A program made the position numbers and the translations under genes. From an uncultured bacterium (lineage in GTDB: Bacteria > Oederibacteriota > JAAXVQ01 > JAUVAV01), in assembly GCA_963710755.1 (NCBI GenBank), contig CAVQBK010000003.1, forward strand, positions 960,001 through 1,024,000: 64,000 nt of DNA, in the 5' to 3' direction. Below are positions 1-64,000 of this stretch, one piece after another. The notes below the pieces were generated by a model. It was not told where the DNA came from, did not search any database, and saw nothing but the letters and a program-made list of their open reading frames with translations. Within the stretch, counting starts at the first letter, position 1, and every line of letters begins with the position of its first letter.

Positions 1-2478
1 GACCACATTGCCCACAAAGCCTGCCGGGCCATTGGGCTGAACACCACCTTGGAGCGTGTGGCGCCGGCACAATGGGCTTCTGCCTATGCTTATCTCCAAT
101 CTCCGCAACGCATGCAGGCCCGCCTGGGCGCCTATCGGGCAGTTTGGGAGCGTACACTGCGCATAGCCCGGACCTGCCATGGCCGGCCCCAGACCAACCA
201 TCTCCACTTTCCCCATTATCCTTTTGCCAAAGGCTCATCCTCTTTTTATTTTTTGTCCAGGTTATGCTTCCAGGGATTACGGCAACGCCTTCGAACGGTC
301 ACTTCCCAGGCCCTCAGCCAATTGGCTAAGGAGTTAAGCGTTATTGAGGCCAGGCACTATGAAGATTACTTTTTGATTGTGTGGGATATTGTTAAGGAAG
401 CCAAGCGCCGTGGCATCCCGACCGTAGGCCGGGGCTCAGCGGCCAACAGTTTGGTTAGCTACTGCCTGGGGATTACCCATGTCGATCCCCTCAAACACGG
501 CCTGTTTTTCGAACGCTTCTTAAATCCCGAACGGATCGACCCGCCAGATATTGATGTGGACTTTCCCTGGGATCAGCGCGACGAAATGCTCGGTTATGCC
601 TACGAGCGTTTTGGAAAAAAACAAGTGGCCATGCTCTGCAGCATTGTTTACCTCCACGCCCGCTCGGCCATTCGCGAAGCCGGCCGCCTGCTGGGCCTGA
701 CCGAAGAAGAGTGTTCCGGCTTTTGCAAGCGCCTGCCTTATCAGGCCAAGGTTGAGGGATTGGAACAGGTGATCGCCCTTTATCCTGAAGCCAGGACCCT
801 GCCTATTAAAGAAGAACCATGGCGCTCAGTGCTCAAACTGGCGGCTTATCTGGACGGTTTGCCCAGGCATCTTTCGGTCCATCCCGGAGGTATCATCATT
901 CTCGATCAGCCTATCAGTACCATCGTGCCCAAGCAAATGTCGGAAAAAGGCATTGAGGTCACCCAATATGACATGAATGCCGCGGAAGATGCCGGGCTGA
1001 TTAAAATCGATCTGCTGGGCCAGCGGGGGTTGGCCGTAATCCGTGACGTGGCCCGCAGCCAGGGCGTGGACTGGAAAACCGTTGATCCCGAACAGGACGA
1101 GCCCACCAAAGCCCTGATCCGGGAAGGCCAGACCATGGGCTGTTTTTACGTGGAATCGCCGGGCATGCGGCTGCTGCTGAAAAAACTGCGCTGCGACACC
1201 TTTGAATTGCTTACCACCGCATCATCCGCCATCAGGCCGGGTGTGTCGGACAGCGGCATGCGCCAGATGTTTATTGAACGCCATCTCGGTCTGGCGCCCG
1301 TGGTGTATGCCCATCCTGCCTTGGAGCCCCTGCTCAAGGATACCTGCGGGGTCATGATCTTTCAGGAGGATGTGATCAAGGCCGTGCATTTTATCGCCGG
1401 CATGAGTCTGGGTGAAGCGGACAAATTGCGGCGCTGCATCGGATTTAAACAGCATGAGGAGCGCATTACGGATTACAAGCAGCGGTTTATGGAAGGTGCC
1501 CGTGAGCGCCAGGTCAGCCAAGCCGCGGCCGAGGAGATCTGGAGCCAGATTGAATCTTTCGCAGGGTTTGCCTTCTGCAAGGCCCACAGTGCTTCATATG
1601 CCCAGTTGTCTTTTCAGGCTGCTTATTTAAAGGTTCATTATCCGGCGGCCTTCATGGCCGCGGTTTTGAGCAACCAGGGTGGATTCTACGGGCCTTCGGC
1701 TTATGTGGAGGAGTCCCGTAGGATGGGCCTGACCATCAAGGGGCCGGACGTGAACCGCAGCGCATGGTCATATGCTGGTCAAGACAGCACTTTGGTTATG
1801 GGATTGATGGCCGTGGAAGGCCTGGGTTCCGAAGCCGGTCAGACTCTGATTCGTGAACGGGAGGCCAATGGTCCTTACCTGGATTTGCCGGACTTGCTGG
1901 GCCGCACGCATTTGGCGCCTGAAAAAGTGGACAAACTTATTGCCTGCGGGGCCTGCGACAGCCTGGACCACAAACGGGTAGACCTCTATTGGCAGCTGAT
2001 TATTCACCAGTCCCAACGCTTGCCAGGGACATTACCTTTAGCGTTGCAGGAAAAAGAGGTGTTGCCGGACTTGGCGGACATGAAAAGTGTGGAAAAATTT
2101 CAGCAGACTTATCACCAGATGAGGGTGTCCCCAGGCGCCCATCCGCTGGTGCAATACCGGGAGCAATTGGCATTCCTGAAACAGCAGGGCATGATCAATG
2201 CCAATGCCTTGGAGCACCATGTAGGCCGTCTGGTGCTGCTCTGCGGCTGGCTGGTCACGGCCAAAGGGTGCGATGTGCGCAAGACCGGGCAGCGCATGAA
2301 ATTTCTGACGCTCGAGGATTTTACCGCTATTTATGAGGTCACCCTTTTTCCTGATGTTTATAATCGTGACGGCCACAAGCTAAGCGGCAGAGGTCCCTAC
2401 CTGATAGAAGGCGTGGTTGATAATGATCACGGCGGGCTTACGGTTACAGCCCGGCGGCTGGGACGGTTAGGGCTTTAG
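1..2478 (+). CDS. DNA polymerase III alpha subunit, DnaE2-like (probably error-prone); 5' end lies outside the window
   Basis: Frame is open from base 1 (DHIAHKACRAIG...). C-family motifs GRGSAANS, PPDIDVDF, HPGG, KIDLLG and FCKAHSASYA are present. It ends just after the OB fold (FLTLEDFT) with no tau-binding tail. Confidence 0.85.
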   Translation, partial: DHIAHKACRAIGLNTTLERVAPAQWASAYAYLQSPQRMQARLGAYRAVWERTLRIARTCHGRPQTNHLHFPHYPFAKGSSSFYFLSRLCFQGLRQRLRTVTSQALSQLAKELSVIEARHYEDYFLIVWDIVKEAKRRGIPTVGRGSAANSLVSYCLGITHVDPLKHGLFFERFLNPERIDPPDIDVDFPWDQRDEMLGYAYERFGKKQVAMLCSIVYLHARSAIREAGRLLGLTEEECSGFCKRLPYQAKVEGLEQVIALYPEARTLPIKEEPWRSVLKLAAYLDGLPRHLSVHPGGIIILDQPISTIVPKQMSEKGIEVTQYDMNAAEDAGLIKIDLLGQRGLAVIRDVARSQGVDWKTVDPEQDEPTKALIREGQTMGCFYVESPGMRLLLKKLRCDTFELLTTASSAIRPGVSDSGMRQMFIERHLGLAPVVYAHPALEPLLKDTCGVMIFQEDVIKAVHFIAGMSLGEADKLRRCIGFKQHEERITDYKQRFMEGARERQVSQAAAEEIWSQIESFAGFAFCKAHSASYAQLSFQAAYLKVHYPAAFMAAVLSNQGGFYGPSAYVEESRRMGLTIKGPDVNRSAWSYAGQDSTLVMGLMAVEGLGSEAGQTLIREREANGPYLDLPDLLGRTHLAPEKVDKLIACGACDSLDHKRVDLYWQLIIHQSQRLPGTLPLALQEKEVLPDLADMKSVEKFQQTYHQMRVSPGAHPLVQYREQLAFLKQQGMINANALEHHVGRLVLLCGWLVTAKGCDVRKTGQRMKFLTLEDFTAIYEVTLFPDVYNRDGHKLSGRGPYLIEGVVDNDHGGLTVTARRLGRLGL

Positions 2479-2756
2479 CACGGTAAAACCGAAAAAGCGC
2501 TCTCTCGCTAAATCGCCAAGCATGCAAAGGAAAGATAAATCATTTTTAAGATTAAAATCTATCATGAGCCTGTATTTTTTCTTCTTTGGCGGCTTGGTGC
2601 GCGTTGAATGGATAATCATTTTTCCTAAGGGTCACAATTTGGAGCCCTTACCAATGAATTAATAGACGTAACATGCCTAAGTATAAAGAGATAACCCATA
2701 AATACCGTTTATTCCAAAAGGGATGACGGGATTTTTGCAAGGAATTTAAACAGCAC

Positions 2757-2785
2757 TTGCACTGTATGGCTGCATGTACTAATAT
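2757..2785 (+). promoter_or_regulatory. candidate sigma70 promoter
   Basis: TTGCAC-N17-TAATAT upstream of a GGAGG RBS and the ATG at 2822. Confidence 0.45.
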
Positions 2786-2821
2786 AAGCGGTGTTTAAAT
2801 GTGCGTGGAGGATGGAATTCT

Positions 2822-5800
2822 ATGGAAGAGCAACTTCAACAGCTGCGCGACTACCTGGCTCAAGAACAGGTGACACCTCCTGAGGTGAAGGAGGCCATGC
2901 TGGCAGCCTATGTAATCATCAGCCGGTTAAACCAGGAAAAAGGTAATCCTGAAGTAGGACTAACCCAGCAGATCTCAGGGCTGATCGGTCATATTAACGG
3001 GTTCATGGGGGCTGTTTTTTGGGAAAGAGGTTATGATTTTGATCATCCCACGGTAGCGCAATTAAAGGAAATTAAGATGATGCTTGATGGCATGGCCAAG
3101 ATTTACGCCTTGCCGGAGCATTTTCAGGAAGCCCTCAATGATTTGGTCAAAGCCATTGTGGATAAAGGCGATGGACGGGCCTTTGCTATTTCCGCGGAAA
3201 CAGAAGCCCTGCTTGGCCAAGTCCTCGTGCCTACCATAGAGGCAACAGCAGAGGAAACAGCGCCAGCGGAGACTGCAGATTTGTCCGGGGAAATTGAAAC
3301 TGCGCCGTCCACCAGCGCACAAGCACCCCTGACGGAAGAAGTAAGCTTGGAAGATTTTGACCGTATCTTTGGCGAGACCCAGGACAGCACCATAGAAGAA
3401 CAGCCGGCTTACGACAGCAACCAGGACATGGTTTCAATGGCGGCAGCAGAAACGACGCCGGAAAGCCCTGCTGTCGGGGAGCGCCCCCAGGAACCGTCGC
3501 TTCCGGATATAAACAACGGGTCCGTTTTTGGAGATGAATTGCCTACCGCCACGGAATCGGATTCTCCCATGACCGGGATGGACACAGAAATCCCAACGGA
3601 AAATTCTGTTGTCCAGGAAGACTTTACGGAACCATTGGCAACAGACATAGACAGTGAGCCTGTAGTTGCTGATGAATTGCAACAAGCTGAGCCGCAACCC
3701 CCAACGTCTACGGAACCGCCTTCTGCTTGGGAAGAAAACAATGAACCTCCAACTGCGCAGACAGGTAGTCCGGAAATCATTCCGCCAACTGATGACACCA
3801 CTCTTGGAAGTGCAGACACTGATGAGACAAGTGGCAATGTTTCCGAAAGTTTAGGCCTGGACGAATCCGTGGTTGAAACCAATATTATTGATTTTGAAGT
3901 ACCTGCTCCGGACGACGAGGAGGAGATTACGGAACAACCAGAGAATACGATTGAGGTGGTGCACCCGTTGGAACGGATCAGCAAACCCAAAGCCCGTAAA
4001 AAGACGACCACCAAAACCAAGAAGACCGCCGCCAAGAAAGCCAAAAGTGAAGCTGTGCAGGCACCCAAAAAGAGGGGGCGAAAGAAGAAAGAACTAACCC
4101 CGGAAGAAGAAGCGGAAAAGAAAAAAAGACGGCGGGGACGAAAGAAGACCAAGCTTAAAATTGATTTGGCCGCTATCGAAGTGCCTGAGGATTTTATGAG
4201 TGAAGAAGAGGAAGAGCCCAGAGCTATTCCTGACCCCGCCATACCCCGCATCGATGTATCGGCAGCACCTTTTGATGATCAGAGTCAGGCAAATCCAGCA
4301 CCGGAAGCGATGGCCGGAACCGAGGGTTCGGAAATACCGGCAGAGGACAGCACGGCTCCTTCCCAACGCCAGATCAATCCCCAAGCACGTCCCTTGCCTC
4401 AGGACCAGGATTTGGACAGCTTGATGAACTCCGTTGATCAGCCGCTGCCCTCAGAGGCAGTCCGGGTAAGTGATGGCACCAGCCTCGATGAAATTGCCCA
4501 AGCTTTTGAAGAACCTGTGCCCACCTTTGAGGATGAAGCTCCGGCGGAACCTTGGAGCATGGCGGCGGCTGAAGATCAGGTCACTGTTGAGGACTTGCCT
4601 CCGGCCCCGGTCGCACCTATTGCAGAAGACCAGCAGACAGAACCAACCTGGACGGAAGCAGAAGTCTCTGAGCCAACCGCGGACAGGAATACGGAGTCCG
4701 CTTTACCAGGGGAAGAGTTCATTGAACCAGAGTTGTCACCAATAGTACCTGGACAGGCTCAATCTGGTTGGGAGGCCTCCGATCAGGAAGATGATATCAG
4801 CCATCAGCGCGGTGATGACTTCAGTGCTTTTGATGATCTGCCTTTGGCCCCGGAAGCGCCGGCCAGGGAAGAAGTGGACCGAGCGTTTGATGAAGTCACT
4901 ACGCCTACCCCTGCCGAAGAGGAAATTCCGCAGACAACGGCTTTTGAGCAGTCCTGGGAAGAATCGCTGCAAATGGAACCGCCGGTGCCAAGCAGTGAGA
5001 AGACGCAGGACGCACCCGCGCAGGACGAACCCGGTGCTTTTGATATGCTGGGAGTCATTGAAGAAAGCGAGCAAATCTCTGACGGAGAGGGCGCTCAACC
5101 TCCGGTCGAGCTGACTGACGACGATCAGCAGACCAGGCCGGAAGCCTCGGCTTTGCCGGAAGACGCCAACAAGGCTGTCGCAAATACGGACCTGCAGGTG
5201 GAAGATGAAGGCGGTTTGGAAGATCAGGACAATACGTTTTCCCTGGAAGCCTTGACCTCTCAAGAGGAAAAACGCCTTCAGCAGGAAGTGGTTTCCGACC
5301 CCTCCATTTTCGACGAACTGGCCAAGGAAGAATCTTCCAAGGATATTGGGCTGGACTATGATCTGGGAGTGCCCGCTATTCCTGGAAGTGGAAATCAGCA
5401 ACCCGCAAATCAAGCTGCTTTCCACGCCAAAGCCGGTAACAACCTCGTGGAGGACCAGGACCAGCAGGCGGAAAATGAGGAAACGCGCCAACGTCTGGAA
5501 AGCAATGAAGAACATCACGATGATCCCTTCAACCAAGGCTGGGCCAAACCGGAAAACACGCCCGCCTATTCCCAGGGCGTGGACCTGTCTGAGAAACCGG
5601 CGCCACCACGGCGGCCACCTTCGGCCTGGGCGGCAATGATGATCCTGTTGTTGGGGGTGGTACTCGGCGCTGGCGGTGCCTATTATTGGTTTGGCATTGA
5701 AAAAGTCAAACAATCGGAACTGGAAATTAAAAATCTGGTAAGTCAGGTTAAGACTGTAACCGAGGAAAGCCTGGCCTCTAAGAAGGAAATTGAACGGCTG

Positions 5801-6124
5801 GAAAAAACCATTGCCACAGTGGGCAAGAAAAAAGCAGCACTTTATACGGGGGCACCTTTGAAACCGAACTATTATGGAACCGATCAAGGGATGGTGCTTT
5901 ACTGGCTGGATAAAGGACCACTGCGGTCTTATTATGTGTATCGTGCCAAAGGAACGCGGGGTACTCTGAAAAAAGTCCTGGCCAAACCGTTGCCTAAAAA
6001 TGTACTGCGTTTTCGCAGGATCAGTCAGGGGACTTGGCGTTTTGCCGTCAGCGCGGTTAATGAAAACGGGCAGGAATCCCCCATGAGTCCCGTGCTTACC
6101 TTACGCTTTCCCCTAAAGGATTAA
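2822..6124 (+). CDS. large acidic, mostly disordered membrane-anchored protein with a C-terminal TM helix, coiled coil and FN3-like domain
   Basis: ATG at 2822 follows GGAGG. The body is E/D/P/A-rich low complexity with a central K/R patch. TM segment AWAAMMILLLGVVLGAGGAYYWFG; FN3-like tail (LYW...YYVYRA...FAVSAVNENGQES). Confidence 0.7.
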   Translation: MEEQLQQLRDYLAQEQVTPPEVKEAMLAAYVIISRLNQEKGNPEVGLTQQISGLIGHINGFMGAVFWERGYDFDHPTVAQLKEIKMMLDGMAKIYALPEHFQEALNDLVKAIVDKGDGRAFAISAETEALLGQVLVPTIEATAEETAPAETADLSGEIETAPSTSAQAPLTEEVSLEDFDRIFGETQDSTIEEQPAYDSNQDMVSMAAAETTPESPAVGERPQEPSLPDINNGSVFGDELPTATESDSPMTGMDTEIPTENSVVQEDFTEPLATDIDSEPVVADELQQAEPQPPTSTEPPSAWEENNEPPTAQTGSPEIIPPTDDTTLGSADTDETSGNVSESLGLDESVVETNIIDFEVPAPDDEEEITEQPENTIEVVHPLERISKPKARKKTTTKTKKTAAKKAKSEAVQAPKKRGRKKKELTPEEEAEKKKRRRGRKKTKLKIDLAAIEVPEDFMSEEEEEPRAIPDPAIPRIDVSAAPFDDQSQANPAPEAMAGTEGSEIPAEDSTAPSQRQINPQARPLPQDQDLDSLMNSVDQPLPSEAVRVSDGTSLDEIAQAFEEPVPTFEDEAPAEPWSMAAAEDQVTVEDLPPAPVAPIAEDQQTEPTWTEAEVSEPTADRNTESALPGEEFIEPELSPIVPGQAQSGWEASDQEDDISHQRGDDFSAFDDLPLAPEAPAREEVDRAFDEVTTPTPAEEEIPQTTAFEQSWEESLQMEPPVPSSEKTQDAPAQDEPGAFDMLGVIEESEQISDGEGAQPPVELTDDDQQTRPEASALPEDANKAVANTDLQVEDEGGLEDQDNTFSLEALTSQEEKRLQQEVVSDPSIFDELAKEESSKDIGLDYDLGVPAIPGSGNQQPANQAAFHAKAGNNLVEDQDQQAENEETRQRLESNEEHHDDPFNQGWAKPENTPAYSQGVDLSEKPAPPRRPPSAWAAMMILLLGVVLGAGGAYYWFGIEKVKQSELEIKNLVSQVKTVTEESLASKKEIERLEKTIATVGKKKAALYTGAPLKPNYYGTDQGMVLYWLDKGPLRSYYVYRAKGTRGTLKKVLAKPLPKNVLRFRRISQGTWRFAVSAVNENGQESPMSPVLTLRFPLKD

Positions 6125-6195
6125 AATATCCGCGAGAACAGGAGGGGTCGTCAGTTTCTTTTTTTAGGAATAGGGCTTGGTGGTGTCAGCTCTGC

Positions 6196-7374
6196 CTAAA
6201 ATTCAAATTGCAGTTGAGTGATGAATAGATCGGCGCCGGTAAATTGGTGTGGTTTGAAATCTTTGTACAGCGCCAGATAATTGCCCTGCAAACGCCAAGC
6301 ACTGCTCAACTTCCAGATTAAGCCCAAGGTCAGGGCCTGATAACGGGTGCCTGGAGCATGGGCACCATCACTAAAAAAAGCCACACTCTCCTCCCATTTG
6401 CCGGTCAGGCTGATGGCCGGTTCGTGAAATAAATCCCATTGACTTAAAATATAGTAGCCTTGCGCCCAGTGACCATCGAGGTTTTTGGCCAGCCATTCAC
6501 CGCGTACGGTTACAGCATCAATTTGAAAAAGCATGTCCGGGCCAAGCACGGCAACAGGGCCTGCTTGATCAAGCAACGTGGCGGGAATGAAAAGGGACGA
6601 AAGCGCTTGCCCGCTTTTTTGGCTGCCAATGGGGAGGTAAGCTTCATGATGTTGTTCCCATGCGGACCATCCCCAGGACGCAGAGAACCCGAGTGCCCAT
6701 TGCCCGTGCCCATTCTGGTTCTGCCACTGTCGGCTAACCCCCGCCCGGCCGGTGAGCTGGCTGGGCCAATCAGGCCGAGCCAAAGCGCCGTTACTGGTCA
6801 CCAAGCCCAGTTGAGCGTGCGCCTGCCATCCTGGCCAAGGGCCGGGATAATGAGCATTCAGACGGATGCCATAGGCATACTGATCCATGAACTTAAAGCC
6901 CAGATCGGATACCCAGCCGAAATTACCAAACCCATAGATCAAGGCTCTTTCTACTGTTGGCAAAAGCCGGGAAGAGAGCTGATTTTCCAGCCCGAAGGGC
7001 ACGGTGATGAGGCCTGCCTGACTGGTTATAAGTGGTGTTGGGGTCCAGCTGACGTAAGCGGATTCGATCACACCTTTGCTGCCGGTAATGACGGCTTTGG
7101 CGCGGACATGCCAGGTGTGGCCGGCCAGAGGGGTCCCCAGCGAAATTTCCAAACGGTTAAGATATACTGCAGTTTCTGATTCGCCGCCGGCTTGGCTGGG
7201 ATCGGGCAGGGTGTTGAGGGGGCCATGTAATTTCTCCGTATTGATGAGAAATGCGGTCAGGCGGCCTTGACCATAGCCGCTGAACGTATAATCCAATAAA
7301 GGCCGTTCGGCGGCCAGACTCAGGCCGGTTAAGCTCAGCAGTAATAGTGCCAGGAACCACCTCAATAGCGCCAT
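6196..7374 (-). CDS. outer-membrane porin, OprO/OprP-like
   Basis: Signal peptide, porin-like motif GLITVPFGLEN, amphipathic strands and C-terminal aromatic beta-signal QFEF. Confidence 0.6.
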   Translation of the reverse strand: MALLRWFLALLLLSLTGLSLAAERPLLDYTFSGYGQGRLTAFLINTEKLHGPLNTLPDPSQAGGESETAVYLNRLEISLGTPLAGHTWHVRAKAVITGSKGVIESAYVSWTPTPLITSQAGLITVPFGLENQLSSRLLPTVERALIYGFGNFGWVSDLGFKFMDQYAYGIRLNAHYPGPWPGWQAHAQLGLVTSNGALARPDWPSQLTGRAGVSRQWQNQNGHGQWALGFSASWGWSAWEQHHEAYLPIGSQKSGQALSSLFIPATLLDQAGPVAVLGPDMLFQIDAVTVRGEWLAKNLDGHWAQGYYILSQWDLFHEPAISLTGKWEESVAFFSDGAHAPGTRYQALTLGLIWKLSSAWRLQGNYLALYKDFKPHQFTGADLFITQLQFEF

Positions 7375-8162
7375 GTCACTACCACCTTGCCACCGTCTGG
7401 ATCGGGTACCAGGGAAAAACGAACACCCGGTGTTGCCGAGGGTTGTTGCTGTTGATGATAAGCCAGGACCGCATAGCCAATAAGCAGGCCCATGCCGGCG
7501 CCGGCCACCACATCAGCCGGCCAATGCCGTTGGCTGTACATGCGCGCATAACCTACCAGGCCTGCCAAGGGATAGGTGAGCCATTCACAGTGATAGGCAT
7601 CACCGAGAATCACGGCTGCGCAAAAGGCGGTCATGGTATGGCCGGAAGGAAAGCTGTTGTCACTGAATTTGAATGTAAACCATTGCCGTTGGTAGCGGCC
7701 TATGGACGGCCGGGCGGAAGAGGAAATGGTCTTCAGTAAGACCGAGAAAAGCGCCACATTAATCTGGCCCTCCAGGGCCATGGCCGCCACCTGTTGATCA
7801 TAGGCGCTTCCAAATTTATATAAGGCAGCGTATCCGGCTACATGGACCAGGCCGTCGCCCAGCAGGTTGAAGGGCGGAATGGCCTTGTCCAGCCAGTCGT
7901 TGCGGCGGTCTTGGATGGCATAAAACCAATCCACATCGTGTTGCATTGCCCAGGCGGTGGCGCCAATAATGCCTAAGGCAGCACCGTACCCGGCCAGCGA
8001 CCCATGGGCCGGGGAAGTGACAATGTCGCAGGCCTCGCCGGCTGCATTGGCCCAAAGTGAGGGCAAGTCCTGGTCCTGGCCGAAACAAGGAAGGGCCAGG
8101 CCGGCAAGACAGATAAAAGTAAGGGCAAAGCGCAAGCAGTGGCTCATGGGGGTCCTGTTCAT
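7362..8162 (-). CDS. PAP2-family phosphatase
   Basis: Motifs K..RP, SFPSGH and ARMYSQRHWPADV; N-terminal signal-like segment. Confidence 0.85.
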   Translation of the reverse strand: MNRTPMSHCLRFALTFICLAGLALPCFGQDQDLPSLWANAAGEACDIVTSPAHGSLAGYGAALGIIGATAWAMQHDVDWFYAIQDRRNDWLDKAIPPFNLLGDGLVHVAGYAALYKFGSAYDQQVAAMALEGQINVALFSVLLKTISSSARPSIGRYQRQWFTFKFSDNSFPSGHTMTAFCAAVILGDAYHCEWLTYPLAGLVGYARMYSQRHWPADVVAGAGMGLLIGYAVLAYHQQQQPSATPGVRFSLVPDPDGGKVVVTWRY

Positions 8163-8427
8163 TCAAGTGCACTGGGGAGGCCGCGGGCATTTATCCTCAT
8201 TGCTGCTGAAGTTGAAAAATGCTATGCTGACCATAATGGCTTCCAAGGAGGTTGAGCAATTAGTTGTTCAGCCTCCCGAGCAATCGAGCAGCGACTATTG
8301 AAAATTAATCCATGCGTTCAAATGCGGGCGATTCTCGATTTTCAATTTTTGACTAAATGTTCAGGCTCTTAGATTACTTGAGTGCTTCAAGGTTGTCAAT
8401 TTTTTGTATACCTGGGAAAACAGAACT

Positions 8428-9189
8428 ATGAAAATTACATTTTTAGGAACAGGCACAAGCCACGGCATTCCGGTTATCGGCTGTCCATGTTCCGTATGCC
8501 AATCCCGTGATGCCAGGGACAGACGGACCCGCGCTTCCTTGTTGGTGGAAGTGGGCCATAAGACCTTACTGGTGGATGCAGGCCCGGAGCTAAGACTGCA
8601 GCTGGTAAGGGAGAGGGTTAATAGGATCGATGCCATGCTGCTGACCCATGATCATGCCGATCATGTGGCTGGTATTGATGACTTGAGAATCTTTTCGGAG
8701 CGCACCCAAAAGCCTTTTCCTATTTATGGGCCTAAGACGGCCTTGCAATCCCTGCGGCGCCGCTTTGATTATGTGTTTCGAAGGACTCAGGCAGGCGGGG
8801 GAAAACCCAAACTCCGATTGATCCCGGTGCGAGAAGCTTTTTTTGTAGAAGGGATACAGGTCATTCCTGTACCGCTCTGGCACGGACGGGTAAGGGTGAT
8901 GGGGTATCGCATCGGGGGGATGGTTTATTTGACCGATGTTTCCGCTATTCCCGAGGCCTCCTATGAACTCCTTGAGCATTGCCGGGTGTTGATCTTAGAT
9001 GCCTTGCGCTACGAACCTCATCCCACCCATTTTAATCTGGACCAAGCCCTGGCCGAAGCCGGCAAAATCAAGGCAATCCAAACCTACTTTACCCATCTCT
9101 GTCATCTGCTGCCCCATCGCCAAACCAACCGTCACCTTCCACCGGGAATGCAACTAGCGTACGATGGACTTAAAATAACATTAAGGTAA
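8428..9189 (+). CDS. MBL-fold metallo-hydrolase, PhnP-like phosphodiesterase
   Basis: MKITFLGTGTS.G.P.IGC.C..C, THDHADH, YLTD and THLCH motifs. Confidence 0.88.
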   Translation: MKITFLGTGTSHGIPVIGCPCSVCQSRDARDRRTRASLLVEVGHKTLLVDAGPELRLQLVRERVNRIDAMLLTHDHADHVAGIDDLRIFSERTQKPFPIYGPKTALQSLRRRFDYVFRRTQAGGGKPKLRLIPVREAFFVEGIQVIPVPLWHGRVRVMGYRIGGMVYLTDVSAIPEASYELLEHCRVLILDALRYEPHPTHFNLDQALAEAGKIKAIQTYFTHLCHLLPHRQTNRHLPPGMQLAYDGLKITLR

Positions 9190-9230
9190 CGGCACCACCG
9201 TTTACCTGCTTGGCGGCGGGTGTAATCAGG

Positions 9231-9259
9231 TTGACGTCCTCAGAGACGAGGCCTATAAT
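9231..9259 (+). promoter_or_regulatory. sigma70 promoter
   Basis: TTGACG-N17-TATAAT. Confidence 0.7.
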
Positions 9260-9288
9260 ACGATCATCGCGTAAAGGAGTTGGAAAAT

Positions 9289-9900
9289 ATGCCTTTTTTA
9301 AAAAGGTTCTTCATTTTATTGATCTTTGTGGCGGTGGGCTGCGCACCCCGAGTGCTGGTCCAGCCGGCGGTGGATCTGGAAAGATACAACCGCATCGCTG
9401 TTCTGCCGTTTGAATCGGACAGTTTTCTTTCCACGGTTGGCCATCAACTGGCCGATGAAGTGGTCGTGCAATTATTGAGAAAAGTCCCTACCTTGGATAT
9501 TGTGGAACGTACCCGTATTGATGCCTTGCTACAGGAACAGAATCTGGCCAACCGCGGTTACCTTAGTCCGGAATCAGCCATTGCCGTTGGCAAGATGCTG
9601 GGTGTAAAAGCCATTTTGACCGGCAGCATCTCCCTGTCCGTAGGAGATGTCCGTACCACCCGGGAAAACGAGCAACGGGTGGCCAGTGGCGTGGCCACGG
9701 TACGGTTTATTGATGTGGAAACCGGCAAGGTACTCTGGGCGAGAAGGGAAAAAAGTGATTATACCTTGTTTAAGTCTTTTGGTGACCGTGGCGAGAGTTA
9801 TGCCGTTAAAACCGATCATGAAATGATCCAGGAAATCATCGACGATTTAGCCAAAGAAGTGATCAAACCCTTTTATCCCCACTATGAATATCAATATTAA
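9289..9900 (+). CDS. CsgG/HfaB-family lipoprotein
   Basis: AAAGGAG RBS; lipobox AVGC; motifs IAVLPF, VERTRIDALLQEQ and VRFIDVETGKVLW. Confidence 0.75.
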   Translation: MPFLKRFFILLIFVAVGCAPRVLVQPAVDLERYNRIAVLPFESDSFLSTVGHQLADEVVVQLLRKVPTLDIVERTRIDALLQEQNLANRGYLSPESAIAVGKMLGVKAILTGSISLSVGDVRTTRENEQRVASGVATVRFIDVETGKVLWARREKSDYTLFKSFGDRGESYAVKTDHEMIQEIIDDLAKEVIKPFYPHYEYQY

Positions 9901-10020
9901 AATACCCCCATTGCATTGCAGGGTATTTTAATACGAAAGGAAGCAGAGCATTATTTTTATTGTCGCTTCCTCCCCGCATGGATACGGGGAAGAGGCGAGG
10001 ATGCATTAAGAGAGAGAACC

Positions 10021-10596
10021 ATGAAGCTTAGCCCGCAGGATAAACAACAACTTTTGAAATTGGCACGTGAAACCCTGGAGACTTGTCTCCAAGAGGGGCA
10101 GCATGCTTTGCCGTCTTTGCCCGGGGAACTGTCGGAAGCCCTTCTCCAGGCTGATGGCAGCGGAGCATTTGTGACCCTTAATCAGCACCATCGCTTGCGC
10201 GGCTGTATTGGCGTATTGGAAAGCAATTTAACCATGGCGGAAACGGTTCGGCGCATGGCTCTGGCCGCAGCCTTGGACGATCCGCGCTTTCCCCAGGTTC
10301 AGGCTAAAGAACTGCCCCAACTGGTGATTGAAATCTCTGTTTTATCTCCCAAGCGTCCGATTAAGGATATTCGGGAAATTGAACTGGGATCGGACGGCAT
10401 CGTTATCGAAGGCCAGGGCAGACATGGCGTGTTTTTGCCACAAGTGGCCACGGAAAATAATTGGGATCTGGAAACCTTCCTGTGTGAGTGCTGTGCCCAT
10501 AAAGCCGGGCTGCCCCGATGGGCCTGGAAAGAGGGGCGCGCCTCGATCTTCGCTTTTCACGCTGATGTTTTCAAAGAAAAGATAAAAAAAGTTTAG
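10021..10596 (+). CDS. AMMECR1-domain protein (AmmeMemoRadiSam protein A)
   Basis: GAFVTL...LRGCIG, DPRF, EISVLS and GVFLPQVA motifs; the ATG at 10021 is preferred over the TTG at 9916. Confidence 0.88.
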   Translation: MKLSPQDKQQLLKLARETLETCLQEGQHALPSLPGELSEALLQADGSGAFVTLNQHHRLRGCIGVLESNLTMAETVRRMALAAALDDPRFPQVQAKELPQLVIEISVLSPKRPIKDIREIELGSDGIVIEGQGRHGVFLPQVATENNWDLETFLCECCAHKAGLPRWAWKEGRASIFAFHADVFKEKIKKV

Positions 10597-10663
10597 GTCC
10601 CCGGTCATGCAACCGACAATAGCCAAACAGGGTCAAATAATATGGGTGAATTGGAAAATGCTC

Positions 10664-10692
10664 TTGTGAAGGCAGAAGGGTTTAGGTATAAT
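10664..10692 (+). promoter_or_regulatory. sigma70 promoter of the DUF151-atp transcript
   Basis: TTGTGA-N17-TATAAT followed by a GAGGAG RBS. Confidence 0.6.
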
Positions 10693-10718
10693 CCTTCCCG
10701 ATTGAGGAGGAGTAGACA

Positions 10719-11192
10719 ATGGTCGAAATGAAGGTTAAAGGCTTGGCAGTGGATGCCAATTCCAAGATTCCGGTGGTCATTCTGACCGATCCGGAAGAGA
10801 AAAGATATTTGCCCATTTGGATAGGTATCTATGAAGCAGATGCTATTTTAATCGCTCTGGAAAAAATCAATGTGCCCCGGCCGATGACTCATGATCTGAT
10901 GAAATCCATCCTGGAGTCGCTCAATGTCACCATTGAACGTATTCTTATTCATAACATTGAGAACAACACTTTTTACGCACGCATCACGCTGGCACGGGAC
11001 AGAGAAGAGTGGGAGATAGATGCCAGACCGTCCGATGCCATTGCCTTGGGCCTTAGGACCGAGTGTCCCATTTATGTTTCGGAAAAAGTGATTGTGGAAG
11101 CGAGTATTACGGACAAGTCCAAATATGAAAAAGAAAAGATTGAATTCAAGAAATTCTTTCAAGACTTGAAACCTGCGGATTTTAACCGCTAA
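10719..11192 (+). CDS. bifunctional nuclease family protein (DUF151)
   Basis: LPIWIG..EA, PRPMTHDL and IDARPSDAIAL motifs. Confidence 0.9.
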   Translation: MVEMKVKGLAVDANSKIPVVILTDPEEKRYLPIWIGIYEADAILIALEKINVPRPMTHDLMKSILESLNVTIERILIHNIENNTFYARITLARDREEWEIDARPSDAIALGLRTECPIYVSEKVIVEASITDKSKYEKEKIEFKKFFQDLKPADFNR

Positions 11193-11198
11193 AAGCGT

Positions 11199-11429
11199 AT
11201 GATGGACAATAAAAATAATTGGATTCAACAGGTGGGCGCAGCCAGTACAGTGGGCTTGACCATCGTAGCTAGTATTGTGATCGGAACGGGAATGGGCCTG
11301 TTATTGGATCGATGGCTGGGGACAGCGCCGTGGCTTTTGTTTGTTTTTATGATCCTAGGTATTATCGCCGGCTTTTATAATGTTGCCAAAGTATTAAAAT
11401 CCATCCGGAATCGCAGGTCGCGGCCATGA
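11199..11429 (+). CDS. AtpZ/AtpI-family small membrane protein
   Basis: G..LDRWLGTAPW motif, two TM helices, at the head of the atp operon. Confidence 0.85.
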   Translation: MMDNKNNWIQQVGAASTVGLTIVASIVIGTGMGLLLDRWLGTAPWLLFVFMILGIIAGFYNVAKVLKSIRNRRSRP

Positions 11430-11776
11430 GTGTTTCAAAAGTACATTTATTAATAGTATTCGGCGTGTTTTTACCAGTGTTGTTTTTAGTCTCGGGGATG
11501 GGGCCCTGGGCAGTAGGATGCATGATTGGTGAAGGTTTGGGACTAATCAGTTTTATTTGGATCGGCCATACAGTGCGACGTCTTTTGGCCCAAAAAAACT
11601 CAAATCCCGCCCGTCACTTAATCATGAACAGCTTGGGGCGGTACGTGATGATGGGCGCAGCCATCCTCTTCTCCCTGCAATGGCCGGGAGGCAATGTTTG
11701 GGGATTGGTACTTGGTTATTCTGTTGTGCAATTGCCAGCCGCTGTGCTCAAAGGTCTTGCCCCTACCAATTCATAG
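11426..11776 (+). CDS. atpI: ATP synthase protein I
   Basis: Four-TM protein immediately upstream of atpB. Confidence 0.7.
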   Translation: MSVSKVHLLIVFGVFLPVLFLVSGMGPWAVGCMIGEGLGLISFIWIGHTVRRLLAQKNSNPARHLIMNSLGRYVMMGAAILFSLQWPGGNVWGLVLGYSVVQLPAAVLKGLAPTNS

Positions 11777-11794
11777 CCACATCGAGGAATTTCC

Positions 11795-12517
11795 ATGAGT
11801 GCCATTCCTGAATCCATTGAGTTTCATACCCCCTTTGATCCCAGCCTGCTTATGACCGGGTTGGCCGTGGTGGTCATTGTTCTGTTTTCCTGGGCAGCCA
11901 CTAAAAAAATGCAGATGGTACCCAAGGGTTCCCAGAATGTCCTGGAAATGATCCTGAATTTTATTTATGACTTTGCGGACGATATGGTCGGTCCTACAGC
12001 GCCTAAATATTATCCTCTGTTTTCCATGCTCTTTTTTTTCATTTTATTATGCAATCTTATGGGGCTCGTTCCGGGCCTGTTTTCCAGTACCAGCAAACTT
12101 TCAGTTACAGTCGGATTGGCGCTAGTCGTCTTTTTTTCCACCCATTATTTCGGCATTAAAGAAAGAGGATTGGTGGCTTATATCAAGCATTGGTTCGGTC
12201 CGGTGCCGGTATGGCTCAAACCGTTCATGTTTTTTATTGAAATTATCGGTGAGTTAGCCAGGCCTCTGTCTTTATCTTTTCGTTTGTTCGGGAACATCCT
12301 GGCCAAAGAAATTTTATTGGGTGTGCTGGCGTTGTTGGTGGTGATTTTTTTACCGGCACCCAATATTATTAAAAATATCCTTACCATCGTGCCGGTTATT
12401 CTCAGACCATTAATTATTATGTTGGGCATTTTGGTGAGCATCATTCAAGCTTTCGTATTCATGATACTGGCCATGGTTTATATCGGGGGCGCTGTGCAAT
12501 CCCACGAAGGACATTAA
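11795..12517 (+). CDS. atpB: F0 subunit a
   Basis: RPLSLSFRLFGNI and IQAFVF motifs. Confidence 0.97.
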   Translation: MSAIPESIEFHTPFDPSLLMTGLAVVVIVLFSWAATKKMQMVPKGSQNVLEMILNFIYDFADDMVGPTAPKYYPLFSMLFFFILLCNLMGLVPGLFSSTSKLSVTVGLALVVFFSTHYFGIKERGLVAYIKHWFGPVPVWLKPFMFFIEIIGELARPLSLSFRLFGNILAKEILLGVLALLVVIFLPAPNIIKNILTIVPVILRPLIIMLGILVSIIQAFVFMILAMVYIGGAVQSHEGH

Positions 12518-12636
12518 AAAAATACCGCGACGTTGTCTGGCCGGGCTGATGAAGGGCATTGAACACCATGAACTTTATCCCCACAGGAGCTGCGGAGTAT
12601 TCGCGTTAGCGGAATAAAACGAGGAGGACGAAGATC

Positions 12637-13020
12637 GTGAAAAAGTGGATGTTAACAATGGTCAATGTGGTTTTAACCCTGTTGGTGACCGCCGGTTTGG
12701 CAATGGCTGAAGAAGCCGCCAAAGGCGCCGAAGCCGCAACCCAGGCTGCCGGTGGATCGGGCGGGACCCTGTTTTTTGCAGCTTGCGCCATTGGTGCGGC
12801 GGTAGGCTTGGGCCTGGCGGCCGCTGGCGGCGGGTTTGGTCAGGGCATCGCGGTTGGTAAGGCAGTGGAAGGCATTGCCCGGCAACCGGAAGCCAGCGGG
12901 ACTATCCAAACGGCCATGATTATCGGTATTTCCTTTATTGAATCATTGACCATTTATGCCTTGGTCGTAGCCTTGATTCTGTTGTTTGCCAATCCCTTCC
13001 TTAAGTTTTTTGTCCAATAA
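12637..13020 (+). CDS. atpE: F0 subunit c with an N-terminal signal-peptide-like extension
   Basis: ARQPE loop and IESLTIY; GTG start after GAGGAGG. Confidence 0.95.
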
Positions 13021-13037
13021 GGCGGATGTGAGCAATC

Positions 13038-13529
13038 ATGATAGAAATTAACTGGTCTCTACTTTTAATTCAAGTGGCTACCTTTCTGGCAGCCATGATC
13101 GTGGTATGGAAATTTTCCTGGGGTCCTTTGACTAGGATGATGCAGGACCGTACCCATAAAATCCAGGATGATATTGACCGGGCCACTAAAGGCCGCCATG
13201 AGGTGGAGGTTTTGGAAGGGGAATACCACCGTCAGCTGGCGGACATAGAGGATAAAGCCAGGAAGACCATTAATGAGGCCATACAAAAAGGACATCAGGA
13301 ACGCGAATTAATTCTGCAGGAAGCCCAGGAAGAAGCCAAACGGTTACTGGAGAAAAATCACGAGATGTTGCAGCAGGAGCGTCAGCAAGTTATCAAGGAA
13401 CTGCGAACCGAGGTCTCATCCATTGCCATTAAAGCCATAGAGCAATTGCTCCAGGAAAAAAATAAGGATGAGCTTCAGGATCGGCTGGTTGACGATTTCA
13501 TCAATGATCTGGACAAGGTTGAGAAATAA
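13038..13529 (+). CDS. atpF: F0 subunit b
   Basis: N-terminal TM, charged coiled coil, operon position. Confidence 0.92.
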   Translation: MIEINWSLLLIQVATFLAAMIVVWKFSWGPLTRMMQDRTHKIQDDIDRATKGRHEVEVLEGEYHRQLADIEDKARKTINEAIQKGHQERELILQEAQEEAKRLLEKNHEMLQQERQQVIKELRTEVSSIAIKAIEQLLQEKNKDELQDRLVDDFINDLDKVEK

Positions 13530-13531
13530 TT

Positions 13532-14074
13532 ATGAGTACTGAATATTTGGCCGCCAGCAAGTATGCCAAAGCGCTCTTTGCGTTGGCGCTGACCGCAAAG
13601 CAAGAACAAAAAGTGGCTCAGGAATTGGAGTTGCTCACCAGGTCTTTTGGACAGGGCGAGGGCATGGCCTTGCTGGTTCATCCCCTACTGGCCCGAGAAA
13701 ATAAAAAAGACCTATTGAAAAAAATACTGGCCAAGGACATTGGCGCCCTGACCATGAAGCTGCTCGATCTGCTGGTGGATAAGCAACGAGGGGCACTATT
13801 GCCCATGATTGAACAGTGCTACCGCGAACAGATTGAAGCCCATCAGGCAGCAGCCAGGGCTGAGGTTAGAACCGCCCAACCCTTGACACCAAATCAGCTG
13901 GAAAGCCTGCAACGCCGTTTAGAAGCTTATACGGGCAAAAAGATTACCCTACAAGTTGAAGTGGAAGAACAACTGCAGGCCGGTGCGAAAATAATATTGG
14001 GCGACTTGGTTTTTGACGGCACTTTGACAGGCCGTTTGGAACGGTTGAAAAAAACCATGCTCGCAAACAATTAA
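13532..14074 (+). CDS. atpH: F1 subunit delta
   Basis: YAKAL and DGTL..RL motifs; operon position. Confidence 0.93.
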   Translation: MSTEYLAASKYAKALFALALTAKQEQKVAQELELLTRSFGQGEGMALLVHPLLARENKKDLLKKILAKDIGALTMKLLDLLVDKQRGALLPMIEQCYREQIEAHQAAARAEVRTAQPLTPNQLESLQRRLEAYTGKKITLQVEVEEQLQAGAKIILGDLVFDGTLTGRLERLKKTMLANN

Positions 14075-14192
14075 AGCCGGATAAGGTTTGTTTTTTTGCA
14101 TCGCGCCGAATGTACTGCCAGTGGGCCCCGAACCATGATGGAAAGCCAGCTCGTCGTGTCAGAAGCAACGTTTTTAACGAAAGGATTCATTC

Positions 14193-15710
14193 ATGAAGAT
14201 ATCACCTGAAGAAGTCACCGAGGTCATCAAACAACAACTTGAAGGCTTTGAGAGTCAGGCTACCCGCGAGGAAGTTGGTACAGTCCTGCAGGTCAGCGAC
14301 GGCATCGCCCGTATCTGGGGTTTGGCCGGAGCCATGTCCATGGAGCTGCTGGAATTTCCTCATGATGTTTACGGCATGGTACTCAATTTGGAGGATGATA
14401 ATGTGGGCTGCGTCATGCTCGGTGACTATACACTGATCAAAGAAGGCGACAAAGTTAAGCGCACCCGCAGAATTATGCAAGTGCCCGCGGGTTATGGGCT
14501 GCTGGGACGGGTGGTCAATCCCTTGGGTCAGCCTCTGGATGGCAAGGGCGAAATCAAAGCCGAGTCTTTCCAAGCTGTGGAGCGTATTGCCCATGGCGTG
14601 GTGGAACGGCAGGGGGTGAAAGCGCCCCTGCAAACCGGGATCAAGGCCATTGATGCTATGATTCCCATTGGCCGGGGCCAGCGGGAACTGATTATTGGCG
14701 ACCGTCAAACCGGAAAAACGGCTGTGGCCGTGGACACCATCATTAACCAAAAACACACGGATGTTTATTGCGTTTACGTGGCCATAGGACAAAAACAATC
14801 CACCGTGGCGCAAGTGGTCAAAACCCTGGAGGACAACGGGGTTATGGATAAAACCATCGTGGTGGTGGCCGGGGCCAGCGATCCGGCACCGCTGCTGTAT
14901 TTGGCGCCCTATGCCGGTTGTGCCATGGCGGAAGCGTTCCTGATGAATGGCAAACATGCATTGATTGTCTACGACGATTTGTCCAAACATGCCGTGGCCT
15001 ACCGCCAGATGTCTTTGTTATTGCGTCGGCCGCCGGGGCGCGAAGCTTATCCTGGGGACGTCTTTTATCTGCATTCGCGTTTGCTGGAGCGGGCCTCCAA
15101 ATTAAGTGATGATTTGGGCGGCGGCTCCTTGACGGCACTGCCGATTATCGAGACCCAGGCCGGCGACATTTCGGCCTATATTCCCACCAATGTGATTTCC
15201 ATTACGGACGGGCAAATCTTTCTGGAGACCAATCTGTTTCATGCCGGCCAGCGGCCGGCGGTCAATGTGGGTCTATCTGTCTCGCGCGTAGGCGGCAGTG
15301 CTCAGATCAAAGCCATGAAACAGATTGCCGGCCGGTTGCGCATGGATATGTCCCAGTACCGGGAACTAGCGGCGTTTGCGCAATTCGGATCTGATTTGGA
15401 CAAAGCCACGCAGGCTCAGTTGGCGCGGGGAGAACGAATGATGCAGTTACTTCGGCAACAGCAATACGCGCCCATGCTGGTGGAAGATCAGGTGGCCATG
15501 CTATTCGCAGGCACCACCGGCGCCCTGGATACGATCCCGGTCAATGCAGTGCTACAGTTTGAAAAGGAATTTCTCCATTTTCTTAAGGATGTTCATCCCA
15601 CTCTGCTCAAGGCCATTAAACAAAAAGGCGAGATGGATACGGGTATGAATGAAGAGCTTACCAGTGCCATCGAGGAATTTAAAAAACAGTTTAAACCTTT
15701 GGGAGTCTAA
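14193..15710 (+). CDS. atpA: F1 subunit alpha
   Basis: GDRQTGKT and [20 protein letters not shown]. Confidence 0.99.
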
Positions 15711-15712
15711 GC

Positions 15713-16579
15713 GTGGCCAGTTTGCGTCAATTACGAACCCGCATCAGCAGCGTCAAAAATATCCAACAGATTACCAGGGCCATGAAAATGGTGGCCTCGG
15801 CGCGACTGCGCGTAGCGCAAAGTCAATTAATGGAGGCCAGACCATATGCCCTGAAAATGAACGAGATGATCAGTCAGGTGGCCGCGCGGACTAAAGACCG
15901 TTTTCATCCTCTCCTGGGCACGCCCCAGGGGCCACGGGAAGCCAGGCTGGTGCTAACCTCGGACAAAGGCATGTGTGGAGGGTTTAATATTCAGCCCTTG
16001 CAGGTCGCCACAGGAAAACTGATCCACTCCAGTTTAGCAGAGGCCATCGATTTTTTATGTTGCGGCCGCAAGGGCTTGGACTTCTTCAGAAGGTCCGGCA
16101 TTGCCTTGGCCAAGCAATGGGCGGGGTTTTGGCAAGATCTTAATTGGTACCATGCCGACAGCATTGCCCAGGACATCATGGAAGAGTATATCAAGGGCCG
16201 TTGGTCCAAAGTCACTATTGTTTTTAATCGCTTTAAATCGGCGATTGCCCAAGAAACCGTGGAGCGGGTACTATTGCCGCTTCCGGACCAAATGGTTTCT
16301 GACAGCGAAAATAAACTAAGTGAATACTATTTCGAACCGGATTTGGAAAAAATTTTCGAGCATCTGCTGCCCCGGTATATCAAAGTGAGCATCTGGCATT
16401 TTCTTTTGGAATCCAAGGCAGCCGAACAAGCGGCCCGCATGCAGGCCATGGAAAATGCTACTGAGAGCGCCGGTGAAATGATTGAGGATATGGTATTACA
16501 ATTGAACCGGGCCCGTCAGGCTGCCATTACCAGTGAAATTTCGGAATTGGTGGGCAGCGCTGAAGCTATTAATAGCTAG
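15713..16579 (+). CDS. atpG: F1 subunit gamma
   Basis: ITRAMKMVA and NRARQAAITSEISE. Confidence 0.98.
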   Translation: MASLRQLRTRISSVKNIQQITRAMKMVASARLRVAQSQLMEARPYALKMNEMISQVAARTKDRFHPLLGTPQGPREARLVLTSDKGMCGGFNIQPLQVATGKLIHSSLAEAIDFLCCGRKGLDFFRRSGIALAKQWAGFWQDLNWYHADSIAQDIMEEYIKGRWSKVTIVFNRFKSAIAQETVERVLLPLPDQMVSDSENKLSEYYFEPDLEKIFEHLLPRYIKVSIWHFLLESKAAEQAARMQAMENATESAGEMIEDMVLQLNRARQAAITSEISELVGSAEAINS

Positions 16580-16840
16580 AGCTATTGAAAGCAGATGGTT
16601 TCTGGAAAACCATTGTTTATTCTGGGCCTGTGTGTAGGGACAGGGCAGGTCGGGCCCTTGCAAAAACCCTTTTATTTTAAGACGTTCGGTTTATATGAAG
16701 TAAGCAACACGTATCTACAACTAAAAATAATTTATTTCGTAACAAGAACCAGATAATCGGGGCGAAAAAATTCGTCCAATAACAAGATGATGAAACGGTC
16801 AACAATTATTCAGGACATACAGTGTATGCAGGAGGAATAG

Positions 16841-18253
<1,413 letters not shown>

Positions 18254-18300
18254 CCCAGCCGGGCGTGGCACGCCCCTGATATGGGCAAGAAAGAGGAACG

Positions 18301-18735
18301 ATGTCGAATAAAACCCTTGAATTGGAAGTAGTCACTCCGGAAAAACTGGTGCTGCGTCAAAACGCCCGGGCCGTGGTGCTGCCCGGCACTGAGGGCAGTT
18401 TTGGCGTTTTACCCGGACATCTGGCCATGGTAACCAGTTTGAAGCCGGGCATGCTTAAAGTGGAAGAGCAAGATGGCGATACTATATATGCCATTGGCGG
18501 CGGCTATGCCGAGATCGCTAATAATAAAGTGGTGGTTCTGGCCGATACCGCTGAATTGGCGGAGGATATTGACATTGAAGCAGCCAAAAAAGAACGGGCT
18601 CGGGCTGTGGCTCAATTAAAATCAGGCATTCACGGCGCGGAATTGGATCAGGTGGAAATATCACTGAAAAAAGCCCTGGCGCGGTTAAGTGTAGCCGATG
18701 TGGTGCGCCGCCGGCAAATGATGAAGAAAAAATGA
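18301..18735 (+). CDS. atpC: F1 subunit epsilon
   Basis: LEVVTPE and GVLPGH. Confidence 0.96.
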   Translation: MSNKTLELEVVTPEKLVLRQNARAVVLPGTEGSFGVLPGHLAMVTSLKPGMLKVEEQDGDTIYAIGGGYAEIANNKVVVLADTAELAEDIDIEAAKKERARAVAQLKSGIHGAELDQVEISLKKALARLSVADVVRRRQMMKKK

Positions 18736-18809
18736 TTACCTTTTTAATTTCGGACAGCGTATGCTATGCTTGAAGGCATTGGAGAATATGTTGCGAAAGG
18801 GGTGGTTTT

Positions 18810-19766
18810 ATGAATAAGGGGATCTTGGCCGCAGGGATAATCATTGCAGGTCTGGTGGGCGTGACCACGGCCCAAGCGGTGCAGACCAATTATACGATTG
18901 GCGAGAGCGCGGGTGCGGAATTAAAAATCAATTTGTCAACCCGTTTTGCAGGCACCGGGGATGCAGGCATTGCCCTGGTGGATGATTTGAATGCCACGGC
19001 CCTTAATCCTGCAGGCTTGGCACAGGTGGCCGGCTTGCAAGCCGGTTTTATGCACAATATTTACCTGGAAGATACGGCGCTTGAATATCTGGCATATGCA
19101 CAAAACCTTTTTAGCGGCGCCGGCCTGGGAGCGAGCGTGATGGTTTTGAATTTCGGTTCCTTGGACAAACTGACCGTGGACAGCAATAACCTGCCCGTTC
19201 AGGATGGCAGTTTTACGCCCATGGCTTATGCTGCCAAAGTGGGTTATGGCCAGCAGGTGATGGAACAAGCCAGAGTGGGTGCGGTACTTAAATTGTACGG
19301 CCTCAGTATCGACAGCATCAATTATACTTCGGTGGCTCTTGATCTGGGCGCCCAATATCAAATCATGGAAAGCCTAAGCTCAGCCCTGACTATTGAAAAT
19401 CTGGGCACCTCAGTGGCCGATTCTTCCTTGGCCCTGTTGGCCAAGGCCGGTCTGGCTTATGCCATCCCCTTTAAAGCTACGCCCAATGACAAGTGGAATG
19501 TAATGGTCGATGTGGTACTGCCTTTTGGAGATGCTGCATATACCTCGGCCAACATTGGCACCGAATATTGGTATAATCAGGCCCTGGCTTTACGCTTGGG
19601 CTACAAGGTCAAAGATACAGGCGGCTTGGACGGCGTCAATGGCTTGACAGCAGGGTTGGGTGGCAGACTGATGTTGGGTAATACGGCCTTGACCTTGGAT
19701 TATGCTCTGAGCACCTTTGGTGATCTGGGGATGAGCCATCAAATCGCGATTAGTTTGGGGTTATAA
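18810..19766 (+). CDS. PorV/PorQ-like (UPF0164) outer-membrane beta-barrel
   Basis: Signal peptide; NPAGL, GTEYWY...LRLGY and LDYA...GDLGMSHQI motifs. Confidence 0.75.
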   Translation: MNKGILAAGIIIAGLVGVTTAQAVQTNYTIGESAGAELKINLSTRFAGTGDAGIALVDDLNATALNPAGLAQVAGLQAGFMHNIYLEDTALEYLAYAQNLFSGAGLGASVMVLNFGSLDKLTVDSNNLPVQDGSFTPMAYAAKVGYGQQVMEQARVGAVLKLYGLSIDSINYTSVALDLGAQYQIMESLSSALTIENLGTSVADSSLALLAKAGLAYAIPFKATPNDKWNVMVDVVLPFGDAAYTSANIGTEYWYNQALALRLGYKVKDTGGLDGVNGLTAGLGGRLMLGNTALTLDYALSTFGDLGMSHQIAISLGL

Positions 19767-19786
19767 GCCAGACCATTACCTTTGCG

Positions 19787-19819
19787 AGCCCTCTATGAGT
19801 TTTCATGGAGGGCTTTTTT
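19787..19819 (+). terminator. intrinsic terminator
   Basis: AGCCCTCTATGA/TCATGGAGGGCT hairpin followed by a T run. Confidence 0.75.
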
Positions 19820-19924
19820 ATTGCACCAATTTTAATACTCTCTTGTAGAGATGAACAGTCAGCGATGCCCGCTTTCGAGGTTCTGTTCGCCTATATCCGA
19901 TCATTTATTCCCTTAAAGCATCCT

Positions 19925-20080
19925 GCAGCCCCGACCGGATGGGATATTATAGGAAAGGGACGCCTGCGGCAGCCCCGACCGGAGCAGATATTATTATGGG
20001 AGGGACGCCTGCGGCAGCCCCGACCGGAGCGGATATTATTATGGGAAGGGACGCCTGCGGCAGCCCCGACCGGAGCAGAT
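19925..20080. repeat. tandem ~45-bp REP-like repeat, about 3.5 copies
   Basis: GGGACGCCTGCGGCAGCCCCGACCGGAGC(A/G)GAT starts at 19957, 20002 and 20048, with a partial copy at 19925. Confidence 0.9.
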
Positions 20081-20132
20081 GCCTGCGGCGTAAGTTGCGG
20101 GGGATTATGGGGACGTCCAAAGGAGCATCATT

Positions 20133-22967
20133 ATTCTTTCAAGTAGGAAAGCAAACAACAGTTGGCAACATAACCTGGGCAGGAGCCTAGGTGCGCTAGT
20201 CATCGGCCTGGTCCTTTTCGCCATGGCTCCTGCTGTCCAGGGGTCGCGCCAGCTAAACCAACGTTGGCAACAGCTGGAAACCAAGCATTTTATGCTCATC
20301 TTTCCCAAGGATCAGAAAGCCTTGGCGTACCACCTAGCTGATGTGGCGGAATCGCGCTATCAGCAGGTGGTGGATCTCTGCGGTTTTCAACCCCAAGGGT
20401 CCATTCCCCTGGTACTTAATCCAGATACCGATATAGCCAATGCTTATGCCCAGTCGATTTTTAAAAAAATTGAGTTCTATCTGGCTCCGCCATTGGATTA
20501 TGATTTTGGATCAGGTGATAAAGATTGGTGGACCTTGGTATTTTTACACGAATATGCCCATCTTTGCCAAGGTATGCGCGATGATATGGGCGTGGCCCAT
20601 GTTCTGTCCACGATCTTCGGGCAGGTTAATGGTCTGAATTTTATAGCGCCCCGATGGTGGGTGGAAGGGGTGGGGGTCTATACGGAAAGCGTATTAACCG
20701 ACGCCGGCCGGATGAATAACAGTTTTTATCAACTGCAACTGGCTGCTGATCTGCTGGCCGATCATCCTTGGAGTCGAGCCCAGCTGGCCAATCCACCCAA
20801 AGTAGCTCGGCCATGGGGGCGTAATTATTTCTGGGGCGCTGACTTGATTGCCGCCGTCCAAGACAAGCATGTGCCGAGCGTGGTAGATCTGGTGACCCAA
20901 GGACAAAGCGACTGGCCCTTTTGGGGTTTGGGAGAAGTTTGGCGTACAGCCTTGGGCAGTTCCTTGGAACTTGATTGGCAATGTTTACAGGAAAAGGAAA
21001 AAACGGCCTTTCATGAAAAGTACCCTGACCGCGGCTTGGCGATAGCTGAGACCCGGATTATGACCAATGAACCCGATCTGGAATATAAAAGTCCACAATG
21101 GATTAATTCACAACAGCTCGTGATTTTTAAGAATAGTCTGGACCAGGGCAAGGCCATTGTTACCATTTCGATACCCAAGGGCAACCAACAGGTCTGGCAT
21201 AGAGATGTGGAGTTGCAAGGCCATTTGGAGTGGCAGCCACAGGAGAAGAAACTCTATTTTTCTGAACTGAGGGCCAATGCCTTTGAACCCAACGCCAGGC
21301 AGGCGTACCCCCTGTGGCTGCAAGGCCCTGGCCAGGCGTATCGCTTGGGCACGGGAAAACGGTTATGGTCAGTGTCTGTTTCGGTCCGAGGGGTTAAAGC
21401 GGCTATTGGTAATTGCCAAGGCCAGGCTGGTCTGCTGTTTCAATATCCGGGAGAGCATGACTGGGAGCCTTTACCCGTACCGGCAGGTGCGCATTTTCGT
21501 GATCCCCGCTGGTCTCCGGATGGATCTCAATTAGCCGTGGTGGTCAACATCCGCGGCCATCAAGACATCTGCCTCCTTGATCCCAAGGAACAGCGGCTCT
21601 TGGCCATTACCGGTTGGGACAAGGCGGCTGATGTGGATCCAGCCTGGTCGCCTGATGGGCAATGGTTGTATTTTATTTCTGACCGCAGCCAAGGTTATCA
21701 ATTGTTTGCCTGGTCCTTGCAAACGGCCCAGCTCTATCAAGTCAGTCACGCGCAACTCGGGGTTTTTCAACCTGCCATTTCACCGGACAGCACCCGGGTA
21801 GCCCTTGTCTCCTATGAAAAAGGGTTTCAACAGCAGCTGTTGGTGGCGCCGCTTGATCAACAGTCCTGGACACTGATGGACACCACTAAACCTGTATATG
21901 GTTGGCCACCTGTTGGGGATCATCAGGACAAGCCTTCCAGCCTGCCCACAGCTCAGCCTTACAATGCCTGGCCTTATTTGGCCCCTACCTTTTGGGTGCC
22001 TGCCTTAGGCTGGGGTCAGGAGGGCCTACTGCTGGGAGCATTTTCAGCTCAGCGCGATCCCCTCGAATTTCATGAATGGCAAGCCCAAGTGCTGCTGGCT
22101 TTGCGCACGGGCAGGCCCTACGGTTTTCTGAGCTATCATAATGAGAAGTGGCCTCTGGGCTGGACCTTGCGCGCAGCCTACGAGCCAACAAACCAGGTGA
22201 TTCTCGGGGACGGCCAGGACCAGCGCTTGGGCTGGGGTCAGCGGACCTCTTTAACCTTGGCTCTGGACACTACCTTGTGGCAGCACTTAAGCCGGGACTG
22301 GGCTACGGTCACCAGCTGGCAGGGCACTCTGGGCGGGGCGATTTACCAGGCTGATCAGGAAGTGGCTTATCCCCGGGCTTTGTATGCCAAAACCAGCTTG
22401 GGTTTTTTCCACGGGCAACAAGGGCCCAAAGATTTCTTTCCAGTTCAAGGCTTCTCCTTTAACCTTGGCTGGGAACAAAGCCTGCTTAAGGCTTGGAGCA
22501 ACGGCCAAGCCCTTACCTGGGGAAGTGCGGTTTATTGGCCCGGGTTGGTCCAGCATCAAGCATGGCACCTGGGGTTGCGTGGTAAAAAGCAATCCGGGCA
22601 TTTTTCAGAAAACGATGGACTTTATGCGCCCAATGGATTTAGCCAGACCTGGCAGGGGGCAGGCAACCAAGCTACTTTTTCCCTGGGCTACAATTGGCCG
22701 CTTTGGTTTATTGATCAGGGCTGGAGTGAATGGCCTGTTTTTTTTAATGATCTCTGGATGACGCTTACCTATGACGCCGGGTTGACCTGGGAAGGGACCT
22801 TGGACTTTCCGGAACAGCGCCATCAGGCCCAGTCCTCCTTGAGCCTGGAGACAACTTTGGATATGACCTTGTTCTGGTACTTGACCAGTGCCGTGCGAGG
22901 GACTATTATTTATCGTTTGGAAAACAGGGACTGGCTGGCCCAAGTAGGCGGCCAACTCTGGTTTTAA
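20133..22967 (+). CDS. outer-membrane protein: zincin-like domain + PD40/TolB-like propeller + C-terminal beta-barrel (start uncertain, 20133 ATT or 20223 ATG)
   Basis: HEYAH...WWVEG; PD40 repeats PRWSPDG, PAWSPDG and PAISPDS; C-terminal QLWF. The signal peptide is encoded upstream of the first ATG. Confidence 0.72.
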   Translation: MLSSRKANNSWQHNLGRSLGALVIGLVLFAMAPAVQGSRQLNQRWQQLETKHFMLIFPKDQKALAYHLADVAESRYQQVVDLCGFQPQGSIPLVLNPDTDIANAYAQSIFKKIEFYLAPPLDYDFGSGDKDWWTLVFLHEYAHLCQGMRDDMGVAHVLSTIFGQVNGLNFIAPRWWVEGVGVYTESVLTDAGRMNNSFYQLQLAADLLADHPWSRAQLANPPKVARPWGRNYFWGADLIAAVQDKHVPSVVDLVTQGQSDWPFWGLGEVWRTALGSSLELDWQCLQEKEKTAFHEKYPDRGLAIAETRIMTNEPDLEYKSPQWINSQQLVIFKNSLDQGKAIVTISIPKGNQQVWHRDVELQGHLEWQPQEKKLYFSELRANAFEPNARQAYPLWLQGPGQAYRLGTGKRLWSVSVSVRGVKAAIGNCQGQAGLLFQYPGEHDWEPLPVPAGAHFRDPRWSPDGSQLAVVVNIRGHQDICLLDPKEQRLLAITGWDKAADVDPAWSPDGQWLYFISDRSQGYQLFAWSLQTAQLYQVSHAQLGVFQPAISPDSTRVALVSYEKGFQQQLLVAPLDQQSWTLMDTTKPVYGWPPVGDHQDKPSSLPTAQPYNAWPYLAPTFWVPALGWGQEGLLLGAFSAQRDPLEFHEWQAQVLLALRTGRPYGFLSYHNEKWPLGWTLRAAYEPTNQVILGDGQDQRLGWGQRTSLTLALDTTLWQHLSRDWATVTSWQGTLGGAIYQADQEVAYPRALYAKTSLGFFHGQQGPKDFFPVQGFSFNLGWEQSLLKAWSNGQALTWGSAVYWPGLVQHQAWHLGLRGKKQSGHFSENDGLYAPNGFSQTWQGAGNQATFSLGYNWPLWFIDQGWSEWPVFFNDLWMTLTYDAGLTWEGTLDFPEQRHQAQSSLSLETTLDMTLFWYLTSAVRGTIIYRLENRDWLAQVGGQLWF

Positions 22968-23006
22968 ATGGGGCACCCGATCCCAAAGCCAAAGAGGAGC
23001 GTGGCC

Positions 23007-24113
23007 ATGAATTACCAACACTATATGCCAACGAAAATCATTCTGGGTCAGGGCTGTATTAATCAGGAAGCAGACCAATTAGCCAAATTAGGCTGGCATG
23101 CTTTTGTGCTGACCGGAGAACATTCGGCCCGTAAAAATGGAGCGCTCGATGATGTGCTTACCGCCCTGGAAGCCAAGGCCGTGACTATTACTCATTATGA
23201 CAAGATCACACCCAATCCTACCATTGAAGCCGTACGCAGCGCCGCCGCCGTGGCCAGGGAAAAGCAGTGTGATTTTGTAGTGGCTATTGGCGGTGGTTCG
23301 GTTATAGATGCAGCCAAAGCTGTGGCCGTGCTGTGCTATAACAAACTGACTGATGATGAACTGTTCAGTAACAATTCTTTTGATGACGTGCTGCCGGTGG
23401 CGGCTATTCCCACCACCGCTGGAACCGGCAGTGAAGTAACCCCTTATGCCATCCTGACCAACCAAAAACTAGAGACCAAGAGTAATTTAAAATCACAACA
23501 ATTGTTTCCAGCACTGGCATTTTTGGATGCCACCTACACCCTGGGTTTGCCGGAGCCCATAACAGTGGCCACCCTCATGGATGCCATGAGCCACGCCGTG
23601 GAAGGTTATTTGGCCAAACGCTCCACGCCTTTTGGTAAACTTCTGGCCTTGGAAAGCTTGAACTTAATTGGCCAAGGCTTGACCCGACTTAACGGCCAAA
23701 CAACCTTGAATTTGGAGCAGAGGCAACAACTGTTATGGGCTTCATGTTTGGCCGGGATGGTTATTGCCCAAAGTGGCACCACGGTACTTCATGCCATTGG
23801 CTATTGCCTGACCTATTACAAGGGGGTGGCGCATGGCCGGGCCAATGGGATGCTTCTGCCCGCTTATCTGGATTACATTGCCGCTCAGCGGTCCAATGAA
23901 ATCAAAACCATTCTGCATGCCCTGGGTCTGGAAGACGTGACTCAATTAAAAACGCATGTGCAAACCCTGCTTGGCCGTGAACCACTCAACCTCAAAGAGG
24001 TCGAACACTATACGGCCAAGGCGCTGCTTGCGACTAATTTGGCTAATACCAATCCCAAACCTTCGGGACTGGATATTAAGGCCATCCTTGAAAAAAGTTT
24101 TGATGTCGGTTAA
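23007..24113 (+). CDS. iron-containing alcohol dehydrogenase
   Basis: GGGSVIDAAK, IPTTAGTGSEVT, DAMSHAVE and HG motifs; GAGGAG RBS before the ATG at 23007. Confidence 0.92.
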   Translation: MNYQHYMPTKIILGQGCINQEADQLAKLGWHAFVLTGEHSARKNGALDDVLTALEAKAVTITHYDKITPNPTIEAVRSAAAVAREKQCDFVVAIGGGSVIDAAKAVAVLCYNKLTDDELFSNNSFDDVLPVAAIPTTAGTGSEVTPYAILTNQKLETKSNLKSQQLFPALAFLDATYTLGLPEPITVATLMDAMSHAVEGYLAKRSTPFGKLLALESLNLIGQGLTRLNGQTTLNLEQRQQLLWASCLAGMVIAQSGTTVLHAIGYCLTYYKGVAHGRANGMLLPAYLDYIAAQRSNEIKTILHALGLEDVTQLKTHVQTLLGREPLNLKEVEHYTAKALLATNLANTNPKPSGLDIKAILEKSFDVG

Positions 24114-24288
24114 ATGCTGCAGCGCTGCTTGTTTGTGTTAGCTAACGTCTTTTAGCTCCATTACTTATGGGCAAGGGGCGAAAAAAATCACCCTATAAAA
24201 AATAGTGCCCTATCCTTATTTAAGGGCTTTATTTCCGTCTTGGCTGGTTTAGCATATAAAATTATATTATCTCCCTTTTGAGGAACCC

Positions 24289-27200
24289 ATGGCTTTACGT
24301 TCACTATTGACCAATCTTAAAAACGATCCGTCCTATCAAGCCTTGATTAAAATGCTGGAGCAGCAGGCCAGTCCTTTGACATGGTTAACGGGATTACATG
24401 GCTCAGCCCGGGCTTTTTTTTGGGCTGGGTTGCGGGAACGTCTGCGTCGCCCCATGCTGCTCATTACAGCCACCCAGGAAGAGGCGCGCAAATTGTACGA
24501 TCAATGCCGGCTTTTCTTACAGCATCCTGATCCGGAGCGCGAGGAACTGTTTTTATTCCCCAGCCGTGAGTTGCTTCCTTACGAACACGCTTTGGCGGAC
24601 ATGGAATTGGAAGGGGAACGGTTGGAAGTACTCCTCAAGCTGATGCAGCGGGAGAACGTGATGGTAGTCAGTGCTATCGACCAAGTGCTGGAAAAAATAC
24701 CTTCCCCTGCCTGGCTGCAGGCCAGGACGTTCACCCTGCATCAGGGACAGAATCTGGAATTGGAAAAATTGAGCCATCAGCTGGTGGCCATGGGGTATAG
24801 CCGGGAAACCTTGATTGAAGGCCGCGGTCAATTTGCCGTTCGAGGCGGTATTTTGGATATTTATTGTCCCAGTGAGCTTGCACCCTGGCGCATTGAATTG
24901 GAAGGCTCCGAGATTGTCAGCATCCGCCGGTTTGCCCTGAGCGGGCAAGGGCCCCTCACCGCTGGGTCCCTGCCGGAAGCCATGATCACGCCGGCTCAGC
25001 TGATCACACCCACGGAAGGAGAACTTGAGCAGGGTCTGGACCAACTAACCCGCAGCCTGGGAGTTCAACGGGTGGCCGCCTTGAAGGATAAGATCCGGAA
25101 CCAGGGGTTCTTTCCGGGTATGGAAAATTATGCCGCTCATTTTATGAGTTTGACCACGGTTATGGATTACTTGTCGCCGGGAACTATCGTGATCATGGAT
25201 GCCCCGGGCGCGGCCCAGAAAAAAAGTGTTGATGATCTATCCCGCTGGCACCAGCTCTTTCAGGAGCATAAGAAAAAAGAACCCCTCCTGTCTAATCCCC
25301 AAGAGTTGGTCCTGCCCTTTGATGATTTAAAAGAAAAACTTACTGCCCATGCCTGCGTTTTTACGGGCCTGCTTAAACAAACCGTGTGGGATGAGCTCGA
25401 ACCCCAGGGGGAATGGCAGGTGACGGTCAAGAGCACCACGCCCTTGCGGGGTAATTTGGAATTGCTGGTCCGCGAGATTAAGAGTCTAAAGGAAAAAGGG
25501 TTGACCGTACATCTCGCCGCCCATAACGAAGCGGAATTGGGACGACTGAAGCAAGTTTTAGCAGAGTCGATGCAACAGCTGGAGGCGCCCGATCTGCTGG
25601 GACAACTCATTTTCCATAGCGGACAACTGTCGGAAGGGTTTCACTATCCGGCGTGCGGCTTGGCGCTGTTTACAGACCAGGAGATATTCAACCGCCGCTT
25701 GGGACGGCCCAAACCGAGACGTCAAAAAGGCATGGCCTATCCCTCTCAGCCCATCGCTGATATTTTGGAATTAAAACCGGGCGATTTGGCGGTTCATCGC
25801 GACCATGGCATCGGCCGTTATCTGGGCGTGACCAAATTGAGCATTGACGCCCCTGATCAGGAATTCGTGCAGCTGGTCTACGCCGGCGATGAAAAACTGT
25901 ATGTGCCTATGGATCAATTACGGCTGTTGGAAAAATACGTGGGCAGTGATCAGGCCCCGCGCATTAATAAATTGGGCACCGTCGGCTGGGAAAAAACCAA
26001 ACAGCGCATCAAAGCTTCTGTCACCGAACTGGCCAGACAATTGCTGGACATCTATGCAGCCCGGGAAGTGCATCAAGGCCATGCCTATCCGCAAGACACC
26101 TCCCTGCAGCGGTCTTTTGAAGAAGCCTTTCCCTACGAAGAAACACCCGATCAAATGCGGGCGATAGAAGAAACCAAAAAGGACATGCAGTCGCTCAAGC
26201 CCATGGACCGGCTCATCTGCGGTGATGTGGGCTATGGAAAAACAGAAGTGGCCATGCGGGCGGCCTTCAAAGCTGTACAAGAAGGCTACCAGGTGGCGGT
26301 GCTGGTCCCCACCACCATTCTGGCGGATCAGCATTTTGCCACCTTCAAGGAGCGGATGGCCACCTTTCCCGTAGCCCTGGCCTTGGTCTCCCGCTTTAAA
26401 AGCACTCAGGAAACCAGAGACATTCTCCAGAGGGTGGCGCAAGGACGGATTAACATTATTATCGGGACCCACAAGCTCTTGGGCAAAGAAATCAAATTCG
26501 CCCGTTTGGGGCTGATTATTTTGGATGAAGAACAGCGCTTTGGGGTGGCCCAGAAAGAAAAATTAAAAAAAATGCGCAGCACTGTGGATGTGTTGACTTT
26601 GAGCGCCACACCCATTCCCCGTACGCTGTATTTATCCCTTTCCGGGATTCGCGATATCTCAGTTATCGAAACACCACCGCTTAATCGGTTGCCCATTAAA
26701 ACTCAAGTGATGGAATTTTCCGAATCCGCTGTACGCGAAGCCATTAGCCGGGAATTGGCGCGGGAGGGGCAGGTGTTTTTTATTCATAACCGGGTGCAGA
26801 GCATCGGCAGCATAGCGGAGCGCATCAAACGGCTGGTCCCGGAAGCACGCATTGCCATTGCCCATGGTCAGATGAAACGGGATCAACTGGAGCCGGTGAT
26901 GGAACGCTTTTTAGCTAGGGCTGAGGATGTGCTCGTATCCACTACCATTGTGGAGTCGGGTCTGGATATGCCCAATGTCAATACCATCATCATCAACCGT
27001 GCCGACGCCTTGGGTATGGCGCAATTGTACCAATTGCGCGGCCGGGTAGGGCGGGCGGACCGCCAAGCCTATGCCTATTTATTCTATCCCCAGGGTGGCG
27101 CAGTGACCAGTGACGCGGAAAAACGACTCAGTTCGTTGCAGGAATTTACTGAACTGGGCTCGGGTATTAAGATCGCCATGCGGGATATGGAGATCCGGGG

Positions 27201-27780
27201 TACTGGCGATGTGCTTGGGCCGGATCAATCGGGCCATGTTACGGCCGTGGGCTTTGAAACCTACTGCAGTTTGTTGGAAGAAGCGGTGAGGGAAATCCGG
27301 GGACAAAAAGCAGAACAGCCTACGGAAGTCAAAATGAGTCTGCCCGTGGAAGCCTATATGCCCAAAGATTTCATCCCTGATACCATGACCAGGCTCAATT
27401 TATACAAGCGGCTGTCCTCTTTGCACCACCAGGAAGAACTGGCCAGCCTGGAGGAAGAAGTGCGCAACCGGTTCGGCCGCTTGCCCGAACCTATGGTCAA
27501 ACTAGTGCAGGTTACTGAAATAAAAATGCTGGCCGCTCAAGCAGGCCTCAAAGAAGTGACGGTCAAACCGCATTCCATCCTTTTGACCTGGCCGGCCCAT
27601 TATCAGCCGCCACAGGCGATGGTGGATAAGTTATTGTCCGATTACACCAAGCGCATCCGCTTTATACCGGGTGAGGAAATCGCCTTGGAATGGAGCCGTT
27701 CGCCTGGAGAGATATTATCGGTTTTAAAAAACTGCTTGTCCGAATTAAGGGTAGATGATATAAAAAATTCCAAATTATAA
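24289..27780 (+). CDS. mfd: transcription-repair coupling factor
   Basis: RGGILDI, HGIGRY, CGDVGYGKT, DEEQRFG, QLRGRVGR and TRCF C-terminus. Confidence 0.98.
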   Translation: MALRSLLTNLKNDPSYQALIKMLEQQASPLTWLTGLHGSARAFFWAGLRERLRRPMLLITATQEEARKLYDQCRLFLQHPDPEREELFLFPSRELLPYEHALADMELEGERLEVLLKLMQRENVMVVSAIDQVLEKIPSPAWLQARTFTLHQGQNLELEKLSHQLVAMGYSRETLIEGRGQFAVRGGILDIYCPSELAPWRIELEGSEIVSIRRFALSGQGPLTAGSLPEAMITPAQLITPTEGELEQGLDQLTRSLGVQRVAALKDKIRNQGFFPGMENYAAHFMSLTTVMDYLSPGTIVIMDAPGAAQKKSVDDLSRWHQLFQEHKKKEPLLSNPQELVLPFDDLKEKLTAHACVFTGLLKQTVWDELEPQGEWQVTVKSTTPLRGNLELLVREIKSLKEKGLTVHLAAHNEAELGRLKQVLAESMQQLEAPDLLGQLIFHSGQLSEGFHYPACGLALFTDQEIFNRRLGRPKPRRQKGMAYPSQPIADILELKPGDLAVHRDHGIGRYLGVTKLSIDAPDQEFVQLVYAGDEKLYVPMDQLRLLEKYVGSDQAPRINKLGTVGWEKTKQRIKASVTELARQLLDIYAAREVHQGHAYPQDTSLQRSFEEAFPYEETPDQMRAIEETKKDMQSLKPMDRLICGDVGYGKTEVAMRAAFKAVQEGYQVAVLVPTTILADQHFATFKERMATFPVALALVSRFKSTQETRDILQRVAQGRINIIIGTHKLLGKEIKFARLGLIILDEEQRFGVAQKEKLKKMRSTVDVLTLSATPIPRTLYLSLSGIRDISVIETPPLNRLPIKTQVMEFSESAVREAISRELAREGQVFFIHNRVQSIGSIAERIKRLVPEARIAIAHGQMKRDQLEPVMERFLARAEDVLVSTTIVESGLDMPNVNTIIINRADALGMAQLYQLRGRVGRADRQAYAYLFYPQGGAVTSDAEKRLSSLQEFTELGSGIKIAMRDMEIRGTGDVLGPDQSGHVTAVGFETYCSLLEEAVREIRGQKAEQPTEVKMSLPVEAYMPKDFIPDTMTRLNLYKRLSSLHHQEELASLEEEVRNRFGRLPEPMVKLVQVTEIKMLAAQAGLKEVTVKPHSILLTWPAHYQPPQAMVDKLLSDYTKRIRFIPGEEIALEWSRSPGEILSVLKNCLSELRVDDIKNSKL

Positions 27781-27869
27781 TGAAAAAATCAAATTCAAGG
27801 TCTTGGCTGGCGTTGGCCCGCCGCAAAGACCAGGGATTGAAATTTAACGCAGTGGTGTTTGGAGGTCTT

Positions 27870-28547
27870 ATGCAAAAAAGCAATGTTTATGTGGTAGGAA
27901 TGGTATTGGGTGTCGTTGGGCTGATGATGACGGGGGGGTGCAGTGCAAAAAAAGGTGAGGTTCTGGCAGAAGTAGGCCATCAACAAATCACAACCGATGA
28001 TTTTCAAACGGCCTTGGGTAACCTTCCCGAGAACTACCGGGTCTTGGCGGAGTCCTATAAAGGCAAACGTAAAATTTTGGATAATCTGGTGAAAAAAGAC
28101 CTGCTGGTTGAAGAAGCCCTGCGCCGGGGTTATGATAAGCAGAAAGATATTAAGGAAAAAATAGAAAAAACCCGGGAAGAATCTAAACAAAAATTATTAA
28201 GTCAAATCAAGGAACTTAAAGTACGCCTGGCTATGGTGGACCAGCAAGCCCAGGAGAATGTGCTGTTGGGGGAATTGAACCAGAAATTAAAAGACCAAGG
28301 CATTCAGGGCATTACCATCGGTGAAGATCAGATCAAGGCCTATTACCAGGATTATGCCCGCAAGTTAAAAATACTCAATCCTGCGGCCAAGGTACCTGAT
28401 TTGGAAGACGTGGAGAAACAAATCAAGGCCATTCTGGTCGAAGAAGAATTAATCAAGCAACTAAAGAAACAAAGTAAAGTCGTGGTTAAGGAAGAACGTT
28501 TTAAAACCTTGTATGGTGACAAGGAACAGATTGTGGTTGATCATTAA
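27870..28547 (+). CDS. SurA-N-like lipoprotein (chaperone-like, no clear parvulin domain)
   Basis: GGAGG RBS; lipobox TGGC; VLAEVG...IT and LLVEEA..RG motifs. Confidence 0.65.
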   Translation: MQKSNVYVVGMVLGVVGLMMTGGCSAKKGEVLAEVGHQQITTDDFQTALGNLPENYRVLAESYKGKRKILDNLVKKDLLVEEALRRGYDKQKDIKEKIEKTREESKQKLLSQIKELKVRLAMVDQQAQENVLLGELNQKLKDQGIQGITIGEDQIKAYYQDYARKLKILNPAAKVPDLEDVEKQIKAILVEEELIKQLKKQSKVVVKEERFKTLYGDKEQIVVDH

Positions 28548-28578
28548 CAGCCGCGGCTGGCATGCCTAAGGATAATTC

Positions 28579-29502
28579 ATGAAAAAATATCTCATTCCGC
28601 TGGGATTAATAATGACAGCCGGGGTTCTTTTTTCCTTGGGCTACTTTACTAAACCCTTGCTTCAACATCTTTATCAGAATAAGGTTCTGGTGACCGTTAA
28701 TGAACAACCGATCACTGACCGCGATCTGCAGCAGGAAATCAGTTTCTTGCGGGTCAGTGAGAATACCCCCATGTCCAATATCACCAAGGAAGATGTGCTG
28801 GATCGTCTAATCAATGATCAATTGATTCTGCAGGAAGCCAAAAAACTGGATCTGGCTATCCAAGTAGATCAGTTTAAAGTCTATGCCCAAGATTTCTGGA
28901 AACCCTACAGTGATGAGGCCAGAAAAAAAATATTGCGCACCAACGGGCTGACCATGGAAACCTGGGAGGCCTTGGTTAAAAAACGCCTTCTCATTGAACA
29001 AACGATGGCTCATATGGTGGATGAACGCGTGCATGTGGGGGAAGATGAAATTGAAGCTTATTATTGGACGCACCTGTTGGAATTTTATCGACCGGTGCGG
29101 GTTCACGCCCGCCAAATCGTGGTGGAAACTGAGGCCCAAGCCAAAACATTGAAAGCGCAGTTGGATAAGGGAGACAATTTCCAAGTTTTGGCCAGCCAAT
29201 TTTCGCGGGGGCCGGAAAAAGACCAAGGCGGGGATTTGGGTTGGGTCAGTGCCGACGATCTGCCCCAAGCTTTTACCAAGGTGTTGTTTAGATTGAAAGA
29301 GCACGATATCAGCAAGCCGATTGCCACCACTTATGGTTATCATATATTTACAGTGGACCAGCGGGAACAGGGCGGCAGAATTTCTATGGAAGAGGCTAAA
29401 AAGGAGATTGCTGAAAATCTGAAATTAACCAAGACTAATCAAGTTTTTCAAAATTGGCTGGAAGAAATCAGAACTCGGGCCAACATTTCCTTCAATAATT
29501 AA
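28579..29502 (+). CDS. parvulin-type peptidyl-prolyl isomerase (SurA/PrsA-like)
   Basis: SurA-N region plus HARQIV, GGDLGW and T.YGYHI. Confidence 0.88.
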   Translation: MKKYLIPLGLIMTAGVLFSLGYFTKPLLQHLYQNKVLVTVNEQPITDRDLQQEISFLRVSENTPMSNITKEDVLDRLINDQLILQEAKKLDLAIQVDQFKVYAQDFWKPYSDEARKKILRTNGLTMETWEALVKKRLLIEQTMAHMVDERVHVGEDEIEAYYWTHLLEFYRPVRVHARQIVVETEAQAKTLKAQLDKGDNFQVLASQFSRGPEKDQGGDLGWVSADDLPQAFTKVLFRLKEHDISKPIATTYGYHIFTVDQREQGGRISMEEAKKEIAENLKLTKTNQVFQNWLEEIRTRANISFNN

Positions 29503-30608
29503 TGAGGTGCAGGATGATGAAAACGTTATATGCAATGACCATGGCAGGAGCTCTATTATTGTGCATGGCCGCCGGGCAAGCAGCGGAACCTGAGCACCCT
29601 GCCGCGGTAATAAAGGAAGCCGCCAAGGTCGTGCCGGCCGGCAAACCGGAATCAGTGGATCGCATAGAAATCAGAATCGGCAACGAAGTGATTACCACCA
29701 CGGAAATTGAACTGCCGCTGCAACAGTTGGGAGATTATCTTAAGAAAAGTCTGCAGGGTGATGAATTAAAAGAAAAACTGCGCTTGGCCCGGGAACAACA
29801 TATTAAAAAACTTATTGAGAGCAAATTGCTGCTGCTGGAGGCACGCCGTCAAAAGATCGATGTGCAGGAGGCCATGGTCAAGGAGACAGCTGGAAAAGAA
29901 ATCGAAAAATTGAAAGCCCAGTTTCCTTCGGAGGAAGCTTTTCGCAAACAATTGGCCATGGAACACCTCAATGAAACGGAGCTGCTGAAAGAACGGGAAA
30001 AGATGGCCAGGGAAAATATTATGCGGCAAAAATTGCTCCAGGAAAAATTGCGCGAATTCAGAACCGGCAGCGAGGTGGATGAAACCCAGTTGAAGGAGTA
30101 CTACGAGAAAAATAAAGAGGAATTTCACAGTCCAGCTCGGGCGGAAGTGCATCAGATTTTCATTCCCCATCCCAGCACTGCTTTGGGCCGGGATGCTTTT
30201 TTAAAACAAGACCATGACGCCAAATTGAAAATTGAAAAAGCCCTGCAGGAACTGAAACAAGGCCGTCCTTTTGCGGTAGTAGCCAAAGCCTATTCGGAAC
30301 ATAGGTTATCGGCTGAACAAGGCGGCAGTATCGGCTGGATTGAGGCCGGGGTATCAGGACTGCCGGAATTTGAAAAAGCGGTCTTTAATAAGGTGCCGGT
30401 AGGTGGTACCTCCGGGATTTTAGATACCAGCCGCGGATACTTTATCGTCCAGGTTGCTGACCGGCAAGCCGGCAAAACCCTGCCTTTGGAAGAGGTGAAA
30501 GGGCGCATTCGCCAGGACATTATGAACCAAGGTTCGGAGAAAAGATTTGAAGCCTGGATTGATTCGCTTAAGCAACGCTATCCTGTGGTTTATGCGGAAA
30601 AAAGATAA
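29502..30608 (+). CDS. SurA-like peptidyl-prolyl isomerase
   Basis: Signal peptide, VDRI...GNEVIT, GGSIGW and TSRGYFIV. Confidence 0.85.
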   Translation: MRCRMMKTLYAMTMAGALLLCMAAGQAAEPEHPAAVIKEAAKVVPAGKPESVDRIEIRIGNEVITTTEIELPLQQLGDYLKKSLQGDELKEKLRLAREQHIKKLIESKLLLLEARRQKIDVQEAMVKETAGKEIEKLKAQFPSEEAFRKQLAMEHLNETELLKEREKMARENIMRQKLLQEKLREFRTGSEVDETQLKEYYEKNKEEFHSPARAEVHQIFIPHPSTALGRDAFLKQDHDAKLKIEKALQELKQGRPFAVVAKAYSEHRLSAEQGGSIGWIEAGVSGLPEFEKAVFNKVPVGGTSGILDTSRGYFIVQVADRQAGKTLPLEEVKGRIRQDIMNQGSEKRFEAWIDSLKQRYPVVYAEKR

Positions 30609-30665
30609 TAGGTCCTTGCGCATCCCCTGTATTTTAATGCGGGGATTTTAAGCTACAGTAATTCC

Positions 30666-30700
30666 AAAAGCCGGTTTGTCCTGGACAAACCGGCTTTTTT
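30666..30700 (+). terminator. intrinsic terminator, probably bidirectional
   Basis: AAAAGCCGGTTTGTCC-T-GGACAAACCGGCTTTT perfect hairpin with flanking A/T runs. Confidence 0.85.
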
Positions 30701-30702
30701 AT

Positions 30703-30731
30703 TTGGTGATTTAAATGCTGCACGGTATAAT
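30703..30731 (+). promoter_or_regulatory. candidate sigma70 promoter of argCJ
   Basis: TTGGTG-N17-TATAAT. Confidence 0.5.
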
Positions 30732-30806
30732 CACAGCCAATTGTCCATTCAACCGGATATAAGTATTTTAGCATAACGTGTTTCATTAAAAGGCAGGTGT
30801 TAAATC

Positions 30807-31856
30807 ATGATAAAAGCCGCGGTTGTCGGCGCCAGCGGTTATACAGGCGCAGAATTGGTAAGGCTGTTGACCTTCCACCCCCAAGTGGAGCTCAAAGCAA
30901 TCACCTCAGAGTCTTATGCCGGCCAGTCCCTGTCGGATCTATATCCGGGCTTGCATCACGCGGGTGATCAGCGCCTAACCAAATTAGCGGACACGCCGCT
31001 TGATCCAGAACAGGTGGATGTCGTTTTTCTGGGACTACCTCACGGTGAGTCCATGATCCTGACACCCAAAATCGCAGCCACGGGCGTCAAGGTTATTGAC
31101 CTGTCCGGTGATTTTCGCTTTCATGACACTAAGGTCTATGAGCAATGGTATCAGCGGGAGCATACCGCCGCGGCCGCCGCCGCGGAAGCGGTTTACGGCT
31201 TGCCGGAACTTTTTCGCCAGACTATTAAACCGGCCCGGTTTGTAGCCAACCCGGGCTGTTATGTAACTGCCACAGTGCTGGCTTTGTATCCCTTGCTGCG
31301 CCATGGCTTGGTGGAGGCCCAAACCTTAATTGCCGATGCCAAATCCGGTATCAGCGGGGCCGGCCGCAAGGCCAAACCTGAAACTATGTTTAACCGTATC
31401 AGCGAAAATGTAATTCCCTATAAAGTTGGCGGTCAGCACCAGCATACCCCGGAGATGGAGCAGGCCTTGAGCCTGGCCACAGCCCAGGAAGTCAAGCTTA
31501 GTTTTACGCCCCAAATGGTGCCGGCGAAAAGAGGTATTCTGACCACGGTCTATGCACGTTTGCGGCAGCCTCGGTCAGTCAAAGATATCGAACAGATTTA
31601 TCAGGAAAGCTATGCCCAGGAACCCTTTATCCGGCTTCGCCTGGCCCAGGCATCCTGGCCTGATTTGACTATGGCCGTGGGTAGCAATCTTTGCGTTATC
31701 AAAACAACGGTGGATGAACGCACGGGGATGGTCATTACGGTTGCGGCTATGGATAATCTGATCAAGGGCGCGTCCGGCCAAGCCATCCAAAACATGAACC
31801 TCATGTTCGGCCTGGAGGAAACCATGGGGCTGCCCCAGGAAGGGATAATTCCATGA
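30807..31856 (+). CDS. argC: N-acetyl-gamma-glutamyl-phosphate reductase
   Basis: GASGYTG, ANPGCY, SGISGAG and DNLIKGASGQA. Confidence 0.97.
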   Translation: MIKAAVVGASGYTGAELVRLLTFHPQVELKAITSESYAGQSLSDLYPGLHHAGDQRLTKLADTPLDPEQVDVVFLGLPHGESMILTPKIAATGVKVIDLSGDFRFHDTKVYEQWYQREHTAAAAAAEAVYGLPELFRQTIKPARFVANPGCYVTATVLALYPLLRHGLVEAQTLIADAKSGISGAGRKAKPETMFNRISENVIPYKVGGQHQHTPEMEQALSLATAQEVKLSFTPQMVPAKRGILTTVYARLRQPRSVKDIEQIYQESYAQEPFIRLRLAQASWPDLTMAVGSNLCVIKTTVDERTGMVITVAAMDNLIKGASGQAIQNMNLMFGLEETMGLPQEGIIP

Positions 31857-33061
31857 CCGTTACCGCCAAAAAAGGTGTGCTGGCGCCGCGGGGCTTTGTC
31901 GCAGCCACTGCTGCCGTAGGCATTAGAAAATCAGGAAAAAAGGACCTCATGCTGCTCTGTTCCGAACGGCCTGCCCATGCAGCCGGGTTATTCACGGTCA
32001 ATCAGTTTGCTGCTGCACCGGTGGTGCTTTCCCGTGCCCACCTGAGCCATGCCCGGCAACATGTAGGCGTCCTAATGAATTCAGGCTCTGCCAACGCCTG
32101 TACGGGCAAGCAAGGTTTTCAGGATGCTCTTGAGTTAACCCGCGCCACAGCTGCAGTTTTGGGATGTACACCCGAACAAATACTCATCGCCTCCACCGGC
32201 GTCATCGGTCAACGATTGCCAGTAAGTAAAGTGGCCGAAGCTCTGCCCGGATTGAGAAAAAACCTGCAAAGTACCAAAGGATTGGAGGCCGCCCAGGCTA
32301 TCATGACCACCGATCTGGTGCCCAAAATGGCCGAGACTACCTTAAGACTCAACGGGGAAAAAGTTACCATTGGGGGCATAGCCAAAGGGTCAGGCATGAT
32401 CCATCCTAACATGGCCACCATGCTTTGTCTGCTTACCACGGATGCGGCCATACCCAAGGCTGTCCTGACCCGGTTGCTTAAACTGGCAAGCCGGTCGACT
32501 TTTAATGCCATTAGTGTGGATGGTGAATGCTCCACCAATGATACGGTTTTTCTTCTGGCCAATGGCGCTGCCGGACCGCGGGCCAAAGTGACCGGGGCTA
32601 AAGAGCAGCAGTTGTATCTGGAAGGTTTGACGCAAGTCATGGATAAGTTAGCCCAGGACATTGTTCTCGATGGGGAAGGGGCCACCAAATTAATGGATAT
32701 TACCGTGCGTGGGGCCAAGACTGAGGATCAGGCCATGACAGCGGCCAGAGCCATTGGGGATTCCCAATTGGTCAAAACCGCGGTTTACGGCGAGGACGCC
32801 AATTGGGGAAGAATTTTACAAAGCTTGGGCGCCACGACTATTAGCTTGAACCCGCAAAAAGTTTCAGTCAAAATCAATGGCCTGTTGCTGGTCCAGCGAG
32901 GTCTGGACAGTGGCGTGTCCATAGCCCGCGGCAATCAAGTCCTAAAAAAGAAAAAGATCGTCATCGAAGTGGATCTTCACCTGGGCTCCGGCCAGGCTCG
33001 GTACCGTACCTGCGATTTATCCAAAGCTTATATTGATATCAATGCCGGTTACCGTTCTTGA
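31853..33061 (+). CDS. argJ: bifunctional ornithine acetyltransferase
   Basis: KGSGMIHPNMATML, DGEGATK and DANWGR. Confidence 0.97.
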   Translation: MTVTAKKGVLAPRGFVAATAAVGIRKSGKKDLMLLCSERPAHAAGLFTVNQFAAAPVVLSRAHLSHARQHVGVLMNSGSANACTGKQGFQDALELTRATAAVLGCTPEQILIASTGVIGQRLPVSKVAEALPGLRKNLQSTKGLEAAQAIMTTDLVPKMAETTLRLNGEKVTIGGIAKGSGMIHPNMATMLCLLTTDAAIPKAVLTRLLKLASRSTFNAISVDGECSTNDTVFLLANGAAGPRAKVTGAKEQQLYLEGLTQVMDKLAQDIVLDGEGATKLMDITVRGAKTEDQAMTAARAIGDSQLVKTAVYGEDANWGRILQSLGATTISLNPQKVSVKINGLLLVQRGLDSGVSIARGNQVLKKKKIVIEVDLHLGSGQARYRTCDLSKAYIDINAGYRS

Positions 33062-33184
33062 TGTTCTGAGCCAGCCGGTGCCTTCACCATAACGGGAAAA
33101 CCAACGCCTTGACCCCATTTTAAAACTCCTACAGCCAGGGACACAAGGTCCCTGATCCTATGTAAAGGACCAACAGTCATTGCC

Positions 33185-34084
33185 ATGAACTTACTTACGA
33201 TTAACCACTGGCAAGCCTATGAACTGCTCGATGCCGGACAGGGACAGAAACTGGAACGTTTCGGCGACCATGTGCTGATCCGGCCTGAGCCCCAGGCCTT
33301 GTGGCCGGCCCGCTGGTCCAAAAGCGAGTGGGAAAAACGGGCCCACGTACAATTTCTGCCCACCGCCAGTAACAGCGGGCAATGGAAAAAATTGAAGTCA
33401 GCCTCAGACCAATGGATGGTAGATTATCAATTAGCAGATAAGAAAAAAATTACCATGCGCCTGGGACTCACGGCCTTTAAGCATGTGGGACTCTTCCCGG
33501 AGCAGGCTCCCAATTGGGAATTTATTTATGCGGCCATGGCATCCATGCACACGCCAAAATTTCTTAATTTGTTTGCCTATACCGGCGCTGCCTCCTTGGT
33601 GGCCCGCGCTGCAGGCGCGGAGGTGGTGCATGTGGATAGCGTCAAGCAAGTGGTGCGCTGGGCCCAGGCCAATGCGGAGCTCAATCAATTGGACCAGATT
33701 CGCTGGATGGTGGATGACGCCCTGAAATTCGTCAAAAAAGAGCTGAGGCGCGGCCGCCAATACCAGGGCATTATCCTTGATCCGCCTGCTTACGGACATG
33801 GTCCCAATGGTGAAAAATGGAGACTGGAGGAGCATCTTGCGCCTTTGATGGGCCAGGTGCTGCGCTTGCTTGATCCGGCAAGACACTTGCTAATCCTTAA
33901 TGCCTATAGTCTTGGCCTCTCGGCCCTGGTGCTCGAAAATATCCTAATGCCTTATAGCGAGCATTACCAATCTGACCTAGCCATCGGTGAATTATATCTG
34001 CAAGCCCAGTCAGGGATCAAACTGCCCGTGGGTATATGGGGGCGGTTAAGTAAAAATGTAAAGCATCAACTCGGCGACAGATAA
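33185..34084 (+). CDS. class I SAM-dependent methyltransferase (RlmI/RlmK-like)
   Basis: KHVGLFPEQ, LNLFAYTG and ILDPP motifs. Confidence 0.85.
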   Translation: MNLLTINHWQAYELLDAGQGQKLERFGDHVLIRPEPQALWPARWSKSEWEKRAHVQFLPTASNSGQWKKLKSASDQWMVDYQLADKKKITMRLGLTAFKHVGLFPEQAPNWEFIYAAMASMHTPKFLNLFAYTGAASLVARAAGAEVVHVDSVKQVVRWAQANAELNQLDQIRWMVDDALKFVKKELRRGRQYQGIILDPPAYGHGPNGEKWRLEEHLAPLMGQVLRLLDPARHLLILNAYSLGLSALVLENILMPYSEHYQSDLAIGELYLQAQSGIKLPVGIWGRLSKNVKHQLGDR

Positions 34085-34125
34085 ATCACCATCTCTAAGC
34101 GACTGGCGGGTTAGCTAATAAACCC

Positions 34126-34154
34126 TTGCGCACTTTAAGTGCATGTGGTATATA
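34126..34154 (+). promoter_or_regulatory. rpsB promoter
   Basis: TTGCGC-N17-TATATA with a TG extended -10 (TGGTATATA). Confidence 0.6.
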
Positions 34155-34164
34155 TCCTTGATCT

Positions 34165-34276
34165 AAAAAACACACGCCTTTTGACTTAAAAAGCCTTGCT
34201 CTTGCTCTGTGATGGAGACAGGAGTCCTTTTTGAGAGTGACAAGGGCGGCGGAAAACAAAAAAAGGAGTTAGGATC
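34165..34276 (+). promoter_or_regulatory. rpsB (S2) autoregulatory leader RNA
   Basis: AACACACGCCTTTTG...CAAGGGCGGCGGA closes a long stem, matching the CACAC...GCGGA architecture of S2 leaders. Confidence 0.6.
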
Positions 34277-35140
34277 ATGGCAAACATTTCAATGAAGCAG
34301 TTGCTCGAAGCGGGCGTTCACTTTGGGCATCAAACCAGACGGTGGAATCCCAAAATGGCCCGTTATATTTATGGTGAACGCAACGGGATCTATATCATTG
34401 ATCTTCAAAAAACCGTAAAAAAATTGAAAGAAGCCACTCGTTTTGTCCGCGATCTGGTAGCCAGCGGCCAAAAGATTGCCTTTGTGGGTACCAAGAAGCA
34501 AGCCAAAGATTCGGTGCAGGAAGAAGCATCACGATGCAACATGTTTTTCATTAATCACCGTTGGCTCGGTGGCACTCTTACCAACTTCCAAACTATCCGT
34601 AAAACTATAGCGCGCATGAAAAATTTGAAGCAAATGATGGAAGACGGGTCCCTGGATAAATTGCCTAAAAAGGAAAGAACCTTAGCTGGCAAAGAGTTGG
34701 TTAAGATGGACCGCTCCCTGGGTGGTATTAAGGATATGGACGATCTGCCTGGTGCGATTTTTGTGGTAGATACCAAAAAAGAACACAATGCTCTGGCAGA
34801 AGCCAGGAAACTGGGCATCCCCATTGTGGGTATTGTGGACACCAATTGTGATCCCGACGAAGTGGATCATATCATTCCCGGCAATGATGATGCCATCCGG
34901 GCTGTGCGTTTGATCTCCAGTTTGATGGCCGATTCCTGCCTGGAAGGCATGGAGATAAGACGGCAGGAATTGGAACGTCAACAAAAAGCCGAGCAGGAAG
35001 AAGCTGCCGCAGCAACAGAAGGTGAGGGCGCGGAGCAGGAAGCAGTAAGCCCTGCCGGACAGGAACCGGAAGCACCTGCTAATGCTCAGGGTGCAGCACA
35101 AGATTCAACCTCGTCGGTGGTCTCCGGACCGCAGGCGTAA
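34277..35140 (+). CDS. rpsB: 30S ribosomal protein S2
   Basis: [19 protein letters not shown] and PGNDDAIR; acidic C-terminal tail. Confidence 0.99.
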
Positions 35141-35180
35141 TCATTATTATTTTTAAAGGATTTCAGGAGGATAGGTTATT

Positions 35181-35777
35181 ATGGCGATTACTGCTGCAAT
35201 GGTTAATGAATTAAGACAAAAAACAGGCGTTGGCCTTATGGATTGCAAAGCAGCACTGCAGGAATGTGACGGCGACTTTGAAAAAGCTATGAAGTACTTG
35301 CGTGAGAAAGGATTGGCTACGGCTGCTAAAAAAGCAGACCGCAGCGCTTCCGACGGCACCATTGCTTCCTATATCCATGCCGGTGGTAAGTTGGGCGTGA
35401 TGATCGAAGTGAATTCAGAAACCGATTTTGTGGCCAAAACCGAAGACTTTCAGGAGCTGGCTAAGAATCTGGCCATGCATGTGGCGGCGTCCGCCCCGGC
35501 CTATGTCAAACGTGAAGATGTACCGGCTGAGGTCGTGGATCAGGAACGGGAGATTTATAAAAACCAAATGGTGGACAGCAAAAAACCGGCTGATATCATG
35601 GAAAAAATCATCAACGGGAAATTGGATAAATTTTTCCAGGAGACCTGCTTGCTGGAGCAAGTTTATGTTAAGGATCCAGATAAAAAAGTCCGTGATCTGA
35701 TTGCGGATACAGTAGCCAAAGTGGGCGAAAATATTCAAGTCAGACGTTTTGCTCGCTTTGCTGTAGGTCAGGAGTAA
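35181..35777 (+). CDS. tsf: elongation factor Ts (short 198-aa form)
   Basis: [13 protein letters not shown] and NSETDFVA. Confidence 0.98.
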
Positions 35778-35782
35778 TTAGC

Positions 35783-36502
35783 GTGCCCGGCCGTGGCCTT
35801 AAGTACCGGCGGGTGTTACTTAAAATATCCGGTGAAGGGTTGGCCGGGCCGCAGGGTTTTGGTATTGATCATCAAAAAGTCCGGGCCGTGGCCACCCAGA
35901 TCCAGGAATTGGTTAAAAAAGGCCTTCAAGTCGCCTTGGTGATTGGCGGTGGCAACATCTTGCGCGGCGCCAAGGCGGAAATCGAAGGTATGGACCGGGT
36001 TTCCGCTGATTATATGGGCATGCTGGCCACGGTGCTCAACGCTTTGGCCATGCAGGATAGCCTGGAGAAACTTGGCGTAGCCACCCGGGTGCAAACCGCG
36101 ATTGAGATGCATAAGGTCGCCGAGGTTTATATCCGGCGCAAAGCTATTCGTCATCTGGAAAAAGGCCGGGTGGTGATATTTGCGGCCGGCACCGGCAATC
36201 CCTATTTTTCCACCGATACGGCTGCTACCTTGCGGGCCATCGAAATAAATGCCGATGTAATTCTCAAAGCCACCAATGTGGATGGAGTATACTCAGCTGA
36301 TCCCAAGAAAGATCCTCAAGCCCAACGCTATCAGCAACTGACCTATATGGAGGTTATCCAGGCACAATTAAAGGTGATGGATACCACTGCCATCAGCTTG
36401 TGCATGGACAACCGTTTACCCATTCTAGTCTTTAACCTAACACCGGAAGAAAATATTCAAGCCGCGGTCTCAGGCGAACCGATCGGCACGATTGTGCACT
36501 AA
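35783..36502 (+). CDS. pyrH: uridylate kinase
   Basis: [12 protein letters not shown] and [10 protein letters not shown]. Confidence 0.98.
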
Positions 36503-36526
36503 TGACAAGCGAAAAGGAGGCCAACC

Positions 36527-37096
36527 ATGGCAGGTGATACACCAGAACTCGTGTTTCAACAACTCAGAGAAAGAATGGAAAAATCCATTGAAGCTCTTAA
36601 ACGGGAATTTTCTGCGGTCAGAACAGGCCGGGCTTCGTCGGCCTTATTGGAGCCGGTTAAAGTGGAGTATTACGGCAATCTGACGCCGGTTAATCAGATC
36701 GCTTCCGTAGCCACGCCCGACGCTCATACCCTGGAAATCAAACCATGGGATAGCAGCATTATCAATGAGATTGAAAAGGCGATTTTAAAAGCCAACTTGG
36801 GCATCACGCCCAATAGCGATGGCCATGTGATCCGAATGGTGTTTCCCTCGCTCACGGAAGAACGGCGCAAAGAACTGGTTAAACAAGTCCATAAAATAGC
36901 GGAAGATTTAAAAGTGGAAATTCGAAATCACCGCCGCAAAGCACTGGATGGCATCAAGCAGCTCAAGAAAGACAAAGCCATTAGTGAAGACGATGAGCGC
37001 GTGGAAGAAGGCAAAATTCAAAAACTCACCGATGAATTCATTGAGAAAACCGACCATATCACCAAAACCAAGGAGAAAGAGTTGATGGAAGTTTAA
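36527..37096 (+). CDS. frr: ribosome recycling factor
   Basis: RTGRAS and LTEERRKELVK. Confidence 0.98.
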   Translation: MAGDTPELVFQQLRERMEKSIEALKREFSAVRTGRASSALLEPVKVEYYGNLTPVNQIASVATPDAHTLEIKPWDSSIINEIEKAILKANLGITPNSDGHVIRMVFPSLTEERRKELVKQVHKIAEDLKVEIRNHRRKALDGIKQLKKDKAISEDDERVEEGKIQKLTDEFIEKTDHITKTKEKELMEV

Positions 37097-37123
37097 TCTT
37101 CCATAAGATCACCTGATGATCAC

Positions 37124-37153
37124 GCCCCCTGGTGCATCGGGGGGCTTTTTTTT
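37124..37153 (+). terminator. intrinsic terminator/attenuator after frr
   Basis: GCCCCCTG-GTGCAT-CGGGGGGC hairpin followed by T8. Confidence 0.75.
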
Positions 37154-37175
37154 AGGTGAAAAAGGTGAAGTTGCC

Positions 37176-37913
37176 ATGCCCAAACCTAAAACATCGGCCC
37201 TACAAAAAAGCTTAGCCAAGACATTGCCCCGGCATGTGGCTGTGATCATGGATGGTAACGGACGGTGGGCCAAAAAGCGGGGATTACCACGGGTGGAAGG
37301 GCACCGGGCCGGCATGGCTTCGGTTCATGCCATTATCCGGGAATGCGGCCGCTTGGAAATAAGCTATCTCACGCTTTACGCTTTTTCAACGGAAAACTGG
37401 CGGCGTCCCAAACAAGAAGTCAACTTTTTGATGCGCCTGTTGATTGAATATTTAAAAAAAGAACTGGATGAACTTCACCGTCAGGGCGTGCGCCTGCAGA
37501 TGCTGGGTCAGCGCGAACGTATTCCCGGCCGGGTGTTGGAATACATTGACTTTGCCATTGCCAAGACCAAAGAAAACCAAGGACTCAAGCTTAACCTGGC
37601 GTTCAATTATGGTGGCCGTCAAGAAATCGTGGACGCAGTCAATGCCATTGTGCACAGCACTCCCAAAGTACCCTTGACGGAGAAGTCGTTTGGAGCCTTT
37701 CTCTATACACGCGGCATGCCTGATCCGGATTTGTTGATCCGCACTTCCGGTGAAATGCGTCTCTCCAATTTTTTATTATGGCAGCTCGCTTATGCCGAAC
37801 TGGTGGTCACGCCCGTGCTGTGGCCTGATTTTCGTGAACCGGAATTTGCTCAGGCCCTGCAAGAATATCAACGCCGGGAACGACGTTATGGCGGCATCGG
37901 AGGAAAAACATGA
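37176..37913 (+). CDS. uppS: undecaprenyl diphosphate synthase
   Basis: IMDGNGRWA, AFSTENW and RTSGEMRLSNFLLWQ; start taken at the ATG after the terminator. Confidence 0.97.
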   Translation: MPKPKTSALQKSLAKTLPRHVAVIMDGNGRWAKKRGLPRVEGHRAGMASVHAIIRECGRLEISYLTLYAFSTENWRRPKQEVNFLMRLLIEYLKKELDELHRQGVRLQMLGQRERIPGRVLEYIDFAIAKTKENQGLKLNLAFNYGGRQEIVDAVNAIVHSTPKVPLTEKSFGAFLYTRGMPDPDLLIRTSGEMRLSNFLLWQLAYAELVVTPVLWPDFREPEFAQALQEYQRRERRYGGIGGKT

Positions 37914-38743
37914 AAATGCGTCTTTTGGTGGCACTCCTGTTTTTGCCTCTCTTTGCCTGGGTTATTTTCCTTTCCACGCCCTTGCCGTTTTTAATCCTGC
38001 TGGTGGTGGGGGTTGTCTTGGCGGCGCTGGAACTGGGTCAGTTGATCCGCAACCGGGACATTCGCTTCAGCTATGCCATCACGCTGCCCGCTATTCTGGC
38101 CATTGTCCTGTTGGCGGCTTTTCCTGGCTTACTAAAAACCTGGGAAGGCCAAAGTACCGATGCCTTTTGGTCCATTCTGATGATAAGCATGCTTGTTTTG
38201 AGTATGCGTGAAGTCTTCATGGGTTTTCACAAGACTAATTTTGCCAACATCAGCGCCAATCTCTTTGCCATTTTACTGGTGGGCGGGATCGGCAGTTTTG
38301 TGGCCCTCCTGCGTTTATTGCCCCACGGGCAGTGGTGGATCTTTGTCCTATTTGGTTATAACTGGGTTTATGATTCGGGAGCACTCTTCACGGGGATGCT
38401 TTTGGGCAAGCATCAGTTGGCGCCTACCATATCTCCGGCCAAAACTATTGAGGGTTTGGCAGGGGGCCTGGTTATGAATGTGGTGCTGGGCAGCCTGGCC
38501 TATGCCTTTATTATTCCCCAAGCCATGGGCTTTTCCTTTTTAGGCTTTGTGGTACTGGGGTTGCTCATCGGCTTGTGTTCCCAGGCCGGCGATCTGGTGG
38601 AATCGCTGATCAAGCGTTGGTCCGGGCAAAAAGATTCGTCTGCTTTTATACCCGGGCATGGGGGTATTTTGGACAAAATCGACAATCTGATTTTCTCGGC
38701 ACCCGTGCTTTACCTTTTTGCCAAGTTATTGGAAAGATTATGA
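37910..38743 (+). CDS. cdsA: phosphatidate cytidylyltransferase
   Basis: SPAKTIEG and GDLVESLIKR...KDS...PGHGGILD. Confidence 0.95.
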   Translation: MKMRLLVALLFLPLFAWVIFLSTPLPFLILLVVGVVLAALELGQLIRNRDIRFSYAITLPAILAIVLLAAFPGLLKTWEGQSTDAFWSILMISMLVLSMREVFMGFHKTNFANISANLFAILLVGGIGSFVALLRLLPHGQWWIFVLFGYNWVYDSGALFTGMLLGKHQLAPTISPAKTIEGLAGGLVMNVVLGSLAYAFIIPQAMGFSFLGFVVLGLLIGLCSQAGDLVESLIKRWSGQKDSSAFIPGHGGILDKIDNLIFSAPVLYLFAKLLERL

Positions 38744-39924
38744 ATGCCATTAAGCGGATCAGTATTCTGGGCTCCACCGGGTCCATCGGAAAATCCACTT
38801 TGGACGTGGTGGCCCGTCATCGTGGACAATACCAAGTGGAAGCCATGGCCGCTCATCGCAGTACGGATAAACTGATTAGTCAGATCAAACGGTTTCATCC
38901 TGCTTTGGTGGCTGTAGCCGATGCGGATGCCGCCCAAGAGGTTAAGAAACGCTGCCAGCGTTTACGGCTAAAAACCAAGGTGGTCGGTGGCGAAGCGGGT
39001 GTCTGCCAAGCGGCGACCATGAAGCGGACCTCTCTGGTTATTTCCGCCATCGTTGGTCAGGCCGGGCTGGTACCGACCATGGCCGCGATTCAAGCCGGTA
39101 AAGATATAGGACTGGCCAATAAAGAAACTTTGGTTACGGCCGGGCCCTTGGTGATGCGTGCTGTTAAAAAACATGGCGTGAGTTTGTTGCCCGTTGATTC
39201 GGAGCATGCTGCCCTGGACCAATGTCTGCATGGACACCGCGGAGTGGAAGTCAAACGACTGATTTTAACCGCTTCCGGCGGCCCCTTTGCCAAGGCCAGC
39301 TTGGCGCAATTGCGGCGCGTGGGCAAAGAAGACGCCCTCAATCATCCCACCTGGTCCATGGGGCGAAAAATCACCATCGATTCAGCGACTTTGATGAATA
39401 AAGGGCTGGAAGTTATCGAAGCCCATTATTTATTTGATATCGCTTATAACCGCATCGAGGTGGTAATCCATCCTCAAAGCATTGTGCATTCTATGGTGGA
39501 GTATGTTGACGGATCGACACTGGCGCAGTTATCCTCGCCGGATATGCGCCTGCCGATCCAAACGGCCCTGACCGCACCGGCCCGCTTGGCCAGCAGCGTC
39601 AAACCTTTGGATTTTACTAAAGGGTTGAATTTAACTTTTGGACCGCCCGATGCTACGCGCTTTCCCTGTTTACAATTGGCCTACCAAGCAGGCCAAAAAG
39701 GCGGCAGCGCTCCGGCGGTCCTGAATGCGGCCAATGAAGTTGCTGTTCAGGCTTTTTTGGAAGACAAAATTAAATTTTTAGATATATCCAGAATCATTGC
39801 CCAGGTTTTAAATGGTCACGCCTACACCAAACGGTTGTCGTTGCGGGTGATTCAACAAGCTGATGCCTGGGCAAGACAAGCCACTGCGGAGGTGATTGCA
39901 TCATGGAAACAGTCATCCAATTAA
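38740..39924 (+). CDS. dxr: 1-deoxy-D-xylulose-5-phosphate reductoisomerase
   Basis: LGSTGSIG, LANKE, PVDSEH and NKGLE; the ATG overlaps the cdsA stop. Confidence 0.97.
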   Translation: MNAIKRISILGSTGSIGKSTLDVVARHRGQYQVEAMAAHRSTDKLISQIKRFHPALVAVADADAAQEVKKRCQRLRLKTKVVGGEAGVCQAATMKRTSLVISAIVGQAGLVPTMAAIQAGKDIGLANKETLVTAGPLVMRAVKKHGVSLLPVDSEHAALDQCLHGHRGVEVKRLILTASGGPFAKASLAQLRRVGKEDALNHPTWSMGRKITIDSATLMNKGLEVIEAHYLFDIAYNRIEVVIHPQSIVHSMVEYVDGSTLAQLSSPDMRLPIQTALTAPARLASSVKPLDFTKGLNLTFGPPDATRFPCLQLAYQAGQKGGSAPAVLNAANEVAVQAFLEDKIKFLDISRIIAQVLNGHAYTKRLSLRVIQQADAWARQATAEVIASWKQSSN

Positions 39925-41315
39925 TGAGCACGGCCGGAGCCCAGATTCATCTGGGACCGATGCTGGGCTCGCTGAAAATTGTGCTCATGGGTGTTTTGGC
40001 CTTGGGGCTGTTGATTTTCGTGCATGAATTGGGACATTTTGCCGTAGCCAAATGGTCGGGCATTAAAGTATTGAAATTTTCCCTGGGGTTTGGAAAAACC
40101 ATTTTTGGATTCACCCATAAGGGAACCGAATACGTGATCTCGGCTTTACCCTTGGGTGGATTTGTGAAAATGGCCGGGGAAAATCCTCATGAAGTTGAGC
40201 CAGGCGTCAAGGAAAAGGGCGATTATTTTTCCAAGCCCTGGTGGATCCGGCTGCTGGTGCTGTTGGCCGGCCCGGGCATGAATCTGCTCACTGCCGCGCT
40301 TATCCTGGGCATACTTTACTGGGTCGGGTTCAATGTACCCATCGCCAAGCCGCAAATCGTTCAGGTGGCGCCTGCCTCGCCGGCAGCGACTGCCGGTTTG
40401 AAGCCCGGTGATGTTATCGTCGGGTTGGACAACCAGAAAACCGACAATTGGGAAAAATTTTCGGACCAATTGAATCAAGCTGCTGCTCAAGCCTCGGGAC
40501 AGCCGTTGCATTTGGACATTGTCCGAGACGGCCGCACCCAGTTGGTCACCATCACGCCGTCACATCCTACCAAAACGTCCTGGAAAATGGGGGTGGCCAT
40601 TGCGCCGGCAGCCACGACAGTCATTGACCGGGTGATCGTGGGCACGCCGGCGGAATTGGCGGGATTGAAAAAAGGCGACCGAATTCTGGCAGTGGAGAAC
40701 CATCCGGTGTGGAGTAAATATGATTTTCAAAAACTGCTGTGGCCCCGGGCGGATAAACCAACCACCTTGCAAGTTCAACGGGGGAGTAGTGTTTTTGCCG
40801 TTAAATTAACTCCCCTTGCCCAGGAATATCCCAACCAGGGCAAGGTGGGTGTCATAGGGGTGGGGTTTAAGGCCTCTGACCGTGAGAGCACGGTGCATTA
40901 CCCGTTTTTTACCGCCATGAGCCTGGGCCTGGGGCATACCTGGTCCATGTCCAGGATGATTCTTGTTTCTCTGGGACAAATGGTGACAGGAAAATTATCA
41001 GTAAAAGATTCTTTGGGCGGACCAATTACCATTATGCGTATGGCCGGCCAGGAAGCCCGCAGTGGCTTCAAGGATTTTCTCTTTTTTATCTCCGGTATTT
41101 CCATCATGCTGGCTATTCTGAATCTACTGCCTATTCCAGTTTTGGACGGCGGTAGTGTGGCCTTTTTTCTGATTGAAGGCCTCAGAGGCAAGCCGGTATC
41201 CTTGAAAATCCAGGAACGGGCTCAACAGGTTGGATTTTTATTTTTAATTGCCCTGATGTTGTTTGCCACAGCCAATGATATTTACAAATGGGTCCTCTCT
41301 GCTTTTGGAGGATAA
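39903..41315 (+). CDS. rseP: RIP metalloprotease RseP with two PDZ domains
   Basis: HELGH and NLLPIPVLDGG. Confidence 0.95.
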   Translation: METVIQLMSTAGAQIHLGPMLGSLKIVLMGVLALGLLIFVHELGHFAVAKWSGIKVLKFSLGFGKTIFGFTHKGTEYVISALPLGGFVKMAGENPHEVEPGVKEKGDYFSKPWWIRLLVLLAGPGMNLLTAALILGILYWVGFNVPIAKPQIVQVAPASPAATAGLKPGDVIVGLDNQKTDNWEKFSDQLNQAAAQASGQPLHLDIVRDGRTQLVTITPSHPTKTSWKMGVAIAPAATTVIDRVIVGTPAELAGLKKGDRILAVENHPVWSKYDFQKLLWPRADKPTTLQVQRGSSVFAVKLTPLAQEYPNQGKVGVIGVGFKASDRESTVHYPFFTAMSLGLGHTWSMSRMILVSLGQMVTGKLSVKDSLGGPITIMRMAGQEARSGFKDFLFFISGISIMLAILNLLPIPVLDGGSVAFFLIEGLRGKPVSLKIQERAQQVGFLFLIALMLFATANDIYKWVLSAFGG

Positions 41316-41371
41316 ACCACCTCTTGCTGTTTTTTACAACAGAGAGGATAAAAAGAATAAGGTAAAACAAC

Positions 41372-42457
41372 ATGCAAAGAAATAAAACCAGAAGTGTAAC
41401 CATAGGTTCGGCGGTGATCGGCGGCCGCCATCCGGTGTTGATCCAGTCCATGACCAACACCAAGACCCATGATGAGAAGGCTACGCGGCGACAAATAAAA
41501 AAATTAGTGTCAGCAGGCTGTGAATTAGTACGTGTGGCTGTTCCCGATAAGAAAGCCCTGAGCGTATTACCGGCATTGATTGCCAAAGCGCCGGTACCCT
41601 TGATTGCAGATGTGCATTTTGACAAGGCCTTGGCCCTGGGGGCTATCGAAGCCGGGATCGCTAAAGTACGGATCAATCCGGGGAATATGGGGTTGGACGC
41701 CTCCCGGGAAGTGGCCAAACGAGCAGCGCTTAGAGGGGCGGCCGTACGCATTGGGGTGAACGCCGGCTCCTTACCAGAGCAAGCTAAAAAGCAATGTAAA
41801 ACGCCGCAAAGCTTGGGCAGGCTTATGGCACGCACGGCCTTGCGCTATGCCCGGGTGTTGGAGCAACAGGGATTGACCGCTATTGTACTTTCGGTCAAAG
41901 CCTCGTCCATTCCGGCAACTATTACCGCTTACCGGCATTTGGCAGATCAAAGTGACTTTCCCCTACATCTGGGGCTGACGGAAGCCGGCGGTTTTCTGGC
42001 AGGATCGATCAAGACCGCAGCCGGGCTGGCCCCGTTGCTGCTCGACGGTATCGGCGATACCCTGCGGGTTTCGCTTACCGGGGATCCGGTGAACGAAATC
42101 CAGGTGGCCAATTTACTGTTGAATTTCACTGGTGTGCGCAGGAGAGGCGTGGAGCTTATTGCTTGTCCTACCTGTGGGCGTACGGAGGTGGACTTAACCG
42201 CTATGGTGGAACGACTCGAGAAAGCTTTGGCCCACGTGGTTCATCCCCTAACCGTGGCGGTTATGGGATGTGTGGTTAATGGGCCCGGTGAAGCCCGGCA
42301 TGCAGATGTAGGGCTGGCCGGCGCTGCGGACGGCACCTTTATGCTGTTCGCCAAAGGCCGCGTTTTAAAACGAGTGCCCGCAGCCATTGCGGTTCCCGCG
42401 CTGTTGGCAGAGATTGAGCAGTTGCTCCATCGTGATAAAAAGGAAGTTCAACCATGA
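41372..42457 (+). CDS. ispG: HMBPP synthase
   Basis: QSMTNT, RINPGN, CPTCGR and GCVVNGPGE. Confidence 0.97.
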   Translation: MQRNKTRSVTIGSAVIGGRHPVLIQSMTNTKTHDEKATRRQIKKLVSAGCELVRVAVPDKKALSVLPALIAKAPVPLIADVHFDKALALGAIEAGIAKVRINPGNMGLDASREVAKRAALRGAAVRIGVNAGSLPEQAKKQCKTPQSLGRLMARTALRYARVLEQQGLTAIVLSVKASSIPATITAYRHLADQSDFPLHLGLTEAGGFLAGSIKTAAGLAPLLLDGIGDTLRVSLTGDPVNEIQVANLLLNFTGVRRRGVELIACPTCGRTEVDLTAMVERLEKALAHVVHPLTVAVMGCVVNGPGEARHADVGLAGAADGTFMLFAKGRVLKRVPAAIAVPALLAEIEQLLHRDKKEVQP

Positions 42458-43434
42458 TCCTATACAAACCATGGATGATGCTGCTGGTGTTGGGCATCAG
42501 CCTGCTACAGCTCCTGTCGGGATGTTCCAACAGTCCGGGCGCCATTACGGTAGAGCCCAATCCGGTGGGCTTGGCCATTGATCCCAGAGGGACGCATTTG
42601 TTTGTGGCCTGCCAAGGGGGAAAGCAGTTAATCGCCTGGGATCTGATAAAGAAAAAACGTACGGCCGCGGTCACCATCGAAGGAGAGGCTGGCCGCATAT
42701 ATATTGATCGCTATCAAACCCATCTGGTGGTGTTGGATCAGGCACTAAAGAAAATATTATATTTTAATTATCCGCTGTTGAAGATGGTTTCAGAACGTTC
42801 TTTGGCTGACGCGCCCAGTGCCTGGGTGCAGGACTCACAGACGCATTTACAATATGTGGCTAATCGGGAGAAAAACATAGTCCAACCCTATCTGGATAGT
42901 CATGCCATGCCCCTGATTCCAATCGGTCTGGGACCGGCTGATCTGGCAATTCAGCCTGAGACCAATTTGCTATGGTCAGCCAATGAAAAAGCTAATGAAG
43001 TGGCCGTAGTGGATATGGCTTCCAACTTGGTGCTTAAAAGGATACATGTTTGGGCCAATCCCCATCGTTTGGTTTTTTCGCCCCTGGGGGATAAGTTATT
43101 CGTGCTCTGCCTTGGCCATGATGCCGTGCCTTCCAAAAGTGTCATTCAAACTATCGATTTAAACTATCAAACCGCAGGTTTGACTTGGGGCTTGGGACCG
43201 CAGGAGCGGCATTTGGCCATGGATCCCAAAGGACGCTTTTTGTTTACCGCAGGACAAGAAGAGGTTAAAATCATCTCCCTGGATACCGGCATTACTTTAC
43301 AGCGTCTGGCCCTGGCCAAAGCGATCAATGGTCTGGCCGTATCTCCAGACGGGGAACGGCTCTATGTGGCCTGTCAGGACGAATCCGTAGTGCGGGTGTT
43401 CCCAGTAGACAGGGAACATTTAATCGAACAATAG
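42454..43434 (+). CDS. YncE/YVTN-type beta-propeller lipoprotein
   Basis: Lipobox LSGC; repeated P.GLAI.P.G..L.VA blades. Confidence 0.75.
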   Translation: MILYKPWMMLLVLGISLLQLLSGCSNSPGAITVEPNPVGLAIDPRGTHLFVACQGGKQLIAWDLIKKKRTAAVTIEGEAGRIYIDRYQTHLVVLDQALKKILYFNYPLLKMVSERSLADAPSAWVQDSQTHLQYVANREKNIVQPYLDSHAMPLIPIGLGPADLAIQPETNLLWSANEKANEVAVVDMASNLVLKRIHVWANPHRLVFSPLGDKLFVLCLGHDAVPSKSVIQTIDLNYQTAGLTWGLGPQERHLAMDPKGRFLFTAGQEEVKIISLDTGITLQRLALAKAINGLAVSPDGERLYVACQDESVVRVFPVDREHLIEQ

Positions 43435-43449
43435 ATTGAGGACAAGCGT

Positions 43450-45165
43450 ATGCGTTGGACAAAAACTCTGTTAGAAACCCAGAAAGAAATTCCTGCGGAA
43501 GCAGAGGTTATCAGCCATCAAATGATGGTGCGGGCGGGATTGATCCGTAAAGTCGCTGCCGGTATTTATGACTACCTGCCCTTGGGCTATCGGGTGGTAC
43601 GAAAAATTGAGACCATTATTCGCGAGGAGATGGACCGCGCCGGTGCATTGGAAGTCCTCCTGCCCATTCTTTCCCCTGCCGAGTTATGGCAGGAAACAGG
43701 ACGGTGGGATAAATATGGTGCGGAACTATTCCGGGTTAAAGATCGTCACGACCGCGCCTTTGCCCTGGGCCCCACTCATGAAGAAGTGATGACGGATCTG
43801 GTTCGCCAAATGGTCAAATCCTACCGCCAACTGCCGATCAATCTGTATCAGATTCATACCAAATTCCGTGATGAGATCAGGCCCCGCTTTGGGGTCATGC
43901 GCTCCCGGGAATTTATTATGAAGGACGCCTATTCCTTTAACCGCAATGAGCAGGGTGCCCAGCAGGATTATCAGACCATGTTCGAGACCTATCATCGCAT
44001 CTTTGAAAGGTGCGGATTGCGGTTTAAAGCCGTAGAAGCGGATTCAGGCACTATCGGTGGCTCTTTTTCCTCGGAATTCATGGTGTTGGCCGATACGGGT
44101 GAGGATGCCATTGCCACCTGTTCCGTCTGCCATTATGCAGCTAATACAGAAAAAGCAACCGGCCGGGTTAAACCAGCACCAGCTGGGGATGAGAAGGCGC
44201 CATTGACACTGGTAGCCACGCCTAACCGCCATAGTGTACAGGATGTCGCCGATTTTCTGAACGTGCCCCTGACGCGCATCGCTAAAACCATGCTCTACGA
44301 TGCCGACGGCCAAGTGGTGGCGGTATTAATTCGCGGCGACCGGGAAGTTAATGAAGTTAAATTGTTGAATCATCTGGGAGCTACAACCCTCAAGCTGGCC
44401 TCGGTTCAGCAAATAGAAGCAGCCACCGGTGCGCCTGTAGGATTTGCCGGTCCTTTCGGGCTTAAAGGTGTAGCCCACCTGTTGATGGACAGGTCTTTGG
44501 AAGGCACTGTTGATCTGGTGACCGGGGGAAATCAAAAGGACACCCATGCCACCGGCGTCCAGCCCGGTCGTGATTTTCAGGCTGAACAAATTCTGGATCT
44601 CACTGTGGCTCAAGCCGGCGATGGTTGTCCTTGTTGCAATGGAGAACTTACCATTGAACGGGGCATTGAGGTAGGCCATGTCTTTAAATTGGGGTTGAAA
44701 TATTCGCAAAGTATGAATGCCACTTTTCTGGATGAGGCCGGCCAGAGCCAATTTTGTGTTATGGGGTGTTATGGCATCGGCGTTACCAGAATTGTGGCTG
44801 CTGCCATTGAACAAAATCATGACGAGGCGGGTATCAAATGGCCCATGGCCCTGGCCCCTTATCAGGTAATTCTGTTACCATTGACCCCCAAAGACGAAAA
44901 AGCCCAAGCCATGGCCGAATCGGTTTATGAAGAGCTGACGACTGCTGGGCTGGAGGTGCTGCTGGACGACCGGGATGAACGGGCGGGGATTAAATTCAAG
45001 GATGCCGATCTGCTGGGTATCCCCATCCGGCTAACCTTTGGCAAGAGTGTGGCCGATAATAAAATCGAATTGAAGCGGCGTGATCAAGAGGAGAAAAGTT
45101 TAATCGAAAGGGATCAAATAAAACCAGTGATCATTGAAATGATCACCAAAATGATGAATGGATGA
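43450..45165 (+). CDS. proS: proline--tRNA ligase with editing domain
   Basis: LGPTHEE, KFRDEIRPRFG, MGCYGIG and DADLLGIP. Confidence 0.98.
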   Translation: MRWTKTLLETQKEIPAEAEVISHQMMVRAGLIRKVAAGIYDYLPLGYRVVRKIETIIREEMDRAGALEVLLPILSPAELWQETGRWDKYGAELFRVKDRHDRAFALGPTHEEVMTDLVRQMVKSYRQLPINLYQIHTKFRDEIRPRFGVMRSREFIMKDAYSFNRNEQGAQQDYQTMFETYHRIFERCGLRFKAVEADSGTIGGSFSSEFMVLADTGEDAIATCSVCHYAANTEKATGRVKPAPAGDEKAPLTLVATPNRHSVQDVADFLNVPLTRIAKTMLYDADGQVVAVLIRGDREVNEVKLLNHLGATTLKLASVQQIEAATGAPVGFAGPFGLKGVAHLLMDRSLEGTVDLVTGGNQKDTHATGVQPGRDFQAEQILDLTVAQAGDGCPCCNGELTIERGIEVGHVFKLGLKYSQSMNATFLDEAGQSQFCVMGCYGIGVTRIVAAAIEQNHDEAGIKWPMALAPYQVILLPLTPKDEKAQAMAESVYEELTTAGLEVLLDDRDERAGIKFKDADLLGIPIRLTFGKSVADNKIELKRRDQEEKSLIERDQIKPVIIEMITKMMNG

Positions 45166-46327
45166 ACCCATGAACATAGGACTGGTCACGGACACGTACT
45201 TCCCCCGGGTCAACGGGGTGGCAAAATCAATCCAAACCTTTGCCCAGGAATTTGAAAAGCTCGGCCACAAAGTTTATATTTTTGCACCGCAATTTCCGGA
45301 AGCCAAAGAGTCCACGGAAACTCTTTGGCGATTTCCCTCGCAGTATCTGTTCTTTAATCCTGAAGACCGGCTCCCCAATCCTTTTAAAAAGCAATCCCGT
45401 CTTTTTTTAAAAAAAGTCTCGTCTTTGCATCTCGATGTCCTTCATACCCAGACGCCTTTCGCTTTGGGTATGGCCATGGCCCGCTTGGGCAAACGCCTGG
45501 GAATTCCCACGCTGCACACGTATCACACTTTATTTGAAGCCTATATGCCGCATTATTTTCCTTTTGTGCCCAAGGCCTTGAGTATTCCATTTGCCAAAAA
45601 ACTTAGTAAAATTCTGTGTGATATGCATGATTTTATAATTGTACCGTCAACATCTATTTATGAACGGCTTCAGAGTTACGGTGTGACCAAGCCTATAAAA
45701 ATTCTGCCGACCGGCACCGATCTTTCACCCTTTAAGCAGGTTGATCATCGCCGGATGCGTCAGCAAATCGGGCTCGCTGAGGATGAACCTATGCTGCTGA
45801 CTATGGGACGGGTGGCCCATGAGAAAAATCTTCCTTTTCTATTGGATGTGTATGAAAAACTCGCGCCCCGTTTTCCCAAAGCACGTTTGGTAATTGCCGG
45901 CGTGGGACCGGCCCTGGAGAGTGTGAAGGCCGAGACCAAACGACGGAAATTGGAAAATAAGGTGATGTTCATTGGGCTGCTGTCAAAGCAGGATTGGGCT
46001 GATCTCTACGCGGCCGCGGACATTAACCTTCTGGCTTCGGTTACGGAAACCCAGGGGCTGGTGCTCACGGAAGCCATGGCCGCCGGCACGCCTTGTGTGG
46101 CAGTAGCTGCCATGGGGGTAAAAGATGTTATGGCCGGTGGCGGCGGGTTGGCTGTGAACCTGGATGTGAACGAGTTTGCCGAGGCGGTTACCAGGCTATT
46201 GACGGACAAGGCGTTGTATGCAAAAGCCTTGGAAGAAGCGGCCCAGCAGGCCATTAATTGGTCAGCTGAAACCAAAGCCGAGGAAATGCTGGAGACTTAC
46301 CAGAAACTCATTAACAGTAAAAAATAA
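45158..46327 (+). CDS. glycosyltransferase family 4 (diacylglycerol glucosyltransferase-like)
   Basis: TDTYFPRVNGVA, HTYHT and ETQGLVLTEAMAAG. Confidence 0.9.
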   Translation: MDEPMNIGLVTDTYFPRVNGVAKSIQTFAQEFEKLGHKVYIFAPQFPEAKESTETLWRFPSQYLFFNPEDRLPNPFKKQSRLFLKKVSSLHLDVLHTQTPFALGMAMARLGKRLGIPTLHTYHTLFEAYMPHYFPFVPKALSIPFAKKLSKILCDMHDFIIVPSTSIYERLQSYGVTKPIKILPTGTDLSPFKQVDHRRMRQQIGLAEDEPMLLTMGRVAHEKNLPFLLDVYEKLAPRFPKARLVIAGVGPALESVKAETKRRKLENKVMFIGLLSKQDWADLYAAADINLLASVTETQGLVLTEAMAAGTPCVAVAAMGVKDVMAGGGGLAVNLDVNEFAEAVTRLLTDKALYAKALEEAAQQAINWSAETKAEEMLETYQKLINSKK

Positions 46328-46395
46328 ACCCAATCAAAATTGGTAAAAATCGACTAAAGCCAACACCATGGTTATACAGGTTATGGAGTACGCTG

Positions 46396-46698
46396 ATGGA
46401 AGACCATTTATCTGAAGAAGACATTAAAAAACTGTTTAAAATTAGGAAAAAAAAGCAATGGCTGGTTTTTATACCAGCTGTTATTTTTATCGTTGGATAC
46501 CAACTCTTGGGTTGGATGGGCGCCACCCATATTGGCGGGCTTCCGCGGCAAATTTTGTTCTATCCCTTCATTTTATTTATTATGGTAGGCATTGTGTATA
46601 TTTATATCAATTGGCGTTGTCCTGTATGCCGGAAATATCTGGGTGCCACCTTTAATCCTCGTATTTGCCCGAAATGCGGGACCACGCTCCGTGACTAA
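46396..46698 (+). CDS. small two-TM protein with a C-terminal zinc ribbon
   Basis: Two hydrophobic segments, then WRCPVC...CPKCG; GGAG RBS. Confidence 0.7.
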   Translation: MEDHLSEEDIKKLFKIRKKKQWLVFIPAVIFIVGYQLLGWMGATHIGGLPRQILFYPFILFIMVGIVYIYINWRCPVCRKYLGATFNPRICPKCGTTLRD

Positions 46699-46785
46699 AA
46701 GAGAAAGCCTATCCAGCACCTCATCTTCTTCCAACATTTCAAATAACCGGGAGCTCAATTAAGCCCGTAAAAATTCGTTTTTTCA

Positions 46786-46813
46786 TTGAGCCCCTTCCCG
46801 TTTGGCGTATAAT
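46786..46813 (+). promoter_or_regulatory. candidate sigma70 promoter
   Basis: TTGAGC-N16-TATAAT. Confidence 0.45.
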
Positions 46814-46953
46814 AAAGTCCTATTTCAGCTTAAAACAATCAGTTTTGGATAGTTGCGGCTATTTTTGCATTAAATAATGTCGCGAATCATATCCGAAATG
46901 GGTTGGAATCCTCGATAGGCGAGGTTTTATTTCGTTAAAAAAATTAAAAAAAG

Positions 46954-46982
46954 TGAAAGAAAATTTATAATCGTCCGTCTAA
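46954..46982 (+). promoter_or_regulatory. candidate ECF-sigma promoter (copy 1)
   Basis: A-tract followed by TGAAAG-N16-CGTCTAA. Confidence 0.5.
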
Positions 46983-47072
46983 AGAAACATAGCAATAAAA
47001 ATTTAAGGAAGTCGCGAGTGGATCTTAAACCATAAGCGGGAACTTTTCACTTTAACGGCTGGGAGGGAAAAA

Positions 47073-48014
47073 ATGGAGCCAATGTCCGGAAGCAAGCGAT
47101 CATTTCCACTTCGTGCTGTTCTTTGGTCTTTCAAGACCTGCTTTTTTGCTGCTATGATAATGATGTTTACAGGGATAGCGGTGCCCCAACTTCTCCGGGC
47201 CATGACCATTCATACGGCTGAAGAAACAGTTGCCAAGGATATTACCCAAGCCTTCAACCAAGTTACAGTGAAAATGTTCAACGGTTATATTAAAGTAGAA
47301 GCAGTTCCCCAGAAAAACGCTACCATGACCATTGTCAAACGGGGCAGTGGTTACAGTCCTGAAGAAGCCAAAGCGGATTTAAAAAATATTGATATCCAAA
47401 TAGCGGTCAAGGCAGGCCGTCTGGAAATTATTGCCAGACGTCTGGATAACCGTCTGGATCGGCCCAATAGCGGTGCCTCTGCCTCACTTCAAGTCCCGGT
47501 GAGCACCAGCTTGCTGCTGGCTTCCAGCAACGGCGAGATTGACGCTTTGGGTCCTGTAAATGCTGTTACAGCCAGTACCTCCAACAATCCAATTCAAGTG
47601 GTCGGGGCTAAAGGTCCATTGACCCTTGAAACCAGCAATGATCCCATTAATGTCGACGGTGGCAGCGGAAAATTAGTCCTGAAAAACAGCAATGGCGAGA
47701 TCACGGTCGTTAGTCAGTCGGCTGAAGTCTTGGCCGAGACCTCCAATAGCGCCATTCGCTTTGAAGGTGGCTTATTACCAGGTACCAGTCGATTTTCAAC
47801 CAGCAATGACGACATTACCTTGGTCCTAGGAAGTAGCACGGCCTTTAGCTTGGACGGGGAAACCTCCAATGGCGAAATTCGCAGTGATTTCAAATTTCAC
47901 CACCAACCATCGCAAAACGACCAAGACGTTGTCAAAGCCCAGACCAGCGCTCATCCAGCGGTTAAAATTATCTGCCGCACCAGCAATAGTGATATTACCA
48001 TCAATAAAAAATAA
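47073..48014 (+). CDS. DUF4097-family beta-strand-repeat protein
   Basis: N-terminal TM; repeated (T/S)SN(G/D/S)xI motifs. Confidence 0.8.
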   Translation: MEPMSGSKRSFPLRAVLWSFKTCFFAAMIMMFTGIAVPQLLRAMTIHTAEETVAKDITQAFNQVTVKMFNGYIKVEAVPQKNATMTIVKRGSGYSPEEAKADLKNIDIQIAVKAGRLEIIARRLDNRLDRPNSGASASLQVPVSTSLLLASSNGEIDALGPVNAVTASTSNNPIQVVGAKGPLTLETSNDPINVDGGSGKLVLKNSNGEITVVSQSAEVLAETSNSAIRFEGGLLPGTSRFSTSNDDITLVLGSSTAFSLDGETSNGEIRSDFKFHHQPSQNDQDVVKAQTSAHPAVKIICRTSNSDITINKK

Positions 48015-48020
48015 AAAAAA

Positions 48021-48049
48021 TGAAAGGAAATCCGGGCAAACCTGTCAAT
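48021..48049 (+). promoter_or_regulatory. candidate ECF-sigma promoter (copy 2)
   Basis: A-tract followed by TGAAAG-N16-TGTCAAT. Confidence 0.45.
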
Positions 48050-48160
48050 ACTAAGGGCGTAAAAATGATTTGAAATATTTTAGGCAGCACTAACCGGAGG
48101 CCCGATTATCTGATATACTTGCTTATGGTTTTAACGTTCCTTCATAATAAGTTCTCATTG

Positions 48161-48261
48161 ATCCCGGGGCAAACCTTGGGGATGAATGCGAAACAGTAAA
48201 ATAAAATTTCACTCGACTCAAATGCCCCACATTCGGGGCAGACCCGCGGCTTGCCGTGGGG
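48161..48261. repeat. pair of inverted REP-like hairpins (REPIN/MITE-like relic)
   Basis: ATCCCCGGGGCAAACCTTGGGAT (48161-48183) and CCCGCGGCTTGCCGTGGGG (48243-48261) are degenerate inverted copies. Confidence 0.5.
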
Positions 48262-48293
48262 AGATTTACGGGTCTTGCGCCCCGGAGGACGAC

Positions 48294-51200
48294 ATGTTAT
48301 TAGGGAATACTCAGTCTTTTTGTTACAGGAGCATGGTTGTCCTTGCTACAGCTATCTGCTTTTTAATGGTTCCTTCGTTTGCCTTATCCAAAAAAAAACC
48401 TGACGTCGTAGAAATTCGGATTAAAAGCGGCGGCCGGGACCAGAAAATCCAAGAAGGATTGGATAAAACCAATCAAGGTATTGCTGCCGCCATGAGCGAC
48501 AGCGAAGAAGGAATTGAGCAAAGCAGCGGGGCAGTCAGCCGGCATGAGATCAAAGAGGAAATCAGCAAACGTTCTTCCGAGGGTTTTAGCTCTGATACTG
48601 GAAAAAAATACAAGGAAATGGGAAGCCAACTCCAACAGGAAAATGAAGCGAGAGGTACAGAACTTCGGGAAACTTATACCCGACAAGGCGACCAGCTCAG
48701 AGCTGAAAACCAAGCTCGAGGTGATGAAGTAAAAAAAGAATCTCTGGCAAAAGTACAAGAAGCGCAAGATGAAATCAATGCTGATAAAATGAAGGATGAA
48801 TATGAACAGAAGGGTGCAGGTTATGCTAACAAGGCTAAACACGATCTGGGCGAAACTCTCTGGAAAGCTCATAACAGCCTTAATGATTCGGCTAATGCTG
48901 ATAAAAGGAAATTGAATTATGTGAGCGCTGAAGCCAACTACAAAGCCGCCGACAAATTGGTTGCTATCAAAAAAAAGCTGGACAAGACGGATGTCAACGG
49001 CAGCGTTCCCAAAGATGCACAACCCGATTCAACCGTTGATTATGAATCGTCCGGCAATAACATCTTGGCGGGACAAGATTCCAGTGACAAAAAAGCCGGT
49101 AGCAACAATCAGTCTAACATAAAGAACCCGCTTTCTAATGAGGTTATAAATGAAGGCGTTGTGACGATGTTAAAACAAAGCAAAATCCAATCATATATGG
49201 AAAGCAATATGGATAAGGCCACAGCTTTGCAAAAAAATAATCCCAGCGGGGCCGGCGTGGATTCTGGGCAATTCACCCAATCTGCCGGCGGTCTGACGGA
49301 TCAGTATCAGGGTACAGGTAATAATATTGGAATGCCAGGCGTTAATGGCAATGCCGATTTGATGTCCGGCACTATGGCTCAGAGTGGCGTAAAAATCACT
49401 GAAAATGGATCCAGGCAGGGTATTGGCACTGCTGCAGCTAACGGAAATAACGGATATGGATACATGGCGGGCAGTAGCATAGACGGCACTGGCAAAGGTA
49501 GCAACTATAGTAATGTTGCTACAAGTGGTAGTGGATCGGCTAACATTGAAGGTGCCAGCCATTCTGGCAGCAGTTCGGCCAGTAATGCAAATAGTTATTC
49601 TCAAAGCTCAGAAACTTATGCTGGCAGCAAAAGTGCCGGTGCCGGTAGTGGTGTCTCGAATTCTGCAGCAGGCACGGATAAAATAAATAGTAATTATGGT
49701 GGCGGTGGGGATAGTAGTGGGTCCGGATCTTCCGCATCCGCAGAAGCGGGCAGCAACGGCCAAAATCCCCGCAGCGGCGACCAATCGGAAAAAGCTGAAT
49801 CGCCAAGCGCCAGTAAGACAAGTGCCAAGCAACAGGGCAATTCTGGTAAACCCCAAAATGTTGCTGCAAACAGCAGTGTAGGAAACAAGCAGACTGTCAA
49901 AGGCCAGCCAGTTAATAACCCGTCTTCCAGCAAAAAAAATGCCAACGCCAACTCTTTGGCCCACGCTTACAAGCCTAAAACGGGTGGCACCAAGACTGCG
50001 GGTATTGTGGTCAATAGTGTGGATTATCATAGTACAGCAATTAATGCTGCCGTAGGCGAGAATGCAACATCGAATTTGGGGTCCATCGTTTTTAAAGGCA
50101 GTGAAATCAACGGCGTTGTTGTTAATAGCGATCAGGACGGCAATAATCGCATTAATGCTGCCGTGGGCGCCGCAACAGCCGCAAACCAAAGCAGTGTGGT
50201 TACTCGAAACAGCAAAATCAAGGGTGCAGTTGTCAACGCGGTGAGGGGACAAAACATGGTCAATGCGGCGGTGGGCGTAAACGCAGAAGCCAATCAAGGA
50301 TCTGTAGCTGTCAAAGAAAGCCAGGTCAACGGTGTCTTGATAAACTCATCCAGTAGTCAAACCCAGGTTAATGCGGCCATTGGCGAAAATGTTACCGCTA
50401 ATCAATCCGCAGTCCAAATACGATCCAGCCAAATGTCGGGTGCAGCGGTGAACGTGCAGAAAAGCCAGAACGCTATCAACGCAGCCATTGGAAACGATGC
50501 GCACAGTAACCAAGCCAGCACCCATTTAAAGAACAGTAAACTCGAAGGTGTGGCTGTTAATGCGGCCACAGGGAATAATCATATCAATGCAGGAATTGGT
50601 GCCGATGTTAAAGCCAATCAAACGTCCACGCATATGGAAAACAGCACCCTGCAAGGTGTGGCGGTCAATGGCGCTGCTGGTACCAATCTTACCAACGTGG
50701 GGATTGGGGGAAACGTGAAGGCCAACCAAGCGTCCACGCATATGGAAAACAGCACCCTGCAAGGTGTGGCGGTCAATGGCGCTGCTGGTACCAATCTTAC
50801 CAACGTGGGGATTGGGGAAAACGTGAAGGCCAACCAAGCGTCCACGCATATGGAAAACAGCACCCTGCAAGGTGTGGCGGTCAATGGTGCTGCCGGTGCT
50901 AATCTCACCAACGTGGGGATTGGGGAAAACGCGAAAGCCAACCAAGCAGCCACGCACATGGAAAACAGCCGGCTGCAAGGTGCTGCCATAAATATTGCCG
51001 GTGGTGCAGCGGCGACCAATGTTGGGATCGGTGAAAATGTAAAAGCCAACCAAGCGTCCACGCATATGGAAAACAGCCGGCTGCAAGGTGCTGCCATAAA
51101 TATTGCCGGTGGTGCAGCGGCGACCAATGTTGGGATCGGTGAAAATGTAAAAGCCAACCAAGCGTCCACGCATATGGAAAACAGCACCCTGCAAGGTGTA

Positions 51201-52733
51201 GCTGTTAATGGTGGTGCCGGAGCCTATCTCACCAACGTGGGCATAGGTTCGAATGTGAAAGCCAACCAAGCATCCACACACATGAAAAACAGTCGGCTGC
51301 AAGGTACTGCCGTAAATATTGTCGGCGGCGCAGCTGCTACCAACGTGGGGATTGGGGAAAACGTGAAAGCCAATCAAGCGTCCACGCATATGGAAAATAG
51401 CACCCTGCAGGGTGCTGCAGTGAATACTGCTGGTGGCGCGGTGGTAACCAACGTAGGAATCGGTGAAAACGTGAAAGCCAGTCAAGGCTCAACTCATATG
51501 GAAAACAGCCGGCTGCAAGGCGCGGCCGTGAATATCGCTGGTGGTGCGGCCACCACCAATGTAGGGATTGGAGAAAATGTGAAAGCCAGTCAAGGTTCAA
51601 CTCATATGGAAAACAGCCGGCTGCAAGGCGCGGCCGTGAATATCGCCGCCGGCGTGGCAGTGACCAATGTTGGTATTGGCCAAAACGTTAAAACCAATCA
51701 AGGCGCTACAAGTCTGGAAAATAGCCGGATGCACGGAGCCGCAGTTAACCTTGTCGGGGGAGCTGGTGCTACCAATGTAGGTATCGGTGAGAATGTCAAA
51801 GCTAACCAGGCATCAGTGAGTGCAAAAAACAGTCATTTGAACGGCATGGCGGTAAATGCCGGTGTGGGTGGGCTTCTTACCAATATTGGTATTGGTAAGA
51901 ATGTCAAAGCCAATCAGGCGTCTGTACGCGCCGTCAATAGTTCGGTCAAAGGCTCGGTGATAAATGCTACTGCTGCTGGGTTGGCTACCAATGTGGCTAT
52001 TGGGGAGAACGCCACCTCCAATCAGACATCCGTGCACACAGAAGGCAGTCATATGCAGGGTGAAGTTAAAAATACAGCCGTTGCTGGGGCTGCTACCAAT
52101 ATTGCCATTGGTAAAAATGTTAAGGCCAATCAGGCGGCCGTGCACTTGAAAAATAGTAATCTCAAAGGTAACGTGAATAATAATGCTGGCGGTGGTTTAA
52201 TGACCAACGTGGCTATTGGCGAGGGTGCCACAGCCAACCAAGCGGCCGTGGATATGGAGAACAGCACCTTAAAAGGTAATGTTTCTAATAATATTTCCGG
52301 TGTTGCAGGTACCAATATTGCTCTCGGCGGCAACGGAACCAAGGCCAATCAATCTGCGGTGGTTATGAAAAATAGCCAATTGGAAGGCGACGTTAATAAT
52401 AATGTGAGCAGCATTGGCACGAATTTAGCACTTTCCGGGGGACGTGCCAATCAGGGAACGGTTTATATGGAAAAAGCCAGTTACCGCGGAAATATTACCA
52501 ACAACGTTTCAGGTATGACAGCGACCAATTTGGCAGTGGGTAATAATGCCGAAGCGAATTCCGCATCTGTGGTGATTAAAAATCGCTCCGGTGGAGGTGG
52601 ACTTCACACTGGTTCTGGTGCGGGAATTGTGATAAACGACATTAAGGTTCCTGGCGGTAGCTTGACGGGGCAGAATTTAAATGTACAGGCGGGAAAAGGG
52701 ACTTCAAATAAAAATTCTGTGGTATTCAAATGA
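48294..52733 (+). CDS. giant secreted repeat protein: charged helical N-region, S/G/N-rich linker and ~24 x 36-aa amyloid/beta-solenoid-like repeats
   Basis: GGAGG RBS before the ATG at 48294; signal peptide ending VPSFA; repeat consensus TNVGIGENVKANQASTHMENSxLQGxAVNxAGGAAx. Confidence 0.8.
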   Translation: MLLGNTQSFCYRSMVVLATAICFLMVPSFALSKKKPDVVEIRIKSGGRDQKIQEGLDKTNQGIAAAMSDSEEGIEQSSGAVSRHEIKEEISKRSSEGFSSDTGKKYKEMGSQLQQENEARGTELRETYTRQGDQLRAENQARGDEVKKESLAKVQEAQDEINADKMKDEYEQKGAGYANKAKHDLGETLWKAHNSLNDSANADKRKLNYVSAEANYKAADKLVAIKKKLDKTDVNGSVPKDAQPDSTVDYESSGNNILAGQDSSDKKAGSNNQSNIKNPLSNEVINEGVVTMLKQSKIQSYMESNMDKATALQKNNPSGAGVDSGQFTQSAGGLTDQYQGTGNNIGMPGVNGNADLMSGTMAQSGVKITENGSRQGIGTAAANGNNGYGYMAGSSIDGTGKGSNYSNVATSGSGSANIEGASHSGSSSASNANSYSQSSETYAGSKSAGAGSGVSNSAAGTDKINSNYGGGGDSSGSGSSASAEAGSNGQNPRSGDQSEKAESPSASKTSAKQQGNSGKPQNVAANSSVGNKQTVKGQPVNNPSSSKKNANANSLAHAYKPKTGGTKTAGIVVNSVDYHSTAINAAVGENATSNLGSIVFKGSEINGVVVNSDQDGNNRINAAVGAATAANQSSVVTRNSKIKGAVVNAVRGQNMVNAAVGVNAEANQGSVAVKESQVNGVLINSSSSQTQVNAAIGENVTANQSAVQIRSSQMSGAAVNVQKSQNAINAAIGNDAHSNQASTHLKNSKLEGVAVNAATGNNHINAGIGADVKANQTSTHMENSTLQGVAVNGAAGTNLTNVGIGGNVKANQASTHMENSTLQGVAVNGAAGTNLTNVGIGENVKANQASTHMENSTLQGVAVNGAAGANLTNVGIGENAKANQAATHMENSRLQGAAINIAGGAAATNVGIGENVKANQASTHMENSRLQGAAINIAGGAAATNVGIGENVKANQASTHMENSTLQGVAVNGGAGAYLTNVGIGSNVKANQASTHMKNSRLQGTAVNIVGGAAATNVGIGENVKANQASTHMENSTLQGAAVNTAGGAVVTNVGIGENVKASQGSTHMENSRLQGAAVNIAGGAATTNVGIGENVKASQGSTHMENSRLQGAAVNIAAGVAVTNVGIGQNVKTNQGATSLENSRMHGAAVNLVGGAGATNVGIGENVKANQASVSAKNSHLNGMAVNAGVGGLLTNIGIGKNVKANQASVRAVNSSVKGSVINATAAGLATNVAIGENATSNQTSVHTEGSHMQGEVKNTAVAGAATNIAIGKNVKANQAAVHLKNSNLKGNVNNNAGGGLMTNVAIGEGATANQAAVDMENSTLKGNVSNNISGVAGTNIALGGNGTKANQSAVVMKNSQLEGDVNNNVSSIGTNLALSGGRANQGTVYMEKASYRGNITNNVSGMTATNLAVGNNAEANSASVVIKNRSGGGGLHTGSGAGIVINDIKVPGGSLTGQNLNVQAGKGTSNKNSVVFK
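50040..52730 (+). repeat. 108-bp intragenic tandem repeat array
   Basis: For example ACCAACGTGGGGATTGGGG at 50691 and 50799 (period 108). Central units are nearly identical and outer units have diverged. Confidence 0.92.
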
Positions 52734-52960
52734 GCTTATGTACAAACAGGGCGTCTTTCCTTTGCTCTAAGGCCAGGCTGTTGGCATGAGCATTAAGTGG
52801 CCTCTCAATTTATTTTACCAGAGGCAATAAAGATCTGAGCGCTAGCAAAATATTTTTTTAAACAGACAATCTAACGTGGGAGGTGAACAGAACCATAGAA
52901 AGGGATTTTTTAGAAATTAGGCTTAATGAAAAAACATTCTTAAAAAAATGAGGAGGAATT

Positions 52961-53707
52961 ATGAAGAAAATCAGTTTATTTATCGCAATGTTATCTTTGT
53001 TAGCCATGCAAGCCTATGCTGCATCCAGCTCACAGGTGGGCGGTGAGATGAGCAATGAATCAAAAATTGGTAAAAATGCTATTAATGCCGCGGTCGGCGA
53101 CGGGTCCAAAGCAAATATGGGTTCTATTAAGTTTTCCGGCACAACCACGGAAAAAGGAAGCAGTGTTAAAAACAGCTCCAATATCGAAGGTGGGGCTATC
53201 AACGCCTCGGTTGGAGAAAACACCACTGCCAACATGGGCTCGATCAGCATGAAGAATACCAAAATTCAAGGTACAGTGAATAATTCAGCTAACGTCACCA
53301 AAGGTTCAATTAACGCTGCAGTGGGCAAGAATTCCAAAGCCACCATGTCCAGCATTGAGATCGAGGGCGGAGGCGTGGGAAAAACCGGCACAGTAAATAA
53401 TGCAGCAGTTATGAAAGGTAAGCAAATCAATGCCGCAGTGGGCGATGGCTCTAGTGCCAGTATGGGTAGTGTTTCCCTTAAGAATAGTCAAGTGAATGGC
53501 GAAATTAATAATACCGCTAATATCACAGGCGGTATTAATGCCGCGGTGGGTGATCACTCGAAAGCCACCATGGGTTCTGTGGATATAGCGAATACGAATG
53601 TCACATCAGGCGCCACCGTTAACAACAGCGCCAGTATTGACAACGGCATCAATGCTTCGGTAGGAAGGAACACCGAAGCGAATATGGGCTCGATTTCGGG
53701 AGAATAG
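52961..53707 (+). CDS. secreted protein of six 36-39-aa repeats; putative major fibre/amyloid subunit
   Basis: AGGAGG RBS; Sec signal ending AYA; six INA(A/S)VGxx(S/T)xAxM(G/S)S(I/V) repeats; no P, C, W or Y in the mature chain. Confidence 0.8.
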   Translation: MKKISLFIAMLSLLAMQAYAASSSQVGGEMSNESKIGKNAINAAVGDGSKANMGSIKFSGTTTEKGSSVKNSSNIEGGAINASVGENTTANMGSISMKNTKIQGTVNNSANVTKGSINAAVGKNSKATMSSIEIEGGGVGKTGTVNNAAVMKGKQINAAVGDGSSASMGSVSLKNSQVNGEINNTANITGGINAAVGDHSKATMGSVDIANTNVTSGATVNNSASIDNGINASVGRNTEANMGSISGE

Positions 53708-53720
53708 CAAACCGGAAAGA

Positions 53721-53756
53721 TTCCCCGGGCCGGGTAGGAATGTACGGCCCGGGGAA
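53721..53756 (+). other. strong intercistronic hairpin (possible mRNA-stabilising stem)
   Basis: Perfect 12-bp stem TTCCCCGGGCCG/CGGCCCGGGGAA with no T tract on the + strand. Confidence 0.65.
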
Positions 53757-53838
53757 AATATATAGGGGTGAAGTTGTTCGAATTCTGGGTTTATGGGTTC
53801 AAGCATTGAGGTCAGCAGAGAGTGTGCTGGCAGATTGG

Positions 53839-54198
53839 ATGAAGATAATGCGAAAGCTCGCCATTTTTTTATTTGCTGGTATTGCCTATTGTATTATATT
53901 ACCCGCCTTTGTTGTATGGGGAAATGATTTAGATGATGGGATTTCCACCTATACCGATGAATCTATTGGGGCGGATGATGATTTAGGTAGTAGTGCCAAC
54001 AATATCAATTTTATTGTAGTAGATGCCGTTGGAAAAGCCAAAACAAGAAAAAGTGCTGATGCCAAAGACAAGGGCAACGACGCCCAAAAAAACGTCACCA
54101 ATGTTTATGATGGGCAGTCGGACAACAACGAAAACAGTGTGGTGGTGGAAGCAGGGAGCAAGGTGGACAAGGTTTATAATATTGTCATTGAAAAATAG
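53839..54198 (+). CDS. small acidic secreted protein, putative accessory factor
   Basis: Signal-like MKIMRKLAIFLFAGIAYCIILPAFVVWG, then NDLDDGI...; C-terminal NENSVVVE...VYNIVIEK. Start could also be 53848. Confidence 0.65.
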   Translation: MKIMRKLAIFLFAGIAYCIILPAFVVWGNDLDDGISTYTDESIGADDDLGSSANNINFIVVDAVGKAKTRKSADAKDKGNDAQKNVTNVYDGQSDNNENSVVVEAGSKVDKVYNIVIEK

Positions 54199-54240
54199 CT
54201 GGTAATTCTTTAATATACTATTTCTTGCTGGAGTTAACCC

Positions 54241-55386
54241 ATGATAGTGAGTGCCAAGATGAAGGTCCCTCGGAAAACAAGCGTTCTTACATTTCAATCA
54301 CTGATGATTGTTGGGTTGAGTTTGCTGCAATTGGCTTGCTCCTCTTTGGACCCACGGCAGGTGGATATGGAGCTTAAAGAGACCAAGCCGTTCACAACGA
54401 TTACCAACTACACCCAATCCCTGCACAATCTGGGGTTGATGACGGAAATCTATGGCACTCCCAACATGAAGATTCAGTGCCAGCCAGTGGGAGACAATAC
54501 CGGGTCCTCCATGGCCACTGGCGGCGAAATTCCTCGCGATATTACGGAGATGATGAAAAGTGCCCTTAATTCTATCGGCGGCCGGACTGTGTATATTCCC
54601 TATGATCCTTCTTTTATCCAGAACCAAATGGTCACCGGGTACTCCAATTTTTCCAATAAAGTCATTCCCGACGTGGTACTCACCGGAGGGATTACCGAAT
54701 TTGACCGCGGCTTGGAAACGCGTGGTACCAACACCGATGCAAGTGCTGACGCAGAATTTAAAGGCTTACCCGCGGACTTTCCCTCCGCCGCTACGGGAAT
54801 TCGCTACAGCAGTGCTGACAAATATGGGGTGGCCCGTATAACTCTGGATTTTAATCTTCTCGATTTTCAAACCATGACCGGGTTGTCGCGTATGAATACG
54901 GTCAATTCTATGGAAGTCAGGAAAGTACTGGCAGACCGGGAATTGGGCATCAGCTTATTTGGTCAGTCTTTTGGCGGTAAAGGCAGTATTAAAAAAGTCC
55001 AGGGACGGCATGCGGCTGTCAGGGTACTGGTGGAACTGAGCATGATTGAGTTGGTAGGTAAACATCTCATGCTTCCTTACTGGCGTCTTTTAGGTAATGA
55101 TGCTACACCCGACCGCGTCGTGCTGGACAGCATTGACAATTACTTTTACAATTTAACCAATACCGGTGTGACGGCCAGCGTCCAGGAATGGTTATATCTC
55201 TATGGCTATAATGTGGCTCTGACCGGCGTTTTAGATAAAGCCACGCTGGCAGCCCTGAAAAAAGTTTATCCTGATTATAACGCCAATTTAGGGACTATTG
55301 ATCTGCAGACCTTTCGCTATGTGTATCTGAACATCCCGATTGATTTGAGTGCCAAAAGAAGGCGAAGACAGTTTGATACCCTGTAA
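54241..55386 (+). CDS. CsgG/HfaB-like lipoprotein with a C-terminal peptidoglycan-binding-like domain
   Basis: Lipobox QLAC; CsgG-like segments PDVVLTGGITEFDR and ITLDFNLLDFQT; tail VQEWLYLYGY...TGVLDKATLAALK resembles PG_binding_1. Confidence 0.65.
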   Translation: MIVSAKMKVPRKTSVLTFQSLMIVGLSLLQLACSSLDPRQVDMELKETKPFTTITNYTQSLHNLGLMTEIYGTPNMKIQCQPVGDNTGSSMATGGEIPRDITEMMKSALNSIGGRTVYIPYDPSFIQNQMVTGYSNFSNKVIPDVVLTGGITEFDRGLETRGTNTDASADAEFKGLPADFPSAATGIRYSSADKYGVARITLDFNLLDFQTMTGLSRMNTVNSMEVRKVLADRELGISLFGQSFGGKGSIKKVQGRHAAVRVLVELSMIELVGKHLMLPYWRLLGNDATPDRVVLDSIDNYFYNLTNTGVTASVQEWLYLYGYNVALTGVLDKATLAALKKVYPDYNANLGTIDLQTFRYVYLNIPIDLSAKRRRRQFDTL

Positions 55387-55415
55387 CTATATTTCTGCAT
55401 AAGGTGGGAGCGTTG

Positions 55416-55994
55416 ATGAAGAAATATATCCTAACAGCATTCATAATCATGGTTTTATCCACGGCTGGTTACGCAGCCAATCGTATGGCTAAGAAGCATC
55501 TGGCGCTGGGTGATCGTTTATTTCAACAGCACCGCGTTGAAGAGGCGATTCAGGAATGGCAAATTGCTCTGGATCTGGACAAAAAGCTAGTGATTGCCAA
55601 GGAAAACATTGAGGCTGCCCGGTATTATCAAAAGCACGGCGAAATGCCTGTCAAAAAAGAACCAGAAGTGATTCAAACCGATGTGGATAATTTACCGGGA
55701 GCGGAAAAACCCATTGTGAAACCTCAACCCAAAGTTCCCGTGGATCGAATTAAAACTGAGATTTTACAAATTGAAAAAAACGGAGGACGGGCCACCAAAA
55801 TCTTAATCAATGCTGGCACGGCCAATGGCGTGGGGGTGGGCATGGAAGGTATTGTAGTAGAGCTCAATGGCGCCCCCCTGGCGGCTTTCCGGGTCACTGC
55901 TGCCGATACGGATAAAAGCTTGGCTGACATTATTTCCCTCAATCGGGATGTGAGCAATACAGCTGTTGCCATCGTGGACCGGCCCAGGGAGTAA
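55416..55994 (+). CDS. secreted TPR protein with a C-terminal beta domain (FlgT-C-like)
   Basis: Signal ending GYA; TPR-like HLALGD...EEAIQEWQIALDLD; INAGTANGVGVGM motif. Confidence 0.6.
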   Translation: MKKYILTAFIIMVLSTAGYAANRMAKKHLALGDRLFQQHRVEEAIQEWQIALDLDKKLVIAKENIEAARYYQKHGEMPVKKEPEVIQTDVDNLPGAEKPIVKPQPKVPVDRIKTEILQIEKNGGRATKILINAGTANGVGVGMEGIVVELNGAPLAAFRVTAADTDKSLADIISLNRDVSNTAVAIVDRPRE

Positions 55995-56052
55995 GTTGTT
56001 TAAAACGAAAATATTTTGACGATGTATTTCGCGTTTACCAGCTTTATACGTG

Positions 56053-56085
56053 GGCCTGCCTTTTCCAGAAAGGCTGGCCTTTTTT
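56053..56085 (+). terminator. intrinsic terminator closing the repeat-protein locus
   Basis: GGCC-T-GCCTTT/AAAGGC-T-GGCC hairpin followed by a T run. Confidence 0.7.
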
Positions 56086-56154
56086 ATTTTATCCAGAACT
56101 TCAATTTAAGACTTAACCGGAGTACCTTTATGTATGAGGCGCTCCGCTTTGGGC

Positions 56155-56183
56155 TTGACGGTACTTGGGATCAGCACTATAAT
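56155..56183 (+). promoter_or_regulatory. sigma70 promoter of polC
   Basis: TTGACG-N17-TATAAT. Confidence 0.7.
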
Positions 56184-56205
56184 CTCGTCCTTGTATGAAT
56201 AAGAC

Positions 56206-59200
56206 GTGGAGACAACCATGAGCTGTGATGTACGCTTGGAGTCTATTGCCCTAACCCCTCTGTTAAAAAATGTCCTTGAAAACCTGGAAATCGCCGATCA
56301 TATGAAAAAACACGTACTCAGTGCCCAAGCATCCTCTGTGACGGTCACCACCAAGCCCCCAACTATTTTGATCCAATTATTATCCAATCATGCCATTGAA
56401 AAGCCTGCTCTGGAAGCTTTATCCCAGTCCTTAAGTGAAACGTGGGACCAACCATCCCCCCCCCGCATCGTTTGGGATTTGCATTACCCCAATGGTCAGG
56501 TCTCGGCCCTTGCCTATCTGCAGGAACATTGGCAGGATTTGTTGGTGGTTTTTTCCAAGGAAGTCAATATGGCCGCGGCTTATCTGTCTCTGGTACGGTT
56601 TCAAGCTCTGGAAGAAGGGAAAATTAAAATCGCCCTGGCTAATAAAATGAGTTTGGCGGCTTTGAAAAAGCAAGAAGGGGACAAAAAGATCAGTCGGTTG
56701 TTGAGTGAGCGGTTGCAGCGCGAAATTCAGGTGAAATTTGAACTGGGCAATTTCGAAGAAGAAGTCAAACACCGCGAAGCTTTATATGAACAGCGCATTC
56801 GGGAAGAGTTGGAAAGGATGCAGCAAGAAAAAGATCTGGGGCCACAATCTGACGGCCAGGATCGGCCTCATGGAGGCAAACCACAAAAAGCAGCCTGGAA
56901 GCTGGTTTTTGGCAGAAGCATCGCCGGCCAGCCACGTCCTATCAAAGAGATCAACGAAGAAGAAAAAAATGTTGTTTTTGAGGGGGAATTGGTAGCTTTT
57001 GAAAAAAAGGTGTTGCGCACCGGACGGCAGCTGGTACTGATGGATATTTATGATAAAACCAGCAGTATTAATGCGCGCATGTTTGTGGATGCAGAGCAAC
57101 AGGTTTCGTCTGAGATTAAATGCGGCGCCTATGTACGAATTAAAGGATCCGTTCAGACAGATAAATATTCTCAAGATTTATGCATGATGGTCAATAGTGT
57201 GATGGTTGGAGAAAAAGAGCGGCGCCATGATCTTATGGCAGCCCAGGATAAACGGGTGGAGTTGCATGCCCATTCGCAAATGAGTGCCATGGATGCTTTA
57301 CCGGAAGTCAAACAGCTGGTGGCCAAAGCTGCGGAATTCGGCCATCCCGCTGTGGCCATCACGGATCATGGTGTGGTGCAGGGGTTTCCTGAGGCTATGG
57401 CTGCTGCTTCAGCCCATGGACTTAAAGTGATCTATGGGGTGGAAAGCTATTTGATCGAGGATGAATGGCTCAAAGATAAAAAACCCAAACGGCCTTATCA
57501 TATTGTTATTTTAGTCAAAGAATTCAAGGGGTTACGCAATCTCTACCGTTTGACCTCGGAAGCGCATCTCAAGTACTTTTATCGTCATCCTCGTATTCCC
57601 CGCTCCTTGCTGGAAAAATACCGGGAAGGGCTGATTTTTGGAACTGCCTGCGAACAAGGGGAGTTATACCGGCGCCTGTTGGAAGGGGCCAATGACCAGG
57701 AGCTGGCGGTTATTGCCGGCCGCTATGATTATGTGGAAATTATGCCTAATGGCAACAATCAGTTCCTTATCCGCAATGGTGTGGTCAAGGATGATCTGGA
57801 ACTTCAGGCCATTAATAAACGGCTTGTGGCCATCGCCCAAAGTCAGGGCCGCCCGGTGGTGGCCACGGGGGATGTTCACTTTCTGGAACCAGGTGATGAA
57901 ATTTTCCGATGTATTTTGCAAGCCGGCCAGGGCTATGATGATGCAGCGCAACAAGCTCCCCTTTATTTCCACACCACCGAAGAAATGCTAAAAGAATTCG
58001 ATTATCTGGGTGAACCCTTAGCCAAAGAGGTTGTGATCCAAGGTCCGCAAAAGGTAGCCGGATGGATTGAAAAAATTGAACCTCTAAAACTGGATTTTTA
58101 CCCGCCCAAACTACCTGACGCGGAAGCCAAATTGGAAAAAATGGCCCTCAGCCGGGCCCATGAAATCTACGGCACACCCTTGCCTGAAGTGGTGGACCAA
58201 CGGTTAAAACGGGAAATTACGGCTATCAACCACAATAAATTTGCCAGTTTATTTCTCATAGCCCGTGAACTGGTGCAAAAATCGCTGGCCGACGGTTATC
58301 TGGTAGGTTCGCGCGGATCGGTCGGGTCCTCCTTAACTGCGACCATGCTGGGGATTACCGAGGTCAATCCGCTGCCCGGGCATTACTTATGCACCAGCTG
58401 TCGTCATGTGGCTTGGGATGTGGAAGGCCGTATGGGCGCCGATTTACCGGATGAACAATGTCCGGTTTGTGGCCTGGTCATGAGCAAGCAAGGCATGGAC
58501 ATTCCCTTTGAAGTCTTCATGGGCTTTAAAGGGGATAAAACACCCGACATTGACTTGAATTTTTCCGGAGAATACCAAAGCCGGGCTCATAAATTTTTAG
58601 AAGAATTGTTTGATGCTGATCACATTTTCAGGGCAGGCACTATCTCGACGGTGGCCGATCGGACGGCTTATGGGTTTGTAAAAAAGTATTTGGATGACAA
58701 CAAACTGGTATTGCGTGAAGCTGAGATCAATCGTTTGACCCGGGGATGTGCGGGTGTCAAAAAAACTACCGGTCAGCATCCAGGCGGCATCATGATTGTA
58801 CCTGCCGATATGTCGATTTATGATTTTACGCCTGTGCAGCGACCTGCGGACGATAAAAATTCCGACGTCGTGACCACACATTTGGACTATCACGCCATCC
58901 ACGATGCCTTACTTAAATTGGATGTGCTCGGCCACGATGATCCTACCTCCCTACGCCGGCTGGGGGACTGGACCGGAGTGGATGTCAGATCCATTCCTTT
59001 GGATGATCCGGAAACATTAAAGATATTTTCCGGTCTGGACTCTTTGGGCCTTTCAGAAGCAGACATCCACACTGGGATCGGCACTCTGGGCATTCCCGAA
59101 TTTGGAACGGAATTCGTAAGACAGATGTTGGATATCACCAAGCCCAAGGCCTTTTCTGAATTAGTACGCATCTCCGGCCTGTCGCACGGCACCGATGTAT

Positions 59201-59967
59201 GGCTTAATAATGCTGCTGATCTTATTAAGGCCGGTACAGCTACCCTTTCCACGGTTATTTCAGCCCGTGATGACATTATGAATTACCTTATTTCCAAAGA
59301 TTTGGAACCATCCTTGGCTTTCAAAATAATGGAATCCGTTCGCAAAGGTAAGGGGCTGACGCCGGAGTGGGAAACAGCCATGAAAAACCATAAAGTACCC
59401 GAGTGGTACATCGAATCCTGTAATAAGATTAAATACATGTTTCCCAAGGCCCATGCGGTGGCTTATTGCATTATGGCCTTCAGGATAGCTTATTTTAAAG
59501 TACATTTCCCAACTGCTTTTTATGCCAATTACTTTTCTTTAAATGCGGAATCCTTCGATGCCCAACTGGTGGTTTTTGGAGGGTTGCAGGGGGTTAATAA
59601 TAAATTAAAGGAACTTAAAGGCCGCCAGGATTTGACGGCCAAGGATAAAAATGCTCAGACCGTACTGGAAGTTGTCCGGGAAGCCTTTGCCCGGGGCATT
59701 GAATTTAAACCGGTGAACATGGCCATCTCCGCGGCCGAAACCTTCAAGATCCTGGGGGACAAGCAAATTATCCCACCTCTGATATCCTTAAACGGCCTGG
59801 GTCTGACGTGCGCCAAAAAAATTGTCCAGGAAAGGGAGCTCAGGCTTTTCCGGTCAGTGGAGGATTTGAGCAAGCGTACGGGAGCCAATAAAAACGTCAT
59901 CGAAATCATGACTCAGCATGGATGCTTGACCGTATTGCCGGCCAGCGATCAAACGTCGTTGTTTTAA
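56206..59967 (+). CDS. polC: PolC-type DNA polymerase III lacking the embedded 3'-5' exonuclease
   Basis: N-terminal OB fold before PHP (RVELHAHSQMS..D), GSRGSVGSS, Zn finger C..C...C..C, KTPDIDLNFSG, KLDVLGHDDPT and IKYMFPKAHA. Confidence 0.95.
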   Translation: METTMSCDVRLESIALTPLLKNVLENLEIADHMKKHVLSAQASSVTVTTKPPTILIQLLSNHAIEKPALEALSQSLSETWDQPSPPRIVWDLHYPNGQVSALAYLQEHWQDLLVVFSKEVNMAAAYLSLVRFQALEEGKIKIALANKMSLAALKKQEGDKKISRLLSERLQREIQVKFELGNFEEEVKHREALYEQRIREELERMQQEKDLGPQSDGQDRPHGGKPQKAAWKLVFGRSIAGQPRPIKEINEEEKNVVFEGELVAFEKKVLRTGRQLVLMDIYDKTSSINARMFVDAEQQVSSEIKCGAYVRIKGSVQTDKYSQDLCMMVNSVMVGEKERRHDLMAAQDKRVELHAHSQMSAMDALPEVKQLVAKAAEFGHPAVAITDHGVVQGFPEAMAAASAHGLKVIYGVESYLIEDEWLKDKKPKRPYHIVILVKEFKGLRNLYRLTSEAHLKYFYRHPRIPRSLLEKYREGLIFGTACEQGELYRRLLEGANDQELAVIAGRYDYVEIMPNGNNQFLIRNGVVKDDLELQAINKRLVAIAQSQGRPVVATGDVHFLEPGDEIFRCILQAGQGYDDAAQQAPLYFHTTEEMLKEFDYLGEPLAKEVVIQGPQKVAGWIEKIEPLKLDFYPPKLPDAEAKLEKMALSRAHEIYGTPLPEVVDQRLKREITAINHNKFASLFLIARELVQKSLADGYLVGSRGSVGSSLTATMLGITEVNPLPGHYLCTSCRHVAWDVEGRMGADLPDEQCPVCGLVMSKQGMDIPFEVFMGFKGDKTPDIDLNFSGEYQSRAHKFLEELFDADHIFRAGTISTVADRTAYGFVKKYLDDNKLVLREAEINRLTRGCAGVKKTTGQHPGGIMIVPADMSIYDFTPVQRPADDKNSDVVTTHLDYHAIHDALLKLDVLGHDDPTSLRRLGDWTGVDVRSIPLDDPETLKIFSGLDSLGLSEADIHTGIGTLGIPEFGTEFVRQMLDITKPKAFSELVRISGLSHGTDVWLNNAADLIKAGTATLSTVISARDDIMNYLISKDLEPSLAFKIMESVRKGKGLTPEWETAMKNHKVPEWYIESCNKIKYMFPKAHAVAYCIMAFRIAYFKVHFPTAFYANYFSLNAESFDAQLVVFGGLQGVNNKLKELKGRQDLTAKDKNAQTVLEVVREAFARGIEFKPVNMAISAAETFKILGDKQIIPPLISLNGLGLTCAKKIVQERELRLFRSVEDLSKRTGANKNVIEIMTQHGCLTVLPASDQTSLF

Positions 59968-59988
59968 TGGTCACGGTCTTGTTCGAGA

Positions 59989-60918
59989 TCAGCCTACCAG
60001 TCGTATTTCCGGTTCCAGCCAAACCCCTTTTTGCGTCTGCACTTCCTGTTGCATATGGTGCATGACAGCTTCCACGTCCGTAGCCGTGGCGCTGTTCCAG
60101 TTAATAATAAAATTGGCATGATGCTCAAAAACCCGGGCACCACCCGCGCTGTAGCCTTTGAGGCCGCAGTCTTCTAGTAACTGGCCTGAAGGCATGCTGT
60201 GCGCATGGTCGTTTTTAAAGACGCAGCCGGCAGAAGGCCAATCAAATTGATGCTTACTGGTACGGTCACGAAGATGAAGGTCACTCTGGGTCTTGACATG
60301 TTCAGGATCTTCAGGCCTCAGCTGCAAAACCGCTTCCACGATAGTCCACGGTTGGGTCTGGAATAGGGAATGTTTATAGGCAAACTGACACTCGCCCCGG
60401 GTGAGTGTTTTTATTTTGCCCGCACTGTCCAGGGCTGTCACTTGTTCAGTTATATCGGCAAAAGAGGATCCGTAGCAGCGGGCATTCATGAAAAGCCCCC
60501 CACCGACGAAGCCGGGCAGGCCACAGGCCCACTCAAAGCCGCCAAGACCAGTTTGTATGGTGAAGGCGGTCAGGGCAGCCACCGGTAAACCAGCACCTAC
60601 TTTGACACGATGATTTTCCAATAATTCCAGGTGATCCAACCGGGAGGTACTAAGTACCAGTCCCTGAAATCCTGGGTCGCGAAAGAGCACATTGCTTCCG
60701 CCTCCCAAAATAAAAGTGGCCAATTTCAAATCATGGGCTGCCTGCAACAACGCCTGTAGGTCGGCTAATGAGTCCGGGGCAGCAAAAGCTGCGGCCGGTC
60801 CGCCGCATTTAAAGGTGACCAAGCCGGCCGTGGGGTAATCCATCAGCACAGGAGTAGTTCCGGCTAGGTTCTGTAGGTCAGAGAGTTGATCCTTCAAGAT
60901 GACATCCGATCTTACCAT
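59989..60918 (-). CDS. murB: UDP-N-acetylmuramate dehydrogenase
   Basis: LGGGSN, GLPGFVGG...MNA, PSAGCVFKN, HANFIIN and LEPE. Confidence 0.95.
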   Translation of the reverse strand: MVRSDVILKDQLSDLQNLAGTTPVLMDYPTAGLVTFKCGGPAAAFAAPDSLADLQALLQAAHDLKLATFILGGGSNVLFRDPGFQGLVLSTSRLDHLELLENHRVKVGAGLPVAALTAFTIQTGLGGFEWACGLPGFVGGGLFMNARCYGSSFADITEQVTALDSAGKIKTLTRGECQFAYKHSLFQTQPWTIVEAVLQLRPEDPEHVKTQSDLHLRDRTSKHQFDWPSAGCVFKNDHAHSMPSGQLLEDCGLKGYSAGGARVFEHHANFIINWNSATATDVEAVMHHMQQEVQTQKGVWLEPEIRLVG

Positions 60919-61148
60919 TGGGAAGACAATCGTCCTCCGTAACAGTTAAAAATGGGTTATCCGTTTTAAAAAGTCCACTTGGGCAGGGCTGGGCAATTTC
61001 CTACCTTTTTCTATAGCAATCACGCACATTTTTTCCGGCGTTTGACCACACCATCCGGGATTGATAGGATGATAGTAAACTCCGATAGGGTTTGGCAACA
61101 AAAAAACAGATGGCGCACAGAGGCCGGCTTGGGCTTCATATTTTTTGC

Positions 61149-61177
61149 TTGACTTGAAGCAGAAACAGCCCTATTCT
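61149..61177 (+). promoter_or_regulatory. sigma70 promoter of nusA-infB
   Basis: TTGACT-N17-TATTCT. Confidence 0.6.
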
Positions 61178-61203
61178 ACTGCCTTAAGTTGAGTCTTTGC
61201 GCG

Positions 61204-61239
61204 AAAGAGTGGGACGACTAGGCCCACTCTTTTTATTTT
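61204..61239 (+). promoter_or_regulatory. rimP/nusA-operon leader attenuator hairpin
   Basis: AAAGAGTGGG...CCCACTCTTTTT, the conserved GAGTGGG/CCCACTC leader hairpin of rimP-nusA-infB operons. Confidence 0.7.
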
Positions 61240-61353
61240 AGGCCCCCAAAGGAACGCTGCCTTGTCGGCGAAACTTGGGGGCAACACGCATGGGCTTCAG
61301 CCTGAGCATGGTGATGTCAGCCAATGTGCTTGCATAAAAAAAAGGTGATGACT

Positions 61354-62877
61354 ATGAACTTTGAAATTGTAGAAGTAATGCGTCAGATTGAACGTTCCCG
61401 CAAGGTAGAACGGCATGTATTGATTGAAGCTATTGAAGCAGCCTTGATTTCAGCCTCCCGTAAAAATTACGGCGCTGCCCAGGATATCCGGGTGGAATTT
61501 AATGAAGCTACCGGTGAACTGGTGGCCCATGTGCGCAAGGAAGTAGTGGAAGATGTGCAGGAAACCTGGCACCAAATAGCTTTGGAGGAAGCCCAACGCC
61601 TGAATCCCCAGGTTCAGCTGGGAGATATTGTGGAACAAACCATGTCGCCTTCTGATTTCGGGCGCATTGCTGCTCAAACCGCCAAACAGGTGGTACTGCA
61701 GCGGGTTCGGGAATCGGAACGCAATGCCAATTATGAAGAATTCAAGAAGCGCCTAGGAGAATTAATCAACGGGTCGGTTATCAGGATCGAGCATAAAAAT
61801 GTCATCATCGACCTGGGAGAAACGGAAGCCATTCTTCCAGCCCGGGAACAAGCGCCCAAGGAATATTACCAAAGCGGCGATCGCATTAAGGCCTATGTAT
61901 TGGATGTTCGCCGCAGCAACCGTGCCCCCCAGGTAATCCTGTCACGCAGCCATCCCGGATTGATTAAAAAAATGTTTGAAATGGAAGTCCCGGAAGTTGC
62001 CGAAGGCGTGGTGGAAATCAAGGGTGTAGCTAGGGAAGCCGGCTCGCGTTCCAAGGTCATGGTTTACAGCAGTGATAAAAATGTTGATCCTGTGGGTGCT
62101 TGCGTGGGTATCAAGGGATCACGCATCCAATCCATAGTGCGCGAGATTCGCGGAGAAAAAATCGACGTTATTCCGTTTTCTGAAGATATTACCACTTTGC
62201 TAAAAGCAGCCCTGCAGCCGGCTAAAATACAAAACGTGGAAATGATAATGGACAAAAAACAAGCCACGGTGGTGGTCAAGGAAGACCAATTGTCCTTAGC
62301 CATTGGAAAAAACGGGCAGAATGTACGCCTGGCCTCCAAACTTACGGGCTGGAAAATAGATATTGTCAGTGATACCCAGAATCAGGAACAAATGCGGCGC
62401 AAGGCCGAAGAAGCTTTTATTCAAGCGGCGCCACCATTAAATAAAATTAAAGGCATCAGTGAGAAACTGGCTGCTGTGCTGGGTGAAGCGGGCTATGGCA
62501 CCGTGGCCCAGCTCCAGGGCATCACGGCCGAGCAATTGGCCGAGCTGCCAGGAATTGGTTTGAAAACAGCCGAGAAAATATTGGCGGCCGTTAGCAGCTA
62601 TCTGCCCACCAAGGAAACACCCAAAACGGAACGTACGGCCGAGGAATTGTTTGCCAGTTGGGGAAAACCGGAAGCCGAGGGCAAAGTTGATGAAAAAGTG
62701 GTTCGTGCCCGGGATTTATTTTCCGGGTTGGACCAGTTAAAGGAAGAAGAACAGGAAAGCAAGGAGAATGCTGATCAGATCCAGTCAGAGGAGGACAAGC
62801 CAGCCATCGCGGAAGCACCATCAGAAGAGGATCTAAACGAGGGGTCTGCATCAGAGGAAGAAGGTGAAAGTGAATGA
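61354..62877 (+). CDS. nusA: transcription termination factor NusA with HhH and acidic C-terminal extension
   Basis: [27 protein letters not shown] and [14 protein letters not shown]; start 61348 or 61354. Confidence 0.97.
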
Positions 62878-64000
62878 ACCCGAAAACAAGAGTTTTTGAA
62901 TTAGCCAAAGAACTTCATCTCACCTCCAAAGAACTGGTGGGTGAATTGCAAAAGATGCGCATTCAGGTGAAAAGTCACATGAGTGTGCTTGAAGATGAAA
63001 CGGTTGCCTATATAAAGCGGCATTGGGGTGAAGATGAAATAGTGGATGATACCGTGGTGCCCGGCATGACGGTGGCCCCTCCCGAAGAAAAAAGCAAACC
63101 GCAGGAGCCGACCATTGAAGTGGTTAAAAAAGCTCAGGAGACACAGGAGGCGCCAACAGAACTGGAGTCCGAGGCTGCGGCATCCGTTGAACCCGTACCG
63201 GAAGCACCGACGGTACGGGAAAAACGCCGACCTGAAGAACTGGCCTTGGAAGCTGTTAGACAGGAAGCCGAAGCTGCTGCTACGGCCGCACCCGCAGTGA
63301 AACCAGTTCAGGTTAAAGAATCAACACCTCCTAAGAAGCCAGAACCAGACCCCAAACCGCCTAAGGTTTCGGAGGAACCACAACAACCGGCACCTGTAGC
63401 CCGGGAATTACCAACTCTGAAAGTTAATGAATCCGCCACAGTGGGCGAAGTAGCCGACCGTTTGAACGTCAAACCGGCTGAGGTAATCAAAAAACTGATC
63501 AGTTTGGGTGTTTTTGCCACTATCAATCAGCGTCTGGACCAAGATGTGCTGGAAATTCTTCTGAATGAATACGGCTATGCCTTGGAACTTCAGGAGATGT
63601 ACGGCGAGGACCTGCTTGATCAGAACGAGGAACCGGATAAGCCTGAAGACCTTAAGGCGCGCCCGCCGGTAGTGACCATTATGGGTCATGTCAATCACGG
63701 GAAAACCTCGTTACTTGATGCCATTCGCGAGACTAATGTTATTGAAGGTGAAGCAGGCGGTATTACCCAGCACATCGGCGCCTATCAAGTTATGCTACCC
63801 AACCGTGGAGAGGTCACCTTTTTAGACACGCCGGGGCATGAAGCCTTTACTACCCTTCGCGCCCGGGGCGCGCAGGTGACGGATGTGGTGGTGTTGGTTG
63901 TGGCCGCCGATGATGGTGTGCAACCGCAAACCGTGGAAGCCATTGATCATGCCAAGGCGGCCGGTGTGCCCATTATTGTGGCGGTTAATAAAATTGACAA
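62874..64000 (+). CDS. infB: translation initiation factor IF-2 (3' end outside the window; absent from the ORF track)
   Basis: ATG overlaps the nusA stop; [14 protein letters not shown]...[39 protein letters not shown] and NKID. Confidence 0.97.

Follow-up and report, generated by a model that had tools for sequence, protein, structure and literature searches.

A five-gene operon of an uncultured Oederibacteriota bacterium with two repeat proteins and a predicted CsgG-type lipoprotein: a probable export module for a novel surface rod or fibre

The operon and its place in the genome

The window analysed here is a 64-kb stretch of DNA (positions 960,001-1,024,000 of contig CAVQBK010000003.1, assembly GCA_963710755.1) from an uncultured bacterium (Oederibacteriota; JAAXVQ01; JAUVAV01), and all coordinates refer to this window. 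Genes A to E (48294-55994, all on the + strand) form a real five-gene operon, referred to below as the module. They encode a large and a small repeat subunit (A and B), a small acidic secreted protein (C), a putative outer-membrane lipoprotein (D) and a secreted accessory protein (E). As an earlier note on this DNA had proposed, the five genes are co-oriented and share one terminator. This is an intrinsic terminator 3' of E (56052-56086, + strand), a 12-pair hairpin with a U-run, and no comparable + strand terminator was found between genes A-E. An Rfam scan of positions 46000-57000 gave no match.

In relatives that do not carry the module, a glycosyltransferase gene and polC adjoin each other, and here the module block separates them. 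Judged from these gene orders, the operon block is an insertion between the two genes in this genome. Gene U (47073-48014, + strand) encodes a membrane-anchored DUF4097 'toastrack' protein (Pfam 27.3 bits, cut-off 22.9) and is possibly associated with the module, as the inserted block includes it. A U homologue adjoins the module in only one of 80 loci (L025), and U was absent from all five family genomes searched. DUF4097 and DUF2807 presumably belong to one 'toastrack' superfamily; a pairwise comparison of U with DUF2807 proteins from elsewhere among the loci showed no similarity.

The repeat proteins A and B

Gene A (48294-52733, + strand) was delimited by its open reading frame (48186-52733), by its likely start at ATG 48294 with GGAGGA upstream, and by its repeats and composition. 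The 1479-aa product comprises a Sec-type signal read from the sequence, a cysteine-free, low-complexity region of about 550 aa rich in K/E/S/G/N, approximately 24 repeats of 36 residues, and a conserved tail ending in SNKNSVVFK, a C-terminal motif common to large subunits in other phyla. The repeat array (50043-52628, + strand) was located with Tandem Repeats Finder, which reported a period of 108 nt with 9.6 copies and 82% matches at 50610-51642, and with a repeat HMM built in this analysis, which found 24 repeat domains. The central units are near-identical in their DNA. Gene B (52961-53707, + strand; 248 aa) has a strong ribosome site, GAGGAGG, and was called from its open reading frame, repeats and AlphaFold2 model. 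It consists of a signal peptide (MKKISLFIAMLSLLAMQAYA) and 5.5 repeats, nothing more, and its end falls mid-repeat.

The claim that two secreted proteins share a repeat is borne out by the motif N-x-[AGS]-[ILV]-[GS], which has a spacing of 36 residues along A, giving about 24 units, and of 36-39 residues along B, with six hits. The 36-residue unit is rich in N/G/A/S and bears the signature N-[VI]-A-x-G...A-N-x-G-S...G-x-V-x-N. Neither repeat region contains Cys or Pro, and that of A (829 aa) is also free of Trp. Within its own genome, the repeat HMM found the repeat in A and B only. Across phyla there are two subunit classes, each with its own conserved C-terminus. The earlier label "giant" for this subunit is lineage-specific: the N-terminal extension of about 550 aa is limited to the window and two other loci (L006 and L025), and large subunits elsewhere have 450-1300 aa with the repeats directly after the signal peptide.

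A and B had no match in Pfam or NCBIfam. By sequence, neither B, the B profile nor the repeat profile matched a PDB chain. The ESM Atlas returned no hit at 0.9 or above for B or C; a neighbour cluster with Pfam HfaD, which came up only at rank 24 (score 0.77), is no more than a lead. A word-index search for B homologues found one protein from B's own sequence and 12 from a profile, none of them named, and an exhaustive profile search retrieved 280 at E <= 0.001, including many fragments. Judged by these searches, the repeat belongs to no known family.

Predicted fold and subunit ratio

AlphaFold2 predicts B as an all-beta solenoid or beta-helix without a helical cap (pLDDT 92.6), so the structure prediction that the earlier note had called for yields an uncapped solenoid. 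The nearest folds of this model are beta-helices (bactofilin, rmsd 1.9 over 82/90 residues) and its top structural matches are autotransporter passengers, with no Foldseek match at E <= 0.001. Each 36-residue repeat would correspond to two helix turns. A alone would be a rod of roughly 23 nm, and polymerisation is therefore unnecessary to explain the proteins. Long beta-helices exist also as monomeric adhesins. A and B could be exported via D as monomeric surface rods, adhesins or spacers held by C and D, with no polymer and nothing amyloid-like. We consider this unlikely, though far from negligible. The number of repeats in large subunits varies from 13 to 34, as in length-variable adhesins, and the long disordered N-terminal region of A could be a tether. 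Against it, members of the B family likewise consist of a signal peptide and repeats alone, with a mid-repeat end and no capping element, and the pairing of large and small subunits with distinct C-termini, together with a hairpin after the small gene, fits a design of nucleator and major subunit better. A three-copy complex prediction for mature B (alignment A2), run without controls, scored 0.01 against a mark of 0.42, which gives no indication either way on stacking. Beta-solenoids with open ends and no caps polymerise, according to Sleutel et al. 2023 (PMC10192328).

The hairpin lies directly 3' of B (53721-53756, + strand) as a GC-rich 12-bp stem-loop without a U-run. It was identified from its folding energy (MFE -36.4 kcal/mol, z -3.84) and the conservation of its position, and it matched no Rfam family. 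A stable hairpin follows the small repeat gene in 64/70 loci, compared with 3/75 after C, 7/79 after D and 1/29 after the large subunit gene. This conservation suggests that B is the abundant, or major, subunit. The stem-loop is a candidate attenuator or mRNA 3' stabiliser that would set the subunit excess.

The lipoprotein D

Gene D (54241-55386, + strand) was characterised by its lipobox, profile searches and a structural model. The lipobox reads LQLAC, and its cysteine (Cys33) is invariant in 36/36 homologues. The genome encodes Omp85 proteins and therefore has an outer membrane. The predicted structure of D has an alpha/beta core and two long beta-hairpins of CsgG type, and its top Foldseek hits are all CsgG (6l7a, E 2.6e-9). 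The pLDDT of the model is 78 and is lowest (52-62) in the putative constriction loop and just before the hairpins. CsgG itself is a nonameric, 36-stranded outer-membrane barrel, with Tyr, Asn and Phe in the constriction loop of the E. coli protein. An hhalign comparison of D with E. coli CsgG aligned 232 columns including a D-x-T-G loop; in this low-confidence alignment the constriction loop of D is 5 residues shorter than that of E. coli and carries no aromatics.

Of the earlier description of D as a CsgG/HfaB-like lipoprotein, the fold is upheld by Foldseek, whereas the motifs stay below every curated threshold. The window's D gave no hit to Pfam CsgG (PF03783, curated threshold 20.8 bits) at E <= 0.1; 11/36 homologues matched weakly (best 5.6e-5), and single scans of six further homologues gave scores of 14.5-20.3 bits for five, none of which reached the cut-off. 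Against NCBIfam HfaB (NF037935), D scored 15.8 bits (E 0.0061) compared with an equivalog cut-off of 300 bits, and 12/36 homologues matched weakly (best 8e-5). Sequence searches of the PDB with D and its profile found nothing, CsgG chains included. The kinship of D to the secretion channel of curli, read from the predicted fold, is very distant.

The C-terminal helical domain of D resembles PG_binding_1, which 19/36 homologues match. D might, in principle, be a periplasmic, peptidoglycan-bound ring or scaffold like FlgT, LpoB or PelC, with the repeat proteins staying periplasmic, where they would form a scaffold of the envelope or a stress-related structure. That domain would suit such a role, as would the envelope proteins that most related loci add (LPP20 in 65/80, DUF2807 in 42/80 and a DegP-like protease in 23/80). 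We nevertheless regard a periplasmic D as improbable. CsgG chains align with the model over about 200 residues including both long hairpins, whereas core-only relatives align over 110-140. In the hairpin segments, conserved residues alternate between hydrophobic and polar, so that the hairpins are amphipathic, and they are nearly invariant. Furthermore, repeat proteins free of Cys, Pro and Trp fit passage through a narrow pore.

The accessory proteins C and E

C (53839-54198, + strand) lies in an open reading frame of 53740-54198 with a likely start at 53839, and was defined by its homologues and their alignment (A3). Mature C has about 90 aa and a pI of 4.3. The alignment shows a conserved head (DLDDGISxYTDDSI...NINFI), a variable linker and a tail (GDNNENSVV...YNIxxxK). 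A homologue of C is present in 75/80 loci and lies immediately upstream of D in 66. C had no match in Pfam, NCBIfam or, searched with its profile, the PDB. The acidic head was inspected by eye for a calcium loop of EF-hand type, an idea discarded because the spacing is not canonical.

E (55404-55994, + strand) was described as a TPR protein. A TPR is present, but only one unit is clear (residues about 28-77), and it is followed by a linker rich in P and K and by a conserved C-terminal domain of 80 aa and no known family. The Pfam matches (TPR_11, E 6.9e-4; TPR_2, E 0.004) are both below cut-offs; a PDB sequence search matched residues 28-77 to consensus TPR proteins (E 1.8e-14, summed over their repeats) and gave nothing else for E. 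The C-terminal domain also occurs in a gene downstream of D in 8/80 loci, five of them with a PorV/FadL-like fusion, and is not similar to the extensions that long D homologues carry at their C-termini. The absence of a CsgE- or CsgF-like gene, noted earlier, agrees with Pfam and hhalign. E had no Pfam CsgE or CsgF match, and the C family aligned with CsgF over 14 columns only (E 0.045) and with CsgE at E 0.47.

Distribution

With 198 relatives, the module is present in about 200 species-level genomes, among Desulfobacterota, Nitrospirota, FCPU426, Elusimicrobia and others. The repeat is present in 71/80 public loci. In 65 of them a repeat ORF precedes D by no more than 1.5 kb, and in the other 6 it lies at another place in the locus; in seven of the nine loci without a repeat ORF, D lies at a contig edge. 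In the window's phylum, the same 6/99 genomes hold both D and the repeat and the other 93 hold neither, and the expectation that homologues co-localise in other genomes is supported. Spurious ORFs can arise from low-complexity repeats, and A is overlapped by several long antisense ORFs. That the genes are chance neighbours or that the repeat ORFs are not real genes is still scarcely credible, and nothing specific speaks for it. The repeat-C-D core recurs across phyla in a conserved order, D and the repeat co-occur exactly in the phylum, and the genes have signal peptides, ribosome sites and, for B, a confident fold. A search of the published literature found no description of the module.

Comparison with known systems

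The module resembles the curli system of E. coli (type VIII secretion; subunits CsgA and CsgB, channel CsgG, and CsgE, CsgF and CsgC) in several respects. Both have a lipoprotein of CsgG fold (predicted for D) and two Sec-dependent subunits of imperfect repeats predicted to form open-ended beta-solenoids; minor and major subunit genes lie side by side, and the gene for a small secreted accessory protein adjoins the channel gene. The module differs from curli in its 36-residue repeat, compared with a curlin unit of roughly 22 residues, and in a large subunit that can exceed 1600 aa. Neither A nor B matches Pfam Curlin_rpt, the B family aligned with CsgA by hhalign over only 12 columns (E 0.27), and sequence comparison detects no counterpart of CsgE or CsgF in C or E. 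D, in addition to falling below the Pfam CsgG cut-off, carries the peptidoglycan-binding-like domain.

The Caulobacter holdfast anchor (HfaA, HfaB, HfaD and HfaE), with the gene order hfaA-hfaB-hfaD, likewise has a CsgG-like lipoprotein, whose model D homologues match weakly (12/36), and a small protein gene directly upstream of the lipoprotein gene. Unlike in the anchor, D misses the HfaB cut-off, A, B and C have no NCBIfam match, and the operon shows no evident genes for a holdfast polysaccharide. HfaB is needed, according to a preprint, for two secreted proteins to reach the surface, where they assemble into SDS-resistant multimers (10.1101/2022.07.20.500906).

The Pseudomonas Fap system (subunits FapB and FapC, channel FapF) shares secreted minor and major repeat subunits within one operon. 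The module instead has a lipoprotein of predicted CsgG fold as its putative channel and encodes no FapF-type barrel. The repeat of Pseudomonas Fap is similar in length to that of the module, and the likeness between the two does not go beyond repeat length. The earlier placing of the repeat outside characterised families holds for Pfam, NCBIfam, PDB sequences and the CsgA comparison; Foldseek of the B model reached the FapC structure 9u4u with no better than E 0.054 (TM 0.10-0.13), although both are beta-solenoids and a remote relation is conceivable. Bactofilins are cytoplasmic, polymer-forming beta-helices of one short domain and are unsecreted, whereas A and B have signal peptides and no Pfam bactofilin match.

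Proposed mechanism and significance

The sequences and models suggest that what the module exports is probably a novel rod or fibre of the cell surface. We lean, by a little, towards an undescribed family of export modules of the type-VIII-like kind, akin to curli and the holdfast anchor, for which we infer the roles of C and E as well as export through D, polymerisation and a place at the surface. A, B and C would cross the inner membrane via Sec, unfolded and cysteine-free. D would oligomerise in the outer membrane, where its two amphipathic hairpins would build the barrel, and its C-terminal domain would tie it to peptidoglycan. After passage through D, A and B would take up their fold on the outside, as triangular beta-helices with two turns per 36-residue repeat. 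B would be made in excess, the stem-loop after its gene attenuating or stabilising the transcript, and cap-less B would add end-to-end onto A. The distinct C-terminal tail of A, together with C, which bears a related N-x-N-S-V-V strand motif, may act as nucleator or anchor at the channel, and E may be a periplasmic helper.

To our knowledge, curli and the Caulobacter holdfast anchor, both of Proteobacteria, are the only characterised CsgG-type pathways. More tentatively, and with somewhat less than an even chance in our estimate, the module may represent a third, undescribed branch of CsgG-type (type VIII-like) secretion, in which a beta-helical extracellular filament is built from a new family of 36-residue-repeat subunits and is nucleated and anchored by A and C, the stem-loop sets the subunit excess, and the genes have moved horizontally among anaerobic phyla, a block of about 9 kb having arrived here between the glycosyltransferase gene and polC. 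The conserved hairpin after the subunit gene is a directly testable regulatory element. If true, a third pathway would show the reach of the CsgG channel design, with unrelated cargo, a peptidoglycan-tethered channel and other helpers. It would also give materials work a new scaffold, a beta-helix that assembles itself, and would point to an unrecognised surface structure of anaerobes that live in sediments and the subsurface, metal- and sulfur-cycling groups among them.

Gene organization of the module

Five open reading frames on the forward strand occupy positions 48186-55994 and are flanked by housekeeping genes: on the upstream side proS and a gene for a glycosyltransferase, on the downstream side polC and murB. 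Gene A, encoding the large repeat subunit of 1479 amino acids, has its likely start at the ATG at 48294 with GGAGGA ahead of it. Gene B (52961-53707, forward strand) has a strong ribosome site and encodes the small repeat subunit, which comprises only a signal peptide followed by 5.5 repeats, each 36-39 residues long. Gene C (forward strand, likely start at 53839) specifies a small acidic secreted protein of approximately 90 residues when mature (pI 4.3), gene D (54241-55386, forward strand) a lipoprotein with the lipobox LQLAC33, and gene E (55404-55994, forward strand) an accessory protein with a signal peptide, one TPR unit and, at its C-terminus, a conserved domain of 80 residues. The operon is closed by a hairpin that has a U-run (56052-56086, same strand). 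The five co-oriented genes described in the earlier note are borne out, as are the shared repeat and the closing terminator. A, B, C and D have no above-threshold match in Pfam or NCBIfam.

The repeat proteins

After its signal peptide, A consists of approximately 550 cysteine-free residues (K/E-rich, then S/G/N-rich), approximately 24 units of a 36-residue repeat, and a 67-residue tail ending in SNKNSVVFK. Tandem Repeats Finder reports the DNA repeat at 50610-51642 with a 108-nt period, 9.6 copies and 82% matches, and cysteine, tryptophan and proline are entirely missing from the repeats of A as well as those of B. Units in the middle of the A array (50610-51808) are almost identical in DNA, with nested periods of 108, 216 and 324 nt, and their near-identity suggests a recent expansion through unequal recombination. 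Long antisense reading frames across the array are by-products of the repeat.

An HMM built from the window's own repeats recovered A and B only in this genome, and 109 reading frames across 71 of 80 related loci. Alignment of 731 units from 102 reading frames gave five near-invariant positions (N1, G5, A10, G24 and N28), and the spacing was 36 in 505 cases, with 35 the next commonest (69 cases). Two subunit classes, small and large, recur across phyla. Small subunits end mid-repeat (...ANMGSVxxE) in an alignment of 31 sequences, and large subunits carry 13-34 repeats and the conserved end ...GQNxNIAxGGxTSNKNSVVFK. Outside the window, the long N-terminal extension seen in A occurs in loci L006 and L025 only.

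B and its family profile found no match in sequence searches of all PDB chains. The AlphaFold2 model of B, based on the alignment of 31 small subunits (pLDDT 92.6, pTM 0.85), is an all-beta solenoid in which the signal peptide is the sole helix. Foldseek returned no PDB match to this model at E <= 0.001; FapC (9u4u) scored E 0.054, and an exhaustive structural search returned generic beta-helices. Bactofilin could be superposed on the model with an rmsd of 1.9 across 82 of 90 residues, and from this fit and the strand pattern we infer that each repeat probably forms two turns of approximately 18 residues each. The rise per turn of a beta-helix is 4.8 Å, so that at two turns per repeat the expected length is approximately 5-6 nm for B and approximately 23 nm for the repeat-bearing part of A. 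Taken together, the evidence supports reading A and B as members of a new family of uncapped beta-helical repeat proteins.

The lipoprotein D

The family to which D belongs is large and strongly conserved, and most of its members are unnamed; of 5065 candidates, 864 proteins match at E <= 0.001, with identities of 58-89% among the matches listed. Pfam CsgG was weakly matched by 11 of 36 family members (best E 5.6e-5), those scanned singly scoring 14.5-20.3 bits, below the 20.8-bit cut-off, and NCBIfam HfaB was weakly matched by 12 of 36, the window's D reaching 15.8 bits against a cut-off of 300 bits. By these scores D falls outside the curated CsgG and HfaB families. PG_binding_1 was matched by 19 of the 36 members, and three have a fused C-terminal TPR region. 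Neither D nor its family profile found a match in sequence searches of all PDB chains.

The likeness to CsgG is carried by the predicted fold. The AlphaFold2 model of D (pLDDT 78.4, pTM 0.69) gave CsgG chains throughout as its best Foldseek matches, with a best E of 2.6e-9. Its beta-hairpins alternate hydrophobic and polar positions and are near-invariant in the family alignment. In hhalign, D and E. coli CsgG aligned over 232 columns (pairwise E 0.008) with a common D-x-T-G loop; in this low-confidence alignment the putative constriction loop of D is shorter than that of E. coli CsgG and is without aromatic residues. In our reading, D represents a remote branch within the CsgG superfamily that also carries a peptidoglycan tether. 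Omp85-family proteins are encoded in the genome, so the host has an outer membrane and is a diderm.

A second lipoprotein of 206 amino acids (9280-9900, forward strand) matches Pfam CsgG above the cut-off (35.9 bits, profile positions 16-147). Its gene stands by itself, with an MBL-fold gene on one side and an AMMECR1-like reading frame on the other, and the protein appears to be a member of the LpoB type, lacking the hairpins, and not a channel.

Linkage across genomes

When one genome per species was scanned, 198 relatives of D were obtained, and 80 loci were kept, with record labels including FCPU426, Nitrospirota, Desulfuromonadales, Desulfobacterales, Desulfobulbales, Elusimicrobia and others. 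Cultured carriers include Geomonas sp. Red32 (L019) and Desulfuromonas thiophila (P0104). In 65 of the 80 loci a repeat reading frame precedes D on the same strand at a distance of at most 1.5 kb; in 6 it is located elsewhere in the locus, Desulfobulbales-type loci having the permuted order D, two repeat genes and C. In five such loci (L062, L067, L068, L071 and L079), D, an LPP20 gene and a small-protein gene come first, with the large and small repeat genes and then C following 2-3 kb downstream on the same strand. No repeat reading frame was found in the remaining 9 of 80 loci, in 7 of which D is less than 1 kb from the locus end. Two or more repeat reading frames occur in 36 loci. Of the 80 loci, 75 contain C, which immediately precedes D in 66.

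Among 99 genomes of the window's phylum, D occurs in 6, all of one order, and the repeat occurs in exactly those 6, beside D on the same contigs. Because these relatives are not independent, this co-occurrence represents few events rather than six. Two genomes of the window's order and family hold multiple complete copies of the module, G022 on contigs C2, C10 and C16 and G025 on contigs C35 and C95.

The small partner C and accessory genes

Alignment of the C family shows three parts, i.e. a conserved acidic head (DLDDGISxYTDDSI...NINFI), then a variable linker, then a tail (GDNNENSVV...YNIxxxK). Read by eye, the N-x-N-S-V-V strand of this tail is similar to the large-subunit end. The C-family profile found no match in sequence searches of all PDB chains. 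We infer that C may act as a nucleator or adaptor.

The common set downstream of D includes an LPP20 lipoprotein (65 of 80 loci), small proteins of approximately 120 (46 of 80) and 100 amino acids (52 of 80), a DUF2807 protein (42 of 80) and a DegP-like protease (23 of 80). An alternative set, in 8 loci and the window, has a protein in which the domain found at the C-terminus of E is joined to a TPR or to a PorV/FadL-like region. In L006 (10155-11621), L005, L008, L010 and L025, this 80-residue domain ends a protein of 430-490 amino acids with an N-terminal part weakly resembling PorV/FadL barrels (Pfam PorV, E 2.7e-4).

A conserved hairpin after the small repeat gene

Directly 3' of B lies a GC-rich 12-bp hairpin without a U-run (53721-53756, forward strand, z -3.84), and no Rfam family matches within 46000-57000. 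The last repeat gene ahead of C was taken in each locus, and the 90 nt following its stop codon were folded and compared with shuffles; 64 of 70 loci gave a stable fold (z < -2), with a minimum free energy of -25 kcal/mol or lower in 63. The shuffles were mononucleotide, so the z-scores are rough; what counts is the contrast with control positions: 3 of 75 sites after C, 7 of 79 after D and 1 of 29 after the large subunit gene. An uninterrupted stem of at least 10 bp is found in 49 of 70 loci (median 12 bp, approximately 25 nt past the stop), only 13 of which have a T-rich tail, and stem sequences differ among lineages. We read this hairpin as a putative attenuator or 3' stabiliser that would raise the small-subunit transcript over the downstream genes. 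The same arrangement is known from fimbrial major-subunit genes. Because the conserved hairpin lies 3' of the small-subunit gene, the proposal that B may be the major subunit gains indirect support.

Genomic placement

Two complete genomes of the same family, G031 and G032, lack the module; in these proS, the glycosyltransferase gene and polC adjoin, the latter two being approximately 0.6 kb apart in one genome and 2.3 kb apart in the second. The corresponding gap in the window (46327-56206) is 9.9 kb and holds a small zinc-ribbon reading frame, the DUF4097 gene U and the five genes. The zinc-ribbon frame (46396-46698, forward strand, 100 amino acids) has two predicted membrane helices, a C-terminal CxxC...CxxC zinc-ribbon and weak Pfam zinc-ribbon matches only. 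In a further genome, G029, the module is on a contig other than that of polC, despite 17.9 kb being present upstream of polC. Taken with the insertion in the window, the block therefore occupies differing positions among members of one family. Between phyla, D proteins share 53-67% identity, and this identity and the differing insertion sites fit horizontal spread.

The adjacent polC (56206-59967, forward strand) encodes a PolC-type DNA polymerase III alpha of 1253 amino acids whose domains are PolC N-terminal, OB, PHP, finger and HhH; its Pfam matches include no exonuclease domain.

Relation to described systems

No description of the module was found in the open literature searched. Dueholm et al. 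survey canonical curli, with one system in Desulfovibrionales and CsgA homologues reaching 22 repeats (Dueholm et al., 2012; PMC3521004), Sleutel et al. survey curlin-repeat CsgA and discuss uncapped solenoid polymerisation (Sleutel et al., 2023; PMC10192328), and a preprint on HfaE summarises HfaA, HfaB and HfaD (10.1101/2022.07.20.500906).

The earlier note had proposed a distinct type VIII-like pathway that builds an extracellular fibre from a major and a giant minor subunit. What stands of this proposal is a predicted CsgG-superfamily lipoprotein tightly linked to a new repeat family and a small acidic partner. The most fitting reading of the module is that of an undescribed type VIII-like secretion variant, in which export, polymerisation and amyloid character are putative.
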